DNA of 64,000 nt from a virus: IMG/VR virus record IMGVR_UViG_3300031539_000008, positions 1-64,000 of that record. One strand, given 5' to 3'. Positions 1 through 64,000 of this stretch are shown here, piece by piece. The translations under genes and the position numbers were made by a program. Each line of letters starts with the position of its first letter. Position 1 is the first letter of the stretch. Under the pieces are notes generated by a model. It did not search any database and was not told the origin of the DNA. It saw only the letters and a list, made by a program, of their open reading frames with translations.

Positions 1-36
1 GAATCCAGAAGCTCTGCCCCAGGAACAGCAGCATGG

Positions 37-819
37 TCAAAGGACGCTTGCGCCGTTGACCTTGAAATCGAGGATCTTCTTGCCAGATTTGGTGACGTTG
101 CCCGAGTCACCTGACACCAACAGGATGGCCGGAGTGATGGCGCCGGCCGGAAGTCCCCCGTCGCCGGTGAACACGTCGCGGAGCACTGCGCCAGGATTTG
201 CGGCGATCAGGTCGGTCCACTTGTAGCTGTTCTCCAGCGTGCCAGGGCCAACGGTCACGTTCGGCAGAACGCCGCCTGGGCCTGGCCCCGCTCCCGAGCC
301 GATGACGATGACGTTCTGTGTCGCCCCGCTCCACCCGTACGTCAGCACGTTGCTGCCGTTGTTGACGTAGGTGCCGATGCTGGCGGTGATCGCTCCCGGA
401 AGGGAATCATCGTTGGTGACTAACACCCTGATGTCTCCGGCCCCTAGCGGATCGAAGTCCACAATCAGGTTGATGTACGGCGTCTGCACGCTCGGGCCGC
501 CTGGCGGCAGGAAGAACGGTCCGCCTGGGCCGACCACGTTTTCCCAGACGTACTCCAGCGACAAGAGCGACGCGATAGGGAGTCCGTTGAATCCAAAAAC
601 GCCAGCGATCGACTTGTTGCCAGTGCCGCCTCCCGTGAAGGAGCCAGCCGCGTTTACGCGCGACCCGGTTCTCAGCACGATGCTGCCGTCGTCGTACCCG
701 CCGTCCACGTTGGCCGCGTTGACGGAAAAGTCGGCGGTGTTACCGCCCAAGCCTCCACCTCCGCCTCCCCCTGCTGCGTGTTGCTTCCATGATGCTTGGC
801 TTCCTTGTACTCGTGACAT
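37..819 (-). CDS. Putative virion spike/decoration protein with N-terminal RVQG...WK motif
   Basis: MSRVQGSQASWKQH, Gly linker, then beta-rich domain; motif shared with 832-1767, 20534-21055, 59822-60781. Confidence 0.55.
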   Translation of the reverse strand: MSRVQGSQASWKQHAAGGGGGGGLGGNTADFSVNAANVDGGYDDGSIVLRTGSRVNAAGSFTGGGTGNKSIAGVFGFNGLPIASLLSLEYVWENVVGPGGPFFLPPGGPSVQTPYINLIVDFDPLGAGDIRVLVTNDDSLPGAITASIGTYVNNGSNVLTYGWSGATQNVIVIGSGAGPGPGGVLPNVTVGPGTLENSYKWTDLIAANPGAVLRDVFTGDGGLPAGAITPAILLVSGDSGNVTKSGKKILDFKVNGASVL

Positions 820-831
820 GGGTTTCTCTCC

Positions 832-1767
832 TTACGGGACCAGATCGCCCTGGATGGTTTTTTGGGCCACGGTGACGCCGGCCGGGTTGAAGGTTTTTTG
901 CCACCAGTTTGTGTAGGAGTCGCAGTTGAAGGTGCCGGCGCCGCCCGTGTAGAGGCCGGCGAAGGACGTGAGCAGAATCCCGTTGGGGCGGATCCCGGCA
1001 AACCCGGTGCTTGCGATTGTCATGCCTGCGTTGATTCGGCACGACTGGAACAGGCTGTAGTTGTCCACGTTGATCAGCCCGTCGAACCGCGTGCGCTCCG
1101 CGACCTGGAACTGCCAGTTGATCCCGGTTAGACTGCCGCGCATTCGGCTGTGGTAGATATAGCTCTGGACGATGGCCGCCCCGGCGTCGATGGAGACCCC
1201 CGCGTCCCCGAAGATCTCGCAGATCAATCCGAGTTCGACCGAGCCGAAAGCGGCGCCGGTAAGGTCGATTTTCCCCGAGATCCTGGGTTTGGTCAGGTAC
1301 GACTCGTGGGTGGTCATGGCCTCGGTTACGGGTAGATTCGAGGCGATCACCAGGCCAGGCCGGATCCCGTCAATGTCGGGCCCCGCACCCGTCACCACGA
1401 CGTTCCGGGGAGGGCCGGAGGGCGCCCAGTCCACCCCGGCAAAGGTGCCAAGGTTCCAGGAGCCGGGGCCCGTGAGGACGATCCGGCGGCGGGAAATGTC
1501 GATGGCCAGATCCTCGTCGTAGTCTCCAGGGCTGATCTGGGCGACGAACACGTTGCGCGCGCTCGCGGAATCGACACCCTGGGGCACCGCGTCGATGAAT
1601 CCCTGGATCGTCCTGAACGGCCTCGGCGTCCCTATCGCCCCGGTCGCGTCGTTGCCGTCGTCGGGATCCACCAGGCCCACGTTGCGCTGCCCAAAGGCTC
1701 CACCTTGCCCGGGGAGGTGGTGCTTCCACTGGGAGCCTCCGCCGAATCCTTGTACTCGGTCTGTCAT
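832..1767 (-). CDS. Putative spike protein, beta-helix-like, N-terminal RVQG motif
   Basis: MTDRVQGFGGGSQWKHH; VDP..GNDATG...PFRTIQ...ISPGDYDE resembles the N-cap of right-handed beta-helix proteins. Confidence 0.6.
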   Translation of the reverse strand: MTDRVQGFGGGSQWKHHLPGQGGAFGQRNVGLVDPDDGNDATGAIGTPRPFRTIQGFIDAVPQGVDSASARNVFVAQISPGDYDEDLAIDISRRRIVLTGPGSWNLGTFAGVDWAPSGPPRNVVVTGAGPDIDGIRPGLVIASNLPVTEAMTTHESYLTKPRISGKIDLTGAAFGSVELGLICEIFGDAGVSIDAGAAIVQSYIYHSRMRGSLTGINWQFQVAERTRFDGLINVDNYSLFQSCRINAGMTIASTGFAGIRPNGILLTSFAGLYTGGAGTFNCDSYTNWWQKTFNPAGVTVAQKTIQGDLVP

Positions 1768-1776
1768 AGTCGTCTC

Positions 1777-2418
1777 CTACGCCTGCGCCTTCGCGCGGTC
1801 GATCCAGTCCCTGGCGTTCTTCCACACCCGCTGGCTGCTGCCGGTGTCGATATGAATGTTGCTGGCCGAGCCTGGTGAGCCGTAGACCCCCAGGCCCATG
1901 CGAATCCGAGTGCCTGACCGAATCCACAGGTCGGCAGCGATCAGCGCCTGCTTGTTGGCCATGCCAGAGGGGGCCACCATGTCCAGAGCCTCGAAAAACT
2001 GATGGCGTGATCCTTCCTCGCCGCCGACTGCCTCATTGTAATCGGCGGGCCTGTAGGCACTGGTGACCGTAATCGGACCCTTCAGCGCATTCCGGATCGG
2101 CTGAAACCCGTACACGATCGTGGCCGCCATCCTGGGCCAATACGACTTGGGCGGGATGGCGTGGTAGCCGTTGGTCTTGCGCATGACCGTCACTTCGGCC
2201 GCGTCTATCAGGTCCAGCTTGACGCCATAGGACCGAAACATCGCGTCCATCTGGGAGAGCAAAGTCTCCAACTCAGGGTCGCCTCGCTGACCAACGTGGA
2301 TGGGCTCAGGAGGGGTCTGGTCGCTCCACGGTCCGACAGGAGCAGCTCCACCGCCACGTCTGCCACCGAACGCCAGCGCGGCGAGGGGCAGAAGGATCAG
2401 GATGACGGGGAAGGCCAC
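1777..2418 (-). CDS. Peptidase M15 family (D-Ala-D-Ala carboxypeptidase-like endolysin) with N-terminal membrane anchor
   Basis: VTSAYR..YN.AVGG...SRH...ALD and IHIDT zinc motifs; hydrophobic N-terminus. Confidence 0.85.
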   Translation of the reverse strand: MAFPVILILLPLAALAFGGRRGGGAAPVGPWSDQTPPEPIHVGQRGDPELETLLSQMDAMFRSYGVKLDLIDAAEVTVMRKTNGYHAIPPKSYWPRMAATIVYGFQPIRNALKGPITVTSAYRPADYNEAVGGEEGSRHQFFEALDMVAPSGMANKQALIAADLWIRSGTRIRMGLGVYGSPGSASNIHIDTGSSQRVWKNARDWIDRAKAQA

Positions 2419-2529
2419 GACGAGACGATACCATAGCGCCCTCTCGCCAGCGCCGGTTGCTACACGACCCGTCCGACTTGATGGAATGGACGACCGGGGT
2501 GACGAAAGGGCAGCGGTATCGTACCGCGG

Positions 2530-3675
2530 CTAGGACGCCATGTACTTCTTGCTCTTGGTTGCCCCGTGGGCGACCACGAGCTTGGCGTCTACGAGGCGTG
2601 CCAGGCTCTTGCGGAGCTGGTTCGCGTTCACGCCACGGATCAGCGGGGCGATGTCACGCGAGGGGGTCCAGTCGTTCTTGGCCTTGAGCAAGGCGAGGAC
2701 GTGTTCATCCAGCGCGCCAGTGCCCGACGGCGCGGCGCCCTCGGCAGCACGCTGTGGAGCCTTGCGCTTCGCCGTCGGCTTGGCCTTGGGCTCCGGCTTG
2801 GGTGGGGGCGCCGCCGCCTTCGGCTTCGCTGCTGCCTTCTTCTTGGCCTTCGCTGGCTTGCGCTTGCGAGGTGATGGGGGCGGGCGGAAATCCCGACCGT
2901 TCGGCGGAAAGCCACCGGGCGCGTCGAAGGTCACCGTCTCCTCCTCTTCTTCCTCTTCATCGGACGCATCGCGTCCTAGCTGATACCCGCCGATGAATTC
3001 CTCCAGCATTGGCATCGCTGATTCGACGAGTTCCTCCACGGTCATGTGCTTGATCTGGGAGTAGATGGAAAACAAAACTGCCGGCCCAACGACCCGCAGC
3101 AGGGATGGTGGTTCTTCGTGTAGCATTCCGTCCATGGCAGTCCGTATCCTGCGCGGGGGATCTTCCAGTGTCAAGATGCTCCTCGGCGGAGTGATTACGG
3201 CCCCCAGTGAACTCCAAGCGCGCCGAAACCGCGCCACGTCACTCCCGTAATAGATTACCGCCTGGTCGTAGCGATTCCCCTTCTCGGGCACGCCGTCGTA
3301 CAAGAACGCCACCCGAGTCTCCAGGAAGCAGATGGCGGAAGCCTGCCCCCAGACGTAGCGGTGCCAGTACCGAGAGCCCGACTGCACGTTCACGATGGCG
3401 AGCGTCTCGGCCAGCCGGTAGCGCCAGTGAAGGGCCGCCCGCATCAGCCACATGGCCGGCTCGGAGTAGGGGCAGTTCAGCCAGACTCGTCCGCGCCATG
3501 GCAGGACCAGGCCGTCCTGGCCGCGTCTGATGTCGTAGTTCCGATGGGCGAGCGTCAGTCCGCTCTGGTCGTGGCACGGGTCCAGGTCGGCCAGACCTCC
3601 GAAGGTCCTGGCCATCCGCTTGGCGATGGGTATGGGGGTGCAGTAGCGGTCACGATCACGCTCGTTCTCTGGCAT
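2530..3675 (-). CDS. Phage-type N6-adenine DNA methyltransferase fused to a basic linker and C-terminal winged helix
   Basis: YCTP, DLDPC, DGL..PW.GRVWLNCPYS motifs; C-terminal wHTH-like segment; start reassigned to MPENE at 3675. Confidence 0.75.
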   Translation of the reverse strand: MPENERDRDRYCTPIPIAKRMARTFGGLADLDPCHDQSGLTLAHRNYDIRRGQDGLVLPWRGRVWLNCPYSEPAMWLMRAALHWRYRLAETLAIVNVQSGSRYWHRYVWGQASAICFLETRVAFLYDGVPEKGNRYDQAVIYYGSDVARFRRAWSSLGAVITPPRSILTLEDPPRRIRTAMDGMLHEEPPSLLRVVGPAVLFSIYSQIKHMTVEELVESAMPMLEEFIGGYQLGRDASDEEEEEEETVTFDAPGGFPPNGRDFRPPPSPRKRKPAKAKKKAAAKPKAAAPPPKPEPKAKPTAKRKAPQRAAEGAAPSGTGALDEHVLALLKAKNDWTPSRDIAPLIRGVNANQLRKSLARLVDAKLVVAHGATKSKKYMAS

Positions 3676-3745
3676 TCCGTTTCGTTCCGCCGCGGATGGT
3701 ACAGGGCGGAAGATCTGCGCGCAACCGCCGTGATAGGCTCGACGC

Positions 3746-5458
3746 ATGCCCAAGGTCAGCCTGGACACCGTGTTCGACGGAGTGAAACCGTTTGCCGAGT
3801 TCGCTGTAACGAGCGATTTCGAGTCTGACTTGCCAACTGAGGATACGTTTGCTGCCGCCAACGTGTCCGCTCTCTACAACATCACGCAGTACGAGCTGTC
3901 GGGCCTGAGTTTCAGCAACTGGGCTGACCTCTCGGTGCGATCCCTCTATAACATCGGAAGCTCCTTCGGCATAGAAGCGTACCAGATGGAGTCAGTGGGT
4001 GATTTTGCCAATCAGCTCCTCACGCTATGGCGCCAGCCCCCTGGAACTACGGGCACGGATATAATTGAAGGGACGCTCATCTCGGCACTAGATCTGTCGA
4101 TGTCAGCGATTGGCCAAATCCCAATCGTTGGATGGGTCGTCCAAATCGCCTACGAGCTGGCGATGATGATCTACGACGCCGTCAAGATGTTCAAGGACTC
4201 AAAGAAAGATGTCCCCATCAAGGCGCTGGCCTACAGCTCTGGACGCGACAACGACATGGTGAAGCGGGCCTTGAAGTTCACTAACGCGGTGGACTGGACC
4301 GAGGTGTTCTTACCGGCCACGTCTCCTTCATCGTTCAAGAGCAAGTCGATTTCCTTCGGAAATGACGACGACGGCGTGAATCTCTTGGGCTATCTTGTTA
4401 TGCCGGATCAGCACGAAATCCTCGGCGGGCTCGGAGTTCTCCCGGGACTTCCAAAAGTATTCGACAACTTTCAGCTCCCGCATTGGTACAAGGAGAGCAA
4501 GACGCCTCTGCCCGGAGAGAGCCCGTCTGGTTGGCCAGGCACTTCCTCGGGTCAGGACACTCCATTTTGCAGGGTTGGCTGGTACTCAGGCAACAAGCAC
4601 ATCCAGGCCAATCTCTGCAAGAACATCGGAGAGTTCCAGCCGACCATGCAGCAGTTCGGCTACAACCTGTGGAGCATGGTGCGGACGAATGGCGCCAATG
4701 CCTTCAAGATCGCACAGAACTATACCGCCGGGCACTGGGAAGACTATTTCGGAGCCCTGGTCGAGTACATCGAGAATCAGGCGGCAAACAGCGGAGACAA
4801 CAACGCGAGACAGCGCGCCTACGACACGGGGATGTCTTCCTCTGTCGGGTGGTACAACCCCTACACGGGTGACTACTACGCCTTCGGCGAGATTGGAAAC
4901 GTCCCTGGATTCGCCAAGTACCTACAAGATGAAGGGGACCGGAACGGAGCATTCATCAAGAACCCGCTGCGAGCCGGAGGGGCTCCCCCGGAGAACACTT
5001 ATCTGGTGACCTATGGAGCGCTGGTCAAGTTCTTGCTCAACGGGCAGCTTCGCGCCTGCTACCAGAACTTTCTCAAGACCATTACTGTCGCGTACGTCAA
5101 CGAGTCGTTTCCGGCCATCGGCGGCCCCGTCGTTGCCCCCAGTTTCAAGCAGCGGTGGTTCGACAACCGCAAGCTCCTCTTGAAATCCTCGGCGGTCCAT
5201 GACGTGGAGCTGGACTTGATCCCCGACAACGAGTACGCGGCTGCGGTCTCCCAGGCGCAGAAGCTCGGTGGCTTCCAGATCACTGCCGCGCCCATCCCTG
5301 GGATCATCGGGGACATCGCCCCTCCGCCTGACTACCCTGAGTACCCCCACCCTCCTCCGCTTGTTCCGCCGGGACGCGGCCGTGGGGGGAAAGGCGCTGG
5401 AGCGGTGCTCGCCATCGCTGCCATCGCCGGGCTCATCCTGCTCGGTAGGCGTAGGTAG
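3746..5458 (+). CDS. Hypothetical 570-aa protein with C-terminal transmembrane anchor (probable virion membrane protein)
   Basis: Long ORF; Pro-rich linker, then AVLAIAAIAGLILLGRRR. Confidence 0.7.
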   Translation: MPKVSLDTVFDGVKPFAEFAVTSDFESDLPTEDTFAAANVSALYNITQYELSGLSFSNWADLSVRSLYNIGSSFGIEAYQMESVGDFANQLLTLWRQPPGTTGTDIIEGTLISALDLSMSAIGQIPIVGWVVQIAYELAMMIYDAVKMFKDSKKDVPIKALAYSSGRDNDMVKRALKFTNAVDWTEVFLPATSPSSFKSKSISFGNDDDGVNLLGYLVMPDQHEILGGLGVLPGLPKVFDNFQLPHWYKESKTPLPGESPSGWPGTSSGQDTPFCRVGWYSGNKHIQANLCKNIGEFQPTMQQFGYNLWSMVRTNGANAFKIAQNYTAGHWEDYFGALVEYIENQAANSGDNNARQRAYDTGMSSSVGWYNPYTGDYYAFGEIGNVPGFAKYLQDEGDRNGAFIKNPLRAGGAPPENTYLVTYGALVKFLLNGQLRACYQNFLKTITVAYVNESFPAIGGPVVAPSFKQRWFDNRKLLLKSSAVHDVELDLIPDNEYAAAVSQAQKLGGFQITAAPIPGIIGDIAPPPDYPEYPHPPPLVPPGRGRGGKGAGAVLAIAAIAGLILLGRRR

Positions 5459-5482
5459 GCTCGGTGCTAGAATGCCACCTGG

Positions 5483-6154
5483 GTGTCAGAGTACAGCCAA
5501 GCCTATCCGGGCCATGACGTGGTGACGAAGCCAGGTCGTCCAGACATCGCCAAGGCCGGCGTGCCATCGCGCATAGCCACCGATCGTACTCCGGTCGACG
5601 GCACGCTCCCGAACTTGGACCGCACGCTTGAGCAGGTCAACAAGACCATGCAGCAGATGCAGGCGTCGCTGGCCACCATGGGTCCGTCGCCCGCCGACAG
5701 CGAGGAGCGGCTCAACAAGGTCGAGAAAGCCGTCAAGTGGTTCAGCCCATGGAAGGCGCTGCTCGGGCTCATCGCATTTCTGGTCGTCGGGGGAGTCGGC
5801 GTCTTCACGTCCCTACGCGACTACGCCGAAAATGCCGTGGTCGAAACGGTCAAGGCCGCACACGCCGACGTGGACAATCCCGTGGAGCCGTCGGTGCAGA
5901 CGGTGGAGGCCATGAAGAGTGACCTGAACAAGACCGCCGAGGGAGTCCAGACGCTCCTCAACGACCGAGAGCGTCAGAAAGCAATCAAAGTCGTCGAGGT
6001 CGAGCTGGATCTACACCAGCAGCAGTATCAGGGGCTCATCCAGGAATGGACGGCCAAAAAGGCAGCCCGGAGAAACGCGGGGGACAAGCCCACGAAAACC
6101 CCGGAACACATCAAGCTGGAGGCCCACTACAAAGGCCTCCTGGAAGGATCGTAG
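5483..6154 (+). CDS. Single-pass membrane coiled-coil protein
   Basis: Central TM segment ALLGLIAFLVVGGVGVF flanked by heptad-rich helices. Confidence 0.65.
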   Translation: MSEYSQAYPGHDVVTKPGRPDIAKAGVPSRIATDRTPVDGTLPNLDRTLEQVNKTMQQMQASLATMGPSPADSEERLNKVEKAVKWFSPWKALLGLIAFLVVGGVGVFTSLRDYAENAVVETVKAAHADVDNPVEPSVQTVEAMKSDLNKTAEGVQTLLNDRERQKAIKVVEVELDLHQQQYQGLIQEWTAKKAARRNAGDKPTKTPEHIKLEAHYKGLLEGS

Positions 6155-6156
6155 TC

Positions 6157-6585
6157 ATGGAAGACACCGGAATGCAGGTCTGGAACGCCACCTCACCCTG
6201 GATGGAGGCTGCCGCCAGCTTCATCTTCACCGTCGCGCTGCCGTTCATGCTGCGCGAGCTGTTCAAGTGGATGCGGTCCAAGTCGCACAGCGCCGCGTTC
6301 GCCTGCGCGATGGAGAAGGCAGAGAAGGCGGCGAAGTTGGGGCTGGAGGTGACCGAGCAGACGATGGTTGCCAAGCTCAAGGACGCGCGGTCCGACGGCA
6401 AGCTCACGCCCGAGGAGGCCGGTGACGCGATGACCTCGGCCATGAAGCACGCGGTGCAGTCCCTTGGCGAGCGTCAGCTCAAGGAGATGGAAGGATGCCT
6501 CGGCCTGGCCCGCGAGGAGGTCACAAGCCTTCTGGAGCGCCTCATCGAGTCCAAGCTCCACCAGAACAAGGTAGCCGCGGCCTAG
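6157..6585 (+). CDS. Holin-like membrane protein
   Basis: N-terminal TM, then VTEQTMV..LK....DGKLT.EEA pattern seen in phage holin-like proteins. Confidence 0.5.
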   Translation: MEDTGMQVWNATSPWMEAAASFIFTVALPFMLRELFKWMRSKSHSAAFACAMEKAEKAAKLGLEVTEQTMVAKLKDARSDGKLTPEEAGDAMTSAMKHAVQSLGERQLKEMEGCLGLAREEVTSLLERLIESKLHQNKVAAA

Positions 6586-7049
6586 CGGAAGCCCATGTGC
6601 TCGGCGGCAGCTACCAAATGAGTGCCCATCTGCTCGTCAGCCAGGCGGAGTAGCAGCTTGTTCGGGTACACGTACCTGCGCATGGGGAACTCCCGGGATA
6701 CCGACATCTCGCTCATCGCCCGGGTCTCATCTCCGGTGAGCAGGTAGTAGCCGATCGCGGTGATGGCGGCCGAGCGCGAGATTCCAGCCTCGCAGTGGAC
6801 GAGCGTAGGGCCCTCGCCTGCCTTCGTGTAGTGGTCCACCACCCTCCGGATGACATCGGCATCGGCGGTCTTGTAGCCCTTGCGGGACCTTGTCACATCG
6901 TCGAAGCGTAGGCGTAGGACATTGTCACCCTGGACTGCTGGACGTGGGCTGCTCGGGTCGGAGATCGAGATCACGCTCGGGAAGGCGTACTGCTGAGTCA
7001 GATCCTCAGCCTCAGACCGGCCCACGAAGAAGATGGGGCGAAAGTTCAC
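6582..7049 (-). CDS. Cys-based protein tyrosine/dual-specificity phosphatase-like protein
   Basis: VHCEAGISRSAA (HCX5R) and FDD acid loop; GTG start overlaps the SOD stop. Confidence 0.85.
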   Translation of the reverse strand: MNFRPIFFVGRSEAEDLTQQYAFPSVISISDPSSPRPAVQGDNVLRLRFDDVTRSRKGYKTADADVIRRVVDHYTKAGEGPTLVHCEAGISRSAAITAIGYYLLTGDETRAMSEMSVSREFPMRRYVYPNKLLLRLADEQMGTHLVAAAEHMGFR

Positions 7050-7648
7050 ATGGCCTCCAGGTTTGCCTCGGCGAATCTCCAGTTGACGAGGTGCTGCAAG
7101 AATGCCTGCGTGTACTCGTTCTTGCGCATGGGGTAGTCGAAGATGAAGGCGTGCTCCCACACGTCCATGACGAGCAGCGGCTCCATGCAGCCCATCTGCC
7201 AGGGCTGGTCGGAGTTGGGTGCGGACAGAATCTCCAGGTCGCCCGATTCTGGGTCGCATCCGAGCCACACCCATCCAGACCCGAACAGCCCCGCCGCGGC
7301 ACCGATCCACTCCTGGGCGAAGGCTCCGTAGTTCTGCCATCGCTCTCGGACTAGACCGGCCAAGTCCCCGACGGGGGACCCACCTCCGTTGGGCGCCATG
7401 CTCTCCCAATACAGCTCGTGATTCAGCGCCTGCTGGACGTTGTGAAGCAGCTCCAGGTCACCGGAGGTATTCACGGCGTAGTCCAGGGCGTCAGAGAGAG
7501 TGGCGGGGACAAATCTCGCAGCACGGAAAAAGTCGACCGTCCGCTGGATGTATCGCTGGTAGAGCTGGTAGTGCAGCGAAGTCGTCGCACACGAGATCCA
7601 TGGCTCCAAGGCATCGGCTCGGTAGGGGAGTGGGATCGGGGAGATCAT
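7046..7648 (-). CDS. sod: Fe/Mn superoxide dismutase
   Basis: LPY..DALEP, NHELYW, FGSGWVWL, DVWEHA signatures. Confidence 0.9.
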   Translation of the reverse strand: MISPIPLPYRADALEPWISCATTSLHYQLYQRYIQRTVDFFRAARFVPATLSDALDYAVNTSGDLELLHNVQQALNHELYWESMAPNGGGSPVGDLAGLVRERWQNYGAFAQEWIGAAAGLFGSGWVWLGCDPESGDLEILSAPNSDQPWQMGCMEPLLVMDVWEHAFIFDYPMRKNEYTQAFLQHLVNWRFAEANLEAM

Positions 7649-7825
7649 CCAACCGCTTCCTCGACCCTCATCGGACGGAAGCTGCCGCTGTGGTCCCGAC
7701 AAATCACCTCGACCTTCCCCGCGCAGACGCATAGCTCAACATGGCCTCCGCGCGGGATCGAGAAGACAGCCGCCCCCTTGGGCAGCCACCCTGTGACCTG
7801 GAAGACGGAACCGTCGTACTGGACC

Positions 7826-8329
7826 TCAACTCGCTTGGTCACCGCGGCACCGTACCACTGGAGGCTCGCCCTGGTGAAGGGACTCCTGGGGAACGAAGTA
7901 GGCGGGGCGCCCATCGCCGGGGTGCTGGAATCGCGCCTGCTTCCCTTCGCGCCCCGTGGTCCATCCCCGGATGTGAAACTCGGGGAGTCGACCGGTGACC
8001 AGCACGAACACTGCGTCGTCTGCGTCGCGGTCATGCAAGATCAGGCGCCCGTTATCGCGCGGCGTTGAGCGGACCTGGAGCGCCTGGAGACCGAACCCCA
8101 CATCGCCGTCCAGCTCCTTGGGCTCGCGTACCACCGGCGTCCAGAATAGGTTGAAGGACTTGGCGACCGCCATCTCCGCCGCCGCTCCCTCGATGTCTAC
8201 GCCCCATTCCGCGTGGACCTTCGTGTCGCCGTAGACGGGTACCCTGCCGAGCCTCAAGGCCTCGATGCGGCGGCGGGTCCCGGCCTGTGCGGCCAAAAAG
8301 CACTCCCTCCACGTCAGAATGATTTTCAC
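7826..8329 (-). CDS. Phage hypothetical protein, possible restriction-endonuclease-like fold
   Basis: GAAAEMAVAK...DGDVG...QVRST pattern; -10 box just upstream. Confidence 0.5.
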   Translation of the reverse strand: MKIILTWRECFLAAQAGTRRRIEALRLGRVPVYGDTKVHAEWGVDIEGAAAEMAVAKSFNLFWTPVVREPKELDGDVGFGLQALQVRSTPRDNGRLILHDRDADDAVFVLVTGRLPEFHIRGWTTGREGKQARFQHPGDGRPAYFVPQESLHQGEPPVVRCRGDQAS

Positions 8330-8374
8330 GCGCGGATTCTACCTGCCACCTCGGCGGTATGCTACAAGCGCGTC

Positions 8375-8701
8375 ATGCCCGACCCAGAGCTGCCCCAGGA
8401 CATCGCCGTGGACAAATCCCACTGCCAGCATGAGCCACTGGAGATCTTTCGGCCCGGATCGCAAAGCCCATGGTCAGATGACCCAATGGCGCTCATCGCC
8501 CTGCTTCGCGGAGGCGGCGCCGCCGTGCTCAAGGTTCGGGTGTGCCGTCACTGCCAGGTGGTCTACTCCACCGTGGAGAATTGGCCTACGCCAACGCACG
8601 AGCTAGAGGCAGAGAACGATCGACTGCGAGAGGAGCTGGATGCGCTCAAGTCAGCGGCGCAGCAGCCGGCGGAGACCGGAGCCTCCACCGACGCGTCGTG
8701 A
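8375..8701 (+). CDS. Small hypothetical protein (CxH/CxxC, coiled coil)
   Basis: ORF 6 nt after TGCTACAAG. Confidence 0.5.
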   Translation: MPDPELPQDIAVDKSHCQHEPLEIFRPGSQSPWSDDPMALIALLRGGGAAVLKVRVCRHCQVVYSTVENWPTPTHELEAENDRLREELDALKSAAQQPAETGASTDAS

Positions 8702-9910
8702 CCTGGCCGGGTTGGGCAGCGTCACGTTCTTGGGGTCGAGCAGGCCAGCCCTCGCCTGGTACTTGATGGCCTCGTCGATCATGTGCAGGCGGTCCTCCAG
8801 TGAGAGCGCATCGAACTTGCGGTAATACTCCGCATTCACGCCCGCAGGCAGAGGCAGGTGACCAGCGCGCGCCAGCTCGATCGCCCGCGCCACCGTGGAT
8901 CGGCTGATCTTCTCCCGGCCGCTGTCGAGCCGGTCGATGACGTGGTTGATCAGGTCATCTACGTGCCACAGGTCCCTGTCGTACACGTCGATGGTGTGGC
9001 GCGCATTTGCCAGCGCCTCCTGTTGGTCGTGCCCCCAGACACCTCGCTCCATGCCTTCTTCCGATGGCTCTTTCCACTCTGCCCGATAGTCACCGTTGGG
9101 TCGCTGGTGCACCCGAATCCGTCGGCCCTTGTACTCCCACTCGGTGTCAGCGGGGTAGCCCGCGAGAAACCTGGGAGGCTTAGCCTTGGTGTCGATGGGG
9201 TTTCCTGACGCGCCGTCATTCTCCAACTGCTTTCGGCCCTTGGCCGTGAGGAGGTAGCGTGGATCCTTGCGACGCGCATCCTTGCGGATGTACCCAAGGT
9301 GCTTGGCTGAGATGATGCTCGTGCCGTTGGCCAGCCCAGTGGTCACGTAGCCCTTCTTGCTGGCGATTCTGACGGCCTTCATGGCCAGGGCATGCAAGTC
9401 TGCACCCTTCTCCTCCAGGGCCCGTGCATGAGCCTCAGCGCTCAGCGGATCCGGCTTGGATGGATTGGCCGTGTGCAGGAGCCTGGCGTCGCCCATCGCG
9501 ATGGCTCCGCTCTCGATGCTGCCTTGGACTGGGTGGTCGCTAGGCAGCACAGCGAACTGGGGCTTGGACTTGAGGCGGTAGACGTAGTGGGGGTTCTTGG
9601 TCCGCAAGGCCCGACGGTCGGCATCGCGAGTGGCGGTGGCCAGATCCTTGAAGCGGCGGAGGCCAGGATTCGGCTTGGGCGCCCGCTCCAGGGCGCGAGC
9701 GATCTGAATCGAGAACTCTGCCGCGTTGTGGAACAGCGCTTTGTCGTTGGCGTCCGCGGCATCGGCCATCGCCTGACAGGCTTCGCAGTGCGCGGCGAGC
9801 AGAGCGCTCATGCCAACGGCGGATCCCTGGCCCGCTCCGTAGAGCATCTTGGCCATCGAGAGCCGCTTGTGGGCTCGGTCGATCCGGTCGGTGCGGCGAG
9901 CGCGTGCCAT
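8651..9910 (-). CDS. NP-segmented basic protein with C-terminal tag (LRRLLRR)
   Basis: Five NP motifs separate modules; tag at terminus. Confidence 0.7.
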   Translation of the reverse strand: MARARRTDRIDRAHKRLSMAKMLYGAGQGSAVGMSALLAAHCEACQAMADAADANDKALFHNAAEFSIQIARALERAPKPNPGLRRFKDLATATRDADRRALRTKNPHYVYRLKSKPQFAVLPSDHPVQGSIESGAIAMGDARLLHTANPSKPDPLSAEAHARALEEKGADLHALAMKAVRIASKKGYVTTGLANGTSIISAKHLGYIRKDARRKDPRYLLTAKGRKQLENDGASGNPIDTKAKPPRFLAGYPADTEWEYKGRRIRVHQRPNGDYRAEWKEPSEEGMERGVWGHDQQEALANARHTIDVYDRDLWHVDDLINHVIDRLDSGREKISRSTVARAIELARAGHLPLPAGVNAEYYRKFDALSLEDRLHMIDEAIKYQARAGLLDPKNVTLPNPARSRRVGGGSGLRRLLRR

Positions 9911-10011
9911 CAGCCCTTGGCCGAGTAGGCGAGCGCGACCAGTTGGAGGGCGAGCACTGCACCGAGCCCCATGATGAGCGTGCCCATCTTGCTGTTGTTC
10001 TTGGCAGCCAT
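9910..10011 (-). CDS. Small membrane peptide (33 aa)
   Basis: MAAKNNSKMGTLIMGLGAVLALQLVALAYSAKG; stop overlaps next start (TGATG). Confidence 0.45.
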   Translation of the reverse strand: MAAKNNSKMGTLIMGLGAVLALQLVALAYSAKG

Positions 10012-10072
10012 GTCCGGAGCTTATGCGGTTTTCTCGGAATATCCAAGGAACACGCCGGTCATGCAGTGCGGG

Positions 10073-10468
10073 CTACAACCGCATAATCCGGCGAAGCGCA
10101 TTGGGATTAGCCTTCTTTTTTGGGTTTCGCTTGGCCACTCTGAGTGCAGGGTGTGACACCACCCCAGTCCAGCCCATGCGCTCGTCCTCGGGAATCACGT
10201 CTCCAATGGCAGACTCAAGACGGTCGCGCAGGGCAATCACCGTATTGGCCTTCCGCTCACCCATGTATCCGTTCTCCCACTGTGCTCGCGCGTGCTCCAT
10301 CACGGCACCGTACAGGCTCGCCATGGCGTTCCGCGATCCAATCAGACGCGTACCTTCGATACGCGTCTCGGGGTGCGTCTCCTGCACACCTTCCAGGTGT
10401 CCCTCAAGCAGATGGTGGACCATCGCCTTGGTGATCGGAACCCGGACCTCCTTCGCATCGCTCGCCAT
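10073..10468 (-). CDS. Hypothetical protein with C-terminal tag (NPNALRRIMRL)
   Basis: Tag; upstream TGGTAGCAT box. Confidence 0.7.
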   Translation of the reverse strand: MASDAKEVRVPITKAMVHHLLEGHLEGVQETHPETRIEGTRLIGSRNAMASLYGAVMEHARAQWENGYMGERKANTVIALRDRLESAIGDVIPEDERMGWTGVVSHPALRVAKRNPKKKANPNALRRIMRL

Positions 10469-10514
10469 GCCCGCATGCTACCACGCGTCCATGCTGGACA
10501 ACATCACCGCAGGA

Positions 10515-11066
10515 CTACGTGTCCTGCGTGATGCCCAGGTCAGCCAGCTCCTGTGGCGTGAGCGGGTTGCCAGATACGGTCACCCGAGGCTTGGGTTCAA
10601 TTTGACCGGCTCGCTTGAAGCGCTCGGCGATGTCTTCCCAATCCTTCGCCGACACGGTCTTGCCAGCCTCCGTGATGTTCGACATGAGAAACCGATAGGC
10701 CCAATCCAGCACGTCGTTCATCTTGGAGATCTGGGCGCTCTCGCGGGACTGCATCATCGCGCTGATGCACGCGGCGAAAACTTGACCCTGGACGAGTGCA
10801 TCCCATGGATTCGGCGTGAGCACCGCCTTGCCACCACACTCGTCGCAAACGCCGGTGACATTCTCGTAGATGGTCCGCTTTTTCGTCCCTGAGCAGATGG
10901 CGCACGTGCCGTAGGAGGCCTGCCCTTGCTCATCGCAGTTATCGCAATCAACCTCGGTCGCAACCTGCTTGGTTCGTACCCCGGAATCACAGGCCCAACA
11001 TTCGGTCTCGAAAAGGCGGATGGCGTACTCGACATGGCCGTCGAGCATTTCCTCGGTCGTGGGCAT
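10515..11066 (-). CDS. DnaJ-type Cys-rich zinc-finger protein
   Basis: Four CxxC motifs, several in CxxCxGx context. Confidence 0.6.
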   Translation of the reverse strand: MPTTEEMLDGHVEYAIRLFETECWACDSGVRTKQVATEVDCDNCDEQGQASYGTCAICSGTKKRTIYENVTGVCDECGGKAVLTPNPWDALVQGQVFAACISAMMQSRESAQISKMNDVLDWAYRFLMSNITEAGKTVSAKDWEDIAERFKRAGQIEPKPRVTVSGNPLTPQELADLGITQDT

Positions 11067-11256
11067 CAGCTAGCCTTGCGCGTGGTTTTCTACGCGCACT
11101 TGTCCGTGGCCGCAAGCCGGGCACACGGGCGCCAGCCACTGCCACTGCATGGAGCAGCGGTCGCAGCAATAGACCACCACGGGCCACATGGGCCTACTGG
11201 TGGGGGCTGGCGGAGTGTGTTTCACCCTTTCAGCCTGCATCAGAAAAGATCCGGCG

Positions 11257-12627
11257 TCAAATTCGCATCAAGCGGTGGAATGCACTTTTGCGTCTTTTGG
11301 TCGCTTTTGTTTCAGGATTCGGCGTTTTGCTACCAGGAGCGTCCAGGTCCGCCCGGCGGAACAGGTCGTCGAACTTGCCGTCCAGGAACACGGCGTGACC
11401 TGGATCGGTGATGACCGTTATCTCGTGGTCCTCGCGTACAACCTGTCCGATGTTTCCGTAGTGAACGTCCGCCAGCACGATGCCGTGCTCCAGGTAGAAG
11501 CCGAATGTCCCTCCCACTGCGTCCGACCCGTAGCTGTGCTCCATCAACTCCGCCGAGATTCGGCACGCATCAAGAAGTGTGGACAGTCGGTGGATGCCCT
11601 TGAGGTGGCCGAGCATGTCTGCGCCTCGGTGCCACCGATTCACGAAGTCCACGGCGTCCTCGTAGTGGTCCAGCTTCTGAGCGTACTGGACGTTGTGCCG
11701 AAACTGCTCCCGACCCTTGCGCTTGCACCAATCACGGATTCGGCCAGCGGCTTCCTGCCACACGATCAGGTGCTTCTGAAACTCCTTCTCTGCTCTCCCC
11801 AGATACTGGGCCTCAGTGGTCCGCTTGCCCTGGACCCACTTGTCCGCACGCTCGCGGTCCCTGGCTGTAAGCAGGTCCCCCGTGCGCGTGGCCTCCTCGC
11901 GCCAAATCGCGTAAAGGGGGCGCCGTCGGTGCGTGCCAGGCAGGCGCATGATGTCGAAGTAGCGGACGATTCCCTCGGGTAGCTCCCCCAGTGAGAGCGC
12001 CGCCACGATGAATCTAGCCTCGGAGTCGTCCGAGGTGATCTTCATCACCACCCCTGGCGTGTGCGTGCGAAAGACCACGCCGTAGTGCCCCTCTCCAAGC
12101 TCCTGGTAGGGGTGGTCTAGGTAGCCCGGCTTCGGCGTGTAGTCCAGCGGCATCCACTTGGCCCCGACCTCCTTCACCATGGCCTCCCAGTTCTTCGCGA
12201 TGGCTTTGTCGGACCACGGTGGGTTGGGCGTCTGAGATTCACGGCGACCATTTGGCCAGTCGGTCACGCGCACGCCCGCCTTGGTGGTGACTCGATCCAT
12301 GGGCCCCGGTCCCCGGACAAAGGGGCGCTCCATGTCGCCCACCCGTCCGAGCTTCTCCTGGCCGGGCTGCTGCACGTAAGACGACGCGCCGCCGCGCCAG
12401 TCCCACTCGCCACCGTGCTCCTTGAGCTTGGCGCGGCGGTCGAGCTTCCGGCTGATGCTGTATCCCACCTTGGCGAGCTTGGCGTCGATGACATTACGGT
12501 CGGGCCTGTTCTCCCATTGGGGCGAGACCTGGAACTCGATCCGCCGGAACGGGTGATTCGGGTGCTTGACTGCGCCGTCCTCGGTCTCGTAGAGGCTCAG
12601 GCGCCACCAGTATTTCCGGCCAGCCAC
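11257..12627 (-). CDS. Protein-kinase-like fold protein with C-terminal tag (FHRLMRI)
   Basis: LGEGHYGVV Gly loop, VMKIT Lys, E helix, LADVHYGNI catalytic loop, TDPG; start uncertain (12627 or 12753). Confidence 0.75.
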   Translation of the reverse strand: MAGRKYWWRLSLYETEDGAVKHPNHPFRRIEFQVSPQWENRPDRNVIDAKLAKVGYSISRKLDRRAKLKEHGGEWDWRGGASSYVQQPGQEKLGRVGDMERPFVRGPGPMDRVTTKAGVRVTDWPNGRRESQTPNPPWSDKAIAKNWEAMVKEVGAKWMPLDYTPKPGYLDHPYQELGEGHYGVVFRTHTPGVVMKITSDDSEARFIVAALSLGELPEGIVRYFDIMRLPGTHRRRPLYAIWREEATRTGDLLTARDRERADKWVQGKRTTEAQYLGRAEKEFQKHLIVWQEAAGRIRDWCKRKGREQFRHNVQYAQKLDHYEDAVDFVNRWHRGADMLGHLKGIHRLSTLLDACRISAELMEHSYGSDAVGGTFGFYLEHGIVLADVHYGNIGQVVREDHEITVITDPGHAVFLDGKFDDLFRRADLDAPGSKTPNPETKATKRRKSAFHRLMRI

Positions 12628-12632
12628 GGCCC

Positions 12633-12642
12633 ATGCTACCAT
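12633..12642. promoter_or_regulatory. Bidirectional extended -10 element
   Basis: TGCTACCAT 6 nt before ATG 12649 (+); TGGTAGCAT 5 nt before GTG 12627 (-). Confidence 0.55.
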
Positions 12643-12648
12643 CGCTCC

Positions 12649-12825
12649 ATGAGCAAGCGGTTGGAGAAGAAACTCCAGTTCGTGGCCCGCGCTTTCGTCT
12701 GGGAGAACCGCTTTCAGAAGACACGCCAGGTCGTCAGACTCGTGCGTGGCCACGTCAACACGGCCAAGGACGCGAAGCAGGCTGTGAGCTTCTGGGCCCG
12801 GCTCCTGCTGCCCAAGACAGACTAG
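12649..12825 (+). CDS. Small basic hypothetical protein
   Basis: ATG 6 nt after TGCTACCAT; fills gap between flanking genes. Confidence 0.4.
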   Translation: MSKRLEKKLQFVARAFVWENRFQKTRQVVRLVRGHVNTAKDAKQAVSFWARLLLPKTD

Positions 12826-13949
12826 CTGAGCCCGAGTCGCCTGCGGAGAGCTGAGCGGGCTCGCTTGTGCGGGTTCTGCCCCGGTCCTCCGCCCGCCCGC
12901 TTCTTGGCCTCCTCCAGCGCCTTGATGGCCACGTCCATCTTCTTGCTCTCTTCGGCCAGCAGCTCCGCCTCCGCCTTGAGGTCCTCCATCGCCTCCTTTT
13001 GCTCCGGAGGGGACATCGTCATCAGCTTCTCGGGCGTGACGCTGACATCGGCACCGAGGCGCTCGTGGATGTCCTTTTGTAGCTTGGTGCGAGCCTTGGT
13101 CAGCGCGTCAGCCACGAGTTGGCGGTCGGCGAACCCGCCAACTACCTCCATGATCTTCGCAGCCGACATCTTCTCCATGTCTGCCAGGCGGACCAGCTCG
13201 CGGTTCTTCTCGGACAAGCTGTCCATGGCCGCCGCGACTGCGCGAGCGATACGGCGGGCACCGAGGCTGTACCCTGCCGTGCCCGTGGCGATTCCAGGAC
13301 TAATGCCAGCGATCTCCTCTTGAATCTTCGCGGTCGGCCTGACCGACTTGGCAAAACGGCCAAGGCGACGCGACCACTGCTTGCAGTTGTTGGTCACAAT
13401 CCTGTACAGCCAGGTGTAGAACTTCGATTTCCCTTGGAAGGAGCTGATCTTTTCGAGCGCGGTGAGGAAGGCGTTTTGCGTCAGATCCTTGGCATTCTGC
13501 TGGTCACCGATGGACCATCCTTTTCGTCCTGCACGCACGCAGTTGAGGGCGATTTGGTAGACCCTGTCGTAGTAGAGGGAGTAGAGCGCGCCAAATGCCT
13601 CCTGGTTGCCTGCCTGAGTTTGACTGACCAGCTCGACGATGGCCTCTTCATCCTCGCGGTCTGGCACTTTGGCCTTGGGATTCGTCCAGAGAATCGGGAC
13701 CGCCAGCATCTCCCGATCCGATCCCATGTCAGCGAGCACTCTGGACTGAAGCTGCGACGCCAATCCCACCGCCTCGTCGAGTAGGTGCACGTCTCCAGAA
13801 TACTGAGCATGCTCAGCAGCCGCGACCGCGTGCTCCAGGGCGTGAAGGCCAGCAGCCGGCGCGCGTAGGCGACTGAGCTTTCTGGCCGACTTGAGGTAGC
13901 TCTTGGCGACGTGCGCATGCACGGGCTGCGTCGGGTTGGTCCGAGCCAT
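12822..13949 (-). CDS. ECF-type sigma-70 factor with N-terminal helical module and C-terminal tag
   Basis: GNQEAFGALY..YYDRVY, DLTQNAF, SFQGKSKFYTWLYRIVTN (region 2); LSEKNRELV...MSAAKI (region 4); ends QNPHKRARSALRRRLGLS. Confidence 0.85.
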   Translation of the reverse strand: MARTNPTQPVHAHVAKSYLKSARKLSRLRAPAAGLHALEHAVAAAEHAQYSGDVHLLDEAVGLASQLQSRVLADMGSDREMLAVPILWTNPKAKVPDREDEEAIVELVSQTQAGNQEAFGALYSLYYDRVYQIALNCVRAGRKGWSIGDQQNAKDLTQNAFLTALEKISSFQGKSKFYTWLYRIVTNNCKQWSRRLGRFAKSVRPTAKIQEEIAGISPGIATGTAGYSLGARRIARAVAAAMDSLSEKNRELVRLADMEKMSAAKIMEVVGGFADRQLVADALTKARTKLQKDIHERLGADVSVTPEKLMTMSPPEQKEAMEDLKAEAELLAEESKKMDVAIKALEEAKKRAGGGPGQNPHKRARSALRRRLGLS

Positions 13950-13956
13950 CGGCGCC

Positions 13957-13966
13957 ATGGTAGCAT
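13957..13966. promoter_or_regulatory. Bidirectional extended -10 element
   Basis: TGGTAGCAT 7 nt before GTG 13974 (+); TGCTACCAT 7 nt before ATG 13949 (-). Confidence 0.6.
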
Positions 13967-13973
13967 CCACAAC

Positions 13974-14981
13974 GTGTTCCTGACGACAGACCAGCCGGAT
14001 GGGGCCCCTTCCGAGACCTACGACTTCGTGGGCAAGTACCGCGGGGGGCACTTCTACATCAAGCTAAAGTCCCCGCCGAACGCGACAACGGCGAGCTATC
14101 GCCTGGACTACAGCAAGGCGCGCAGGGGGAAATGGGGGAGCCACCTCGACTTCCACCTGTTCGCAGAGACCCTCGCACTGGCCATGCGCGAAATGAAGTG
14201 CAGGGCCGATTGGGAGCTGTGGCAGGACGAGTGGGTTGCTTCGGACAGTCTCATCCACCGGGTGGCCAAGAGCAACATCGCGTGGCACATCCACCAAGGA
14301 TACTCCATGGGCCCGTGGGGGTTGGTGGGCATGGCGGAGGAGGCTGACAAATGGTTCAAGCACCTGGAGGTGACCCGCGGCGCGAGCGTGGTCCAGGAGT
14401 GGTGGCGCGCCCTGACATTGGACCAAAAGAGCGCTTTTCTGCGGGACGTTTGGATTTGCGAGGGGAAGGAAGTCGAGGGGCCCGCCGAGCCGTCCCCGCC
14501 ACCGAAAAGGTCCAAGCCGGATTCCGGAAAAAAATCGAAGGCCAAGACGATGCGCCATCGTGTCCGCGTGAAGGCGTCCGACACCCCGATTGTCGACCGC
14601 CTATTCGGCCACTGCAAGAAATGCCGTGTCTGCCTGGCCTACGATGTGAGCCACGGCTGCTGCACGGTCTGCGGACGACAGCTCACCCCCAACCCCGAAG
14701 ATTGGTACAAGGAGTTCATCGGGGACTGGATTCTTTCCCTCTACCCCTGGGGAGGTGCATGGAGATTCGAGCTTTACAACGAGAAAATGGACCAGGAACT
14801 CACCGGCAGCGAGCCCACGCGCTCGCGTGCTCTGGCGGCTGCCCGCCGCATCGTGATGCGCTGGCGGGCGAAGGAGAATCCGCAGCGAAAGAAGGTGGTC
14901 AAGTCACGGAGGTCCCAGACGAAACGCAAGAGGACCGAGAAGGACCGCGCGGATGTCTTCCGAAGGATGATGAAGCTGTGA
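13974..14981 (+). CDS. Multi-module protein (Zn ribbon) with C-terminal tag (VFRRMMKL)
   Basis: CKKC..C/CCTVC; NP motifs; tag. Confidence 0.65.
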   Translation: MFLTTDQPDGAPSETYDFVGKYRGGHFYIKLKSPPNATTASYRLDYSKARRGKWGSHLDFHLFAETLALAMREMKCRADWELWQDEWVASDSLIHRVAKSNIAWHIHQGYSMGPWGLVGMAEEADKWFKHLEVTRGASVVQEWWRALTLDQKSAFLRDVWICEGKEVEGPAEPSPPPKRSKPDSGKKSKAKTMRHRVRVKASDTPIVDRLFGHCKKCRVCLAYDVSHGCCTVCGRQLTPNPEDWYKEFIGDWILSLYPWGGAWRFELYNEKMDQELTGSEPTRSRALAAARRIVMRWRAKENPQRKKVVKSRRSQTKRKRTEKDRADVFRRMMKL

Positions 14982-15535
14982 AGCTGTTTCACATCACCTA
15001 CGAGCGGAATCTGCCCGGCATCGCGCAGGATGGCCTTGTTCCCGGCCACACCTCGCTCTACCCATCCGGACTACACCACCACCTGCGCGGAGCGATCTTC
15101 CTGACCAGCCCAGATGGGGTGTTCTTCTGGTACACGAACTCCGAGGAGGCGATGATTCACGTCTCGGACGATCCGCAGGCAGATGGCTACACGCCAGTGG
15201 TGCTGCGCGTGCCCGAGCCAGAGCATGGCTGCGCGTACGACGAGTTGGGGACCGATGACGCTAACGCGCCTGCGTTTCGCTGTGTCACGTCCATCCCGGC
15301 CAGCAAGATCGAGCTGTGGGATGGTGAGCACTGGCTCCCGATCTCGCAGTACCAGCGTCTCGATACGTCATCGTCCTACGACGAGGACGGCTATTTCTCC
15401 GGGGACTATCCACTGCTGCCGGAGTGGAGGGATATGCAGAAGAAGGCGACGGCCAAACGGGACCAACATGCCAAGCGGTCATCTCCACGTCGAGTGAATC
15501 GCTCGGCAGCCCTGCGCAGAATGATGAAGCTGTGA
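14978..15535 (+). CDS. ADP-ribosyltransferase-like (H-x-T...IFLT) protein with C-terminal tag (ALRRMMKL)
   Basis: LFHITYERNLPGIAQDGLVPG, IFLT, VVLRV, IPASKI pattern of Tpt1/KptA-like ART folds. Confidence 0.6.
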   Translation: MKLFHITYERNLPGIAQDGLVPGHTSLYPSGLHHHLRGAIFLTSPDGVFFWYTNSEEAMIHVSDDPQADGYTPVVLRVPEPEHGCAYDELGTDDANAPAFRCVTSIPASKIELWDGEHWLPISQYQRLDTSSSYDEDGYFSGDYPLLPEWRDMQKKATAKRDQHAKRSSPRRVNRSAALRRMMKL

Positions 15536-16080
15536 GTAGCAAAAATCCATCCGGAAACTACGTCGACAGCGACAGCTACGCCATCCAGCTTTTCATCCCG
15601 CGCCACATCAAGAAGTGGAAGGGGGTGCCGAAGAAGTTTCCGCCTGCGGCACGACATCCAAACAACAAGCCGGCTGGCGCATTTTGGACCTCGACACTGG
15701 CCGGAAATACCTCCGACTGGGACGAGTGGATGAAGGGCGAGATGCCTGAGTGGCGCGGGTCGGAGGGTGTGGTCCTGGGCGTCAAGCCAGGCGCAAGGAT
15801 CAGGCACCTGCGCACCAAGCAACAGGCGGAGGACTTCCTGGACGAGTACGGCGTGGAGACACCGGACTTCCCCTCGCTCCGGTCTGGTGGCGGTGTCTGG
15901 ACCGGCCTGTTTGAGAAGGTCCCCGACTGGCCTCGGGTCTACCGCGACTACGACGCCATGCACATGGAGGGCGCAGCCCTGCGCCATCCTGCCTTCTACG
16001 GGTGGGACGCCGAGAGCACGGGGTGGTGGAACACCAAGCATCTCAAGGACATCGGCCGCGTCGTGTTGGAGGTAGACTGA
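15532..16080 (+). CDS. Phage hypothetical protein (KPxGxFWTS...GWDxES type)
   Basis: Trp-rich conserved-looking motifs; GTGA overlap. Confidence 0.6.
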   Translation: MSSKNPSGNYVDSDSYAIQLFIPRHIKKWKGVPKKFPPAARHPNNKPAGAFWTSTLAGNTSDWDEWMKGEMPEWRGSEGVVLGVKPGARIRHLRTKQQAEDFLDEYGVETPDFPSLRSGGGVWTGLFEKVPDWPRVYRDYDAMHMEGAALRHPAFYGWDAESTGWWNTKHLKDIGRVVLEVD

Positions 16081-16083
16081 ACC

Positions 16084-16257
16084 ATGGCCAACCGCAACGT
16101 GATCATCCTGCTGGCCCTGGCGGGCTTGGGGGCTGCCTCGTTCGGCGTGTCGGCCCTCGCGCAGTCCGAGAAGACGAGTCACGACGCCGCGATGGCCCGA
16201 GAGCTGGCCCTGCTCCGCATGCGCGCAGGCAGGACTCGACGGGCCTTGGGCGCTTAG
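16084..16257 (+). CDS. Small membrane peptide
   Basis: MANRNVIILLALAGLGAASF...RRALGA. Confidence 0.45.
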   Translation: MANRNVIILLALAGLGAASFGVSALAQSEKTSHDAAMARELALLRMRAGRTRRALGA

Positions 16258-16296
16258 GGGTGACAGGCCCCTGGTCGGGACTTACCATCCGCGACG

Positions 16297-16512
16297 ATGG
16301 AAAAGAAACGACCCTCCAGTGACTTCGGGCAGTATGTCTCGATGACCGCTGCCCTATTCATGTTCCGCAAGGAGAAAATCTCCAAGGAGACCGAGGCGGA
16401 GTTGACCGAGGCCCTCGACAGCGTCTGGCGCCGAATGTCCCCCGAGGAGCAGAAAGAGGCTGAGAAGTTTCTCCAGCAAAACGGGGTCTTTGCTCAGGAG
16501 CAGACGAAATGA
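16297..16512 (+). CDS. Hypothetical protein
   Basis: ORF after TACCAT box; ATGA overlap with next gene. Confidence 0.5.
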   Translation: MEKKRPSSDFGQYVSMTAALFMFRKEKISKETEAELTEALDSVWRRMSPEEQKEAEKFLQQNGVFAQEQTK

Positions 16513-17357
16513 AACGGATTTGGCTAGGAAGTCGGCGCATACGGCTCCGTGACGCGCAGAACTACCCATCTCCGGTATGCGACCTGTGCGGCGCGGTCAC
16601 CGAGGGCCTCCCCGTCGAGGGCATCACCCTTGGATACCGTTCGGCCGCGTACGTGCTGGACGGACGCGCGTGGGTCTGCGCGAGCCCGGACTGCATGGAT
16701 GCGTGGAGCGACGCTCTGGAAGCTGACGACGCTGATAGGGCCGCCAGGCGAGGCGCCGTTGACAGCGCGCCGACTGAGACCGAGAGTGCGCCAATGACGG
16801 ACACGCGGATCAGCGACATCAAGCACGACCTTCTATCCTTTGCCGGGGCGGCCACGCGGCGGACCCTGGAGAACGTCTGGACGGAGGGAGGTAGCGTGTA
16901 CGGCGTCGCCAGGAGCGTGGTGACCCGTACGGCATGGGGCGCGGTATGCGGAGCGGCTGGAGCGGGCCTGGGCGCCATGACTGGGTTCCTGATCGGGCCA
17001 CCAGGGCCGCGGGGAGAGATGGACCCCAAGGAGCGTCTGGTCCGCCAGGTGAAGTACAGCCAGATGGTCCGTGACGCGGCACCGATGATCGTGAGCGCCC
17101 TCTCCACCATCGAGTACGAGGCCCGCAAGAAGCTGGAGGAGATGGGCCACTACCCCTGCGAGGAGTGTGGCATCCCTCACGTCAAGGCTCAGCGCCATCA
17201 GATGCCTCCCGGTACCTACTGGGACGTTGAGCGCAACTGCTACCTTCGGCCAGACAATGCAGACTGGAAGCAGGCTGCCTACGAGGCCGCCGCGGAGGAC
17301 GACAGGTGGGAGCTGGAGGACGACGAGGACGACGACTCAGAGGAGCAGGTCCACTAG
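16509..17357 (+). CDS. Hypothetical protein with CxxC motifs and Gly zipper
   Basis: CDLC, CEEC, GAVCGAAGAGLGAMTG. Confidence 0.55.
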   Translation: MKRIWLGSRRIRLRDAQNYPSPVCDLCGAVTEGLPVEGITLGYRSAAYVLDGRAWVCASPDCMDAWSDALEADDADRAARRGAVDSAPTETESAPMTDTRISDIKHDLLSFAGAATRRTLENVWTEGGSVYGVARSVVTRTAWGAVCGAAGAGLGAMTGFLIGPPGPRGEMDPKERLVRQVKYSQMVRDAAPMIVSALSTIEYEARKKLEEMGHYPCEECGIPHVKAQRHQMPPGTYWDVERNCYLRPDNADWKQAAYEAAAEDDRWELEDDEDDDSEEQVH

Positions 17358-19057
17358 GCTGCCATCCCGCCGATTTGCCACTCGACCCAGAACATCCACC
17401 GCGACGCGTTCGTAGTCAGCGCGTTCGCCTCTACGAGTATCTGTGATCCAGATGGGGTGAGGGTCACGAAGACAGTGGGCGGCCAGCTCCCCGTGCCCTG
17501 TACGTTGTTCACGTGGGCAGTCATGGCCGTGGTCGTGGCCAGATTCCTGATGAACACTTGCTCGATAAGGTGGCCAAGTTGGTCAGCCGGATTCGAGGTG
17601 TCCACGGCCGTGGCCCACACCTTGATCTTCACATTCTGACCGTCCACAGTCGGACCCTGGATGGCTACCGCTGTCGAGGCCCCCGTGCCTCCCGAGATCG
17701 CCAGGCCCTTCGTGACTATGCGGTGGTCGCTGCCTGCGAAGCTGCCCGACTGCGTGTCCGTGGAGACGTGCGCCGCGTCGGAGGTCCCCGCACTTTGAGC
17801 GATGAGCTTGACCTTCCCCGTGCCGCCCGAGGCAAATCCAGCTTCCACGGTGGCGTCTCCAGCAAGACCCGTGTTGCTGTTGTTGCCGCCTTTGAGACGC
17901 GCCGTACCGCCGCCACCAGTGGCGTTCGGGTTTGCCGACGTGCCGCAAGCAATATCGATGTCGCCCGTTCCGCTGCCCGCCGAGCTAGTAGTCGAGGTCC
18001 GGTTGCCCGTGACAATCGACACTTTCCCGGTGCGCTCGTTGGTATCGTTGCTGCCGGTGTTCCCAGAGCCGATTGTAACGTCGCCGGTGATCCCGTCTGC
18101 GGCTGTACCCGACCTGAGAAATACGTCCCCGCTGAATCCAGAGACCGTCGCGGCTCCCGAACCAAGGGTCAGGTCTCCCGAGCCGGTGATATTCGAGGTC
18201 GAGTTCGAGTCCCCTGTGAGGACTTGGATCTCGCCGGTCTGCCGGTTGGTACCGGACAGACTTGTGGTGGTCATGAAGATTCGGCCGGTGCGGCCGTTGG
18301 CCGTGCCGCCAGGCTGGCCACCCTGGATAACCAAATCACCCGACGTGCCGCTGCCGCGAGCGTTGCCACCCCGGAGCGTGCAAGACCCGCCTGCGTCGTT
18401 GCCAGAGCCGCTAACGCAGTCTCCGCCGCGGAAGGTCGTGTCTCCGCCCTTGCCCGTAGCCGTGTTGTCGCCGCCGTGGCAGGTCAGGACACCGCCACTG
18501 TTGGCTGCGATGCCTTCACCACCCGCGACCTCGCATTCGCCGCCGATGCCGCCTGTGCCGCCTCGGAACGTGCCCTTCCCGCCCGTGGCGCCGGTGGCGG
18601 CAAGGTTGTCTCCACCCGCCGCAGTGAGTGCGCCGCCGGCTGCACCGTTGCTGGTGCTGACGTTGTTACCGCCCTGGACGAGTAGGGCTCCACCCGCAAA
18701 GCTGCCGGTGCCTGCCGTGTGGTTGCCCGCTCGGATCGTGTAGCTGCCCGCGTTCGCTCCCCCAACGTCGCCACCGATGATGGCGCGGCCGTCATCGATG
18801 ATGGGGTCGTTGGCGCCGGAGTTCGGCCCGGTCGCCAACACAGTCGCCCAGTTCGGCGTCCCGATGAGTCCATCCACGTAGAACTTGGTGGTGAAGTCGT
18901 CGGGCGCCGAAGGTGTGGCACCCTGCATCCGCGCGAACGCAGCCCCCGCGTTGTCCACGACCTGGAGGAAGGCTCCCCCAGTGTCGCGGACGCGGTTCCC
19001 GCCCTTCCCGTACTCCACGGAAGGGCCGATTCCCGAGAGGGTATAGTCGAACGGCAT
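17354..19057 (-). CDS. Gly-rich fibre/spike protein
   Basis: Repetitive GG-x-hydrophobic-x-hydrophobic-x-GG strands; DDFTTKFYVD fibre motif; N-terminus paralogous to 19070-20185. Confidence 0.75.
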   Translation of the reverse strand: MPFDYTLSGIGPSVEYGKGGNRVRDTGGAFLQVVDNAGAAFARMQGATPSAPDDFTTKFYVDGLIGTPNWATVLATGPNSGANDPIIDDGRAIIGGDVGGANAGSYTIRAGNHTAGTGSFAGGALLVQGGNNVSTSNGAAGGALTAAGGDNLAATGATGGKGTFRGGTGGIGGECEVAGGEGIAANSGGVLTCHGGDNTATGKGGDTTFRGGDCVSGSGNDAGGSCTLRGGNARGSGTSGDLVIQGGQPGGTANGRTGRIFMTTTSLSGTNRQTGEIQVLTGDSNSTSNITGSGDLTLGSGAATVSGFSGDVFLRSGTAADGITGDVTIGSGNTGSNDTNERTGKVSIVTGNRTSTTSSAGSGTGDIDIACGTSANPNATGGGGTARLKGGNNSNTGLAGDATVEAGFASGGTGKVKLIAQSAGTSDAAHVSTDTQSGSFAGSDHRIVTKGLAISGGTGASTAVAIQGPTVDGQNVKIKVWATAVDTSNPADQLGHLIEQVFIRNLATTTAMTAHVNNVQGTGSWPPTVFVTLTPSGSQILVEANALTTNASRWMFWVEWQIGGMAA

Positions 19058-19069
19058 GAGCGCTCAGGA

Positions 19070-20185
19070 CTAGGCGACGCGCGCCAGGTCCACCTTGAGT
19101 TCCGCGACGCCGACGGTTGGAGCCGCGGTGACGGTAGTGACGCGCGCGAGGAGGGCGGTGGCCCCGGCGTAGATGGAGGCCTTGCTGGACTGGTAGGTCC
19201 CCGTGGCCGCCAGGTCGTTCTCCGTCGCGGCGAATACGGCGTCGAGATCGGCCGCGACACCGATCTGCAAGGTCACCCCATTGTCGAACGCCGTGGTCAC
19301 CAGCACGACGCCGCCCTGGACAAAGGAGTTGGCGGGCATCGTAGCGCCGAGCGCGAGGTTGGTGGAACCCGGGGTACCCGGGAAGTCCGCGAAGGTGACC
19401 TGTAGGTAGCGGTACAGGACGGCGACGCCGGCGGCCAGCTTGCCCTCGGTGATGGTGCTGTTGGCGATCTTCGCTCCGGTGATGCCGAGCGCGACCACCG
19501 ACACCAGCACGTCGGTCCCCGAAAGCGACGCCACCAAGACGGTGGACTCGCCCAAGATTCCGCGAACCGTGGGAACCGGCGCCGCACCGCTCTCCAGCAC
19601 GGTGATGCCAGTGACGCCAGCAGCCGTGGCGATGCTGGTGACTCCGGCTGAAACCGAGGCAAACTGCAAGAACGTCAGCGGGTCGGTACCCACGATGGCC
19701 GGGTCACCCGTCTCCACGTAGGCTTGGTCAGCCTGCGTCGTGCCCTCGCTCACGAACATGGCGGCGTTGGTCGCATCCGATCCAGCGGCCATGTCTGTGG
19801 CACGCACCAGCGGCGTCGCGGCCGTGTCGAACACGTAGATGCCGTTCTCGATGGCCGCCGTCTGGTTCTTGAGCAGTACCCGGTCGCCGAGGACCAGCGC
19901 CACGCCGTCCAAGCTCGCGCCTGGCGCCGCGATCGTGACGTTCGCGGTCGAGGCAGCGCGGACGTACTCCTTCCAAGAGAGTCCCAGGATCGCAGCATCC
20001 AACTGGGACTTGATGACGAAATCGTTGGCCGCGACCGCTGCGGCGCCCGACATATTCACATCTGCCGCGTTCGCGTTGTCGCGCGCACGAAGCTGCGTGG
20101 CCGATGCTCCGACGATGGTGGCGTTGCCCTTGCCGAAGTTGACGACGGACGCGAGGCCCGCGAGGGTGAAGTTGTATGCTGCCAT
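19070..20185 (-). CDS. Phage fibre/decoration protein
   Basis: WKEYVRAASTANV...LDGV.L..GDRVLLKNQT...ENGIYV domain common in phage fibre proteins. Confidence 0.8.
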   Translation of the reverse strand: MAAYNFTLAGLASVVNFGKGNATIVGASATQLRARDNANAADVNMSGAAAVAANDFVIKSQLDAAILGLSWKEYVRAASTANVTIAAPGASLDGVALVLGDRVLLKNQTAAIENGIYVFDTAATPLVRATDMAAGSDATNAAMFVSEGTTQADQAYVETGDPAIVGTDPLTFLQFASVSAGVTSIATAAGVTGITVLESGAAPVPTVRGILGESTVLVASLSGTDVLVSVVALGITGAKIANSTITEGKLAAGVAVLYRYLQVTFADFPGTPGSTNLALGATMPANSFVQGGVVLVTTAFDNGVTLQIGVAADLDAVFAATENDLAATGTYQSSKASIYAGATALLARVTTVTAAPTVGVAELKVDLARVA

Positions 20186-20218
20186 GATGTGTTCTCTCTT
20201 CTGTGTGACCCGTGGCTA

Positions 20219-20524
20219 TCAGCCCGGTGGTGAAGCCTCGGATGAATCCTCGGCGAGTTGCTGTTGGTCCCTGATCTGCTTCATCTGGTCCTCGGACGTG
20301 ATGACGTATCCGAGAGAGGCGAAGGCGTTGCGAGTGAGCTGCGGGATGAGAGCGTCCAGGCTCGCCCCGTCGCGCGCCTCGGTGTCGATGAGCGTCCCGC
20401 AACGCATGCACCAGAGGACGGCCTCTTTGTCCACGACGGGCGCGATGAGCCCGTCGCGCTGGCCGCAACCGAGGCAGGGAATCTTGGTTTGAGGTTTTTC
20501 ACCCATGTCGGAGATGTCGTGCAT
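20219..20524 (-). CDS. Small Zn-ribbon protein
   Basis: CLGC and CMRC. Confidence 0.5.
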   Translation of the reverse strand: MHDISDMGEKPQTKIPCLGCGQRDGLIAPVVDKEAVLWCMRCGTLIDTEARDGASLDALIPQLTRNAFASLGYVITSEDQMKQIRDQQQLAEDSSEASPPG

Positions 20525-20533
20525 GGCGAAATC

Positions 20534-21055
20534 CTAAAAGGCTCTGATGATTGTGTCCACCACGCGGTAGTTGACCGTCGTGGCCACACCCCCGCCCGAT
20601 CCGGTCAGCCGCACAATGACCGAACCGGCAGAAAGCAGAACGGTCACGTCGATGTCGGTCAGCGGCGCATCGCTGTCGATGATGAGCGTGGAAATATCGA
20701 CCCCGGTACCCGACACAGCGATGTCAAGCCGAAATGAGGAAGACTCCCCATTCGCCTTGGAGATGTTCATTTCGACCGCGACCTGCCCCAGGGTGTCGGG
20801 CCCCACGTTCAGGTCCTGAGTGGCGCTGTCCAGGAAGCTCGCGGTCTGGAGCGGCGGGAGGGCCCCGCCGGGCACATCCACGTTGGCCTGGCCGGGCGGT
20901 CCAGGGGTGACCACGACGCCGGGTCCGGTGAAGTTCAGGGCTGTGGCCGCAGGTACGACAACGACGCCGTCGTCCTGCACCTCAATGTCGCCGCCGCCAC
21001 CGTCGGGGACGTGGTTTCTCCAGGCGGATGGGTTGCCCTGAACGCGTTGGACCAC
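20534..21055 (-). CDS. Putative structural protein with N-terminal RVQG...W motif
   Basis: MVQRVQGNPSAWRNH; VQDDG...ALNFTGPGV fibre-type strand motif. Confidence 0.6.
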   Translation of the reverse strand: MVQRVQGNPSAWRNHVPDGGGGDIEVQDDGVVVVPAATALNFTGPGVVVTPGPPGQANVDVPGGALPPLQTASFLDSATQDLNVGPDTLGQVAVEMNISKANGESSSFRLDIAVSGTGVDISTLIIDSDAPLTDIDVTVLLSAGSVIVRLTGSGGGVATTVNYRVVDTIIRAF

Positions 21056-21061
21056 GACGGG

Positions 21062-21090
21062 AGTATAACGTCCGCGTCGCCTGCTAGGAT
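21062..21090. promoter_or_regulatory. Divergent leaderless promoters
   Basis: TATACT 6 nt before GTG 21055 (-); TGCTAGGAT 6 nt before ATG 21097 (+). Confidence 0.6.
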
Positions 21091-21096
21091 GGAGGC

Positions 21097-24000
21097 ATGG
21101 CGCAGGTGCTGTACGACGCGGCGGGAGAGGTTTCGCGCGACCTGATGCGGCTGGCCGACGAGCTGCGGGCAGCGGGCAAGACCAGGGAGGCCGCCCGCTG
21201 CGACGCGATGAGCCAGCGGCTCAGCCGCGCACTTCACGATGCCCTGACGGAGACGCAGCCGCTGACGTTGCCCATCGAGAGGAAGAAGTGATGCCAGGAT
21301 ACACTCTCATCGTTCGCTGCTTGCTGTGCAAGGGCGAGCAGGTCGTCCAGCTCCCCGACCACACCGAAGAAGAAGCGCGCATGTTCGGGGCTCTACTGGA
21401 CGGCAGCTCGGACTTCTACGTGAAGTCTCCACGCGACTCCGATGACTCTACAATCGGCCGCTGCGTCCAGTGCGGAGGCCGGATCGACTGCGAGGTGGTC
21501 AAAACGTGAGCGAGGTCGCGCACTTCCAAGCGCAGCTCGTCCTGGGGGAGTCCGAAACGGCCGTCTTGTTTCTGTACGGCGACCGCGAGCTGGAGATCCC
21601 CAGGCAAAAACTCGTGGAGTTTGACGAAGATGGAAGATTCTCGCTTTCTGCCGATGACGCTAGGGCCCTGGGTCTGCTAGAAGGCTGACGTGGACGAAAC
21701 GGGACCGACGCACTGGAACCCCCAAGGTTGGGTGGATCCGGTCGAGAAGTACAAGCGACTCGTGCGCGAGATTCTCTCGGAGCGGGGCTTTCGCCTGATT
21801 CCGCCCGGCGAGGAGGCTCAACGCGCCCAGGAGCGAGCTGACATCTGGGACATCCTGCTCAAGCACCAGCAGCGCGAGCTGGAAGACTGGATCGAGCAGG
21901 AGCTGGAGAGACGGACATGAGCAAGAGAACTCACGCCTCGTTCAAGGTGGACAACGGCACCGCTATCGTCCAGAACATGGTCATCGGCGGAACGGAGGCG
22001 GAAGTCGCCAAGGTCTTTGCCGCTGAGGAGGCCGCCGCCCTACGCAAGGGGCACACGGTCATCCATGCGGACGGGCGAAGGGTGTGGAGGGATCGGATGC
22101 CGGAGATGACCGGCGGCGAGTTCACCTGGCACGCCGACGGCAACCGGGTGCGGGCCAAGCTGATGGAGTACACCCTGTATCCCGACGGCCGCAAGGAATC
22201 GCGCGTGATTCGGCGGTCGTGGGTGCACTACGACAACCTGGAGTGACCATGAGACGCCTTCGCCTACCGCCGATGATTCTGCACTTCCCCGTGTTCTTTC
22301 CCACTTTCCGTGATCTTCACGGGCAGCTCCGCTGTTGGTGGCACGACGCACACGAGTGGGTCGAGGATCCGAAGGAAGCCGGAACCTACAGAACCTGGAC
22401 ATGCAAACGATGTCGGAATCACGTGACAGTCTTCGGGGCAGACGGACATACCCTCCACCTGAAGGACCACGGGTACAAGCGTGTACTGGTGAGCTACCAA
22501 CGGGATCCGATGGATTTCACGTGCGAGTGATCGTGACCGGAGGTCGGGACTACCAGCCCACTTACCAGGACTTCTGCGTCCTACGGGACGCGCTGTGGGA
22601 GCTGCGCGCCATCTGCGTGGTTCACGGTGGCGCGTCTGGGGTGGACCAGTGGGCCGGGAAGTCAGCGAAGACCCTGGGATTCTGCGTGAGAGCGTTCTCG
22701 TATCGCGGAGACCTGGGACGCGCTGGAGGGCCGGCACGGAATCAGGAAATGGTCGACTACGCCGTCATCGGCGCGGGGAGGGGCGGCTGCATCCACCTGC
22801 CAGGCGGCGCGGGGACGGCTGACTGCGTACGCCGGGCGACCAAGGCGGGGCTGCGCATAGTGGCGCTGCATCCAGACACCTCACCGTCCCCACCCCAACA
22901 AACGGAGCTGTTTTGACGACCTACGAAATCACGAGCAAGAAGTACCGGGACATGATGATCTGGTACGGCCTCAAGCGGGCAGAAGAGGACAACGCCTCGG
23001 GCGGCCTCGTCATGCCCCACGAGGGGATCAACGAACTGTGCCTCGGCGAGACCGTCTCAGCGTCGAATCTCGGGAAGGACGACGCGTCATTCATCTACAG
23101 GGGCCGAACGTGCAAGTGGGAAGATGGGAGATGGAGGTGGACATGAGTGACGACATGCCACAGGTCACTCAGCGGCAGTTTGAGGCCGACTACGCCAAGA
23201 AGTCGGGCCGGTCGATCGAGGAGCTGCGTGCGGGCGGATTCCACTCACAGCGGCACCGCTGCGAGGAGGGCGGCTGCCAAGGGTGGGAGATGCTCTCGAC
23301 GCCGGCACGTACGCTTGAGGAGCGAATCAAATACTTCAAGGAGCGCTACATCCACGACGCCATCTCCAAGACCACCAGGGCGATGATGCTGGAGCAGATC
23401 GACGAGCTGGATTCTAAGTTGAAGGAGCAGAATGACCAAGCCACGAAGACCTCCTGATGTAGCCCTCTCCGAGCTGTTCTGCTGCGTGCAGCAGTGCGTG
23501 CTCAACGGCTCCCTCACCAGCATGGCGGTCGACGATGACCTGCTCGCGCGGGCGAAGGCAGCCTGCAACCTGGCCTATCAGCAGCACCCCTGGCTCGGTG
23601 ACGTAGTGATCGACACCGGGAACTACGATCCTGGCCATGGGGACAGCTACGATGCCTGAACGCTGCATTCACTGCAAACGGGTGGTAGCGCTACCCCTAC
23701 GCGACATTGGGAATCGCCCGGTCTGCGGGATCTGTGCGCTGAAACGTCTTGCTCTGATTCCGCTGGCGTTGGCGGCCTCTACGCGGGAGACTGTGGACGA
23801 TGGGACAGCGTCTCAATAACGGCCACGCGACTGATCTCGACCGCCTGCTCTACTTGGTGGCGCTGGCACGTGCGGGCGGCCTGGACGCACGCATCACCAT
23901 CGAGCGGACCAAGAATGGATATTTTCAGGCTGCGGCCTACTTCCCCAGGGATACGATGGCCGAGGTGCGGGATGAGCGATGATCCCGAGAACGTCATCGA

Positions 24001-24382
24001 ACTGTTCCCCGAGGTGAAGGGCCCACCTGTCCTAACCCGCGGACAAAACTACCGTGTCTGCAAGCACAGGAAAATTGAGATAGACGTGGAGGACCGCATC
24101 ATCGAGTGTTCGACCTGCGGAGCCGCTGTGGATGCCATCGAGTGGCTGGTGAGGAACACGCAGGCTTGGCGGAATGCCAATGCGGACTACAAGGCGACCA
24201 AGGATGAGGTTAGGCGACTGGAGCGCGACCAGGCGTCGCTCAAGCGCGAGGTGAAGAACCTCAAGGCGCAGGAGAAGCGTTGGCTGAGCAAGCTGGCGGC
24301 CCTGCATCGCGAGCACACGGTTGAGGAGCAACTACCCGCAAGCATCGAGCTGGCCAGGTCCAGGCAGAAGGGCGACGGTTAG
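21097..24382 (+). other. Operon of about 13 small coupled hypothetical genes (21097-21291, 21288-21509, 21506-21688, 21690-21920, 21917-22246, 22249-22530, 22521-22916, 22913-23146, 23143-23457, 23432-23659, 23652-23819, 23800-23982, 23972-24382)
   Basis: Consecutive start/stop overlaps after TGCTAGGAT box. Confidence 0.65.
22521..22916 (+). CDS. SLOG-family (YspA/DUF2493-like) protein
   Basis: RVIVTGGRDY, VHGGASGVD, AGGPARNQEM, GGAGTADC. Confidence 0.8.
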   Translation: MRVIVTGGRDYQPTYQDFCVLRDALWELRAICVVHGGASGVDQWAGKSAKTLGFCVRAFSYRGDLGRAGGPARNQEMVDYAVIGAGRGGCIHLPGGAGTADCVRRATKAGLRIVALHPDTSPSPPQQTELF

Positions 24383-24528
24383 CCGTCACCATCACCGTGT
24401 AAGCACTTGATATTATTGAGGAAATCGGTAGAAATGCGTGCGTAAAGGCACGTTCAACGTCGCCGTTAGAGTCCGAATTCGTACGTCTAAGGTGGGTTGA
24501 CGGGCTCCCTCACCGGCTTACTCTTGGA

Positions 24529-24555
24529 TGTCCGATAAGTGCGAGTTGTCGGTCA
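24529..24555. promoter_or_regulatory. Putative recombinase core site (lox-like imperfect inverted repeat)
   Basis: TGTCCGATAA-GTGCGAG-TTGTCGGTCA, arms 8/10 complementary, 7-bp spacer, just upstream of the probable recombinase start. Confidence 0.45.
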
Positions 24556-24587
24556 TCGTGGGGCGCAAGCGAAACAACAACACGGCC

Positions 24588-25859
24588 ATGGAGCTGTTGC
24601 CGAATGCGGCTGCGGCACTGCGCACCGAGGCACTGAAACGTCACCTGGAGCGTGGCGATGATCTGGCCAGCTACGCGCGGTCGGATCGGACGCAACAAGC
24701 CTACGAGTCGGACGTGCGCCAATGGCTCGACTACGCGAAGCGCCATGGCATTCCGCCGTACCCGATCTCTCCTTCCGCCCTGGTGGCGTACCTCGGGTAC
24801 ATGGACGAGCGCGACTACAAGGTGGCGACCGTCAAGCGCCGCCTGGCCGGTCTGGTGCAGTGGCACCAGAGCCGTGGCGATGCGCTTCCGATGGGCCCTA
24901 AGCTAAAGGAGCGCCTCAAGGGGCTCCGGCGGAAAAAGGGGGTGGCCCAGACTGCGAAGCGGGCATTCACCCTGGAGCAGATTGCCGAGATGCTCTTGCT
25001 GATGGGGGATAGCGATGTGGAGTGCCGCGACAAGGCCATGCTGCTCGTGGGGTTTCAGAGTTCTGCGCGCCGAAGCGAGCTGGCCGAGCTGACCTGGGAA
25101 GACGTAGAGGAGCACCAGACCTTCTGGCTTCTTCACATCCGCAGGTCGAAGACCGACCAAGAGGGCCTGGGTCAGGATGTTGTCCTACCGCAGGAGGGCG
25201 GCTTCAGTGCGCTTGCCGCCCTGAGAGACTGGCGAGAGCGACAGGGAACCGGCACTGGACCAGTCTTCGGCATCACAGATCGGACGATAGCCAGGCGCGC
25301 GCAGCACTGCGCGAAGATGATAGGCCTAGACCCCGGCGTCTACGGGGCTCACTCCTTGCGCAGCGGTTTCGCCACCGAGGCCGACCGCAAGGGCGCATCT
25401 GTGAGGGAGATTCAGGGGCAGACGCACCATAAGGATGCAAGGATGGTCGACAGGTACATTCAGAAGCGTGCGCAGGCCGAAAACAAGGCCGCGCGTCTGG
25501 TAGCCGAAGGGCTGAGCGAATTGACGCCGAAGAAGCCGCGAGGGTACGAGGTTGACCTCGGCGACTATCGCGTCTTGCTCGTCGACTCAAGCTCAGGAGA
25601 GCCCGTCGCGTGGGGCTTCCCGCTGCTCAAGTCGCTCGGCGAGGAACGCTTCTCCGCCCTCGGTCAACTGGGCGAGTTGGCGTGCCTGGATCACGTCAAC
25701 GGCGGCAAGTACGGCTTCGTGGTGCGCCGGCTGAACCATGCCGAGGCGATTCGCAAATACGGAGAAGTCACCGGGCGGGAGACTGGTCCGCGCGGCGGCT
25801 GGCGCTCGATCACGTACGGAAAGACACAGTTCCTGAGCAAGCTGGACGGGGACCAATGA
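24588..25859 (+). CDS. Tyrosine recombinase, Cre-like, with C-terminal extension
   Basis: SAM-like N-domain (T..AYESD...W), RDKAMLL..F.S.ARRSEL, RSKTDQ.G, GAHSLRSGF, H...M..RY. Confidence 0.92.
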   Translation: MELLPNAAAALRTEALKRHLERGDDLASYARSDRTQQAYESDVRQWLDYAKRHGIPPYPISPSALVAYLGYMDERDYKVATVKRRLAGLVQWHQSRGDALPMGPKLKERLKGLRRKKGVAQTAKRAFTLEQIAEMLLLMGDSDVECRDKAMLLVGFQSSARRSELAELTWEDVEEHQTFWLLHIRRSKTDQEGLGQDVVLPQEGGFSALAALRDWRERQGTGTGPVFGITDRTIARRAQHCAKMIGLDPGVYGAHSLRSGFATEADRKGASVREIQGQTHHKDARMVDRYIQKRAQAENKAARLVAEGLSELTPKKPRGYEVDLGDYRVLLVDSSSGEPVAWGFPLLKSLGEERFSALGQLGELACLDHVNGGKYGFVVRRLNHAEAIRKYGEVTGRETGPRGGWRSITYGKTQFLSKLDGDQ

Positions 25860-25889
25860 CCCGCCTGCGCTCCGTGATACCCTCCCATC

Positions 25890-26012
25890 ATGGCCAAGCC
25901 CTCCCGTCTCGCCTCGTTCGCCCTGGGCGGTGCCACCTTCCTGCTGGCGTCCTACATCCTCCACTGCGGCTACGGCATGGGCCCCTGGCGCTGCCAGAAA
26001 CGGTGCCCATGA
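25890..26012 (+). CDS. Small membrane peptide
   Basis: ATG 6 nt after TGATACCCT; TM segment; ATGA overlap. Confidence 0.45.
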   Translation: MAKPSRLASFALGGATFLLASYILHCGYGMGPWRCQKRCP

Positions 26013-26632
26013 CTCGCAAACTCCTCCCCATCCTCCTTCTCCTGGCTTGCAACGGGATCCACCCCGACGGCACGCAGGTCTACGTCGAGAATCAGCGCAC
26101 GGACGCCACCACCGTCTACGTCAGCTTTTCGGGGACATCGGTGCTCACCCCCGCTGACTGGACGTTCTGCGAGGGCACAGGACTGACCTGCTCCTTCCAG
26201 CTCGACGGAAAGACCACCAAGCAGCTCCCGAACAAGGCTCACGCCTACCTCAACGCCACGTTCAGCTTCGATGCACCCGTGGGCTGCGGCGCGACCAAGG
26301 CGGAGGTGAACGTCAACAACCCCGACTGGTACGACATTCTTGATGTGAGCCTGGTCGACGGCTACAACGAGAAGTTGGAGATCAGCGCCACGCCCACCGG
26401 CGGCAAGGCCGTGAAGATCGGCCCGCCAGTTGGCAAGGACGGTAATGAGGCGGTGTTCGGGGTGTTCCCCTACGGCTGCGACATCTGCGTGGCGCGCCAG
26501 GACCCTCCCTGCGACATCCCCACGGGCAAGTCGGGCTGCAAGAAGGGGACGCAGTACGACCCGGACGTGCCCTGTCAGTGGCAGGGTCCGGTCAAAGGCG
26601 GCGGCGGGGACGTTACGGTTTCCCTGCTGTAG
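26009..26632 (+). CDS. Lipoprotein with thaumatin-like domain
   Basis: Lipobox LLLAC; DVSLVDGYN thaumatin signature; multiple Cys. Confidence 0.65.
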   Translation: MTRKLLPILLLLACNGIHPDGTQVYVENQRTDATTVYVSFSGTSVLTPADWTFCEGTGLTCSFQLDGKTTKQLPNKAHAYLNATFSFDAPVGCGATKAEVNVNNPDWYDILDVSLVDGYNEKLEISATPTGGKAVKIGPPVGKDGNEAVFGVFPYGCDICVARQDPPCDIPTGKSGCKKGTQYDPDVPCQWQGPVKGGGGDVTVSLL

Positions 26633-26636
26633 AGAG

Positions 26637-27044
26637 ATGGTACCATCTGCCCATGCCTCGGAACCAAGGGATGCGTACCTCTGGGCCCTGGGCTCGGGCA
26701 CCTACGCGCAGAGCTTCCCGATCCGATCCTCTGGCCTGATGAAGATCGTGCAGCTCAGCGGGCGCATCGACTACCCCGCCTCGGGCGCCGAGAACGCGAG
26801 GATTCGGCTCTACCGCTACCGCAAGACCGCGCCGTTCGGCACCTTCAACTACACGCAGATCACCTCATTGTTCGACATCAACGCGGCGTTCCCATGGTCA
26901 TGGACCATGGATGAATCCGACAAGATCAACGCGTTCACGTTGGACCCCGTCACCGACAGCCTGGCCGTAAGTAACGTCTACACAGCAGGCGCGACGCCCA
27001 CCATGCGGGCCCTGCGAATCGACTTCATCCTCGGACCCGCGTAG
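26637..27044 (+). CDS. Hypothetical beta-rich protein (start uncertain)
   Basis: Protein-like composition; see finding on start-frame mismatch. Confidence 0.45.
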   Translation: MVPSAHASEPRDAYLWALGSGTYAQSFPIRSSGLMKIVQLSGRIDYPASGAENARIRLYRYRKTAPFGTFNYTQITSLFDINAAFPWSWTMDESDKINAFTLDPVTDSLAVSNVYTAGATPTMRALRIDFILGPA

Positions 27045-27117
27045 GAGACCGCCATGCCCGATCCAGAAGATCTGCCCCCAGTTTGGCCGCCCGTTCCGAC
27101 CGACGGAGAAGACCCGT

Positions 27118-27873
27118 AGTCACTCGGCCTGTTCGTCCTGGAGCGCGTGGCGACCTGCCGCGCACTGGCCGAGCAGCCATTTGACCTCCTCGGTGCTGAG
27201 GATGACGATGGCCTCGTTGTCCAGCGCCTTCCAGGCGATCTCACGCAGTCGCCGTTTGCTCGGGGCCTTCGCGCGTGTCATTTCGTGCGGTCCGTGGTCA
27301 GCGCGTTCTGCTGATGCTGGCTCACGAGCTTCCTCACCGCCTCTGCATAGCATTTGAAGCAGGCGCGTCGCTCCCAGTCCTCGCGCTCCCACTCCTCTAC
27401 CACCAAGAAGCAGATGAAGGGAACTTTGCCGTGGAGCGGGCACTCTCCCACAAGATCTGCGCTCAGTTTGACCTCGCTCACTTCATCATCCCTTCCAGCA
27501 GTGCCCGACCCTTGGCCAACGCGTCGCGCACATCGGGGTCCTCCAGCGCGTCCTGGCTGCATGAGAAGCGGAACTCGCCCTCACCAATCGGGAAGCTGAG
27601 AGTGATCTCGTCCCGTCGCCGGCGCAGCATGGTCGCGCTCGCGTCGGATACCGCCGACAGAGACTGCGCCGCATCGCGCATCATGGAGGTGAACGTGCCG
27701 TGCAGCTCCTCCGACTGGTGCTGGAGACGGTCGATCAGCATGTCCTTGTCGCGGTTGGACGAAAGACGCCGTTTCAGCCGCTGCCCCGCATCCCACAGCT
27801 CGCGCTTGGTCACGGTCTTGAGCTTCTCGTTGATCTGCTCCTCGGTCTCCGAGGTCTCGATTTCGTCGTGCAT
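27118..27873 (-). other. Short minus-strand operon of small hypothetical genes (incl. 27478-27873 and the gene ending at 27278)
   Basis: Coupled short ORFs divergent from 27953. Confidence 0.45.
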
Positions 27874-29211
27874 TTGACCCCTTTACCACGTGGTGCAGTC
27901 GTGCTACAAGCGCATTGGAACGGAGCGGCGCCGAATTGCGCCTGGAGGATGAATGAGCGTCAAGAACTGCCACCTGTGCCGAACGCTTGGCCCACCATCG
28001 GCTCGCAAGGTCCACGGCTTCCGTGTCGATGGCCTGGGCATGGTCGACTTTGCGTGCCCGACGAGCCAGGACGCCTACGAGCGTGATTTGGCCGCCTGCC
28101 GAGACATCGTGAATGGAATCAGTATGCAGGCCCAGGCGCTCCGTGAGATCGAACGCGCTGCGACCACCAAGAAGGAACCGGACGATGACTGACCCCACCC
28201 GCCCGGACGTATCCGCCATCAAGGCCCGCGCCATCCTGGGACGTGGTGCGCCGTGTGTCCACAACAGCGACGTGATAGCGCTGTGCGACCGCATCCTCCA
28301 CCTTGAGGACCGCGTGGTCGAGCAGGCGGACTCGTCCCGCCGCCTCCTGCTCAACCTCCTCGCCGTCATCCACCGGGACGGGGGCCAGCACACGGACTCG
28401 GTTGGGGTAAGCCGGTCCGCCGCTGATGCGCACGAGGCATGGGCGGCGCTTATGGTGATGCGGGACGAATGCCCGCGGTGTGGCGGTCTAATGAGCCACG
28501 ATGAGGCCGAGGCCGGAGAGTGTGCGCACCCTGACTGCAAATGGCGGTCGCGCCTCGCCGGGAGGGTGGCCGAACTGGAGACGGCTATCGAAAAGGTGCT
28601 CATCCTGCCGCCCGGGATGCTCAGCGCGGATGCGCGTCGGTGTCTTGATGCAGCCCTGCTCACCCCTACAGGAGACACGACCGATGAGTAAACCCAAAGC
28701 ACACTACTCAGACGGCACCCCCAAGAGCCGGTCGGTCAAACCTGGCTGGTGCTGCGAGGACCACGCGGCCGAACTCGCCGAAAAGTGCGCCCGCCTAGAG
28801 CGTGAGCGGGACGAGGCGCGGGCCCGGTGTGAGGCACTGGAGACGGCGCTGGAGTGTTCGAATTCCGCTGATGTGCGAAGGTTACGCGCCGACACTGACG
28901 CCCTGCTCACGGGACAAAACCCCGCCACATCCCCACAGGTGGAGACGCCGCCCACGGACGGGAACCCATGACCGCCGGTTGGATCGTCTACCTCATCCTG
29001 TGGCCACTTGCCCTGTACGACTGGATCTGTGACCGCCTATGACCGACGCCGAACTCATCGCCGCCATGATCGAGCGCAGGGTATCCGAACTCTGCGACCT
29101 CGCCGATTCCGCCAACATTCGGATGGAGGCTAACCGATTCGAGACTAAGGCTGCCGAGGCCGAGGCTCTCGCATCGGCCGTGCGACGCGGAGGGTGGAGA
29201 CTACGATAACC

Positions 29212-29388
29212 ATGTCGACCGAAGAACCGACCTGCACCTGCCGCTTCAACCCCTCCGACCGCGATGCCAAGGGCCACCCGGGCGTTGCTCCGCACAAGTG
29301 CCCCTACTCCGAGGAAATCTGCGACGACAGCGAGACCCTCTGCACCTGTTGCTCCTTCAAGGAGCACGAATGCTTGATGGATATATGA
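29212..29388 (+). CDS. Cys-rich metal-binding peptide (paralog of 38637-38798)
   Basis: HKCPYSEEICDDSETLCTCC. Confidence 0.6.
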   Translation: MSTEEPTCTCRFNPSDRDAKGHPGVAPHKCPYSEEICDDSETLCTCCSFKEHECLMDI

Positions 29389-30316
29389 GCGACAACGACA
29401 AGTGTGAACACGGATGGCTCCACCCGCACGAGCACTGCATCCCGTGCCTCAAGGCCGAGGTCCAGCGTCTGAGCGAATCAACCGCTGAGTGGAAGGGGCA
29501 CGCCGAACGCATGCGCAGCTACTACGCGCGCGTCTGCGTCAGCCTGGAAGATGCAGAGGCTGAGATCAACCGGCTCAGCGGAGCGCATGTCTGCGTCGCG
29601 TGCGGCCACATGGGCCCCGAGGCTCCACCATCCGGCCGAGAGCTTCCCATCGTCAAGGGCGCGCTGGATGCCCAGGCGGACGCGGAGAAGAGGCTAATCG
29701 AGGTGCTGGCGGAGGTGGCCCTGTTGCGCGAAGCGCTCGCGGATCCAGGCAACGCGCCGCTTCCCCACGCCCTGGCGATGAGCCAGGCGAACCTGATCAA
29801 GCGTCGGGAGTCTGAGCGTGACCAGGCCCGCAAGATCGCCGCCGATCTTCGGGCTCAAAATGAACGGCCCGGCGGGTACTGGAAGCCATTTCCATGGGAG
29901 GACAAATGATGGATAACGAAGAAGAATCCGAAAAGCTGATGGCCATGATCGAAGGCAAGTATCCAGCGGAGCGCTGTTCCCTGGCCGAATACCGCGATGT
30001 ACTGCACGAACTTGCGTGCGCCCTCCGCGAACGTGTGAGCCAGCTCGACGAGGAGATCGGAGATGGCTGACGTGCTCAGTGGACCGGAAATGAAGGAGCG
30101 GCTCACCCGGAACATGGCGTACTCTACTCAGCACGCGATCGGTCAGACACGCAAGAATGCCGAGGCGGCTCTCCAGTCAAAGGTGATCACGGATGGCTGG
30201 ACCGTGACCTTCCACGATGAACAGGACCACGACGCCTACTGCCTCGCGGAAGTCCGCGGTGGCGAGCTGGTGGTACTCTGCAAGACTTACGGCGAGCTGG
30301 CCATGGAGTCCCACTG

Positions 30317-30529
30317 ATGCACCCACAAACCGAGAAAATCCTGGGCTACTTCAAGCACGACCACCTACCCGAGCCACTGTATTCGGCAGCGGCAGCGTTC
30401 TCGGATTTGGCTTACGCCATCGCTACACAGACAAGCGGCCCGGAGACCCAGGTTTGCCTGCGCAAGCTGCTGGAGGCCAAGGACGCCGGGGTACGTGCGA
30501 TGATGGACGAGAAGGTGGCAGGAACATGA
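30317..30529 (+). CDS. Small phage helical-hairpin protein (F.H.HLP...LRKLLEAKD..VRA)
   Basis: Recognisable widespread phage family; weak resemblance to Tad1/Acb2-type hairpins. Confidence 0.65.
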   Translation: MHPQTEKILGYFKHDHLPEPLYSAAAAFSDLAYAIATQTSGPETQVCLRKLLEAKDAGVRAMMDEKVAGT

Positions 30530-30809
30530 GGAGCAGGATCCGAAACTTTCTGGAGCCTCTGCGCCTGGAGATTGTGACAGTCTTCCTCTCTGATGCGACC
30601 GTGGATATAGGACGACCATTTTGGAAGCAGAACGTCGGTCTCGGACCGGACTACGATCGCCTCGCTGACATGATCGCCGCGAAGTCAGCCCGCTATTCCG
30701 TCGCTCGGCTCGATGTCATCCTGCTCAGTGGGATACGGCGCACGATGCTACTGCTGAACCCCGAGGCCCAGGATGAGTTCGTGTGCGAAGACACTGAAGG
30801 GTAGAAGTA

Positions 30810-31121
30810 ATGATCCGCGACATCACCGAGCCTATCCTTCTGTCCCTACTGCGCAGCGATCCACTGGTCCTGGTGAAGATTGGTGCACCCTGGTGTGGCG
30901 CATGCAAGCAACTTGAGCCGCATCTATCTCGTTTCGCTAGCCAGCATCCGAATGTGGCAGTGGTCAGTCTGAACGCCGACCACGCCCAATGGACGGTCAA
31001 AAGCTACGGAATTCAGGCGCTACCCACCCTGCTTGTCTTTCGCATGGGGGAGCCCACAAACCAGGCCGTGGCTGGCGGATTTACCGCCCGCGACATCGAA
31101 GCCCTGTTTTCAGTCCGCTGA
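30810..31121 (+). CDS. trx: Thioredoxin
   Basis: APWCGACK active site; YGIQALPTLLVF. Confidence 0.9.
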   Translation: MIRDITEPILLSLLRSDPLVLVKIGAPWCGACKQLEPHLSRFASQHPNVAVVSLNADHAQWTVKSYGIQALPTLLVFRMGEPTNQAVAGGFTARDIEALFSVR

Positions 31122-31584
31122 TTTCCGTTGACGCTCTCTTACCGGCTGTGCTATGCCGGGGATGGAACGAAACGGAGGCGGAATGGACCCGCGATTCATC
31201 GAGCAATTGTACGAGGAGGTCGCCGACAGCTTGTCGGACAAGCAAGAGGCGTTCGTGGTGGGCTTTCTTTCTGCCCTCCGGTCAATCGAGAGCGGCTGTC
31301 TCGGTATCCGTGAGGAGCTGGAGCAGGCATTCGGCGTTGAGCTGGTCGAGCGCGATCCCGGGCTGATGAACATTTTGGCCCGCGACAACGAGGAGGACGA
31401 GGATGGCTGACCTGAAGAAGTGGGCCTACGTCCACCTGTGGGGCGTGATGACAGCCGACGGTGACCTCTGGGCGGTCTTTGCCGACAAGGACGACGCCGA
31501 GGCGTACGCCAACGGAGGCACGTTCGGAGAATCCGACAAGCCAGAGGTGATCGTGATCAACCACGCTGATCTGGAGGAGATCCA

Positions 31585-32331
31585 ATGATCGAACACGTCG
31601 TCACCGTCGAGAGCGCCCGTGGATGTGGGTACCGCAAGCCAGGAGCATCTGGAGTCGGAATCTACCTGATGGGGCCAGACGCCCGCGTTCACTGCGGTCG
31701 GCTCCCTTTCCCTCTCAGCGTCTGCCCGTGTTGCGGCGCTGGAATCAAGCCGGCTCGTAGTTGGGCCTGGATTGAGCCGAGTTCACTATTCGCTCCGAGC
31801 GTGGAGCCTCACTGCGACGCAACACTGCTTCAGCGTCGTTACCCGGACCTTGGCATGGCTCCGGCACGGCTGTGTGCATCGTGCCCACTTGGCGGAGGCG
31901 TACCGTCAGGAAGGCACGGCCTAATTTGGATCGGTGGCAAGTTCTACGCGACCACCACCGACTTCATGCGTGAGGCCGACGTGATGGGAGTCAGCCGAAA
32001 GATCGGCGCTCTCCCGCGCGGATTTGTCCTGGGAGAGACCTACGTGTACCTGGCGCACCGGAAGGCCGTCCCCATCTATGACGAGGAGGACCCACGCATG
32101 GAACCCGGCGTGTTCACGGTTTTTCGGCCGACGAGAATCGACTTGGTGGTGGACGACATTGAGAACGTGCCGGAGAGGGCAGATAACCTGGCTCATCAGA
32201 TTCAGAAAACAGCGGCGGACTCCGAGGCCGCAAACAGTGCCCCCAGTCTCGTACGCATCGTACAAGTGACGCGGGAGAAGCAAACTGACATCGAGGACGA
32301 GCGAGACGATGAAACTGACGAAGATTCTTGA
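31585..32331 (+). CDS. Phage hypothetical protein (RGCGYRKPG motif)
   Basis: Long ORF with Cys motifs. Confidence 0.6.
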   Translation: MIEHVVTVESARGCGYRKPGASGVGIYLMGPDARVHCGRLPFPLSVCPCCGAGIKPARSWAWIEPSSLFAPSVEPHCDATLLQRRYPDLGMAPARLCASCPLGGGVPSGRHGLIWIGGKFYATTTDFMREADVMGVSRKIGALPRGFVLGETYVYLAHRKAVPIYDEEDPRMEPGVFTVFRPTRIDLVVDDIENVPERADNLAHQIQKTAADSEAANSAPSLVRIVQVTREKQTDIEDERDDETDEDS

Positions 32332-32634
32332 GGTGTTCATCTCCGACGACAAGCAGATCGCCGTACACGTCAACCCCATGCCCATCGTCGAGAGTCGTGG
32401 CCCGGATCCGGCAGTCTGGTGCGGCATCGTGGCCTTGATCATCGAGACGATCGCCGTGGAGCACTCGGAGTGCCTGGTCAACGCAGAGACCGGGGAGAGC
32501 CCGGAGCGCGCTCACGTCCGCGCGCGCCTAATCTCGATGCTCGACGAGGCTCTGGAAAAGACCGACGGCCAGGATCCGTCAGCTTCGATTCTCCGAGGCG
32601 ACATGGAAAATGGACATGACGAGCCAGAGGAGGA

Positions 32635-33138
32635 GTGATGCAGTTCGACAGACAGATCGAGGGCATCGACAAGGCCGAGTGGGGTAACGGCCCCTGGCAC
32701 TCTGAGCCCGACCTGGCTGAATGGCGGGACGAGGCGACCGGCTTACCATGTCTCGCTCTGCGCCACCCTCGTAACGGGCACTGGTGCGGGTACATCGCGG
32801 TGGCAGCCGATCACCCATGGACCATGGAGGACTGGAGCGACTACGAGGCCGGCGTCGAGGTTCACGGCGGGATCACGTTCGGGCCGGCGCGGTGCCAACC
32901 TGAGCGTGAGGGCGACAAAATGCCCTGGCATCGCGTCTGCCACGTGCCCCGGGCGGACGAGAGCGAGGACGTGCGATGGTTTGGTTTCGACTGTGGCCAC
33001 AGCGGCTATCACGACGCCGACCTGGAGCCCGGGGGCGACCCATGCTGGCACAAGAATGCGACCTACCGAGATCTGGACTTCGTGGTGGAACAGTGCGCGC
33101 TTTTGGCCAAGCAGGCGAAGGAGGCTTCCAGTGGATGA
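32635..33138 (+). CDS. Phage hypothetical protein (WCGY...VHGGITF...GFDCGH type)
   Basis: Motifs of a widespread phage family. Confidence 0.7.
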   Translation: MMQFDRQIEGIDKAEWGNGPWHSEPDLAEWRDEATGLPCLALRHPRNGHWCGYIAVAADHPWTMEDWSDYEAGVEVHGGITFGPARCQPEREGDKMPWHRVCHVPRADESEDVRWFGFDCGHSGYHDADLEPGGDPCWHKNATYRDLDFVVEQCALLAKQAKEASSG

Positions 33139-33366
33139 GCCGTACATCGTCGACCCGGAGCGTAAGCGAGAGTGCAAAGGTGACACCGGCATCTACGTGC
33201 GCGCGCAGCAGGAGGATGGGAAGTGGGTTGCGGCGGACATCCTCCACCTCACCACCGAGAGCCTGCTGCGGTGGCTGCGTAGCCGCGGCGGTGAGAACAA
33301 GATGGCCGAGGACGTGGTCGGGATCCTGCTCGGTCACGGCCACCTGCACGAGCACGTGGAGGCGCC

Positions 33367-33897
33367 GTGAGCCGCAGCCCGAACAAGCGCTACGACTGGC
33401 GCTGGAAGCAGTGGCCGCTCTACGCGGTGTTCTGGATCGTGGGCCTGGTGATTCGGGACCGTGGCGTGGCCGACTTCTACAGGAAAGGTCCATGGTGCGC
33501 CAAGTGCGGTAGGCTCTGGACCGACCAGGGCCGTCCGGAAAAGCGTCTGTCCTGCTCAGGCTGTGGGCTCTCCGACCCCGTCGCCCAGGATGAGTTTGAG
33601 CGCGCGCAGTGCCTTCCATCGGGGAGCACGTCTAGCCTGCTCGGTCTGCCTCTCTGGGCACTCTACTTCGCCGTAGCGGCGAGGATGCTGTCTGCCATGC
33701 CCAAGCGGTCAGCATCCGACCCGTGGTGGCGTCATCTGGGACTCCAGCACCGACCGGATACCGCTGAGGAAGCTCGTGTGGCCTACCGGCTGGCCCTCTC
33801 CCAGGCACACCCAGACCACGGAGGCAGCCGCGAGCAAATGGAGAAGGTCCGCAAGGCGTGGGAGAGTGCAGAGCGCCACTACAGGAGAGTGTCCTGA
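33367..33897 (+). CDS. Membrane protein with C-terminal J-domain
   Basis: W..LGL...AYR.....HPDHGG. Confidence 0.65.
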   Translation: MSRSPNKRYDWRWKQWPLYAVFWIVGLVIRDRGVADFYRKGPWCAKCGRLWTDQGRPEKRLSCSGCGLSDPVAQDEFERAQCLPSGSTSSLLGLPLWALYFAVAARMLSAMPKRSASDPWWRHLGLQHRPDTAEEARVAYRLALSQAHPDHGGSREQMEKVRKAWESAERHYRRVS

Positions 33898-33898
33898 C

Positions 33899-34426
33899 AT
33901 GGCTGCCGACCTGACTCCCGTGCGCTACTTCCTCGATACCGAATTCGTGGAGGACGGTGAGACCATCATGCCAATCAGCCTCGCGCTCGTTCAGGAGACT
34001 GCCGTTGGGGTTCATCGGGAGCTGTACCTGGAGTACCAGTTCGACGAAGAGAAGGCTGAGGCTCACGACTTCGTGCGCGAGAACGTCCTCCCGCACCTTC
34101 GTGGCCAGGAACGCTACACGCGCGCCCAGGCGGCGGAGCGCATCCAACACTTCACTCTGCGCCCGGGAGAACAGCCTGAGTTCTGGGCCTACTTCGCTAG
34201 CTACGACTGGGTCCTGCTCTGCCAGACATTCGGAACCATGCTTGGGATGCCGCACGGCATGCCTCACCTGTGCATGGACCTGATGCAGTTCTGGATGCTG
34301 CGCGGACGACCGTGCCCGAGGCCCCCGATGCCGGAGAACGCCCACGACGCGCTGGCCGACGCCAGGTGGAACCTCGATTTTTTCCGTCAGATCCAGGCGT
34401 CCCTGCCTCCTGAACTGCGCATCTAA
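33899..34426 (+). CDS. DEDDh 3'-5' exonuclease (Rv2179c-like)
   Basis: FLDTEF, WAYFASYDWV, HDALADARWN. Confidence 0.85.
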   Translation: MAADLTPVRYFLDTEFVEDGETIMPISLALVQETAVGVHRELYLEYQFDEEKAEAHDFVRENVLPHLRGQERYTRAQAAERIQHFTLRPGEQPEFWAYFASYDWVLLCQTFGTMLGMPHGMPHLCMDLMQFWMLRGRPCPRPPMPENAHDALADARWNLDFFRQIQASLPPELRI

Positions 34427-34951
34427 TGTCCGACGAATCCAACGAGCTGGCCGTCACCGTCCACCACAACAACGAGGTGACGGTCAAAGACGAGCGCGGG
34501 TACCCGAACGTGTGCAGGGACTGCCGGCACTCAGGGTGGCTGACCGAGTACGAGCGCCAACACAGCGGAGAGCCCATCACATGCCTTCTGTACTCGGGAG
34601 GAGCGGACCCGATGGAGGGTGACCGCGTAATCTTCGACCACATCCGCAAGACTGGGTACGCGAGCGGGCGTTCCAGGCACAACGAGGCCGTGAAGCACTG
34701 GCGAGGGAGCTTCCCCGCGTGCTGGTCAAAGAACCAGGATGGCAAGTGCGCGGACTTCGTCCGGGCCAAGCCGCTGCCATGGATCGGAAACTTCTGGCGA
34801 AAACTATTCGGCCGCGAGTGGCGGACGAGGAGGATGAGACTGTGACCTTGGTAACCATCACCTTCATCATTGTTTCCCCGCTGACGGGCTTTGCAGGTGT
34901 TCTGTTGGGATACCGGATCGGATCGGGGCGTTGGCCGTGGGAGGAGAGCCC

Positions 34952-35746
34952 GTGAGCACGATGGATCTACAAGCTGCGCTGCAAAAGCGCTTCTCCCCGC
35001 CCGAGCACGCCCTGTTTTTCGAGGTCGCGCCGGGAACAGGGGCCGCTGCACGCTACGCCGATGCGGTGGCCATGAACCTGTGGCCGTCGAGGGGCCTGCG
35101 TATCTCCGGTTTCGAGCTGAAGGTCGACCGGCGAGACTGGCTGCGCGAGCTGAAGAACCCGGCCAAGGCCGAGGCTATCGCCAAGCTGTGCGACGAGTGG
35201 TGGCTGGTGACGACCGCGGGTGTCGTCCGAGACATCGACGAGATCCCCACACCCTGGGGCTGGATGGAGTTGGGCGGAAAGAAATCCAAGGCCCTGCGCA
35301 TCAAGAAGAAGCCCGAGGTTCGGCCGGGACCAGAGCTGAACGGGCAGGTTGTGCTTCCTCGTGCCTTCGCCGCGTCCATCATCCGCCGCGCGCATGAATT
35401 CTCTCAGCGCCGCACCGAGCTGAATTTGGAGCGCGATAAGGCCTACAAGGACGGCCTGAAGGAAGGTGGGTCCAAGACTGAGTGGGCCACCGAAAAGTCG
35501 GTGCTGGATTCGGAGATCCGTTTCCTCAAGGAGCAGCTCAAGTGTCACGAGGGGGCCCAGTCCGCGGCGGGGTTGGGAGAGTATCGCTCCTGGGAGCTAG
35601 CCTCGATAGCCCGAGAGGTGGCCCTGGTACGGCGCATTAGCCCTGGGCGAATCGTCACGAGCTATCAAAACGCTCTACGAATGTTGCAAGCCACAAACGA
35701 GCAGCTTGAAACCGCGCTGACCCAGTTTCAGGAAGAGACGAAATGA
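34952..35746 (+). CDS. PD-(D/E)xK nuclease-like protein (MmcB-like)
   Basis: FEV...ADA...GFELKVDRRDWLREL. Confidence 0.75.
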   Translation: MSTMDLQAALQKRFSPPEHALFFEVAPGTGAAARYADAVAMNLWPSRGLRISGFELKVDRRDWLRELKNPAKAEAIAKLCDEWWLVTTAGVVRDIDEIPTPWGWMELGGKKSKALRIKKKPEVRPGPELNGQVVLPRAFAASIIRRAHEFSQRRTELNLERDKAYKDGLKEGGSKTEWATEKSVLDSEIRFLKEQLKCHEGAQSAAGLGEYRSWELASIAREVALVRRISPGRIVTSYQNALRMLQATNEQLETALTQFQEETK

Positions 35747-36012
35747 CCGAGCAAGAGCAGAAAACGCTCTACGCCCTCGCCCTGAGTCGGTGGGGGACAG
35801 AATCCCAGTGGAGAATGCTCCAGGAGGAGTGTGCCGAGCTGATTGCGGCGATCAATCAGATGGAGCGTTGCCGGGTCCCCATCGAGGACGTGGCCGAGGA
35901 GCTGGCCGACGTGGAGATCATGCTCGGACAGGCTCGCTTGATGGTCGGTGACCTTGTAGATGTCGCCAAGCAGAAGAAGCTGAAGCGCCTGGGCGAGCGA
36001 CTCAAACAATGA
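35743..36012 (+). CDS. MazG-like nucleotide pyrophosphohydrolase
   Basis: EECAELI and EELADV motifs. Confidence 0.8.
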   Translation: MTEQEQKTLYALALSRWGTESQWRMLQEECAELIAAINQMERCRVPIEDVAEELADVEIMLGQARLMVGDLVDVAKQKKLKRLGERLKQ

Positions 36013-37422
36013 CCGGGGCAGCATGGCGCAGTGACACTGAGTTCCGCCGCGTGGCCAAGCGCCGCTGGAGGCACGACTACGCACGCGCGACCAAGGGCGG
36101 CTACGACGGAGGCGCCGCGCAACGCCTCACCTACCGATACCAGGGATGGACAGCATGCAAACCAGCGAAATCGTGAGAAGGATCCGCAGCTTTCGAGCCC
36201 GCTTCGGCGCTACTCACCGCGCCGCTCCGGCCATCCTCATCGGCGAGCAGAGCTACGGACCTCCGGGCAAGCGCTACGACACGATCCAGGATGTCTACGT
36301 CCACCGATGCACCGAGTGCGGTGACATCGACATCGAGGACTCACTGGAAGTGATGCGTGGGATTGGCCCTAACGTCATGGAGACCATCTGCGCGGTCCCT
36401 CTCGGACGCGACATGACCGCCGAGGAGATGGAGGGCCGGATGGATGACGCGCGCACCCTGGCGGAATTGTTCGACTGCTTGGACCAAGTCGAAAAAGTCC
36501 TATGCGAGCGCGGCTGAAACCGTTACAAAGACCTCGGAACGAAAGGTGCACCCGATGGGATATGAAGTCGAAGAGAACCTGGAGAAGGTTTTGTCCGAGG
36601 TTCAGCAGGAGCTGGACGAGGCCAATGAGGAGCTGGAGAGGATTCGGGTTTTCGCCTCGCAGGCCTACCCGGATTTCGCTCGCGGCAGAACCCAGAGCCT
36701 GTCGAGCTGGATCTCCAGCCTACTCAAGCACAAGGTGAGATTCACCACGGGCGACCAAATCTTTGAGGCGCTGCGTTCAGCCGAGGCGATCCGCGAGCTG
36801 GCCGAGAAGCTGGAGGTCGAGCTGACCGACAAAGCCGTGGCGGACTACCTGCGCGTGGGCGCCGATGCGACAGACTTCGACGAAGAGAAGCGACTGCTTC
36901 GGGCAGCCGCTGACGCACTGGAGGACCCGCTATGAAGTTCCCCGACGATCCGACGAGCGGCAACATCTTCGGCCCCGCCATGGAAATTACGGACCAGGCG
37001 GAGGCCGACGCATGGTTTGGAATGATCGTGGACTTCGTGATGAAGGACAGGCCGTGCGACCGTGCTACCGCGGAGTCCATCACCCTCCAGAACCTGGGGT
37101 ACTACTCCGGCTACTACGGGGTAGAGACGCAGCGGCGCGTGGAAAAGCTGTTCCGCACCTCTCATCCCATCTTCGGGACCGTTGATGGCGGCAGGAACCT
37201 TACGGCGAATCAGGCCTTACGCCTCGGCGGTGACCTCGCCGAAGGCAAGCCTTTGGAGCGGTCGTTGGCGGAGCTGGATGCTCGGCCAAAGCTGAGCGTC
37301 AGCTTTCGTGGATACGATCCCGACCGGCGCCCCGAGTTCTACGCTACCGTGCACTCCGATCTCACCAGAGAATATGTGCTCACGCTGCTGCGTGAGGGCG
37401 GATTCAACGTGGAGGAAATCAA

Positions 37423-38079
37423 GTGATCCCCGAGGTCTACCCCCTGGACTGGCCTGGCCACTGGGCTCGTACTCCTGGCTACAAGCGCAAGCCGAGCCGG
37501 TTCGGCAAGCACGGATTCGGCCAGATCCGCGACAACCTATTCGACGAGCTACGCCGACTCGGCGCTCGTAACGTCGTGCTGTCCACGGACATTCCCGTGA
37601 GGCTGGACGGCCTGCCCTACGCGAACCGTGCCGAGTCGGGTGATCCCGGCGCCGCCGTCTACTTCCAGTGGCGTGGCAAGCCGTTCGTGATCGCCGCTGA
37701 CTCCTACAGGCGTACCTGGGAGAATGTGAAGGCCATCGCCAAGACTATCGAGGCGATGCGCGCCATCGAACGACACGGAGCCAGTCAGATCCTGGAGCGC
37801 GCCGTGGCCGGATTCACGGCGCTTCCGCCTGGTTCGGGTGCCGCCCCGGAAGAAGCACCCTCGCGTCCCTGGTGGGAGGTACTCGGGATTCCCAAGCTGG
37901 AGGGCCTGGAGTGGACCGACCTGGACAGCACCAACCCGTTCGCCTCAGCGCTGCTCAAGTTGGCGGAGGCCCAGTACCGCAAGAAGGTGCCCGAGGCGCA
38001 CCCGGATCGCGGAGGCAGCAACGAGAAGATGCGGGAGCTGAGCCTGGCGGTCGAGCAGGCGCGTGAGGTATTGGGATGA
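37423..38079 (+). CDS. Phage J-domain protein
   Basis: YPLDWP N-domain; WWEVLG...YRKK....HPDRGG. Confidence 0.8.
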   Translation: MIPEVYPLDWPGHWARTPGYKRKPSRFGKHGFGQIRDNLFDELRRLGARNVVLSTDIPVRLDGLPYANRAESGDPGAAVYFQWRGKPFVIAADSYRRTWENVKAIAKTIEAMRAIERHGASQILERAVAGFTALPPGSGAAPEEAPSRPWWEVLGIPKLEGLEWTDLDSTNPFASALLKLAEAQYRKKVPEAHPDRGGSNEKMRELSLAVEQAREVLG

Positions 38080-38636
38080 GGCGCACCCAAGATCCGTTCA
38101 GCGTGATGGCAGGACTCTCAGGGTCTCTCTTTCTAGCTGCGCTCATCGCCAGCGTTCAGTCCGCGGGATTTCTGCCGTGGCTGAGCCAGTCCTCTCCATG
38201 GGCCATCATCCTCGGGGCAAGTCTCATCACGTTTTTTTACTCATTCGGAAGGGTGAAGTGATGCGCGGAGAAGACCCGGTCATCTGCGACTCCATGATCC
38301 TTCAAGCCAACGTCCCCCCGGGCCACGCTGTGCACGTGGGATCAGCCGACAACGAAATTTGGACCGACGGCGTTTCCTCTTTCTTCCCACGCCGACTCGT
38401 CTACATAGGTTCGTCTGGCATGTGGCTCTCTGCCATGGTGGACGGTTCTTACTGTGACCTAACGCGCTGGCTTCCGCTGGACTCCTACGTCCCGGGTTGC
38501 CCCCAGGATGTCAACTGGACGGCATTTAGCCCAGAGCGCCCGCTGATGTTCTCCGTGCAAAACCGGACCGACAAACCTGGACATTTTTTGGTGAGACTGG
38601 CTGGCGAGATTCATCGCCGGCCCTGGACGATGCCGT

Positions 38637-38798
38637 ATGAACGACAAGGATGACGACAAGTGCACCTCCGGCTTCCACTGTGGGAACCAGGCCACCGAGC
38701 CTCACCCGTGCCCATACCGTGAGGAGATCAACGATGACAGCGAAACGCTGTGCACCTGCTGCCAAGAATGCGCGCAAGAGTGCGCCAACGACATCTAG
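38637..38798 (+). CDS. Cys-rich metal-binding peptide (paralog of 29212-29388)
   Basis: HPCPYREEINDDSETLCTCCQEC; below ORF-track cutoff. Confidence 0.6.
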   Translation: MNDKDDDKCTSGFHCGNQATEPHPCPYREEINDDSETLCTCCQECAQECANDI

Positions 38799-39376
38799 GA
38801 GCCAGTGATGGAAGAGTGGTTCCAGAAGATGCAGGACTGGCACGAGAGCCTGTGCAAGAGCCCGAGGGTTCACCGAATCAACGGCAAGGACACGACCCTG
38901 CTCTGCATGCGCGAGAAGGGGCACGACGGAGACTGCATGGAAGCGCTCGCGGAGCCGGAGGATACCGATGACTGACGCCTACCGGACCCAATCTCCGCAG
39001 CACCAAGAAGCGTGGGACTGGGACGTAATCGTGTACCCAGACGGCTCCATCCGCGTGCTGTGCATCGCGAGCGAGTGCGTGCACAAGTGCAGCTACTCGT
39101 GTGACTGCGCGTCCAAGCCTCGGATTTCGTCACCCATCGTGGACGAGTACGAGAGACCATTGGTCGAGACGCCCTACGCCAACGTGTCGACTGGCGATGC
39201 GCGCCATCTGCTGACGACGAGATCCGGCTCGCTGATCTCGGTAATGTCTGGCAAGACCTACCGCCTGCATGGACCCCGGGTCGTTCACCAAGACTTCGCG
39301 AGCACGTCGATCTGGGCGATTTACAGAGATCCGGAGCCACACCCTACGTGGATCCAACGCGTCACGGGGTGGCTGC

Positions 39377-39685
39377 ATGCGTGAGCTGCCCATCGGAGCG
39401 ACCGGGGGCGCCTGCTACCCCGCCGAGCGCTTTCAGATCCGAGAAGGCTGGCAACTGGAGGTGACTCCGCTCACCCTCGGCCGCGCGCGCATCATCCACA
39501 CGGACGGCGTGTCCGTGGACGACTTCTGGTGAATGCCATCCATGGAGGCCGCGGTCGTGGCCTTGGCGGAGTTCATGCTGAACGCTACGATGCTGGAACC
39601 CGAGGGCTGGAACCGATCCAGCTACGGCGCGTGGACACGCAGGCGCCCGAACCTGCTGCGTGAAGAGGAGTACGTCGCACCATGA
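39377..39685 (+). CDS. Candidate selenoprotein / UGA-readthrough gene (in-frame TGA 39530-39532)
   Basis: DDFW-UGA-MPS...EPEGW.R...RRRP reads as one protein; SECIS-like hairpin follows the UGA. Confidence 0.6.
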
Positions 39686-39915
39686 AACAATTTCTCAGTA
39701 GTGGATTCTCTGGAGCCATGGCCGGTTTTGCCGTCGTCATCTTCGCCGCATTCATCATGTTTCCAAGTGAGGCTCCAAGACGCCCAGATCCAGAGCGCGC
39801 TCGCTTCATGCTGGAGTGCGTCTCCGACCACCAGTACGCTCCGTCGACCTGTGCGGCGATCTGGGAGGGAGAGGACCCCCCTCAGATGGCGAACGGCGTC
39901 AAGCCTGGCTGCTGA
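39682..39915 (+). CDS. Small membrane protein
   Basis: N-terminal TM; ATGA overlap with the readthrough stop at 39685. Confidence 0.55.
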   Translation: MKQFLSSGFSGAMAGFAVVIFAAFIMFPSEAPRRPDPERARFMLECVSDHQYAPSTCAAIWEGEDPPQMANGVKPGC

Positions 39916-39943
39916 GCTGTCACTGCGTCGGATCTGCCGCGAG

Positions 39944-42379
39944 CTACGCCCTCATCATCCGCGATAGCCGCCGCCGCTCACCGGCGCGTCGATCATCGCG
40001 ACGGGCACTCTTGCTGCTCCGGCGTTTGCGCGACACGAACCCACCGCCGGTCGCCAGGGCCATGTTGACCCGAGCAAACAGCCTGGTCCCCCAGGCGGAG
40101 GGGTTCTTGAGCCACCCCTCTCGTCGCGCGATAGCCTCTCGCTCCGCCTCGCCCGCCAGCTCGATGCCGCCGAATCCCATGACCGGCGGGGGCTCCGTCG
40201 GCGAGCGCGGCGACTCCTGCCACCGCGGCTTTCCCTCCCACCGCGTCGCGATGGCTTTGATTTGGGCCGCAGAGATGGGGACCCCGATGGCGTCAGCCAC
40301 CATGTCGACCACCTTCTTGGTGATTTTCGTGGCGCCAGTTGCGTCCAGCGCATCCAGAAGCGTCCACTCGAAAGACCTGAGCGCGCTCTCGGCTATCCGA
40401 TCGCTCACTCCCTCCATGGAGGCCGCCTCGGAGAGCGTGTAGCCGCCCAGGACGGCTTCCACGATTCGGAAGTCACGATGCTCCCGTTTGGCTCGGGCGC
40501 GCTCAGAGAGCACGTCTCGCCCCTTGGGCTCAGGTGGGACTGGCGGCCTACGCGCCATAATCCGCATCATCTCCTGGAACTCGCCCTTGCCGAGAGGCGT
40601 GTGCTTCCTCGGCTTCTTCAGCTTGGGTCGCTTGGCGTACCCAAAGGCTGGAGGAGGAGGGGCGACCGGAGCAAAGGTAGATGGCGGAGCCATCGCAGGA
40701 AACTTTCCACGCGGAAGCAAGCGCCTCCCTGGCTTGACGAGTTTCTCCTTGGGCCCACGGATCGGCTCGGTGACCCCCATGAGCTTGAGGGTCTCAGCCA
40801 TCAGCTCCTCAGTGGGCTCCATGCCCTCCGCCGTGGCCAAGGTGCGCACCATCTTGCGGGTCCGCCGGTATTCCGCCAGCTCCGGATCCATTGGACCGCC
40901 CTTGCGCGCCTCGATCGCGTACCGAATCTCCTGGGGCATCCCGCGGCGCTTACGCGTGTACTTGCGCGTTCTCAGGATCCTGGGCGGCTCCGTCTCCCCG
41001 GCAGCGATGGCGGTGAAGACGGCGTCGCGTTCCTTGTCTGTGCCGAGGGCGGCAAACACTGCGTCATTGAAGCGGGCCTGAGCGAGAGCCGCAGCGCGCC
41101 CTTGCCGCTTGTCGATCCTTTGCTGGCGGAAACGTAGCTCGGACCAGAAATCGTGCACGTCGTGGGCCAGGAGGTCGGCCAGGAGCGCTGAGTCCATGGC
41201 CTGACGCGATGCCTCGGTCCCGAGCAGCTCCCACAGCGCAGTACGCAGGCGCTGCTCGGACCAACTGGTCATCTTCCCGGGTTCGCGCCCCTCCTTCCGC
41301 ATCTCCTCACGCAGCTCCATCACCTTCGCCATGAAGGCATCTGGATCACTGCGGAGTAGGTTTTTCAGGTGCTCGACCAGTTTCAGCTCGGCCGTGACTG
41401 CGGCATCCGAATGAGACTTGCTGCTCGCCCCCGCCGCGTCCTTCACTCGGGTGATCTCTTCGGCGAGCGCCGCCTCGGACACCGTGCGTGAGGTCCCCGT
41501 TGGCAGCGCCGCCTGCATGGTGGCCAGGGTCACGAAGTCGGCGATCTGCTCGGCCTCGATGGGCGCCTGGTCGGCAGCCACCTTCTCGCCGTACTTCATC
41601 ATCGCCTTGACACCGCCCTTGCGATAGTGACCGATGTACTCCTTGGGCTCCGCCCCACGCATCATTTGCATGGCGAATGAGGCTACGTCGTTCAGCTCCT
41701 TGACGAGGTTGCGCCCGTCCAGCACTGGTAGGCGCCTGGTCCTGGTGAGTTCTCGCTCTCCTCGTGTCAGCTCCTGATGCAGCCTCTTGACCCTCTGGTC
41801 GTAGGGAGCGTCCATCCCAGGCGTAAGCAGCATCTTGGTAGCGGCGATGGCCCAGGTGAACTCGGCAGAATCCTTTGCCGCCTCGACGACCACCTTCTTC
41901 ACCTCTTCGACGGTCTCTGGCTGTATCTCCTGCTGCTCGATACGCCTGGTGATCCGCTCCTCCATCGGCACCTTGAGCGGACCAGCGCGCTTGATGATCT
42001 TTGCGACGCCAACATGGGTGATCCCCACGATGCGCGCGATCTCGCGGTTGCTCATTCCTTCCGCGCTGAGCGCCAGGATCTTCTCTTGAGTCTCCCTGGG
42101 AGTCTCTCGTCCTTTCGTCGTTCCGCGTCCCTTTTTGGTCAGGAGTTTGCGAATCGTGTCCGGCTTGAGCCCGGTCGCCTTTGAGATTTCTCCGTGCTTC
42201 CGACCATCATCGTGCATCTTGAGGATCAGCGCGGTTGTCCTCTCGTCCGGGTTGGCCATGGCCATGCTGGCCACTGCCGTGCTCAGCCCTAGCAGTTCCC
42301 CACGCGTCGGCGACCGCGCGGCGGACCAGTAGGTGGTGCGCGCGACTCGGCACTTCGATGGTTTCTTGGCCTTTGCCAC
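39944..42379 (-). CDS. Large multi-HTH DNA-binding protein with C-terminal tag (LSRMMRA)
   Basis: Two N-terminal HTHs (HGEISKATG, SNREIARIVG), a third near TLSEAASMEGVS; NP motifs. Confidence 0.7.
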   Translation of the reverse strand: MAKAKKPSKCRVARTTYWSAARSPTRGELLGLSTAVASMAMANPDERTTALILKMHDDGRKHGEISKATGLKPDTIRKLLTKKGRGTTKGRETPRETQEKILALSAEGMSNREIARIVGITHVGVAKIIKRAGPLKVPMEERITRRIEQQEIQPETVEEVKKVVVEAAKDSAEFTWAIAATKMLLTPGMDAPYDQRVKRLHQELTRGERELTRTRRLPVLDGRNLVKELNDVASFAMQMMRGAEPKEYIGHYRKGGVKAMMKYGEKVAADQAPIEAEQIADFVTLATMQAALPTGTSRTVSEAALAEEITRVKDAAGASSKSHSDAAVTAELKLVEHLKNLLRSDPDAFMAKVMELREEMRKEGREPGKMTSWSEQRLRTALWELLGTEASRQAMDSALLADLLAHDVHDFWSELRFRQQRIDKRQGRAAALAQARFNDAVFAALGTDKERDAVFTAIAAGETEPPRILRTRKYTRKRRGMPQEIRYAIEARKGGPMDPELAEYRRTRKMVRTLATAEGMEPTEELMAETLKLMGVTEPIRGPKEKLVKPGRRLLPRGKFPAMAPPSTFAPVAPPPPAFGYAKRPKLKKPRKHTPLGKGEFQEMMRIMARRPPVPPEPKGRDVLSERARAKREHRDFRIVEAVLGGYTLSEAASMEGVSDRIAESALRSFEWTLLDALDATGATKITKKVVDMVADAIGVPISAAQIKAIATRWEGKPRWQESPRSPTEPPPVMGFGGIELAGEAEREAIARREGWLKNPSAWGTRLFARVNMALATGGGFVSRKRRSSKSARRDDRRAGERRRLSRMMRA

Positions 42380-42404
42380 GGTTCAGTGTCGCATGCTCAG
42401 GCGG

Positions 42405-43946
42405 CTAGGTCCCCCGCATGGCCTTGCGGAGAATGTCCCTGGCCACGGGGTTCTTCTTGGCCTTCTTCTTGGCGGTTTTGACGCCCAGATACCCACCAGC
42501 GATGGCGCCGACAGGGCCGAGCAGGAGGGCACCGGCACCGCCGCCAATCGCCGCACGCTCTGCGCGCGATGGATTCTTCTTGGTCCGCTTCTTGGCCTTC
42601 TTCGCCGGCTTCTTCTTGGCTACGCCAGAGCGCCCCTTCGCCTTGCGCAGTGAGGCGCGGATCAGATCGACGGACTTCTTGCTCACTCCGCCGATGTCCC
42701 ATTTCTTGTTCTGTTTGAGGTAGCGCTCGATGTCCGCCTTGGTGAGCGTCTCCGCGGTCTTGCCCCATTCATCTGGCGCGTAGACGATCCCCTTGAAGTC
42801 GGACACGAAGGCCAAGGTTCCGTCTGGAAACTGGACCCACCACTCGACGGTCAGCTTCTCGCCCACATCCTCCGGGCCAAGGGCCAGCGTTGGCTTGCCA
42901 AACGTCTTGACCAAATCTCCGTAGCTGGCGGTGATTTTACCCTTTTGACTGGTCCCATCCAGCAGCTCAAAGTCCACTTCGGACTCGGCGAGGGTGCGGT
43001 GGGGTCCGATTGGCGCAGCGGCACGCACAGGCGCAGCTTCAGCGCCCTTCAGCGCGACATAGGCCGAGGATGCGCGCGACTTCACCGAGGCCGCACGCGA
43101 CTTCACGGTGTCCCAGAACGATGGGTTGTCCAACGCCTTGCGGAACTCGGGATTCGTCTTGACCTGGCAGGCCTCGCACCCGCAGATCTCTGGGACCAGC
43201 GTGAACTTGTCCGGGTTGGCCTGCGGACCGAAGCTGCCCTCGCCGCCGTAGTCCTTGACCAGAAACTTGCGCAGCATCGCGAGCGTGCGTCCGTGGCCGG
43301 CTCGCACCGACGGGACCCGCTCCAGGATCATCACGCTGCCCAAGCAGGATCGGTAGCCGTAGTGGTCCACACACTTGCGCAGGATCTTCTTCTGCGTGTC
43401 GCGCGGCTTGGAGAGAAATCCCTTGCCGCCGAGCTTGCCGGGTCGGGTGATAGCCTTGGCCATCCACTTCGCCTTGGGAGGCGTACCCTTGTTCAGTCGT
43501 GGGTTCGTCTTCATTTCCTTGTTGGCCCACTCAGTGGCCCGACGCACCGCATCGCTGATGGATTTGGCCTGGTGGGTCAGCTCGCGCTGCCTGGTACGGC
43601 CTTCGTCCTGGACGACGGAGTAGTAGTTGCCCGGAACGAACGGATCAAGGCCGACCGTGAGAAATAGAGCACCCTTGGTGAGTGCGGCGGTCTCGTTGAC
43701 GTGGTCGATGGCCTCCAGCATCCAGCCGTTGACGGGATTCTTCACGGCCCCTCGTCTCGCCTTGCTCCTGGCGCCCGGCGGGTAGTAGGTCACCGGACCG
43801 ACCCCCATCATGTGTCCGCCGATGCCTGACGTGGGCACCAGCTCCCCAAGCAAGTAGCTCTCGGGCACCGGGCCCGGCGGCATCCTCTTGATCTTGTGCC
43901 CCTTGGGCACCGATGACTTCCGTTTGGGAGGATTTTTCTTGGCCAT
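42405..43946 (-). CDS. NP-segmented basic protein with Gly zipper and C-terminal tag (ILRKAMRGT)
   Basis: Eight NP motifs; AAIGGGAGALLLGPVGAIAGG. Confidence 0.75.
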   Translation of the reverse strand: MAKKNPPKRKSSVPKGHKIKRMPPGPVPESYLLGELVPTSGIGGHMMGVGPVTYYPPGARSKARRGAVKNPVNGWMLEAIDHVNETAALTKGALFLTVGLDPFVPGNYYSVVQDEGRTRQRELTHQAKSISDAVRRATEWANKEMKTNPRLNKGTPPKAKWMAKAITRPGKLGGKGFLSKPRDTQKKILRKCVDHYGYRSCLGSVMILERVPSVRAGHGRTLAMLRKFLVKDYGGEGSFGPQANPDKFTLVPEICGCEACQVKTNPEFRKALDNPSFWDTVKSRAASVKSRASSAYVALKGAEAAPVRAAAPIGPHRTLAESEVDFELLDGTSQKGKITASYGDLVKTFGKPTLALGPEDVGEKLTVEWWVQFPDGTLAFVSDFKGIVYAPDEWGKTAETLTKADIERYLKQNKKWDIGGVSKKSVDLIRASLRKAKGRSGVAKKKPAKKAKKRTKKNPSRAERAAIGGGAGALLLGPVGAIAGGYLGVKTAKKKAKKNPVARDILRKAMRGT

Positions 43947-43949
43947 GAC

Positions 43950-44228
43950 TCAGCGTCTTCCGCGACCCTTGAGCGTGAGCCCGATGGCACCACGGCCCAC
44001 GATGGCGTTGTTTTCTTGTGGCCAGCGGCCGGCGATCGGACCGATAATTCCTGCGCGCTCTGGGTTGCCCATGCCACGCGGAAGGACCTGCGCGCTCATG
44101 TGGCGCCCATCGCCCTGGAGCGGTCCGTAGCTCTTGTTGGGCTTGTAGGTGGAAACCAGGACGCTGCGTCCGTCCAGTCCGCCGATGCCAGCTCCCAGAT
44201 CTGTGTCGCTCATTGATGGGTTGTGCAT
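43950..44228 (-). CDS. Small NPSM-leader protein
   Basis: MHNPSMSDTDLGAGIGGL leader shared with 44881-45324. Confidence 0.6.
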   Translation of the reverse strand: MHNPSMSDTDLGAGIGGLDGRSVLVSTYKPNKSYGPLQGDGRHMSAQVLPRGMGNPERAGIIGPIAGRWPQENNAIVGRGAIGLTLKGRGRR

Positions 44229-44260
44229 GCCCTTGGTCTCTTTCTCTCGTGCAGACTGTC

Positions 44261-44512
44261 CTAGAATTTCGAGCAAAAGGGCGGCAGGTAGTCTCCGAGG
44301 TAGTGATTGCAACATTCGCAATTGAACTGGTTGCCCTGGTCGTCGACAGCGCACCGCTTGTAGTCTCCCTCTCCCGAACACGAGCGTGTGCTACCTGGGC
44401 TAGAGGTGATACGACCGCGACCACGCCGACGCGCGGGCTTCTGGTAGGCGGCACGGGTGGAGGCCGCAGATCCGCGTTTGCTTCTACTGGATGCCATGGA
44501 TGGGTTGTTCAT
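44261..44512 (-). CDS. Leader + Cys-rich core peptide (6 Cys)
   Basis: First 32 aa identical to 44598-44846. Confidence 0.7.
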   Translation of the reverse strand: MNNPSMASSRSKRGSAASTRAAYQKPARRRGRGRITSSPGSTRSCSGEGDYKRCAVDDQGNQFNCECCNHYLGDYLPPFCSKF

Positions 44513-44874
44513 CTTCGTTTCCTTTCAGTCCCTGACTCGGTTGCTAAGTGAAAGCCGCGATGGAGGGCCATCACCTGGACGACCCTCTCCACCCACCTCA
44601 CATATTCACGCACCAAGGAGGCAGGTATCCGCCCAACACGCGAGTGCAACACTGACCCTTGCCAGAATGCCAGTAGTAATCACTCCCGTGACTCTTCTTG
44701 CAGTCTGCGTCCTTGCCCAGATTCGATCCTCCAGGGACGCCGAGTGTCGCTCGTCCGCGCCTGCGCGCGGGCTTCTGGTAGGCGGCACGGGTGGAGGCCG
44801 CAGATCCTCGTTTGCTTCTACTGGATGCCATGGATGGGTTGTTCATCTTCGTTTCCTTTCAGTTCCTGACTCGG
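44431..44874. repeat. About 110-bp direct repeat (44431-44540 / 44765-44874), 2 mismatches
   Basis: Covers RBS region and leader of two peptide genes, offset 334. Confidence 0.95.
44598..44846 (-). CDS. Leader + Cys-rich core peptide (4 Cys)
   Basis: Shared leader; ends CC...LGGYLPPWC. Confidence 0.7.
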   Translation of the reverse strand: MNNPSMASSRSKRGSAASTRAAYQKPARRRGRATLGVPGGSNLGKDADCKKSHGSDYYWHSGKGQCCTRVLGGYLPPWCVNM

Positions 44875-44880
44875 GTTTGG

Positions 44881-45324
44881 TTATCGGAACACGTTTTTCA
44901 CTTTACACATGCCCTTGCAGACCTTGAGCTTGTACTCAGCTCCGCCACCATGCTTGGAGATGCAGTCCGCCTCGCAGCGGTTGGATCCGCCGCCACGGGG
45001 AGACATGCCACCGCGAGCGCTGACGGCCTTCAGTGTCCCTCGCGTGCGACGACGCCCCATGCCCAACGTCTTGGGTGCCTGGGTCGAGACCGCGCCACGG
45101 TAGTAGTCGTCACCACGCTCTCCGTCGACCTGGAAGTGGTTGCCGAACACGCGGTTGGCGTAGGAATTGCCATCCGTATTCACCGTGGCTCGAAAGTGAC
45201 CTGGCTGAACCTGCTGGAGGTCCACCGAGAACTCGCTTCCGAACACGCGTTGGGCGTAGGAAGGTGCGCCCAGTCCGCCGATGCCAGCTCCCAGATCTGT
45301 GTCGCTCATTGATGGGTTGCGCAT
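44881..45324 (-). CDS. NPSM-leader protein with internal repeat and Cys-rich tail
   Basis: SYA.RVFG..F.VD twice; GMG; 4-Cys tail. Confidence 0.65.
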   Translation of the reverse strand: MRNPSMSDTDLGAGIGGLGAPSYAQRVFGSEFSVDLQQVQPGHFRATVNTDGNSYANRVFGNHFQVDGERGDDYYRGAVSTQAPKTLGMGRRRTRGTLKAVSARGGMSPRGGGSNRCEADCISKHGGGAEYKLKVCKGMCKVKNVFR

Positions 45325-45342
45325 GTCCTTGCTCTCCTTCTC

Positions 45343-45636
45343 TCAGCGATTCGTATGGTACGCGAGCCTACAGACTCCCTGGCAGCAGACCCACAGGCCC
45401 TTGTGGTCAACCCTTGCCTTACAGCCGCGCGGGATCCTGGGTCGACTCGCTCGCTTGGTCGCTCCCACGCCACGGCGACATCCAGAGGACACCGGGGTTC
45501 CGACGGGTAGCATGGTCTGCGCGGCGCATCCACCGATGCCGGGAAACCACAGCCCCATCATCGCTGGCTGTATGGCCGCTAGGTTCTCCAGCGCCATGGT
45601 CTCGCTGTCAGCTTCGGCTCTGCACGGGTTGAACAT
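45343..45636 (-). CDS. Small GVG-motif Cys-rich protein
   Basis: MFNPC...RRGVGA...WVCCQGVC. Confidence 0.55.
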   Translation of the reverse strand: MFNPCRAEADSETMALENLAAIQPAMMGLWFPGIGGCAAQTMLPVGTPVSSGCRRGVGATKRASRPRIPRGCKARVDHKGLWVCCQGVCRLAYHTNR

Positions 45637-46067
45637 CAGACGATCCGCACGATGGTTGCGCCGCGCACGGTCGGCACCTCGGTCGGGACAACTTGATTCT
45701 GGTCGGAGATGTCGACCTGGACCGCGCCAGGCGCAGCGGCCTCCAGGATGAAGCGATGGATGTACGGCGCGCCCGGCATGGCCTCCTCGGGCTCCTCGAC
45801 CTCCTCGGTGACGATCAGCGTGGGGTCACCCTCGACGGCTTCCGTGAAGATCGTCCACTCGTAGGCCGTGCCGCTGGCATGAGGCAGCTCGATGGTCAGC
45901 ACGTCTCCGAGGTTCAGCTCAACCTCGGTGGGCAGCTCGGACAGCTCGGTGATGAGTACCTGCTCCGGAGGCTGCCCGCCGTTTCCGTCCTTGACTTTGT
46001 CGCCCTTGCTCTTGGCGAGCAGAATGACGGCTCCGACGATGAGAACTGGTACAAGTGGAAATGGCAT
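45636..46067 (-). CDS. Membrane-anchored chagasin/I42-like Ig-fold protein
   Basis: N-terminal anchor; IELPHASGTAYEW and PGAP..HRF.L.A..PG match the chagasin loop pattern. Confidence 0.55.
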   Translation of the reverse strand: MPFPLVPVLIVGAVILLAKSKGDKVKDGNGGQPPEQVLITELSELPTEVELNLGDVLTIELPHASGTAYEWTIFTEAVEGDPTLIVTEEVEEPEEAMPGAPYIHRFILEAAAPGAVQVDISDQNQVVPTEVPTVRGATIVRIV

Positions 46068-46083
46068 CTGTGTCCTCGGTCTT

Positions 46084-46458
46084 TCACCCGCAGATCGGGT
46101 ACCAGCTCGTGCCGCTTTGATGAGCGACGAGCGCGTAGTTTGCTTTGACTTCCAGGACCGTCCCTGGGTAGCTCAGTCCGCCGCAGAAGATCGTTCCGTT
46201 GGTGATGTCGACGCAGCAGCTCGCGTAGGAGCCGTAGTGTCGGGGGTAGTAGCCGGCCCACCACGCCCACCAGTTGCCCCACCATCCGCTGCCCCCGCTG
46301 CCCCCGCTGCCACCTCGGCCGCGCCAAGGGTGGCCTGGGCGCCAACCTCCGCCGCCGCCGCCACCACCTCGACCTCGGCGGGCACGTCCTGCACGTCCTC
46401 CGCCGCGCTGTCCTACGCCGCGACGACTTCGATGAATGGTGAGTTTGACTTCTCCCAC
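46084..46458 (-). CDS. Gly/Arg/Trp-rich small protein with GVG motif
   Basis: RRGVGQ; RGG-rich; WWGNWWAWW. Confidence 0.55.
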   Translation of the reverse strand: MGEVKLTIHRSRRGVGQRGGGRAGRARRGRGGGGGGGGWRPGHPWRGRGGSGGSGGSGWWGNWWAWWAGYYPRHYGSYASCCVDITNGTIFCGGLSYPGTVLEVKANYALVAHQSGTSWYPICG

Positions 46459-46463
46459 GTGAG

Positions 46464-46787
46464 CTACCTGTCGTAGATCGAGCGAAATTGGTCTCTGACC
46501 AACTGATTGACGAGCTGCTTCTTGGTCACGCGACCGTACCGCTTGAGCACAGGCTTTTTTTTTGCCTTCTTGCGGCGGCGCTTGGGGTTGTGTGACTCGA
46601 TGGTGGCCAGCTTCTTGTAGTAGGCCTTGTCTTCGGTCAGGTGATCCATGGCGATCTCGACGGCCACCATGAAGTCGCTGGTGTGCTCCGTCTCAACCAG
46701 CGCTCCGCGAGCGAGTTCCACGGCGTTGAAGTCAGAGGGGGACTTCCCCACTGACAGACCGCCGGGTATGCGCTCGCGCCACGTCAC
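46464..46787 (-). CDS. DUF5661-like protein with NP-basic tail
   Basis: G..VE.EHT......EIAMDHL.ED..YYKKL. Confidence 0.7.
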   Translation of the reverse strand: MTWRERIPGGLSVGKSPSDFNAVELARGALVETEHTSDFMVAVEIAMDHLTEDKAYYKKLATIESHNPKRRRKKAKKKPVLKRYGRVTKKQLVNQLVRDQFRSIYDR

Positions 46788-47467
46788 GGAATCCGTAGCT
46801 TTCGCTTCCTCTTCGGAGTCTTCTTCTTCGCCACCTTCTTCTTGGCCTTCTTCTTGGCCTTCTTCTTTTTTCCTCCGCGTGGAACCTGTGTCCACTCGCC
46901 GGATGCACGCATCTCCACGTCCGATGGAGCGTACCGCTCGGTCCACTCGCCAGAGGAGATCATTTCGCGTGACTTCTTGTGCGCCGCCTTGTAGCCGGCG
47001 TCTGGATTGCTGGCCGTGCCAGAGAGCAGGACCGACTCGGTATGCGGGTCGATCAGGCCCCACTGGATCTGACTCTTGGCGCCGGGGTTGGGCACCCAGA
47101 CATATGCCAGCTCGGACGGGTTCTTGGTGAACCGCGTGAGACTGCCAGGCGTGCCCATCACGATCCCCTTCCAGTAACCGAGCAACGCATGCGAGCGCTT
47201 GTCTCCCATGCCCTTGGGCCCACAGCTCATGCGTGGGCTGGCCGCGTATCCGCGAGCCATCGCGGCGTTGGCCCCGGCCGAGCACGAGGTCAGATCGTAC
47301 TTGCTGGCCCCCATTTTTCCCTTCGCGCTCCGGCTGCGAATCGGGACGTAGTAGGCACCGCGCGCCTCGCTCCAGCGGATGCGCGCCTGTCCTCCGGCGA
47401 CGCCGCGGCCCTCCTTGCGAACTGCGGCAAGCGCCTTGGCGAAACTGACTTTCTGCTTTTTGGCCAT
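46784..47467 (-). CDS. Basic NP-motif protein
   Basis: KKKAKKKAKKK tail; NP and GMG motifs. Confidence 0.65.
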   Translation of the reverse strand: MAKKQKVSFAKALAAVRKEGRGVAGGQARIRWSEARGAYYVPIRSRSAKGKMGASKYDLTSCSAGANAAMARGYAASPRMSCGPKGMGDKRSHALLGYWKGIVMGTPGSLTRFTKNPSELAYVWVPNPGAKSQIQWGLIDPHTESVLLSGTASNPDAGYKAAHKKSREMISSGEWTERYAPSDVEMRASGEWTQVPRGGKKKKAKKKAKKKVAKKKTPKRKRKLRIP

Positions 47468-47475
47468 GACTGATC

Positions 47476-48840
47476 CTAGATCTTGCTGAACTTGCGCAGA
47501 ATCGTCGCCTTCTCACGGGCACTCATCTGCTTGTTCGCCTTGGGTCCACTCGGCTTGACCGAGCGGGGGGTTTTGGCCGCGACAGCGCGAGCCTTGCGCG
47601 ACTTCTTGCTCTTGAACTGCGCAAACAGCCCCTCGTGTCCCCGAATAGGCTCCAGGGGGTTGAGCTGTAGGTAACCACGCGAGGAGAGCTGCATGCGGCG
47701 ACCCGAGGCCGTTGCGCCACGTCCCGCGCCGGAGCCTGGACCGTCGCCGGAGAACCGGCTCATGTTGCGACCGGCCACAGAGAGGCGATGAATCGCCTGC
47801 TCCACCGTCATCTGCGGAGGCACGCCGGCGAACCCTGGGCGCGGCACGTTGCTCGGCCACGGCGCGACGCGCGTGGGCGCTCGCTTGGCCACCTTGCGCT
47901 TCGTGGCCTTGCGCTTGGCGACCTTCCGCTTTCCGGTCGTCTTCCGCTTTCCGGTCGTCTTCCGCTTGGCCACCTTCTTCTTGGCGGTCTTGCGCTTGGC
48001 GACCTTCTTCTTCGTGGCCTTCTTCTTCGTGGCCTTCTTCTTGGCTGGCTTGCGCTTGGCTGTGCTCAGCTTCTTGGAGCACAACTCCAGCCGCATGGAG
48101 CAGCCTTTCAGGGAGTCCTTGAGAGCCTCCTCCTGCTTCTTGGTCAGGTCTCCCCGATGCTTGGCCTTTTTCAGGCGCGTCTCCAGGGACTTGATGTGTG
48201 CCTTGAGCGAGGCGATTTCCTTGCTGTCCTTGCGCTTGGCGGCGGCGATGCGCTTGGTCTCCTGGCGTGCCGCATCGAATCCCTCCATCAGGTCGGACAC
48301 CACGTCGGCTGAAACCATTTCTTCGGTCAACTTGGCCAGCGCAGCCTTGCCCTTGGTGATTTTGGCAATCTTGGCCTTGGACGGAATCGAACCCTGGGCC
48401 ATTCCCCATTGTTTCTTCGTCAGACCGTGCTTGCGTACCTTGCTTGGCGTACCAGACGGGCTGGCGGGGCCGGCGGCAATCCCGACAGCTTTCTTCTTCT
48501 TCGACCGCTTCTTCGTGGCCTTCTTCTTGGCCGGCTTGCTCTTGGTCGCTTTCTTCTTCGCAGTTTTCGCCACCTTTTTCTTGGCCACCTTTTTCTTGGC
48601 CTTTTTCTTGGCTGGCTTTTTCTTCGCCACCTTCTTCTTCTTGGTCGCCTTCTTCTTGGTCGCCTTCTTCTTGGTCGCCTTCTTCTTGGTCGCCTTCTTC
48701 TTGGTCGCCTTCTTCTTGGTCGCCTTCTTCTTCTTGGCGGCGTTGCGCTTTGGCGACTTGCGCTTCGCGGCACGCTTCTTCGCCTTCTTGGCGCGCTTCT
48801 TCTTTCGAGGATTGACGACGTTGACGGTGTAGGTGGCCAT
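47476..48840 (-). CDS. Histone H1-like Lys/Ala-rich DNA-condensing protein with C-terminal tag (ILRKFSKI)
   Basis: KKATK/KKVAK repeats, central coiled coil. Confidence 0.8.
   Translation of the reverse strand: MATYTVNVVNPRKKKRAKKAKKRAAKRKSPKRNAAKKKKATKKKATKKKATKKKATKKKATKKKATKKKKVAKKKPAKKKAKKKVAKKKVAKTAKKKATKSKPAKKKATKKRSKKKKAVGIAAGPASPSGTPSKVRKHGLTKKQWGMAQGSIPSKAKIAKITKGKAALAKLTEEMVSADVVSDLMEGFDAARQETKRIAAAKRKDSKEIASLKAHIKSLETRLKKAKHRGDLTKKQEEALKDSLKGCSMRLELCSKKLSTAKRKPAKKKATKKKATKKKVAKRKTAKKKVAKRKTTGKRKTTGKRKVAKRKATKRKVAKRAPTRVAPWPSNVPRPGFAGVPPQMTVEQAIHRLSVAGRNMSRFSGDGPGSGAGRGATASGRRMQLSSRGYLQLNPLEPIRGHEGLFAQFKSKKSRKARAVAAKTPRSVKPSGPKANKQMSAREKATILRKFSKI
48641..48730. repeat. 15-bp tandem repeat x6 (KKATK)
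   Basis: ttggtcgccttcttc repeated six times. Confidence 0.95.
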
Positions 48841-49007
48841 GGTGGTGTTCTCCTGAGTTTGGACGCCCTTCGCGGGCAGGCGAGGTGGGCGTCAGCGCCC
48901 TCGCGGAAGTTTCGTGATGCTGAGAGTACCTGCTAACAGGGAAAACGAAAAGAGAACCAACCCGACGTGCACGGCAGCGGTGGCAAGAGTGGGTTTCTTC
49001 GGTCCGT

Positions 49008-49181
49008 TCATCGCCCCTTGCCGAAGTAGAACGCGGTGCCGACGAGTGCAAGCATCGCGGCCCACAACGGGACCTTCCTGCCGTTCTCATCGTCGCCGGC
49101 ACCCACGCCACGGCGTCCGCGAGTACGGACGATACGACGAGGGAGACGCGGACGACGTGTCTTGTACTTGGGTCGTCTCAT
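49008..49181 (-). CDS. Small basic-GVG-TM protein
   Basis: RRGVGAGD...VPLWAAML TM; paralog of 49178-49345. Confidence 0.6.
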   Translation of the reverse strand: MRRPKYKTRRPRLPRRIVRTRGRRGVGAGDDENGRKVPLWAAMLALVGTAFYFGKGR

Positions 49182-49345
49182 TTTACCGCCTTGATGATGC
49201 CGTAGGATGCGAGTCCTCCGAGGATCAGTGCGGCCCACACGGGTACGCACAGATCGGTGGTGTCACCGTTGGCCCCCATGCCGCGACGACCGCGAGACCT
49301 CGCCTTCTTCTTGCGCTTGTTGGTACGTGGACTGAACTTCGCCAT
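49178..49345 (-). CDS. Small basic-GMG-TM protein
   Basis: RRGMGANGD...VPVWAALI TM. Confidence 0.6.
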   Translation of the reverse strand: MAKFSPRTNKRKKKARSRGRRGMGANGDTTDLCVPVWAALILGGLASYGIIKAVK

Positions 49346-49356
49346 CTTCTTCTCCT

Positions 49357-50058
49357 TCAGATCCTCATCAGTCTGCGCAGCGTTTTCCGCTGCTCGGGTT
49401 TCAGCTTTTTCTTCGGCATGCGTATTCCGCCGCCGACCGATTCGCCCGCGCGTTGGGCGAGCCAGTTGCAAAGGCCGCCGGGGGATTCGACATCTGGACG
49501 TGCCTCCATGATGGCGAGACAGGCGCTCATACTGCCGCCTGGAATGTCGACAGGATTCCCCTCGTAGGGTCCGACGCCGTATCTGGCGGTAATCTTCTGA
49601 GCCACACGAAGCAGGCTCCGAGCTTCCGTGACTCCGTTTTGTCCAAGTTTGCGGGCTGGCCCAGGGTCGTCTCCAGAGTGTTCCGCTTCGCCCACGGCCA
49701 CCGCTGCGTATTTGATGGTGTCCAGGGCTCCGTTGAAAGCCACTGTGAAATCTTCCACCCGCTGAGCCTTCTCGAAAGCCTTGGCGGCGAGACGCATCGC
49801 CTTGCGGTACCGATCCGCGTGTTCACTGCGTCCTGGGTTGGCTAGCTGCGGATCGAACCCGTACCTCCGCATGATCGAGAGGTTGTTCTTCACCGCCCGC
49901 CAGTCGCTCGGCGTCTGCGACATGAACACCGAGCCCTTCCCGCCCGGGGACGATAGCTTCCAATGACCAGCCTTGCGCAGCGTGGCTGTCCATCCCTGCG
50001 CCTTGGCCTGCTCGATCACCTCGCGCATGCGCCTGGAAAGGTCTGACTTGCGGGACAT
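49357..50058 (-). CDS. HicA-like N-domain + helical module + C-terminal tag (LRRLMRI)
   Basis: GW......GHWKL.SP......TPSDWR; NP boundaries. Confidence 0.65.
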   Translation of the reverse strand: MSRKSDLSRRMREVIEQAKAQGWTATLRKAGHWKLSSPGGKGSVFMSQTPSDWRAVKNNLSIMRRYGFDPQLANPGRSEHADRYRKAMRLAAKAFEKAQRVEDFTVAFNGALDTIKYAAVAVGEAEHSGDDPGPARKLGQNGVTEARSLLRVAQKITARYGVGPYEGNPVDIPGGSMSACLAIMEARPDVESPGGLCNWLAQRAGESVGGGIRMPKKKLKPEQRKTLRRLMRI

Positions 50059-50066
50059 GGATGGGG

Positions 50067-50402
50067 CTACCGAGCGAAGACCTCGGCGCGTGTGTGAAGT
50101 CGGCCTTCATCGAACTCGATGTGGTCGCGTTCAACCTGATCTACCAACTCGGCCGGGCAATACCTGCGGAACGGAAGCATCTCCCGTGCCGCGTGCTCTG
50201 CGACGAGGTCTGGCGGAAAGCCAAGGTTCCGCAGCATCCGATGCTCACGGCGCAACTTGTGTTGTTGAGCGTTGGGCAGATACGGAAACAGCGAATCCTC
50301 CTCAAATGCGAAGTGGCATTCCAAACAGCACGCCACATCCATGCGGCAACTATTCATCTTGTCTTTGCAGGCTCCGCAACATGGTGGCTTGACTGGCATC
50401 AC
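50067..50402 (-). CDS. Hemerythrin-like (HHE) small protein
   Basis: HFAFEEDSLFP, EH, HAARE, DH. Confidence 0.5.
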   Translation of the reverse strand: MMPVKPPCCGACKDKMNSCRMDVACCLECHFAFEEDSLFPYLPNAQQHKLRREHRMLRNLGFPPDLVAEHAAREMLPFRRYCPAELVDQVERDHIEFDEGRLHTRAEVFAR

Positions 50403-51127
50403 GTACCTCTCATGGCCTTCTCCAGGATACCCCTGGTTTTCTTGCTACTCGTGCGATTCTTCCTGGATTTCGTCCTCTTCTTCGTCGGGTTCGGGATGAG
50501 ACCCTCTGCCGCCAGTGAGGTAAAGTTACGTGGAGAGACCACCACGTGATCCAACACCGGGATTCCAGTCATCCTGCCGACCTTGACCATGCGTTGTGTC
50601 AGATCGATGTCAGCCTCGCTTGGCGAGGAGTCGCCAGTGGGATGGTTGTGTGCGATGACCACGCTGTGAGCCTGCCGACGGATCGCCTCCCGAAACAACT
50701 CTCTGGGGTGCACCTCCACCGCCGACAGGCTGCCAATGGCGATTCCGAGCACGTCGATCACTTGCTGGCGTGCGTCGAGCAACACGACGACGAAATACTC
50801 CTGCGGCTTCTTGCCGATGACCCTACGCACGAGTTCTGCTACCTCGGATGGCTGCCTGACAGTCCCCGCGCGGTCCTGACAGGCCGCGTCACACAAGCCA
50901 GCAACCGCAAATACAGCAATCACCTTCTTGGCCTGGGCAGTGGGAACCCCAAGATGGGTGAGCGCACTCATGCTCGCGTCGGAGAGTCCACGCCCGTCGG
51001 GGAAGTTCTCGGCCAGGATGGCTGCGCTTTTCTTGGTCAGCCCCAACTCACGCAGGCGGTCCACGAGCTTGCCTCGCTCCCGAATCTCCAGGAGTAGATC
51101 GTTGTGTATCGGTCGACCTCTCGGCAT
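50399..51127 (-). CDS. radC: RadC-like JAB-domain protein with C-terminal tag (ILEKAMRGT)
   Basis: QEYF...LD, VHPRELFREAI, AHNHPTGD..PS.AD, LDHVV. Confidence 0.9.
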   Translation of the reverse strand: MPRGRPIHNDLLLEIRERGKLVDRLRELGLTKKSAAILAENFPDGRGLSDASMSALTHLGVPTAQAKKVIAVFAVAGLCDAACQDRAGTVRQPSEVAELVRRVIGKKPQEYFVVVLLDARQQVIDVLGIAIGSLSAVEVHPRELFREAIRRQAHSVVIAHNHPTGDSSPSEADIDLTQRMVKVGRMTGIPVLDHVVVSPRNFTSLAAEGLIPNPTKKRTKSRKNRTSSKKTRGILEKAMRGT

Positions 51128-51540
51128 CAGGTTCCTCGCATCGCTTTACGCAGGATCGCGCGGGCGTCTGGATTATTCTTCGCATTTTTCTTGGCGGTCT
51201 TTTTGGCCTTACTGGGCTCTTGGGCGATACGCCCTTCCGCCAGCTCGATCATGCTATCCTTCTCACCGGCCCGCTCATCCAGACGATCCTGGTCGCGCGC
51301 GGCCGTGTACGCCTGGATGTAGAAGCTGTACTCGACCTTGTAGATGTGGCCGTTGACCTTCGTGTAGAGGCCGGGGATGACTCGGTCGTTCAGGCTGTCC
51401 CACAGCTCATGCCACTGGTAGTCGTCTGGGCCGTAGTCTGGCAGCGCCTGCTGTTGCTTGCGGGGGTCTGGGATTCTGGCGCTGCGTCGGTCGAACGACG
51501 ACATCTCCCGATACGGCGATGTGACAACCGGAGCCATCAC
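51127..51540 (-). CDS. Hypothetical protein with C-terminal tag (NPDARAILRKAMRGT)
   Basis: Tag; coupled ORF. Confidence 0.7.
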   Translation of the reverse strand: MMAPVVTSPYREMSSFDRRSARIPDPRKQQQALPDYGPDDYQWHELWDSLNDRVIPGLYTKVNGHIYKVEYSFYIQAYTAARDQDRLDERAGEKDSMIELAEGRIAQEPSKAKKTAKKNAKNNPDARAILRKAMRGT

Positions 51541-52331
51541 GTCCCTCGCATCGCCTTGCGCAAGATCGTCTTGGCGTCGGGGTTCTTCTTGGCCACCTTC
51601 TTCTTCGCCTTCTTCTTCGCTTCTTTCCTCGCTGGCTTCCCCCAGTTGAGTTCATCCACCAGCGAGATGGCCTTGTCGAAAGCGTCGGCACCACGAAAAG
51701 TCTCGTAGATCTTCGTCTTGTCGCGCACCGCGTATACGCCATGCGGGAGCACGTCAATCCGTACCATCGGGGATGCAGCCTTGGCCCTGGGGTTCTTCAC
51801 CCTCTTCTTGGCGCGCTTGCGCGAGGCTTTGCTCGCGGGGTTGCTGCGCAGTTTCAGCATGTCCTCCACCTCGGAGGATATGGAGCTGGCGCCGTCCATG
51901 ATGGAGTAATCGTCGGCGTGGTGTCCCTCGTTCCAAGCGGCGTGCGCATCTTCCAGGGCTAGGATGGCCAGGACTTTGCGATGTGACCCGTCTGTGGTTT
52001 CACGGGCCTTTTCAAGCGTCTTTTCAGCTTGCTTGAGGTGAGCCTTCGCCAGCCTGGCATGGGTCTTCTTGGCGGGGTTCGATGTCTTTTTGCGCGGGTT
52101 CTCGTACCCCTCGCCCTCCACGCCCCCGGCCTCGCCCCACCCAGACTCGCCGCCCGGCCACTCGTCCGAGAGCTTGGCCCCGAGCCTGGATGCCTTGCGG
52201 TCGCCGCCCTTGGGCTCGAATCCTCCACCCCGTCGCCACTCCCAGTACGCCTCCAGGTGTTCGCCGGCGGCGTGGTAGTCCTTGCGCTTGAGGGCGCTGG
52301 TGGCCATGTCGAGTGCTGCCTGCGGGTCCAT
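51537..52331 (-). CDS. NP-segmented protein with C-terminal tag (NPDAKTILRKAMRGT)
   Basis: Five NP motifs; shared helical module. Confidence 0.75.
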   Translation of the reverse strand: MDPQAALDMATSALKRKDYHAAGEHLEAYWEWRRGGGFEPKGGDRKASRLGAKLSDEWPGGESGWGEAGGVEGEGYENPRKKTSNPAKKTHARLAKAHLKQAEKTLEKARETTDGSHRKVLAILALEDAHAAWNEGHHADDYSIMDGASSISSEVEDMLKLRSNPASKASRKRAKKRVKNPRAKAASPMVRIDVLPHGVYAVRDKTKIYETFRGADAFDKAISLVDELNWGKPARKEAKKKAKKKVAKKNPDAKTILRKAMRGT

Positions 52332-52891
52332 CAGTACACCAGTCCTCTCTCCGTCACGGTTAGCCGACCGCCGCTGATGGCGATGGCCTTGGGCGGGCTT
52401 CCAGGCGACATCGCGATGCGCACGTTCTTGCCCAGGGTGTGGATGTAGTCGTCCGTCATTCCGTCCGACTTCCATTTGGAGCTGCGGTACACGATGTGAA
52501 CCGCGCGACCGTACGGCTTGAGCTGGTAGTCTTGGAGCTTGAGTTCGCCCATCTGCACGGGGTCACGCGCCGCCCATCGACGAAATAGCTTGGCCGACTT
52601 CTCCGCGCCGGCCGCCTTGAACAGCTCCTGGTCCGGACCGAGATGGCCGACCCATCGCACGTGCTTCCCAGGGAAGATCAGCAACGTCTTCAGCGTCGGG
52701 CTCCAATAGAGGTTGGGGCCCTCCCCCGTGAACTTGTGGACCTCTTCCTGCCCGTCGCTGTCGCGCTCGACCTTGATCTCCAGGGCAGTGCCAAGCAGTG
52801 CCACGTCGCCTGGATTCGGCAGGCGTGACGGCTTAGGGCCGGGGTTCCCCGCAAGTAGCAGGCACGGTAGGCAGGGGTTTTGGCGTGGCAT
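52331..52891 (-). CDS. Hypothetical protein with N-terminal NP repeats
   Basis: QNP, GNP, PNP, then globular domain. Confidence 0.65.
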   Translation of the reverse strand: MPRQNPCLPCLLLAGNPGPKPSRLPNPGDVALLGTALEIKVERDSDGQEEVHKFTGEGPNLYWSPTLKTLLIFPGKHVRWVGHLGPDQELFKAAGAEKSAKLFRRWAARDPVQMGELKLQDYQLKPYGRAVHIVYRSSKWKSDGMTDDYIHTLGKNVRIAMSPGSPPKAIAISGGRLTVTERGLVY

Positions 52892-52900
52892 CTTCGTTTC

Positions 52901-53101
52901 TCAGCGTCGTCGGGATCCCTTTTTCGGCCGCGACCGCGGCCCACCGGAATACCGTCAGCCAATCCCCGGGCCGCATGACGCGTCCCCCACTCCCCTGAAG
53001 TCGTGGAAGGACTGTGGTGCGATTTGTGGTGCGATTTGTAGCGTGGAGACGGTCGCCGCGTTGGCGCGGTCCACATCGGCTTTGCTTGGTTGAGTAGCCA
53101 T
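52901..53101 (-). CDS. Candidate small selenoprotein (in-frame TGA 52957-52955)
   Basis: MATQPSK...RGVGDASCGPGIG-UGA-RYSGGPRSRPKKGSRRR; perfect GGCCGC-GGTC-GCGGCC hairpin downstream of the UGA. Confidence 0.55.
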
Positions 53102-53664
53102 CAGGGGCGGCTTGTATCCTCATATTGTACGGGGAGCTGCGGGTCGCCGGAGCCAGGACCTGGCCCGGTGTGCTTCGTGCACACCCAGATGCCTTTGACG
53201 TACGCGAACTGCTCGCAGTCACCTGCGTCTATAGGCGTTGATCTTCCGGCTGATAGGGAACGCGAACGAGAGCGCGAACGAGAGCGCCGACGCCCAACCC
53301 CGATCCTTGGGCCCGGTGCTGTTGGTCCATGGGGGAACAGGCATCCGGTAATCATGGACCCTTGGCACTCAGCCAAATCGTGAGCACTCAGCTTGCTCGC
53401 CATCCACTGTTTCTTACACCAGGCTAGACCACTGGAGATGCACTTGCCGCGGGGGCGGCTAGGCGTGGATCCTCCGCGTGAGCCCGCCCTCCCCTTGCCC
53501 CGAGCGCCGACTCCACGGTGCAGAGTCATCTTGACCGGTGCCCCCATGCCTCGCGGCACGATCGGGATGCGGACGTGTCCATCTTGGATGTGAGAACGAG
53601 CCGCGTCGGTGTCCCATGCTCCGAGGCCGACTTGACGCTGATACAGAGTGGGGTTGTTGGCCAT
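53101..53664 (-). CDS. Multi-GxG-motif Cys-rich basic protein
   Basis: GLGA, GMGA, GVGA, GVG; RS repeat. Confidence 0.6.
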   Translation of the reverse strand: MANNPTLYQRQVGLGAWDTDAARSHIQDGHVRIPIVPRGMGAPVKMTLHRGVGARGKGRAGSRGGSTPSRPRGKCISSGLAWCKKQWMASKLSAHDLAECQGSMITGCLFPHGPTAPGPRIGVGRRRSRSRSRSRSLSAGRSTPIDAGDCEQFAYVKGIWVCTKHTGPGPGSGDPQLPVQYEDTSRP

Positions 53665-53665
53665 C

Positions 53666-54097
53666 TCAGTACCTCCCCGTCGCCCGGTACTGACGCTTGG
53701 CGGTCAGACTGATGGGCCGGCGGTTCTTCCCACCTAGCCGGCGGGTGCCGGCTCCCTTGAAGGTGAGAGACATGCCAGATGCAGGCTCGTACCACCCGCC
53801 CCGGCTCGCGCCCAGGCCCTCGGGTTCGTCCGTGTACTGGTTGTTGTTGGCGTCCACGCCGCCGTCGTCTGGATAGCCAACGGTGTCGTTGTAGTCATCC
53901 ATGCCGCCAGATGGCTGGCCATCCGGAGCGCAGTCCACGTCTGGCTGATGCGGGTAGGGCGTCTTCCCGCAGTGGCAGTAGTGGTGGTGGTGGTGGTGAA
54001 CATCCTGGTGTTCATGCTGCGGCGCACAGCCGGTGTGGCAGCCAGCCACCCCTTGCTGTTTCCCTCGCTGCTTTCGATAGCTTCGTCGTTGAGCCAT
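53666..54097 (-). CDS. His/Cys-rich GLG-motif protein
   Basis: HHHHHHYCHC; acidic segment, then GLGA, then basic tail. Confidence 0.55.
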   Translation of the reverse strand: MAQRRSYRKQRGKQQGVAGCHTGCAPQHEHQDVHHHHHHYCHCGKTPYPHQPDVDCAPDGQPSGGMDDYNDTVGYPDDGGVDANNNQYTDEPEGLGASRGGWYEPASGMSLTFKGAGTRRLGGKNRRPISLTAKRQYRATGRY

Positions 54098-54102
54098 TTT
54101 TC

Positions 54103-54876
54103 TTACCTCCGTTGTTTTCCGCGCAAAGTCAGGCCGCGCTTACCGATTCCGCCCTGGTCGCATCCCGCATCGATCCAGTAGGGCATGCTCCTGGTGGGGC
54201 ATCCAGCAAATGGCTCGGCGTAGAACTGCGCGCTCTGCCCGATCCAGTACGGCTGTTGCCCGATAGGATAGGGCACCCGTCGCTGTCGCCTTTTTCGTCC
54301 TCGACGAAATCCATAATACAGGCCGACCGGATTGGTGGTGGGTGCGCAGCCGATGTCCCCGGGATTTGGCCCGATGTACGGGTTGCATGCCGCGCCATAC
54401 CCTGGTCCTGGAGGCACCGGTGGCCGAAGAGGCCGGCGACGCGCGGGAATGGGAGTGGCAGCGGGCGGTGCAGCGGAGGTCTGTCCGACGCCAGGGCTCG
54501 TGCAGTCGCCTGTGCAGTCGCCTCCGCACTCACACTCGTGTCCAGATGCGCAGGACTCACAGCAGTACCCTTCCCACCATGGCTGGTGATGGTCCACCGC
54601 AGGGGGGCAGTCTGAGTGACCGCCGCATGGCCGCTCAGGCAGACAGATGGGAAGCGCGCCGCGAATCGAGTAGGGCGTGTAGATTCCACTCTCCATCGCC
54701 AAATAGCTGCGCTGGAGACCCGGATGCTGGACAGGCTGGCAACCGGGCCGATACGCCGGATAGGCGGGCATTTCGGTATCTCCGCTCCAGGTCCCGTGAG
54801 GCGCGCCCATTCCGCGGCGGTAGGTCAGGGGGATTCTGCGCATCGTCTTGTTCTTCCACTTGTCTCCACAGGGCAT
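54103..54876 (-). CDS. Cys/Pro-rich GxG-motif protein
   Basis: CCESCASGHECECGGDC; RRGMGA. Confidence 0.6.
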   Translation of the reverse strand: MPCGDKWKNKTMRRIPLTYRRGMGAPHGTWSGDTEMPAYPAYRPGCQPVQHPGLQRSYLAMESGIYTPYSIRGALPICLPERPCGGHSDCPPAVDHHQPWWEGYCCESCASGHECECGGDCTGDCTSPGVGQTSAAPPAATPIPARRRPLRPPVPPGPGYGAACNPYIGPNPGDIGCAPTTNPVGLYYGFRRGRKRRQRRVPYPIGQQPYWIGQSAQFYAEPFAGCPTRSMPYWIDAGCDQGGIGKRGLTLRGKQRR

Positions 54877-54880
54877 TTTT

Positions 54881-55219
54881 CTACCTCTTCGGCTTCGCGA
54901 GCGGGCGATCGTTGTAACAAACCCACCGATAGCCGTTGAAGTGTGGCGTGAACCCGGGGAGGCAGGTCACCCCCCTGGTGGTAGCGGACGCGGCGATGCG
55001 GCGACTGGGAGGCGCTGGCAGTCTGGCGCCCACGCCGTACTGCGTTGGGTGCATGAACACCTGCGGGCGGTAGGGGACTGCGTAGTCGATCACGGTATCG
55101 GTCCACGGGTCGTAGCTCGCACCGACGCCGCGGGTGCTCCCTCCGCCGAGCAGACGCTTGGCAGACTCGACTTCGCGCAGCATGCGACCGCGCCCTTTGT
55201 CACCGCTTGGGTTGTTCAT
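54881..55219 (-). CDS. MNNPS-leader GVG-motif peptide with Cys tail
   Basis: MNNPS; two GVGA; C...WVC. Confidence 0.6.
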   Translation of the reverse strand: MNNPSGDKGRGRMLREVESAKRLLGGGSTRGVGASYDPWTDTVIDYAVPYRPQVFMHPTQYGVGARLPAPPSRRIAASATTRGVTCLPGFTPHFNGYRWVCYNDRPLAKPKR

Positions 55220-55261
55220 GGGAACTCCTGGTCCCGATGCTACCGCGGCGGAGCTGTACCC

Positions 55262-56218
55262 TCAAATGTTCATCATGCGACGCATGAACGAGCCACGCGT
55301 TGCCTTCTTCGGGGCGCTCGCAGCTCGTTCCTTCGCGGTCTTCTCTACGAGCGCACACGCGGATGCAAGCGCACGCCGGGCTCCCCACGCTGTGTAGCTC
55401 CCAAGAGCCGTCTCGTCTGGGCCGATCACCGTCGCCATCGCCATGCCGTCATGCTCTGCGATGTCTCCGCCTTCGTACGCGCCAAGCGGTTGCACGTCGA
55501 TGGTGTAGCTGCGGCAGGCGAACAAGCCGCCGTTGCCCTTCACGGTACGCATGCGCACGCCAGCGGGAACTGGTGGCTGCGGTGGAACACGTTTGCGGCT
55601 GCGGTGTTTCGCCTGCTCGTGCATCAGGTCGATCACTGCCAGCGCCTCCAGGTGGGGGAACGGCTGGTCCGAGGACCATTCTGCCAACACGGCACCGGGT
55701 CCGTCTTTGATCTGGCGCGCAATCTGGACGTTTGGCCCCTGCACAAGTATATGACGGCCTCTGTACTTGTAGATGGTTCCGTTTTCGTCCTTCTGGACGG
55801 TGAGCGGAGTCTTGTTCTCGCGGAATCCTCCGTAGAGCAGGTCGTCTTCGGCGGCCTCCCCTGGATTCTTTTGGACCTTCTCCCAGAACCCCCACTCGAT
55901 TGTTCCGTCGGGCATCTTTCGCCCGCTGAAGTAGTGATGTGCCGGAGCCGTCTTTTGCAGCCCGGAGGTGATGTGGTCGAAAAGGGTATCAGCCTGGCGC
56001 TGCCAATCGCGCGGAGCCTCCTCGTACCACTCATCCCCGTCTCCACGCGCATCGGCCTCGGTGATGTAGAGATAGACGCTGCCAAGCTGTCCGCGTAGGG
56101 CACGATCTGCGTCCGGGTCAAGATGGCGCAGCGTCCCCATCAGCTCGACGATCGCCTCACCCCGAGGCCCGTCTGGCATCTGGATGAACACGGGTCCGGG
56201 CTTGGCTCGCTTACGCAT
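55262..56218 (-). CDS. Multi-module protein with C-terminal tag (FMRRMMNI)
   Basis: KNP boundary; tag. Confidence 0.7.
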   Translation of the reverse strand: MRKRAKPGPVFIQMPDGPRGEAIVELMGTLRHLDPDADRALRGQLGSVYLYITEADARGDGDEWYEEAPRDWQRQADTLFDHITSGLQKTAPAHHYFSGRKMPDGTIEWGFWEKVQKNPGEAAEDDLLYGGFRENKTPLTVQKDENGTIYKYRGRHILVQGPNVQIARQIKDGPGAVLAEWSSDQPFPHLEALAVIDLMHEQAKHRSRKRVPPQPPVPAGVRMRTVKGNGGLFACRSYTIDVQPLGAYEGGDIAEHDGMAMATVIGPDETALGSYTAWGARRALASACALVEKTAKERAASAPKKATRGSFMRRMMNI

Positions 56219-56219
56219 T

Positions 56220-56921
56220 TCACATCCTGGTCAGAACACTGGGCAGGCGTCCACGGGATTTGGCGGCTTTCTTGCCGCCGTTGACCTGTGGCTTGGGAGC
56301 ATAGTAGCGCTGTTCCCACTGCTTTGCAGCGCGCTTGGCCGCACTTATGGCGGTCTGCTCGCTGCGGTAGGGCTTGGAGGACGTGGCGGCGAGCTTGCTC
56401 TTTCGGTTGTCTTGCACCCAGAAGTGCCAGACGGTTCCGTCTCCGTCGACAGTGATGGAGAAGTCTTGCTCCGCCTCTGGATTGCGTCGTCTTCCAAGTC
56501 CACGCACAGACCAGTAGATCGGGTATCGGGCTCGTGAGTCGGCCCTGATGCGTCCACAGACTCGTGCAGCCCGGACAGAATCTCCGTGCCGCTTCGTTTG
56601 GTCGTCCACACACTGGTACCAGGGATAGGTGCCTGGCCCGCGTCGAGCCTTGTCTACCTTGCGACGTGCGGGGATGGTTTTCTGCTTCCTGGCCAGCTCG
56701 CCCGCAGCGCGCTGCAAGGTCTCTGACATGGCGAAGTCACCCGCGTTTTCCGCCTCGTAGATCAGGTCCGAAAGCCGGTCATGGTAGGCGACATAGCTCT
56801 CACCTTTCTTTCTGCGCGGGACGGCGGGACCACGTGGAATCAGCGCGGTTATTCGGCGCCTGGCAACCTTCTTGGTCGCCTTCTTTCTGCCCTTGCTAAC
56901 CTTTTTCTTGGATCGGGCCAC
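56220..56921 (-). CDS. Basic multi-module protein (RRNP; degenerate tag SVLTRM)
   Basis: RGLGRRRNP; beta3-alpha module. Confidence 0.6.
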   Translation of the reverse strand: MARSKKKVSKGRKKATKKVARRRITALIPRGPAVPRRKKGESYVAYHDRLSDLIYEAENAGDFAMSETLQRAAGELARKQKTIPARRKVDKARRGPGTYPWYQCVDDQTKRHGDSVRAARVCGRIRADSRARYPIYWSVRGLGRRRNPEAEQDFSITVDGDGTVWHFWVQDNRKSKLAATSSKPYRSEQTAISAAKRAAKQWEQRYYAPKPQVNGGKKAAKSRGRLPSVLTRM

Positions 56922-56922
56922 G

Positions 56923-57546
56923 CTACCCCTTCGGCCACTGTGATGGTGGAAGGGATAACTTCTCCTCCGCATCGAGAGACGCCCAGTTGGTACGATCGAA
57001 CTCCTTGGCCATCTTGCTCAGCCAGGCGATGGCCGAACTCAGCGTCTTGGAGTCTCTTCGGGCCAGATATTCTCCCTCCGCCAAGATGATCGCCTCGTAG
57101 TGCTTGCTTCCCCACCGGTAGACGATCAGCTTGAACGGCCCCGTTGAGGCAGCGTAGTCCTGCTCGTAGACGTTCTCTGGGCTACCGTGGCGATCGGCCA
57201 AGCTACGGTAGTAGTCGTACGCGGCCCCCTGAACCCCCTTGGACCCAGTGCCCCACATCAGGCGGTGGATGGATTCCTCGGTCTCCGTGCCTTCTGGATC
57301 GAGATGCTCGTTGCCTTGCACAAGGTCGTCAGCCCACTCGGTGTTGCCGACGTACAGGTAGTACCTACGATCCCAGGGGAACAGATGCTCTCCGGGCCCG
57401 GAAGTTTGCGTCGGCTCTCCGCGCTCGATCTGGTACTTCCAGTCTGGGAAGCCAGGCACCCTGAATGAGCTGCGGTCCTTCTTCTGGCGAAGACCAATCG
57501 CCATCGCACCAACGATGGCCATGCCCCAGATCAGTGGAAGTGGCAT
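56923..57546 (-). CDS. N-terminally anchored membrane protein
   Basis: MPLPLIWGMAIVGAMAIGLRQKK. Confidence 0.6.
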   Translation of the reverse strand: MPLPLIWGMAIVGAMAIGLRQKKDRSSFRVPGFPDWKYQIERGEPTQTSGPGEHLFPWDRRYYLYVGNTEWADDLVQGNEHLDPEGTETEESIHRLMWGTGSKGVQGAAYDYYRSLADRHGSPENVYEQDYAASTGPFKLIVYRWGSKHYEAIILAEGEYLARRDSKTLSSAIAWLSKMAKEFDRTNWASLDAEEKLSLPPSQWPKG

Positions 57547-57902
57547 CAGTCCTCCATGTCCTCGACCATCTCCTCGATGACCGTACGCTTGACAACGGGC
57601 GGCTTGGGTGCCAACGCCGGAACCGCTATCGTTCCGGCACCAGTCGTCGCGTTGAGCATGAGGCGCTGCGCAGCCTCCCCGGTCACAACGACCCCTTCGG
57701 CCTCGTTCTTCTTCTTGAACATGCGCTCCAGGACGCGGATGGCGAAGAATCCACCCGTCGCCGTGGCGGCGCCCATGAGGGCTCCGGCCCAGAAGGAGCT
57801 GCGGTCTCGCGATGTCTTGGCTGCGGTCTCACCTACACCGCGCGCCTGTCTCCGTTCTTCACGGCGCTTGCGCTGTTCTGGAGTGGAGTAGAGCGATGCC
57901 AT
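57546..57902 (-). CDS. Small membrane protein with GVG motif
   Basis: RGVGE; FWAGALMGAATATGGFFAI. Confidence 0.6.
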   Translation of the reverse strand: MASLYSTPEQRKRREERRQARGVGETAAKTSRDRSSFWAGALMGAATATGGFFAIRVLERMFKKKNEAEGVVVTGEAAQRLMLNATTGAGTIAVPALAPKPPVVKRTVIEEMVEDMED

Positions 57903-57911
57903 GGTCCTCGC

Positions 57912-58112
57912 CTATTCTGGGTCCCGCCCGAGTAGACCTCGGCCGATTTCTCGGCGCTCTTGGATGCGGTTGATCATGTCCCTGCCGACACCTGATGGGC
58001 TCGCCAGGCGCTTCTGGATCTCCTCAGTGGATAGCCCTTGGTCAACCCACTTGAGGATCTGGTTCACGAGTTCCAGTGCAGGATACACGATGGGGGCGAG
58101 TGGGGTGGTCAT
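57912..58112 (-). CDS. Small hypothetical protein
   Basis: ATGA-coupled ORF. Confidence 0.5.
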   Translation of the reverse strand: MTTPLAPIVYPALELVNQILKWVDQGLSTEEIQKRLASPSGVGRDMINRIQERREIGRGLLGRDPE

Positions 58113-59215
58113 GCGGCTTCCTTTGCAGTCTTTGCGAGGCAGAACGCCAGGTTGGTCTCGATGCGCGGTCGCTGCAAGGCAGGGAGGCCATCGTTGGCCA
58201 GGAGTGCCTCGTTGGCCTGCCGTGCTTCCGCGTACCTACCGACCCAATATGCGGAAATCGCGTAGGCGTCCAACGCCATCCAGGTGTAGGCGGCATCCTC
58301 GACGTACAGGAGGTCTCGCTTCGGATAGGGGAGGTCGCGTGCAGCGCAGGCGTACACGTGTGCCATCGCGTATGCCTTGCTTTGTCGACACAGGGCAGAG
58401 AGTGCGACGAGCGGTTCTGACCGCTGCGGATTAGAGCGGTAAGCGGACAGGTATGAGGCGGCGACCACTTCATCCGTCGCTCCCGACCGGGCCTGGAGGA
58501 CGCCGATCTGGTAGAGCGAGAACCACACCTCCTCGTACCATCCTACCATTTCGGCGCGCCTCCGATACCAGACGATGGCGCTTTCCAAGTCGCCGATGTC
58601 ACGGTAGCTCTGCGCGAGATAGAACGTCGCCCGACTGTTTAGCGGATTTTCCTCAAGCTCGGCATGAAAATTGGAGATGTCGGCCTGATACTTCCTTTTT
58701 GGATCCGCGCTCCGTCGGCGCGCTCCGTCGGACGGATGGCTGATTCTGATGCCGTCGATGTTTTCGCTACGAAATCCCTCGCGGCAGTTCAGCGCGCTGT
58801 GGCTTTTCGACCGGTAGAACCATGGCTTATCCGCTCGGATGAGGGTCGGCATCCTCCATGAACTTCCGCTCATGGTGATCCTGGCGAAGTACGCGTCCTC
58901 TGAGAGGTCAGGCAGCGCGAAGCCATCGTCGATCTCCCAGACGTAGGCGGCGTCTGAGAACAGCAGAAAGTCAGCGTGCGGTCTGGCCAGCTCCAGGGCC
59001 TCAGTACGGTTGGACCCGAAGTCGCGCCATGGGCGCTCGTGCAGCTCGCCGGGAATGTGCCCCAGGATGGCCTGGATCTTCTCCTTCGTGTCGTCCGTGG
59101 AGCCCGTGTCCACGATGCACCAGGAGTCGATGAGGTGCTTGATGGGCCCAAGGCAGCGCTCGATGACAGCGCCCTCGTCCTTCACGATCATGTTTAGGCA
59201 GATCGTCGTCCTCAT
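58109..59215 (-). CDS. GT2 glycosyltransferase with TPR repeats
   Basis: ICLNMIVKDE, VDTGSTD, DFGSNR; TPR FYLAQSYRD; DxD appears as DAA. Confidence 0.9.
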   Translation of the reverse strand: MRTTICLNMIVKDEGAVIERCLGPIKHLIDSWCIVDTGSTDDTKEKIQAILGHIPGELHERPWRDFGSNRTEALELARPHADFLLFSDAAYVWEIDDGFALPDLSEDAYFARITMSGSSWRMPTLIRADKPWFYRSKSHSALNCREGFRSENIDGIRISHPSDGARRRSADPKRKYQADISNFHAELEENPLNSRATFYLAQSYRDIGDLESAIVWYRRRAEMVGWYEEVWFSLYQIGVLQARSGATDEVVAASYLSAYRSNPQRSEPLVALSALCRQSKAYAMAHVYACAARDLPYPKRDLLYVEDAAYTWMALDAYAISAYWVGRYAEARQANEALLANDGLPALQRPRIETNLAFCLAKTAKEAA

Positions 59216-59814
59216 GTCCTGCCCACTCCAATCCAGTATCCGTACTGGGTCTGCAACCGTCTCACCCAAATGACCGTGAGTTCCTGGAAGCATGGTTGGT
59301 ACCACCTGGCTGCGTCTGAATACCCAGAGAAATAGCGCACGTGTGCGGGGTCGTCAAAGTTGGGGACCGAGAAGATAACCAGCTTCCCACTTGGGATTCG
59401 ACGGATGAACCCTTGGTCGTCGTCGATGTGCTCAAATACCTCGGTGGCGATCACGGTATCGAAATCCCGGTCGAATACTTCACCGTCGCGCATGTCTGCG
59501 ACGGCAAACGCCTCGGCTGGAATCTTTCCGGCATTCTTCCGACGTGCGATTTCGATTGCCTTCGGGGAAAAGTCGATTCCCGCGTAGGCGATCTTCGGCA
59601 AGTGTTGATTCAGGCAGCCCGCGAGCTGCCCAGGCCCGCATCCTATCTCGTAGATGGAGCTGGCGTTGTTAGCCGCCAACACATCCACAATTCGCATCCA
59701 TACTGGGAGGTAGGGCGAGCCCTGCCACGGGTGCGAGTACCAGGAACTCTGTTCGTACATCCGGTCGTAGTACGAGTCGTCGAGCGCCTGGCTAGCCGTC
59801 CCTGCCTTCGGCAT
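59212..59814 (-). CDS. Class I SAM-dependent methyltransferase
   Basis: EIGCGPG, GIDFS, EVFEHI, SVPN. Confidence 0.9.
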   Translation of the reverse strand: MPKAGTASQALDDSYYDRMYEQSSWYSHPWQGSPYLPVWMRIVDVLAANNASSIYEIGCGPGQLAGCLNQHLPKIAYAGIDFSPKAIEIARRKNAGKIPAEAFAVADMRDGEVFDRDFDTVIATEVFEHIDDDQGFIRRIPSGKLVIFSVPNFDDPAHVRYFSGYSDAARWYQPCFQELTVIWVRRLQTQYGYWIGVGRT

Positions 59815-59821
59815 CGGTGAG

Positions 59822-60781
59822 CTACAACTCCCAGAGACCGGTTGCGCGCCACTGAAGGGTTGACCCTGTGATTCCGGATCCGACGCCTGGACGAACCTGG
59901 AGGCCGAGCAGATCTCCAACCCCGAAAATCGCGGAGATAGGTGAGAATGCGAACAACACGGGCACGCCCTCAACCATGGGGAAGGGTCCGCTCGTGGAGA
60001 TCACCAGTAGCGGAGGAACGGCCACCGGCAAGTGCGCGAACGCACCTGGCTGCACAGGGGCCACGTTTGGTGGGACGAGATCGAGCAGGTCAATGCTGAC
60101 TCCGCTGAAGCTCCCGGCACCAGGGAGATTTTGCGCGAAGGACATGATGACGGCAACAAGGCGTCCAGCGCGATCGGGGATCCACTCCCAGATCGGCCCT
60201 GGCGGCGCAGTGGGCAGCGCTCCTGGGACCCCCAAGTTCCAGTCCGTGCCGAAGGTGAGGCGGAACGGGTCGGGGATTCCTTCTCCGGCCGCGTCGTTGG
60301 AGTTGGTGTGATGCGTGCGGTGCTCTTGGATAATCGGCCCGGTTGGCCCTGTTGGTCCGACACCGCCAGTGCTGCCAGCAGGCCCTGTTGGTCCGACACC
60401 GCCAGTGCTGCCAGCAGGCCCTGTTGGTCCGACACCGCCAGTGCTGCCAGCAGGCCCTGTTGGGCCGACACCGCCAGTGCTGCCAGCAGGCCCTGTTGGG
60501 CCGGTGACCCCTGTTCCGGTTGGTCCCGTTGGTCCCGCGACGCCGGTGCTGCCAGCAGGCCCTGTTGGGCCGGTTGGTCCGACGGGACCAGGACCTGTTG
60601 GTCCGGTCGGACCAACGCTGCCTGTTCCGCCGGTTCCGCCGGTCGGGCCTGTTGGTCCTGTTCCGCCGGTGACGCCCATGGGTCCGGTTGGTCCCTCTGG
60701 TCCGGTTGGTCCGGTTCCGCCGGTATCAACCCACTGCTTCCACGGAGGGCCACCACCAAATCCTTTGACTCTTTGTACCAT
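59822..60781 (-). CDS. Collagen-like (GPT) spike protein with N-terminal RVKG...WK motif
   Basis: About 43 G-x-y triplets rich in Thr; C-terminal beta domain. Confidence 0.9.
60345..60503. repeat. 36-bp tandem repeat x4+ within the collagen gene
   Basis: ggccctgttggtccgacaccgccagtgctgccagca. Confidence 0.95.
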
Positions 60782-60805
60782 CGTCCTTGCGCCTCTCGTG
60801 GCGAG

Positions 60806-61210
60806 CTAGGGAACACCCTTGACTCGCGCGAAATACTGCCCCGCTTCCGGCGGCAGGTCGTCGACTATTTTCTGAACCTCACGCATCAGCTCGGCGAAAT
60901 CCGGGTCCTTCCCAGTGGCGCGTGCCAGCCAGTACGTCCGCAGCAAAGCCACCGCGGACTGGACCGCTTCGGCCACCTTCGCGTCCGCGTCGTAGGTTGA
61001 GCCAAAACACTCCTCCATTTCGGGGGTCTTAGGCTCGTATCGGCTCTCGCACCTTTCCGCTTCAGATCGGTAGTAGCCGTCCCACGTCGTTTCGGCCGCT
61101 CGCAAGCCCTCTTCCGTGTAGACCACGGCCTTGTTGGCGGAATGAGCGCATCCCATGGTCAGCAAGATGCTGACCATGGCGCACTGTAACCGTGTGGTGC
61201 ACCAACTCAT
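60806..61210 (-). CDS. Putative lipoprotein
   Basis: ILLTMGC lipobox-like; helical body. Confidence 0.55.
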   Translation of the reverse strand: MSWCTTRLQCAMVSILLTMGCAHSANKAVVYTEEGLRAAETTWDGYYRSEAERCESRYEPKTPEMEECFGSTYDADAKVAEAVQSAVALLRTYWLARATGKDPDFAELMREVQKIVDDLPPEAGQYFARVKGVP

Positions 61211-61226
61211 GGCAGCGCGGACCGGA

Positions 61227-61409
61227 TTAGGACGATGGACAGTTCAGCTTCCACTGCTGACCGCCGCCCCAACCTTGGAGCCGGCTTTCGCCCGACTGCG
61301 TGTGCATCTTCCACTGGCGACCCGCGCCCCATCCGGCGGTGGGCACCGTGGCGAGCGGCGTGCACAGCACCTTGTATGTGCTTGATCCGAAACCTTTTGC
61401 GATTGGCAT
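61227..61409 (-). CDS. Small protein with three G(F/W)G...(W/Y)K repeats
   Basis: KGFGSSTYK, AGWGAGRQWK, RLQGWGGGQQWK. Confidence 0.65.
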   Translation of the reverse strand: MPIAKGFGSSTYKVLCTPLATVPTAGWGAGRQWKMHTQSGESRLQGWGGGQQWKLNCPSS

Positions 61410-61460
61410 TTGGGAGTTCTCCTCGCTTGAGTCTACGCGGCCAGGCGCCGCGGGTACAGG

Positions 61461-61658
61461 CTAGTCCTGACCTCCGCAAAAGAGCTTCCACTGCGGTCCG
61501 CCGCCGATTCCCTGAAGTCGGTTACTTGGTCCGCCGCCGATGTGAAACATCTTCCATGGCCTACCCGCGCCCCACCCTCGGGCTCTCACGCCGAGGCTGT
61601 CGTCGCAGTACGTCTTCCAGGTTCCGGGTCCCCATCCTTGTACGATGATCAGCGCCAT
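61461..61658 (-). CDS. Small protein with three G(W/I)G...WK repeats (paralog of 61227-61409)
   Basis: VQGWGPGTWK, RGWGAGRPWK, RLQGIGGGPQWK. Confidence 0.65.
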   Translation of the reverse strand: MALIIVQGWGPGTWKTYCDDSLGVRARGWGAGRPWKMFHIGGGPSNRLQGIGGGPQWKLFCGGQD

Positions 61659-61695
61659 GGTCCTTGCTTCCTTTTCTCGGGTTGGTGATTGAAGT

Positions 61696-62478
61696 CTACG
61701 CGGCCTCGCTGTTGTCGTACAGCCAGTCGAGCAAATGGGTTGCGCCGGGGTAGTCGCCCTCTTCTGCGCGTTCCCACATGAAGTCCGGGTCGGTGCCCGT
61801 CTCGGCGAGGGCGCGGTCGAACCGCTCACGTGTCCCTGGGGATCGCTCATGCTCCTCGTTGTAGTCGTCGATGAGCGAGGACGCGGCCATGCCACGACGC
61901 ACTGCCAGCCAGTTCTGATGCACAGGCGGCATCGCCTTGAACACGGGATTGCGGATCACTCGCTTCACGAAGTCGGCCAGCATCACCACCGACTCCAGCG
62001 GCTCAAACACGAGATGAGGAGACTGATCGGCGAACGGTCCGTGCACCCCTCCCGCCGAGAGACCGGTAGCCGGAAGGAAGCCGAACCATCCACCTGATCC
62101 GAAACACCAGTAGCGCCAGTCGTATGGGTTGTCGCCGTAATAGCCGCGACCGACGGCGCCCTTCCACAAGTTGCATGCCGCCTTGGCCTCGTTGTCAGCG
62201 CCCTTGGTCCCGGTGCGCAGCTTCACGTTGGGCGGCATCGCGCCGTAGTCGATTCCAAGTCCGACTAGATTCTTTCCTCCAGATTCCGTGTATGCCACGG
62301 CGGGCGCGAAGGCTGAAAAGCCGGGAAGGGCACCTGTGGCCTCGACCCATTCGGCCCAGGCCTGCGCATCTTTGAGCCCCCCGCTCAAAGATGCAGTAGA
62401 CACCTTACTCTTGCTGCCGCGGCGGCGCCCTCCCCCTGCAAAGAGCAGGGCGGCGCCGCCGAGAAGCAGGAGTGGCAT
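61696..62478 (-). CDS. Membrane-anchored protein, possible lysozyme/lytic transglycosylase-like fold
   Basis: N-anchor + RRR; AVAYTESGG resembles the catalytic ES motif. Confidence 0.5.
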   Translation of the reverse strand: MPLLLLGGAALLFAGGGRRRGSKSKVSTASLSGGLKDAQAWAEWVEATGALPGFSAFAPAVAYTESGGKNLVGLGIDYGAMPPNVKLRTGTKGADNEAKAACNLWKGAVGRGYYGDNPYDWRYWCFGSGGWFGFLPATGLSAGGVHGPFADQSPHLVFEPLESVVMLADFVKRVIRNPVFKAMPPVHQNWLAVRRGMAASSLIDDYNEEHERSPGTRERFDRALAETGTDPDFMWERAEEGDYPGATHLLDWLYDNSEAA

Positions 62479-62482
62479 GGCG

Positions 62483-62866
62483 CTAGCCACTGTCACCCTC
62501 GGAGGCGGGCGTTGTCTTGCGCTTGCGCTTCTTTCCCCGGAAGCTGGCGCGTTGCAGGCCGCCTAGCAGTCCCTGGACTGCGCGGCCGGCGAAGGCCGCC
62601 ACGAGATCGTCGGGGTCCTCGTACTCATCGTCTCCGTCTCCGTCTCCGTCGTCATCCTCATCGGCCTCAGCGCGGCGAGATGTCTTCGTCTTCGTCTTCG
62701 TCTTCGGTCCCGGCTCGACTTCCATGGTCGGTATGTTCGGGTCGCTGGCGAGGCCCTTGACTGTCTCCCACAGCTCCTCCGCGGAGGAGCATATGTGGAC
62801 ATCCCCACCTGGGTCAGTCACGACCATGGTTTCGCCGTTTTTGGATTGGCGGATGTCGATCAGCAT
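62483..62866 (-). CDS. Hypothetical protein with acidic tract
   Basis: Coupled ORF. Confidence 0.5.
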   Translation of the reverse strand: MLIDIRQSKNGETMVVTDPGGDVHICSSAEELWETVKGLASDPNIPTMEVEPGPKTKTKTKTSRRAEADEDDDGDGDGDDEYEDPDDLVAAFAGRAVQGLLGGLQRASFRGKKRKRKTTPASEGDSG

Positions 62867-62919
62867 CGGACACCCCCGATTCGATTGGCGTTGTCGAGTA
62901 GCATGGCCGGGATTCTACC

Positions 62920-63585
62920 CTACCCGCCCGGCTGCTGCTGAAACTTCACCCAGGGGAATGGGCCGTCTGGCGAATAGAGGCCGTAGTAGGCCATCGAGGC
63001 GGCGATGCTCGCGTCGCTGACGGTGGCAGACTCGAAAATTACCTCGCCGCTGTCCTCGTCGATCACGCGCGAGAAGTATCCGCCGAGGTCGTCGTCTGGC
63101 AGGACGCACCAGCGGCGTCCGGGCTCCATGACCTCAAGCGGATCCAGCGTGTCGTCGATGGACTCCCACTGCTCAGTGGCCTCGTTGTAGGCCAGCCAGT
63201 CGAAGGGGCCCGGCTCCGCGTCATCGCACGCGCCCGCGGGCGGCTGGAACTGCGTCTGCGGATCCATGCTGTCCGCCATCTCCTCCAGAGCCGTCAGGAC
63301 CTCCTCCATCGAGTTGGCCATCGGCCCGGATGTCCAGTTGCCGTCGAGAAGCAGCTCCCCCACGTACTTGGCGGTGCCGCTCGGTGTCGACCAGACTCGG
63401 TACTGGTAGGCCGTTCCGCCCTCGGACTCGATCTCACCCTCATCGACGATTTGGTCCTGATCCGCGGATCCGTTTCCTGATCCGGTCTGATCCGTGGATC
63501 CGTTTTGCGCACCGTAGCCGCGCTTCTTGCGTCCGAGGGCCATCAACACGATTGCGCCGATAGCGAGTGGGATGACAGCGTTCAT
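62920..63585 (-). CDS. N-terminally anchored acidic protein
   Basis: MNAVIPLAIGAIVLMALGRKKRGYGA. Confidence 0.6.
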   Translation of the reverse strand: MNAVIPLAIGAIVLMALGRKKRGYGAQNGSTDQTGSGNGSADQDQIVDEGEIESEGGTAYQYRVWSTPSGTAKYVGELLLDGNWTSGPMANSMEEVLTALEEMADSMDPQTQFQPPAGACDDAEPGPFDWLAYNEATEQWESIDDTLDPLEVMEPGRRWCVLPDDDLGGYFSRVIDEDSGEVIFESATVSDASIAASMAYYGLYSPDGPFPWVKFQQQPGG

Positions 63586-64000
63586 CGGATCATCCTCGCG
63601 AGCAGCCCCTCTGGGAGAGACCTGGGAAGTGTGGTTGACGCATATTGTACGCCCATGTCGTACCCATGCTGCATGGCCATCTGCATGGCCGTTTCTGAAA
63701 ACGTCTGCTCGGAGAATATCATGGCGGCTGCCGGCCATGGGTCGCCCAGAGAACACCTGGGATCCGTCGCCAGCCTGGTTACTTCTTCGGCGTAAGCGCG
63801 TGCGAAGTCGATGTTGTCAGCCATGACCCCTGGGGCCGGGCCAAGTGCCTTGCGCAACACAACCAGCGTGGAATCTGGCGACGCCGCTTCCTCCGGGGTC
63901 ATGGGGAACCCAAGATTGGTCATCCCCTTCGCCGCCAACTGGGCCACCCTGGCAAGCAAGCGGATGGCCTCCTGCTGTGTCTGCGGTGTGTACTGGATGG
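63582..64000 (-). CDS. Hypothetical protein, 5' end probably outside window
   Basis: Stop overlaps the start at 63585. Confidence 0.45.
   Translation of the reverse strand, partial: IQYTPQTQQEAIRLLARVAQLAAKGMTNLGFPMTPEEAASPDSTLVVLRKALGPAPGVMADNIDFARAYAEEVTRLATDPRCSLGDPWPAAAMIFSEQTFSETAMQMAMQHGYDMGVQYASTTLPRSLPEGLLARMIR

Follow-up and report, generated by a model that had tools for sequence, protein, structure and literature searches.

The window analysed here is the 64,000-nt stretch that forms positions 1 to 64,000 of IMG/VR record IMGVR_UViG_3300031539_000008, a single 102.6-kb viral contig with 62% G+C that is 71% complete. On its minus strand, a small open reading frame (ORF) lies between a 187-aa ORF and a conserved gene encoding a 186-aa protein. 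The ATG of the small ORF at 53101 overlaps the TGA stop codon of the 187-aa ORF (53103-53101) within the sequence TGATG (53103-53099). Its 48 codons end with ...RGVGDASCGPGIG and run into an in-frame TGA (52957-52955), behind which the same frame continues to a second stop. A Cys is located six residues ahead of the UGA, corresponding to a C-x5-U spacing. The hairpin behind the UGA starts 13 nt past this codon and its loop 19 nt past it. The features are as follows.

53101-52958, minus strand: small ORF, part ahead of the UGA, 48 codons, MATQPSK...FRGVGDASCGPGIG
52957-52955, minus strand: in-frame UGA, proposed selenocysteine codon, in the context UGA-C
52954-52904, minus strand: extension behind the UGA, 17 codons, RYSGGPRSRPKKGSRRR
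52903-52901, minus strand: TGA, proposed true stop of the extended ORF; the next gene begins 9 nt later with its ATG at 52891
52941-52926, minus strand: SECIS-like hairpin GGCCGC-GGTC-GCGGCC with a 6-bp stem and a GGUC loop
52996-52904, minus strand: conserved C-terminal cassette RGVG-DASCGPGIG-U-RYSGGPRSRPKKGSRRR (alignment A4, 85% mean column identity), the U being the proposed selenocysteine
52891-52331, minus strand: conserved 186-aa gene, the downstream neighbour, with a codon signal of +0.54 per codon
39530-39564, plus strand: look-alike site 1, consisting of a TGA (39530-39532) and an 8-bp hairpin GAGGCCGC-GGTC-GTGGCCTT (39545-39564)

The original prediction had proposed the ORF start in the TGATG overlap, the in-frame UGA with its continuation, second stop and 9-nt gap to the next start, the perfect hairpin 13 nt behind the UGA, and a twin hairpin GGCCGCGGTCGTGGCC in an unrelated gene. 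All of these elements are present in the sequence, the twin at 39547-39562, 14 nt past the TGA at 39530-39532.

Codon usage of the small ORF ahead of the UGA is weakly positive (+0.10 per codon, compared with -0.24 and -0.20 in the other frames). The 17-codon tail has an atypical codon usage (-0.45 per codon vs a gene mean of +0.47), a score that is noisy, being drawn from 17 codons under RNA-structure constraint. By eye, 53118-53101 showed no slippery site at which a -1 frameshift could connect the small ORF with the 187-aa ORF. The small ORF also contains an exact 12-nt tandem duplication (acaaatcgcacc x2; 53016-53039, minus strand), which translates into QIAPQIAPQ.

Relatives of the block and constraint across the UGA

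Relatives were found using the downstream 186-aa gene as anchor, which yielded 19 homologues (alignment A1) and 20 loci (L001-L020). Five metagenome contigs (L002, L003, L004, L005 and L007), whose 186-aa gene proteins are 68-75% identical to that of the window, carry the same block upstream of this gene. The block in these relatives reads ...SCGPGIG-TGA-RYSGGPRSRSKKG...-stop, with the second stop 9-21 nt ahead of the next ATG, and follows the consensus G[VMI]G-[DS][AE]S-C-G-P-G-I-G-TGA-R-Y-[SA]-G-G-[PS]-R-S-R-[SP]-K-[KG]-G.... Conserved peptide flanks the UGA on both sides (...SCGPGIG and RYSGGPRSRSK..); conservation of the small ORF ahead of the UGA is limited to its last ~13 codons. The sequence TGACG is invariant among the window, these five relatives and L006.

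Behind the TGA, variable sites number 4, 1 and 9 at codon positions 1, 2 and 3 of the TGA frame (9/14 at the third). All third-position changes are synonymous (CGG/CGA/CGC, TCC/TCA, GGT/GGA, AAA/AAG, GGA/GGG/GGT/GGC). With four or five independent lineages, approximately, underlying the substitution statistics, the pooled pN/pS behind the TGA was 0.23 in the TGA frame, compared to 1.11 and 1.67 in the other frames. Ahead of the TGA it was 0.16 in frame, and the other frames gave 0.97 or had no synonymous changes. An alternative-frame ORF (MRPGDWLTVFRWAAVAAEKG...) was rejected, since its identity in the relatives is only 49-58% and its codon-position pattern is wrong. From the TGA to the second stop, the window, L002-L005 and L007 contain no ATG, GTG or TTG in frame, so the tail can be translated only by ribosomes passing the UGA. 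Three relatives have a second in-frame stop directly behind this one (TGA TAG in L004 and L005, TGA TGA in L007). The tail is conserved and the spacer past the second stop poorly so. Indels between the TGA and the next ATG are multiples of three; as this holds for the untranslated spacer as well, such regularity is no proof of coding here.

In all seven sequences (the window and L002-L007) the UGA shares its frame with the downstream 186-aa gene. The distances from the UGA to the next start are 63, 72, 78, 78, 78, 81 and 54 nt, and the spacer contains stops. In L016-L019, which are distant relatives, an upstream ORF continues in frame, after an NP motif, into the 186-aa domain. The shared frame and the fusion may be a relic of an ancestral polyprotein.

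The module terminates long ORFs in L002, L005 and L007 (246, 351 and 260 aa, respectively), whose bodies are mutually unrelated. Two database proteins end at the same site: P0021 (351 aa, the L005 protein) stops at ...SCGPGIG, exactly at the TGA, and P0020 (139 aa), which has yet another body differing from that of L007, also stops at ...SCGPGIG. At the start of the conserved block stands an R-x-G-[VMI]-G motif, which the L005 and L007 proteins repeat internally four or five times. Judged from this arrangement, the putative cassette is a movable 3' module, located on unrelated bodies in the relatives and always just ahead of the 186-aa gene.

Searches for further members were carried out at the protein and DNA level. 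A 33-column profile of the module had 0 matches among 1.84 billion representative proteins. A word-indexed search of a 5.8-billion protein set returned only two members, both ending ...GIG at the UGA, and no Cys form. DNA patterns of the module and of its Cys version each had 0 matches in IMG/VR. The looser pattern GGCTGACG-N10-14-CGCGGTCGCG had 51 matches in IMG/VR; these were chance-like, mostly with 3-4-bp stems, and came without ORF context or a similar peptide, and they were discarded. Close relatives were found neither in IMG/VR nor in phage GenBank records. None of 185,579 species genomes, searched with a protein profile and a DNA pattern, contained a relative, and they therefore gave no lead to the host. 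Neither tRNA-Sec nor a SelB-wing or SelA was found in the virus record, which is 71% complete.

Nearly all known selenoproteins have Cys-containing homologues. Such homologues, for which the original prediction had suggested a look at related viral contigs, were found neither among proteins nor in IMG/VR, in searches whose power is limited by the 33-40-residue query.

The hairpin and its copies

The hairpin of the window has a folding energy of -11.7 kcal/mol. Its GGUC loop and the closing CGC/GCG are invariant among the window and the relatives. The outer stem varies (GGCCGC, GGGCCGC, GGACCGC, GGATCGC, GGCGC), the 3' side changing to match, and three of the seven stem pairs show double changes. 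Overall, 96% of the alignment cells are paired vs 27-53% in slid controls, and the observed covariation score was reached by none of 500 shuffles. Synonymous sites are frozen or covarying in the hairpin core and vary freely outside it. Coding and RNA constraint thus act on the same bases, as predicted for a SECIS located within an ORF.

According to an extract of PMC13188914, the bSECIS model of Zhang and Gladyshev comprises a loop of 3-9 nt, a stem of 4-16 bp, a G in the first two loop positions, a UGA-to-loop distance of 16-37 nt and an MFE of at most -7.5. The window hairpin (GGUC, 6-7 bp, 19 nt, -11.7 kcal/mol) lies within the model as given there, whose own chance rate in this genome is 5-7%. 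In the E. coli SECIS, a 17-nt upper stem-loop begins 11 nt past the UGA and has a bulged U17 and an essential loop G23 and U24 (PMC8659212). The window loop reads G23 G24 U25 C26, which places GU at 24-25, the stem starts 12-13 nt past the UGA, and there is no bulged U. The hairpin is similar to the E. coli (fdhF-type) SECIS but does not have the E. coli-specific form. Rfam gave no match at gathering score over the window, and no SECIS family at E up to 10 on 52850-53050.

Two further relatives have a comparable hairpin behind a TGA. L001 reads ...PRGMGGTGIGG-TGA-CGC-CGC-TGA (U-RR-stop) and carries the hairpin GGGTGC-GGTC-GCACCC with the loop at +16; L006 reads ...SGIG-TGA-RRR-TAG and carries a stem-GGUC-stem hairpin with the loop at +18. 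Both lack the Cys at -6. With only two or three Arg codons behind the UGA, they are uninformative on translation beyond it. In these two loci, selenocysteine would occupy the third or fourth position counted from the C-terminal end, and the SECIS would lie behind the real stop. Across four contexts (L001, L006, the module and the site at 39530), the loop is found 16, 18, 19 and 20 nt after the TGA, whereas the distance from the hairpin to the next start varies from overlap (site 1) to ~50 nt. This argues that the hairpin belongs to the TGA and not to the following gene. An intrinsic terminator was ruled out, as an A-run and not a U-run lies behind the hairpin on the coding strand.

At site 1 the stem extends to 8 bp, 12-14 nt after the TGA (39530-39532), and the loop starts 20 nt past it. 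The ORF halves at this site (39377-39685, plus strand) have 51 and 50 codons in one frame and are split only by the TGA, followed at once by an ATG. Both score strongly as coding (+0.53 and +0.56 per codon). Site 1 represents either a pair of coupled genes or a single gene of 102 aa that contains a UGA; for the read-through protein, the search gave no homologues of 56-181 aa.

The original prediction held that two unrelated genes sharing this hairpin behind an in-frame UGA could hardly be due to chance, and proposed a scan of the whole contig. The 16-mer is over-represented: with up to two mismatches it had 5 matches, compared with 0.5 expected in shuffles (the palindrome being counted twice). 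However, the near-copy at 17525 (TGGCCGT-GGTC-GTGGCCA, 17524-17541, plus strand) has no TGA within 40 nt upstream; it sits where a plus-strand ORF starts (GTG 17513), and the long minus-strand ORF 17354-19057 spans it. A third GGUC hairpin behind a TGA (100377, loop at +25) was dropped, as it is without coding context. A hairpin of at least 6 bp fitting the bSECIS model follows ~7% of the TGA triplets overall and 4/77 confident ORFs with a TGA stop. TGA is also the commonest ordinary stop, ending 66/111 confident ORFs. Given the chance rate of 5-7%, the near-copy without TGA and the frequency of TGA stops, the argument from this single genome is only suggestive. Within the genome alone the probability of chance is moderately low; the comparative data lift the association well above chance.

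Probable decoding of the UGA and alternative explanations

The comparative data make it quite probable that UGA 52957-52955 is decoded, whatever the residue inserted. The reading we favour on balance is the one originally proposed, that selenocysteine is inserted at the UGA by host SelB, giving rise to a C-x5-U tail. It is supported by the kept UGA, the frame constraint on both sides, the covarying hairpin, which lies within all four constraints of the bacterial SECIS model, and the lack of in-frame starts after the UGA in the relatives. Selenocysteine is the most likely residue because the hairpin is SECIS-type, UGA-anchored and co-varying, and because a Cys is present at -6. According to this model, the hairpin with its GGUC loop (52941-52926) would be bound by SelB with Sec-tRNA(Sec) at the moment when the ribosome arrives at the UGA, 19 nt upstream. 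Having decoded the UGA, ribosomes would translate 17 further codons and terminate at 52903-52901. The predicted product is a 66-residue protein with the conserved tail RGVG-DASCGPGIG-U-RYSGGPRSRPKKGSRRR, and the cassette would consist, in this order, of a processing-like RG[VM]G motif, SCGPGIG, the UGA, the hairpin and a basic tail. The decoder would be the selenocysteine system of the host, the virus supplying the cis signals only (UGA and hairpin). Cys at -6 and selenocysteine may form a redox-active selenenylsulfide, or selenocysteine may serve as a cross-linking or metal-binding handle.

Alternatively, the UGA could be a genuine stop and the hairpin an intercistronic RNA element (e.g. a signal for processing or stability, a site bound by an RNA-binding protein of the virus or an element regulating the next gene); the stretch behind the TGA would then owe its conservation to a role as RNA or as the 186-aa gene's leader. 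All hairpin copies are indeed found at gene junctions, and it is always the same 186-aa gene that follows the conserved block. The frequent use of TGA as stop, the non-coding appearance of the tail in codon usage, the missing Cys homologue and the real stop two to three codons past the TGA in L001 and L006 also agree with a true stop, as does the fact that indels in multiples of three, which extend into the untranslated spacer, do not prove coding. An RNA leader, however, should not give third-position, synonymous-only variation, with a pN/pS of 0.23 in one frame across the TGA and at least 1.1 in the other two. Nor does it fit that the hairpin keeps its distance to the TGA (loop at 16-20 nt) and not to the next start (overlap to ~50 nt), that the tail is conserved and the spacer past the second stop poorly so, and that the U-run of an intrinsic terminator is missing. 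We therefore regard a true stop as rather unlikely.

The coding signature past the UGA requires read-through alone and not selenocysteine, and would equally arise if the UGA were decoded by a near-cognate tRNA (Trp, Cys or Arg) through leaky termination as in phage Qbeta. This would yield a minor extended form, and the hairpin would help by delaying the ribosome or release factor. The context conserved here, UGA-C, is one in which termination in E. coli is weak; likewise, no Cys/Sec pair was found. On the other hand, the hairpin has the size, G-rich loop and distance of a SelB-binding SECIS, is covarying, and stands at a fixed distance in four contexts, and a redox pair would be in keeping with the Cys located six residues ahead of the UGA (C-x5-U). 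Moreover, we know of no established bacterial mechanism in which a hairpin stimulates UGA read-through without SelB. Decoding without selenocysteine thus appears improbable, even more so than a true stop. A sense meaning of TGA throughout the virus or its host (genetic code 4 or 25), or a virus-encoded suppressor tRNA, would account for the in-frame TGA being tolerated at two sites. Yet TGA terminates 66 of the 111 confident ORFs, the TGA stop of the 186-aa gene coincides exactly with the end of all homologues (...ERGLVY), the 102.6-kb record is devoid of tRNAs according to ARAGORN, and the G+C content of 62% is unlike that of known TGA-recoded lineages. TGA being the commonest stop and tRNAs being absent, genome-wide reassignment or a viral suppressor tRNA is excluded for practical purposes.

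Selenocysteine insertion at the UGA would resemble that in bacterial genes with a SECIS inside the ORF, the prototype of which is E. coli fdhF. As in these genes, the in-frame UGA is conserved among orthologues and followed directly within the ORF by a stem-loop with a small, G-first apical loop (here GGUC, ~19 nt past the UGA), the same bases are under coding and RNA constraint, and a nearby Cys could pair with selenocysteine. In contrast, the module is encoded by a virus carrying no trans factors and is without known Cys-containing homologues. Its selenocysteine would lie in a short, glycine-rich, basic C-terminal tail on non-enzymatic, unrelated bodies and not in the active site of an oxidoreductase. 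The distance between UGA and loop exceeds that of fdhF by 1 nt, and the stem is perfect, without the bulged U17 required by E. coli SelB (PMC8659212).

In the SaoC family (Haft and Gwadz, bioRxiv 10.1101/2022.07.06.499078), selenocysteine is located at or near the C-terminus and the SECIS at or beyond the ORF end; a bacterial SECIS within the 3'-UTR has been engineered for TrxR (PMC10778597). The module would share with both a selenocysteine within a few to ~18 residues of the C-terminus, and it likewise has a perfect stem of 7 bp carrying a GG(U) loop a short distance past the UGA. As in SaoC, the SECIS of L001 and L006 would come after the real stop. Unlike the module, SaoC has Cys-containing members (invariant CC motif) that define the selenocysteine position, and is a protein of a cellular metabolic operon and not of a virus.

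The leaky UGA that ends the coat gene of phage Qbeta likewise represents a phage UGA that is decoded to give a C-terminally extended product, A1. There, the UGA is decoded only sometimes, and A1 is needed in small amounts. The Qbeta extension has ~200 residues, needs no downstream hairpin and arises from insertion of Trp by near-cognate decoding; that of the module, by contrast, comprises 17-19 residues and is linked to a conserved hairpin of the SECIS type. Examples of selenocysteine insertion are known in cells and in a few animal viruses. In the literature searched, we found no paper describing a selenoprotein encoded by a virus of bacteria.

The distinctive feature of the module family is the movable C-terminal UGA-SECIS cassette. 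If selenocysteine is indeed inserted, phages can exploit host SelB and tRNA(Sec) with merely a 16-20-nt hairpin, and selenocysteine is deliverable as a small movable tail instead of within an enzyme active site. Gene callers would systematically shorten such viral proteins, P0020 and P0021 ending at ...GIG. The virus group would also be tied to selenocysteine-using hosts, which would make the cassette a host-range marker, and a very compact natural SECIS cassette for near-C-terminal selenocysteine tagging would be at hand. A more speculative scenario, to which we give little credence as a whole, is that of a portable 'selenopeptide cassette' recombined onto the ends of unrelated virion or cargo proteins. 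Cleavage-like G[VM]G maturation would free or expose a ~30-residue Cys-x5-Sec peptide acting as redox catalyst or cross-linker for the many Cys-rich proteins of the virus in the reducing host cytoplasm. The SECIS would be reused at the unrelated gene at 39530, and host selenium metabolism be drawn on at several points.

Neighbouring genes

The 186-aa protein starts with NPC-x-PC-LLLAGNPG, and the C-x-P-C pair is present in most homologues. Its predicted fold is mostly beta (pLDDT 81). The model had no Foldseek match at E up to 0.001; with VIA-align the best Z was 4.3, to PilZ-like barrels (no clear PDB match).

Upstream, the 187-aa ORF (53664-53104, minus strand) has almost no codon-usage signal (+0.02 per codon), and the GC3 maximum shifts between frames along its length. 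In the stretch ~53375-53270 the GC3 peak lies in the frame of a 49-aa ORF (53219-53368); the stretch holds the direct repeat cgctctcgttcg x2, translated as RSRSRSRS in the 187-aa frame. Gene structure is uncertain around the 187-aa ORF (53104-53664, minus strand). L001 has a 187-like gene (MANRPSLYQRQ...) with a Cys-rich C-terminus, and L005 has two copies of a Cys-rich unit (MTPxxACxKCGG...). Module proteins and their neighbours (L005:2867-3919, L007:1748-2527, L001:2000-4000) start with M-A-x-R/N...R-x-G-[VLM]-G, and R-x-G-[VML]-G repeats every 60-90 residues in these proteins.

In the window, the same row of minus-strand genes includes one for a protein with a RadC-like JAB domain, at 50399-51127 (Pfam PF04002, E 5e-38). 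A tyrosine integrase is found at 24528-25859 (PHROG 1, E 1e-26).
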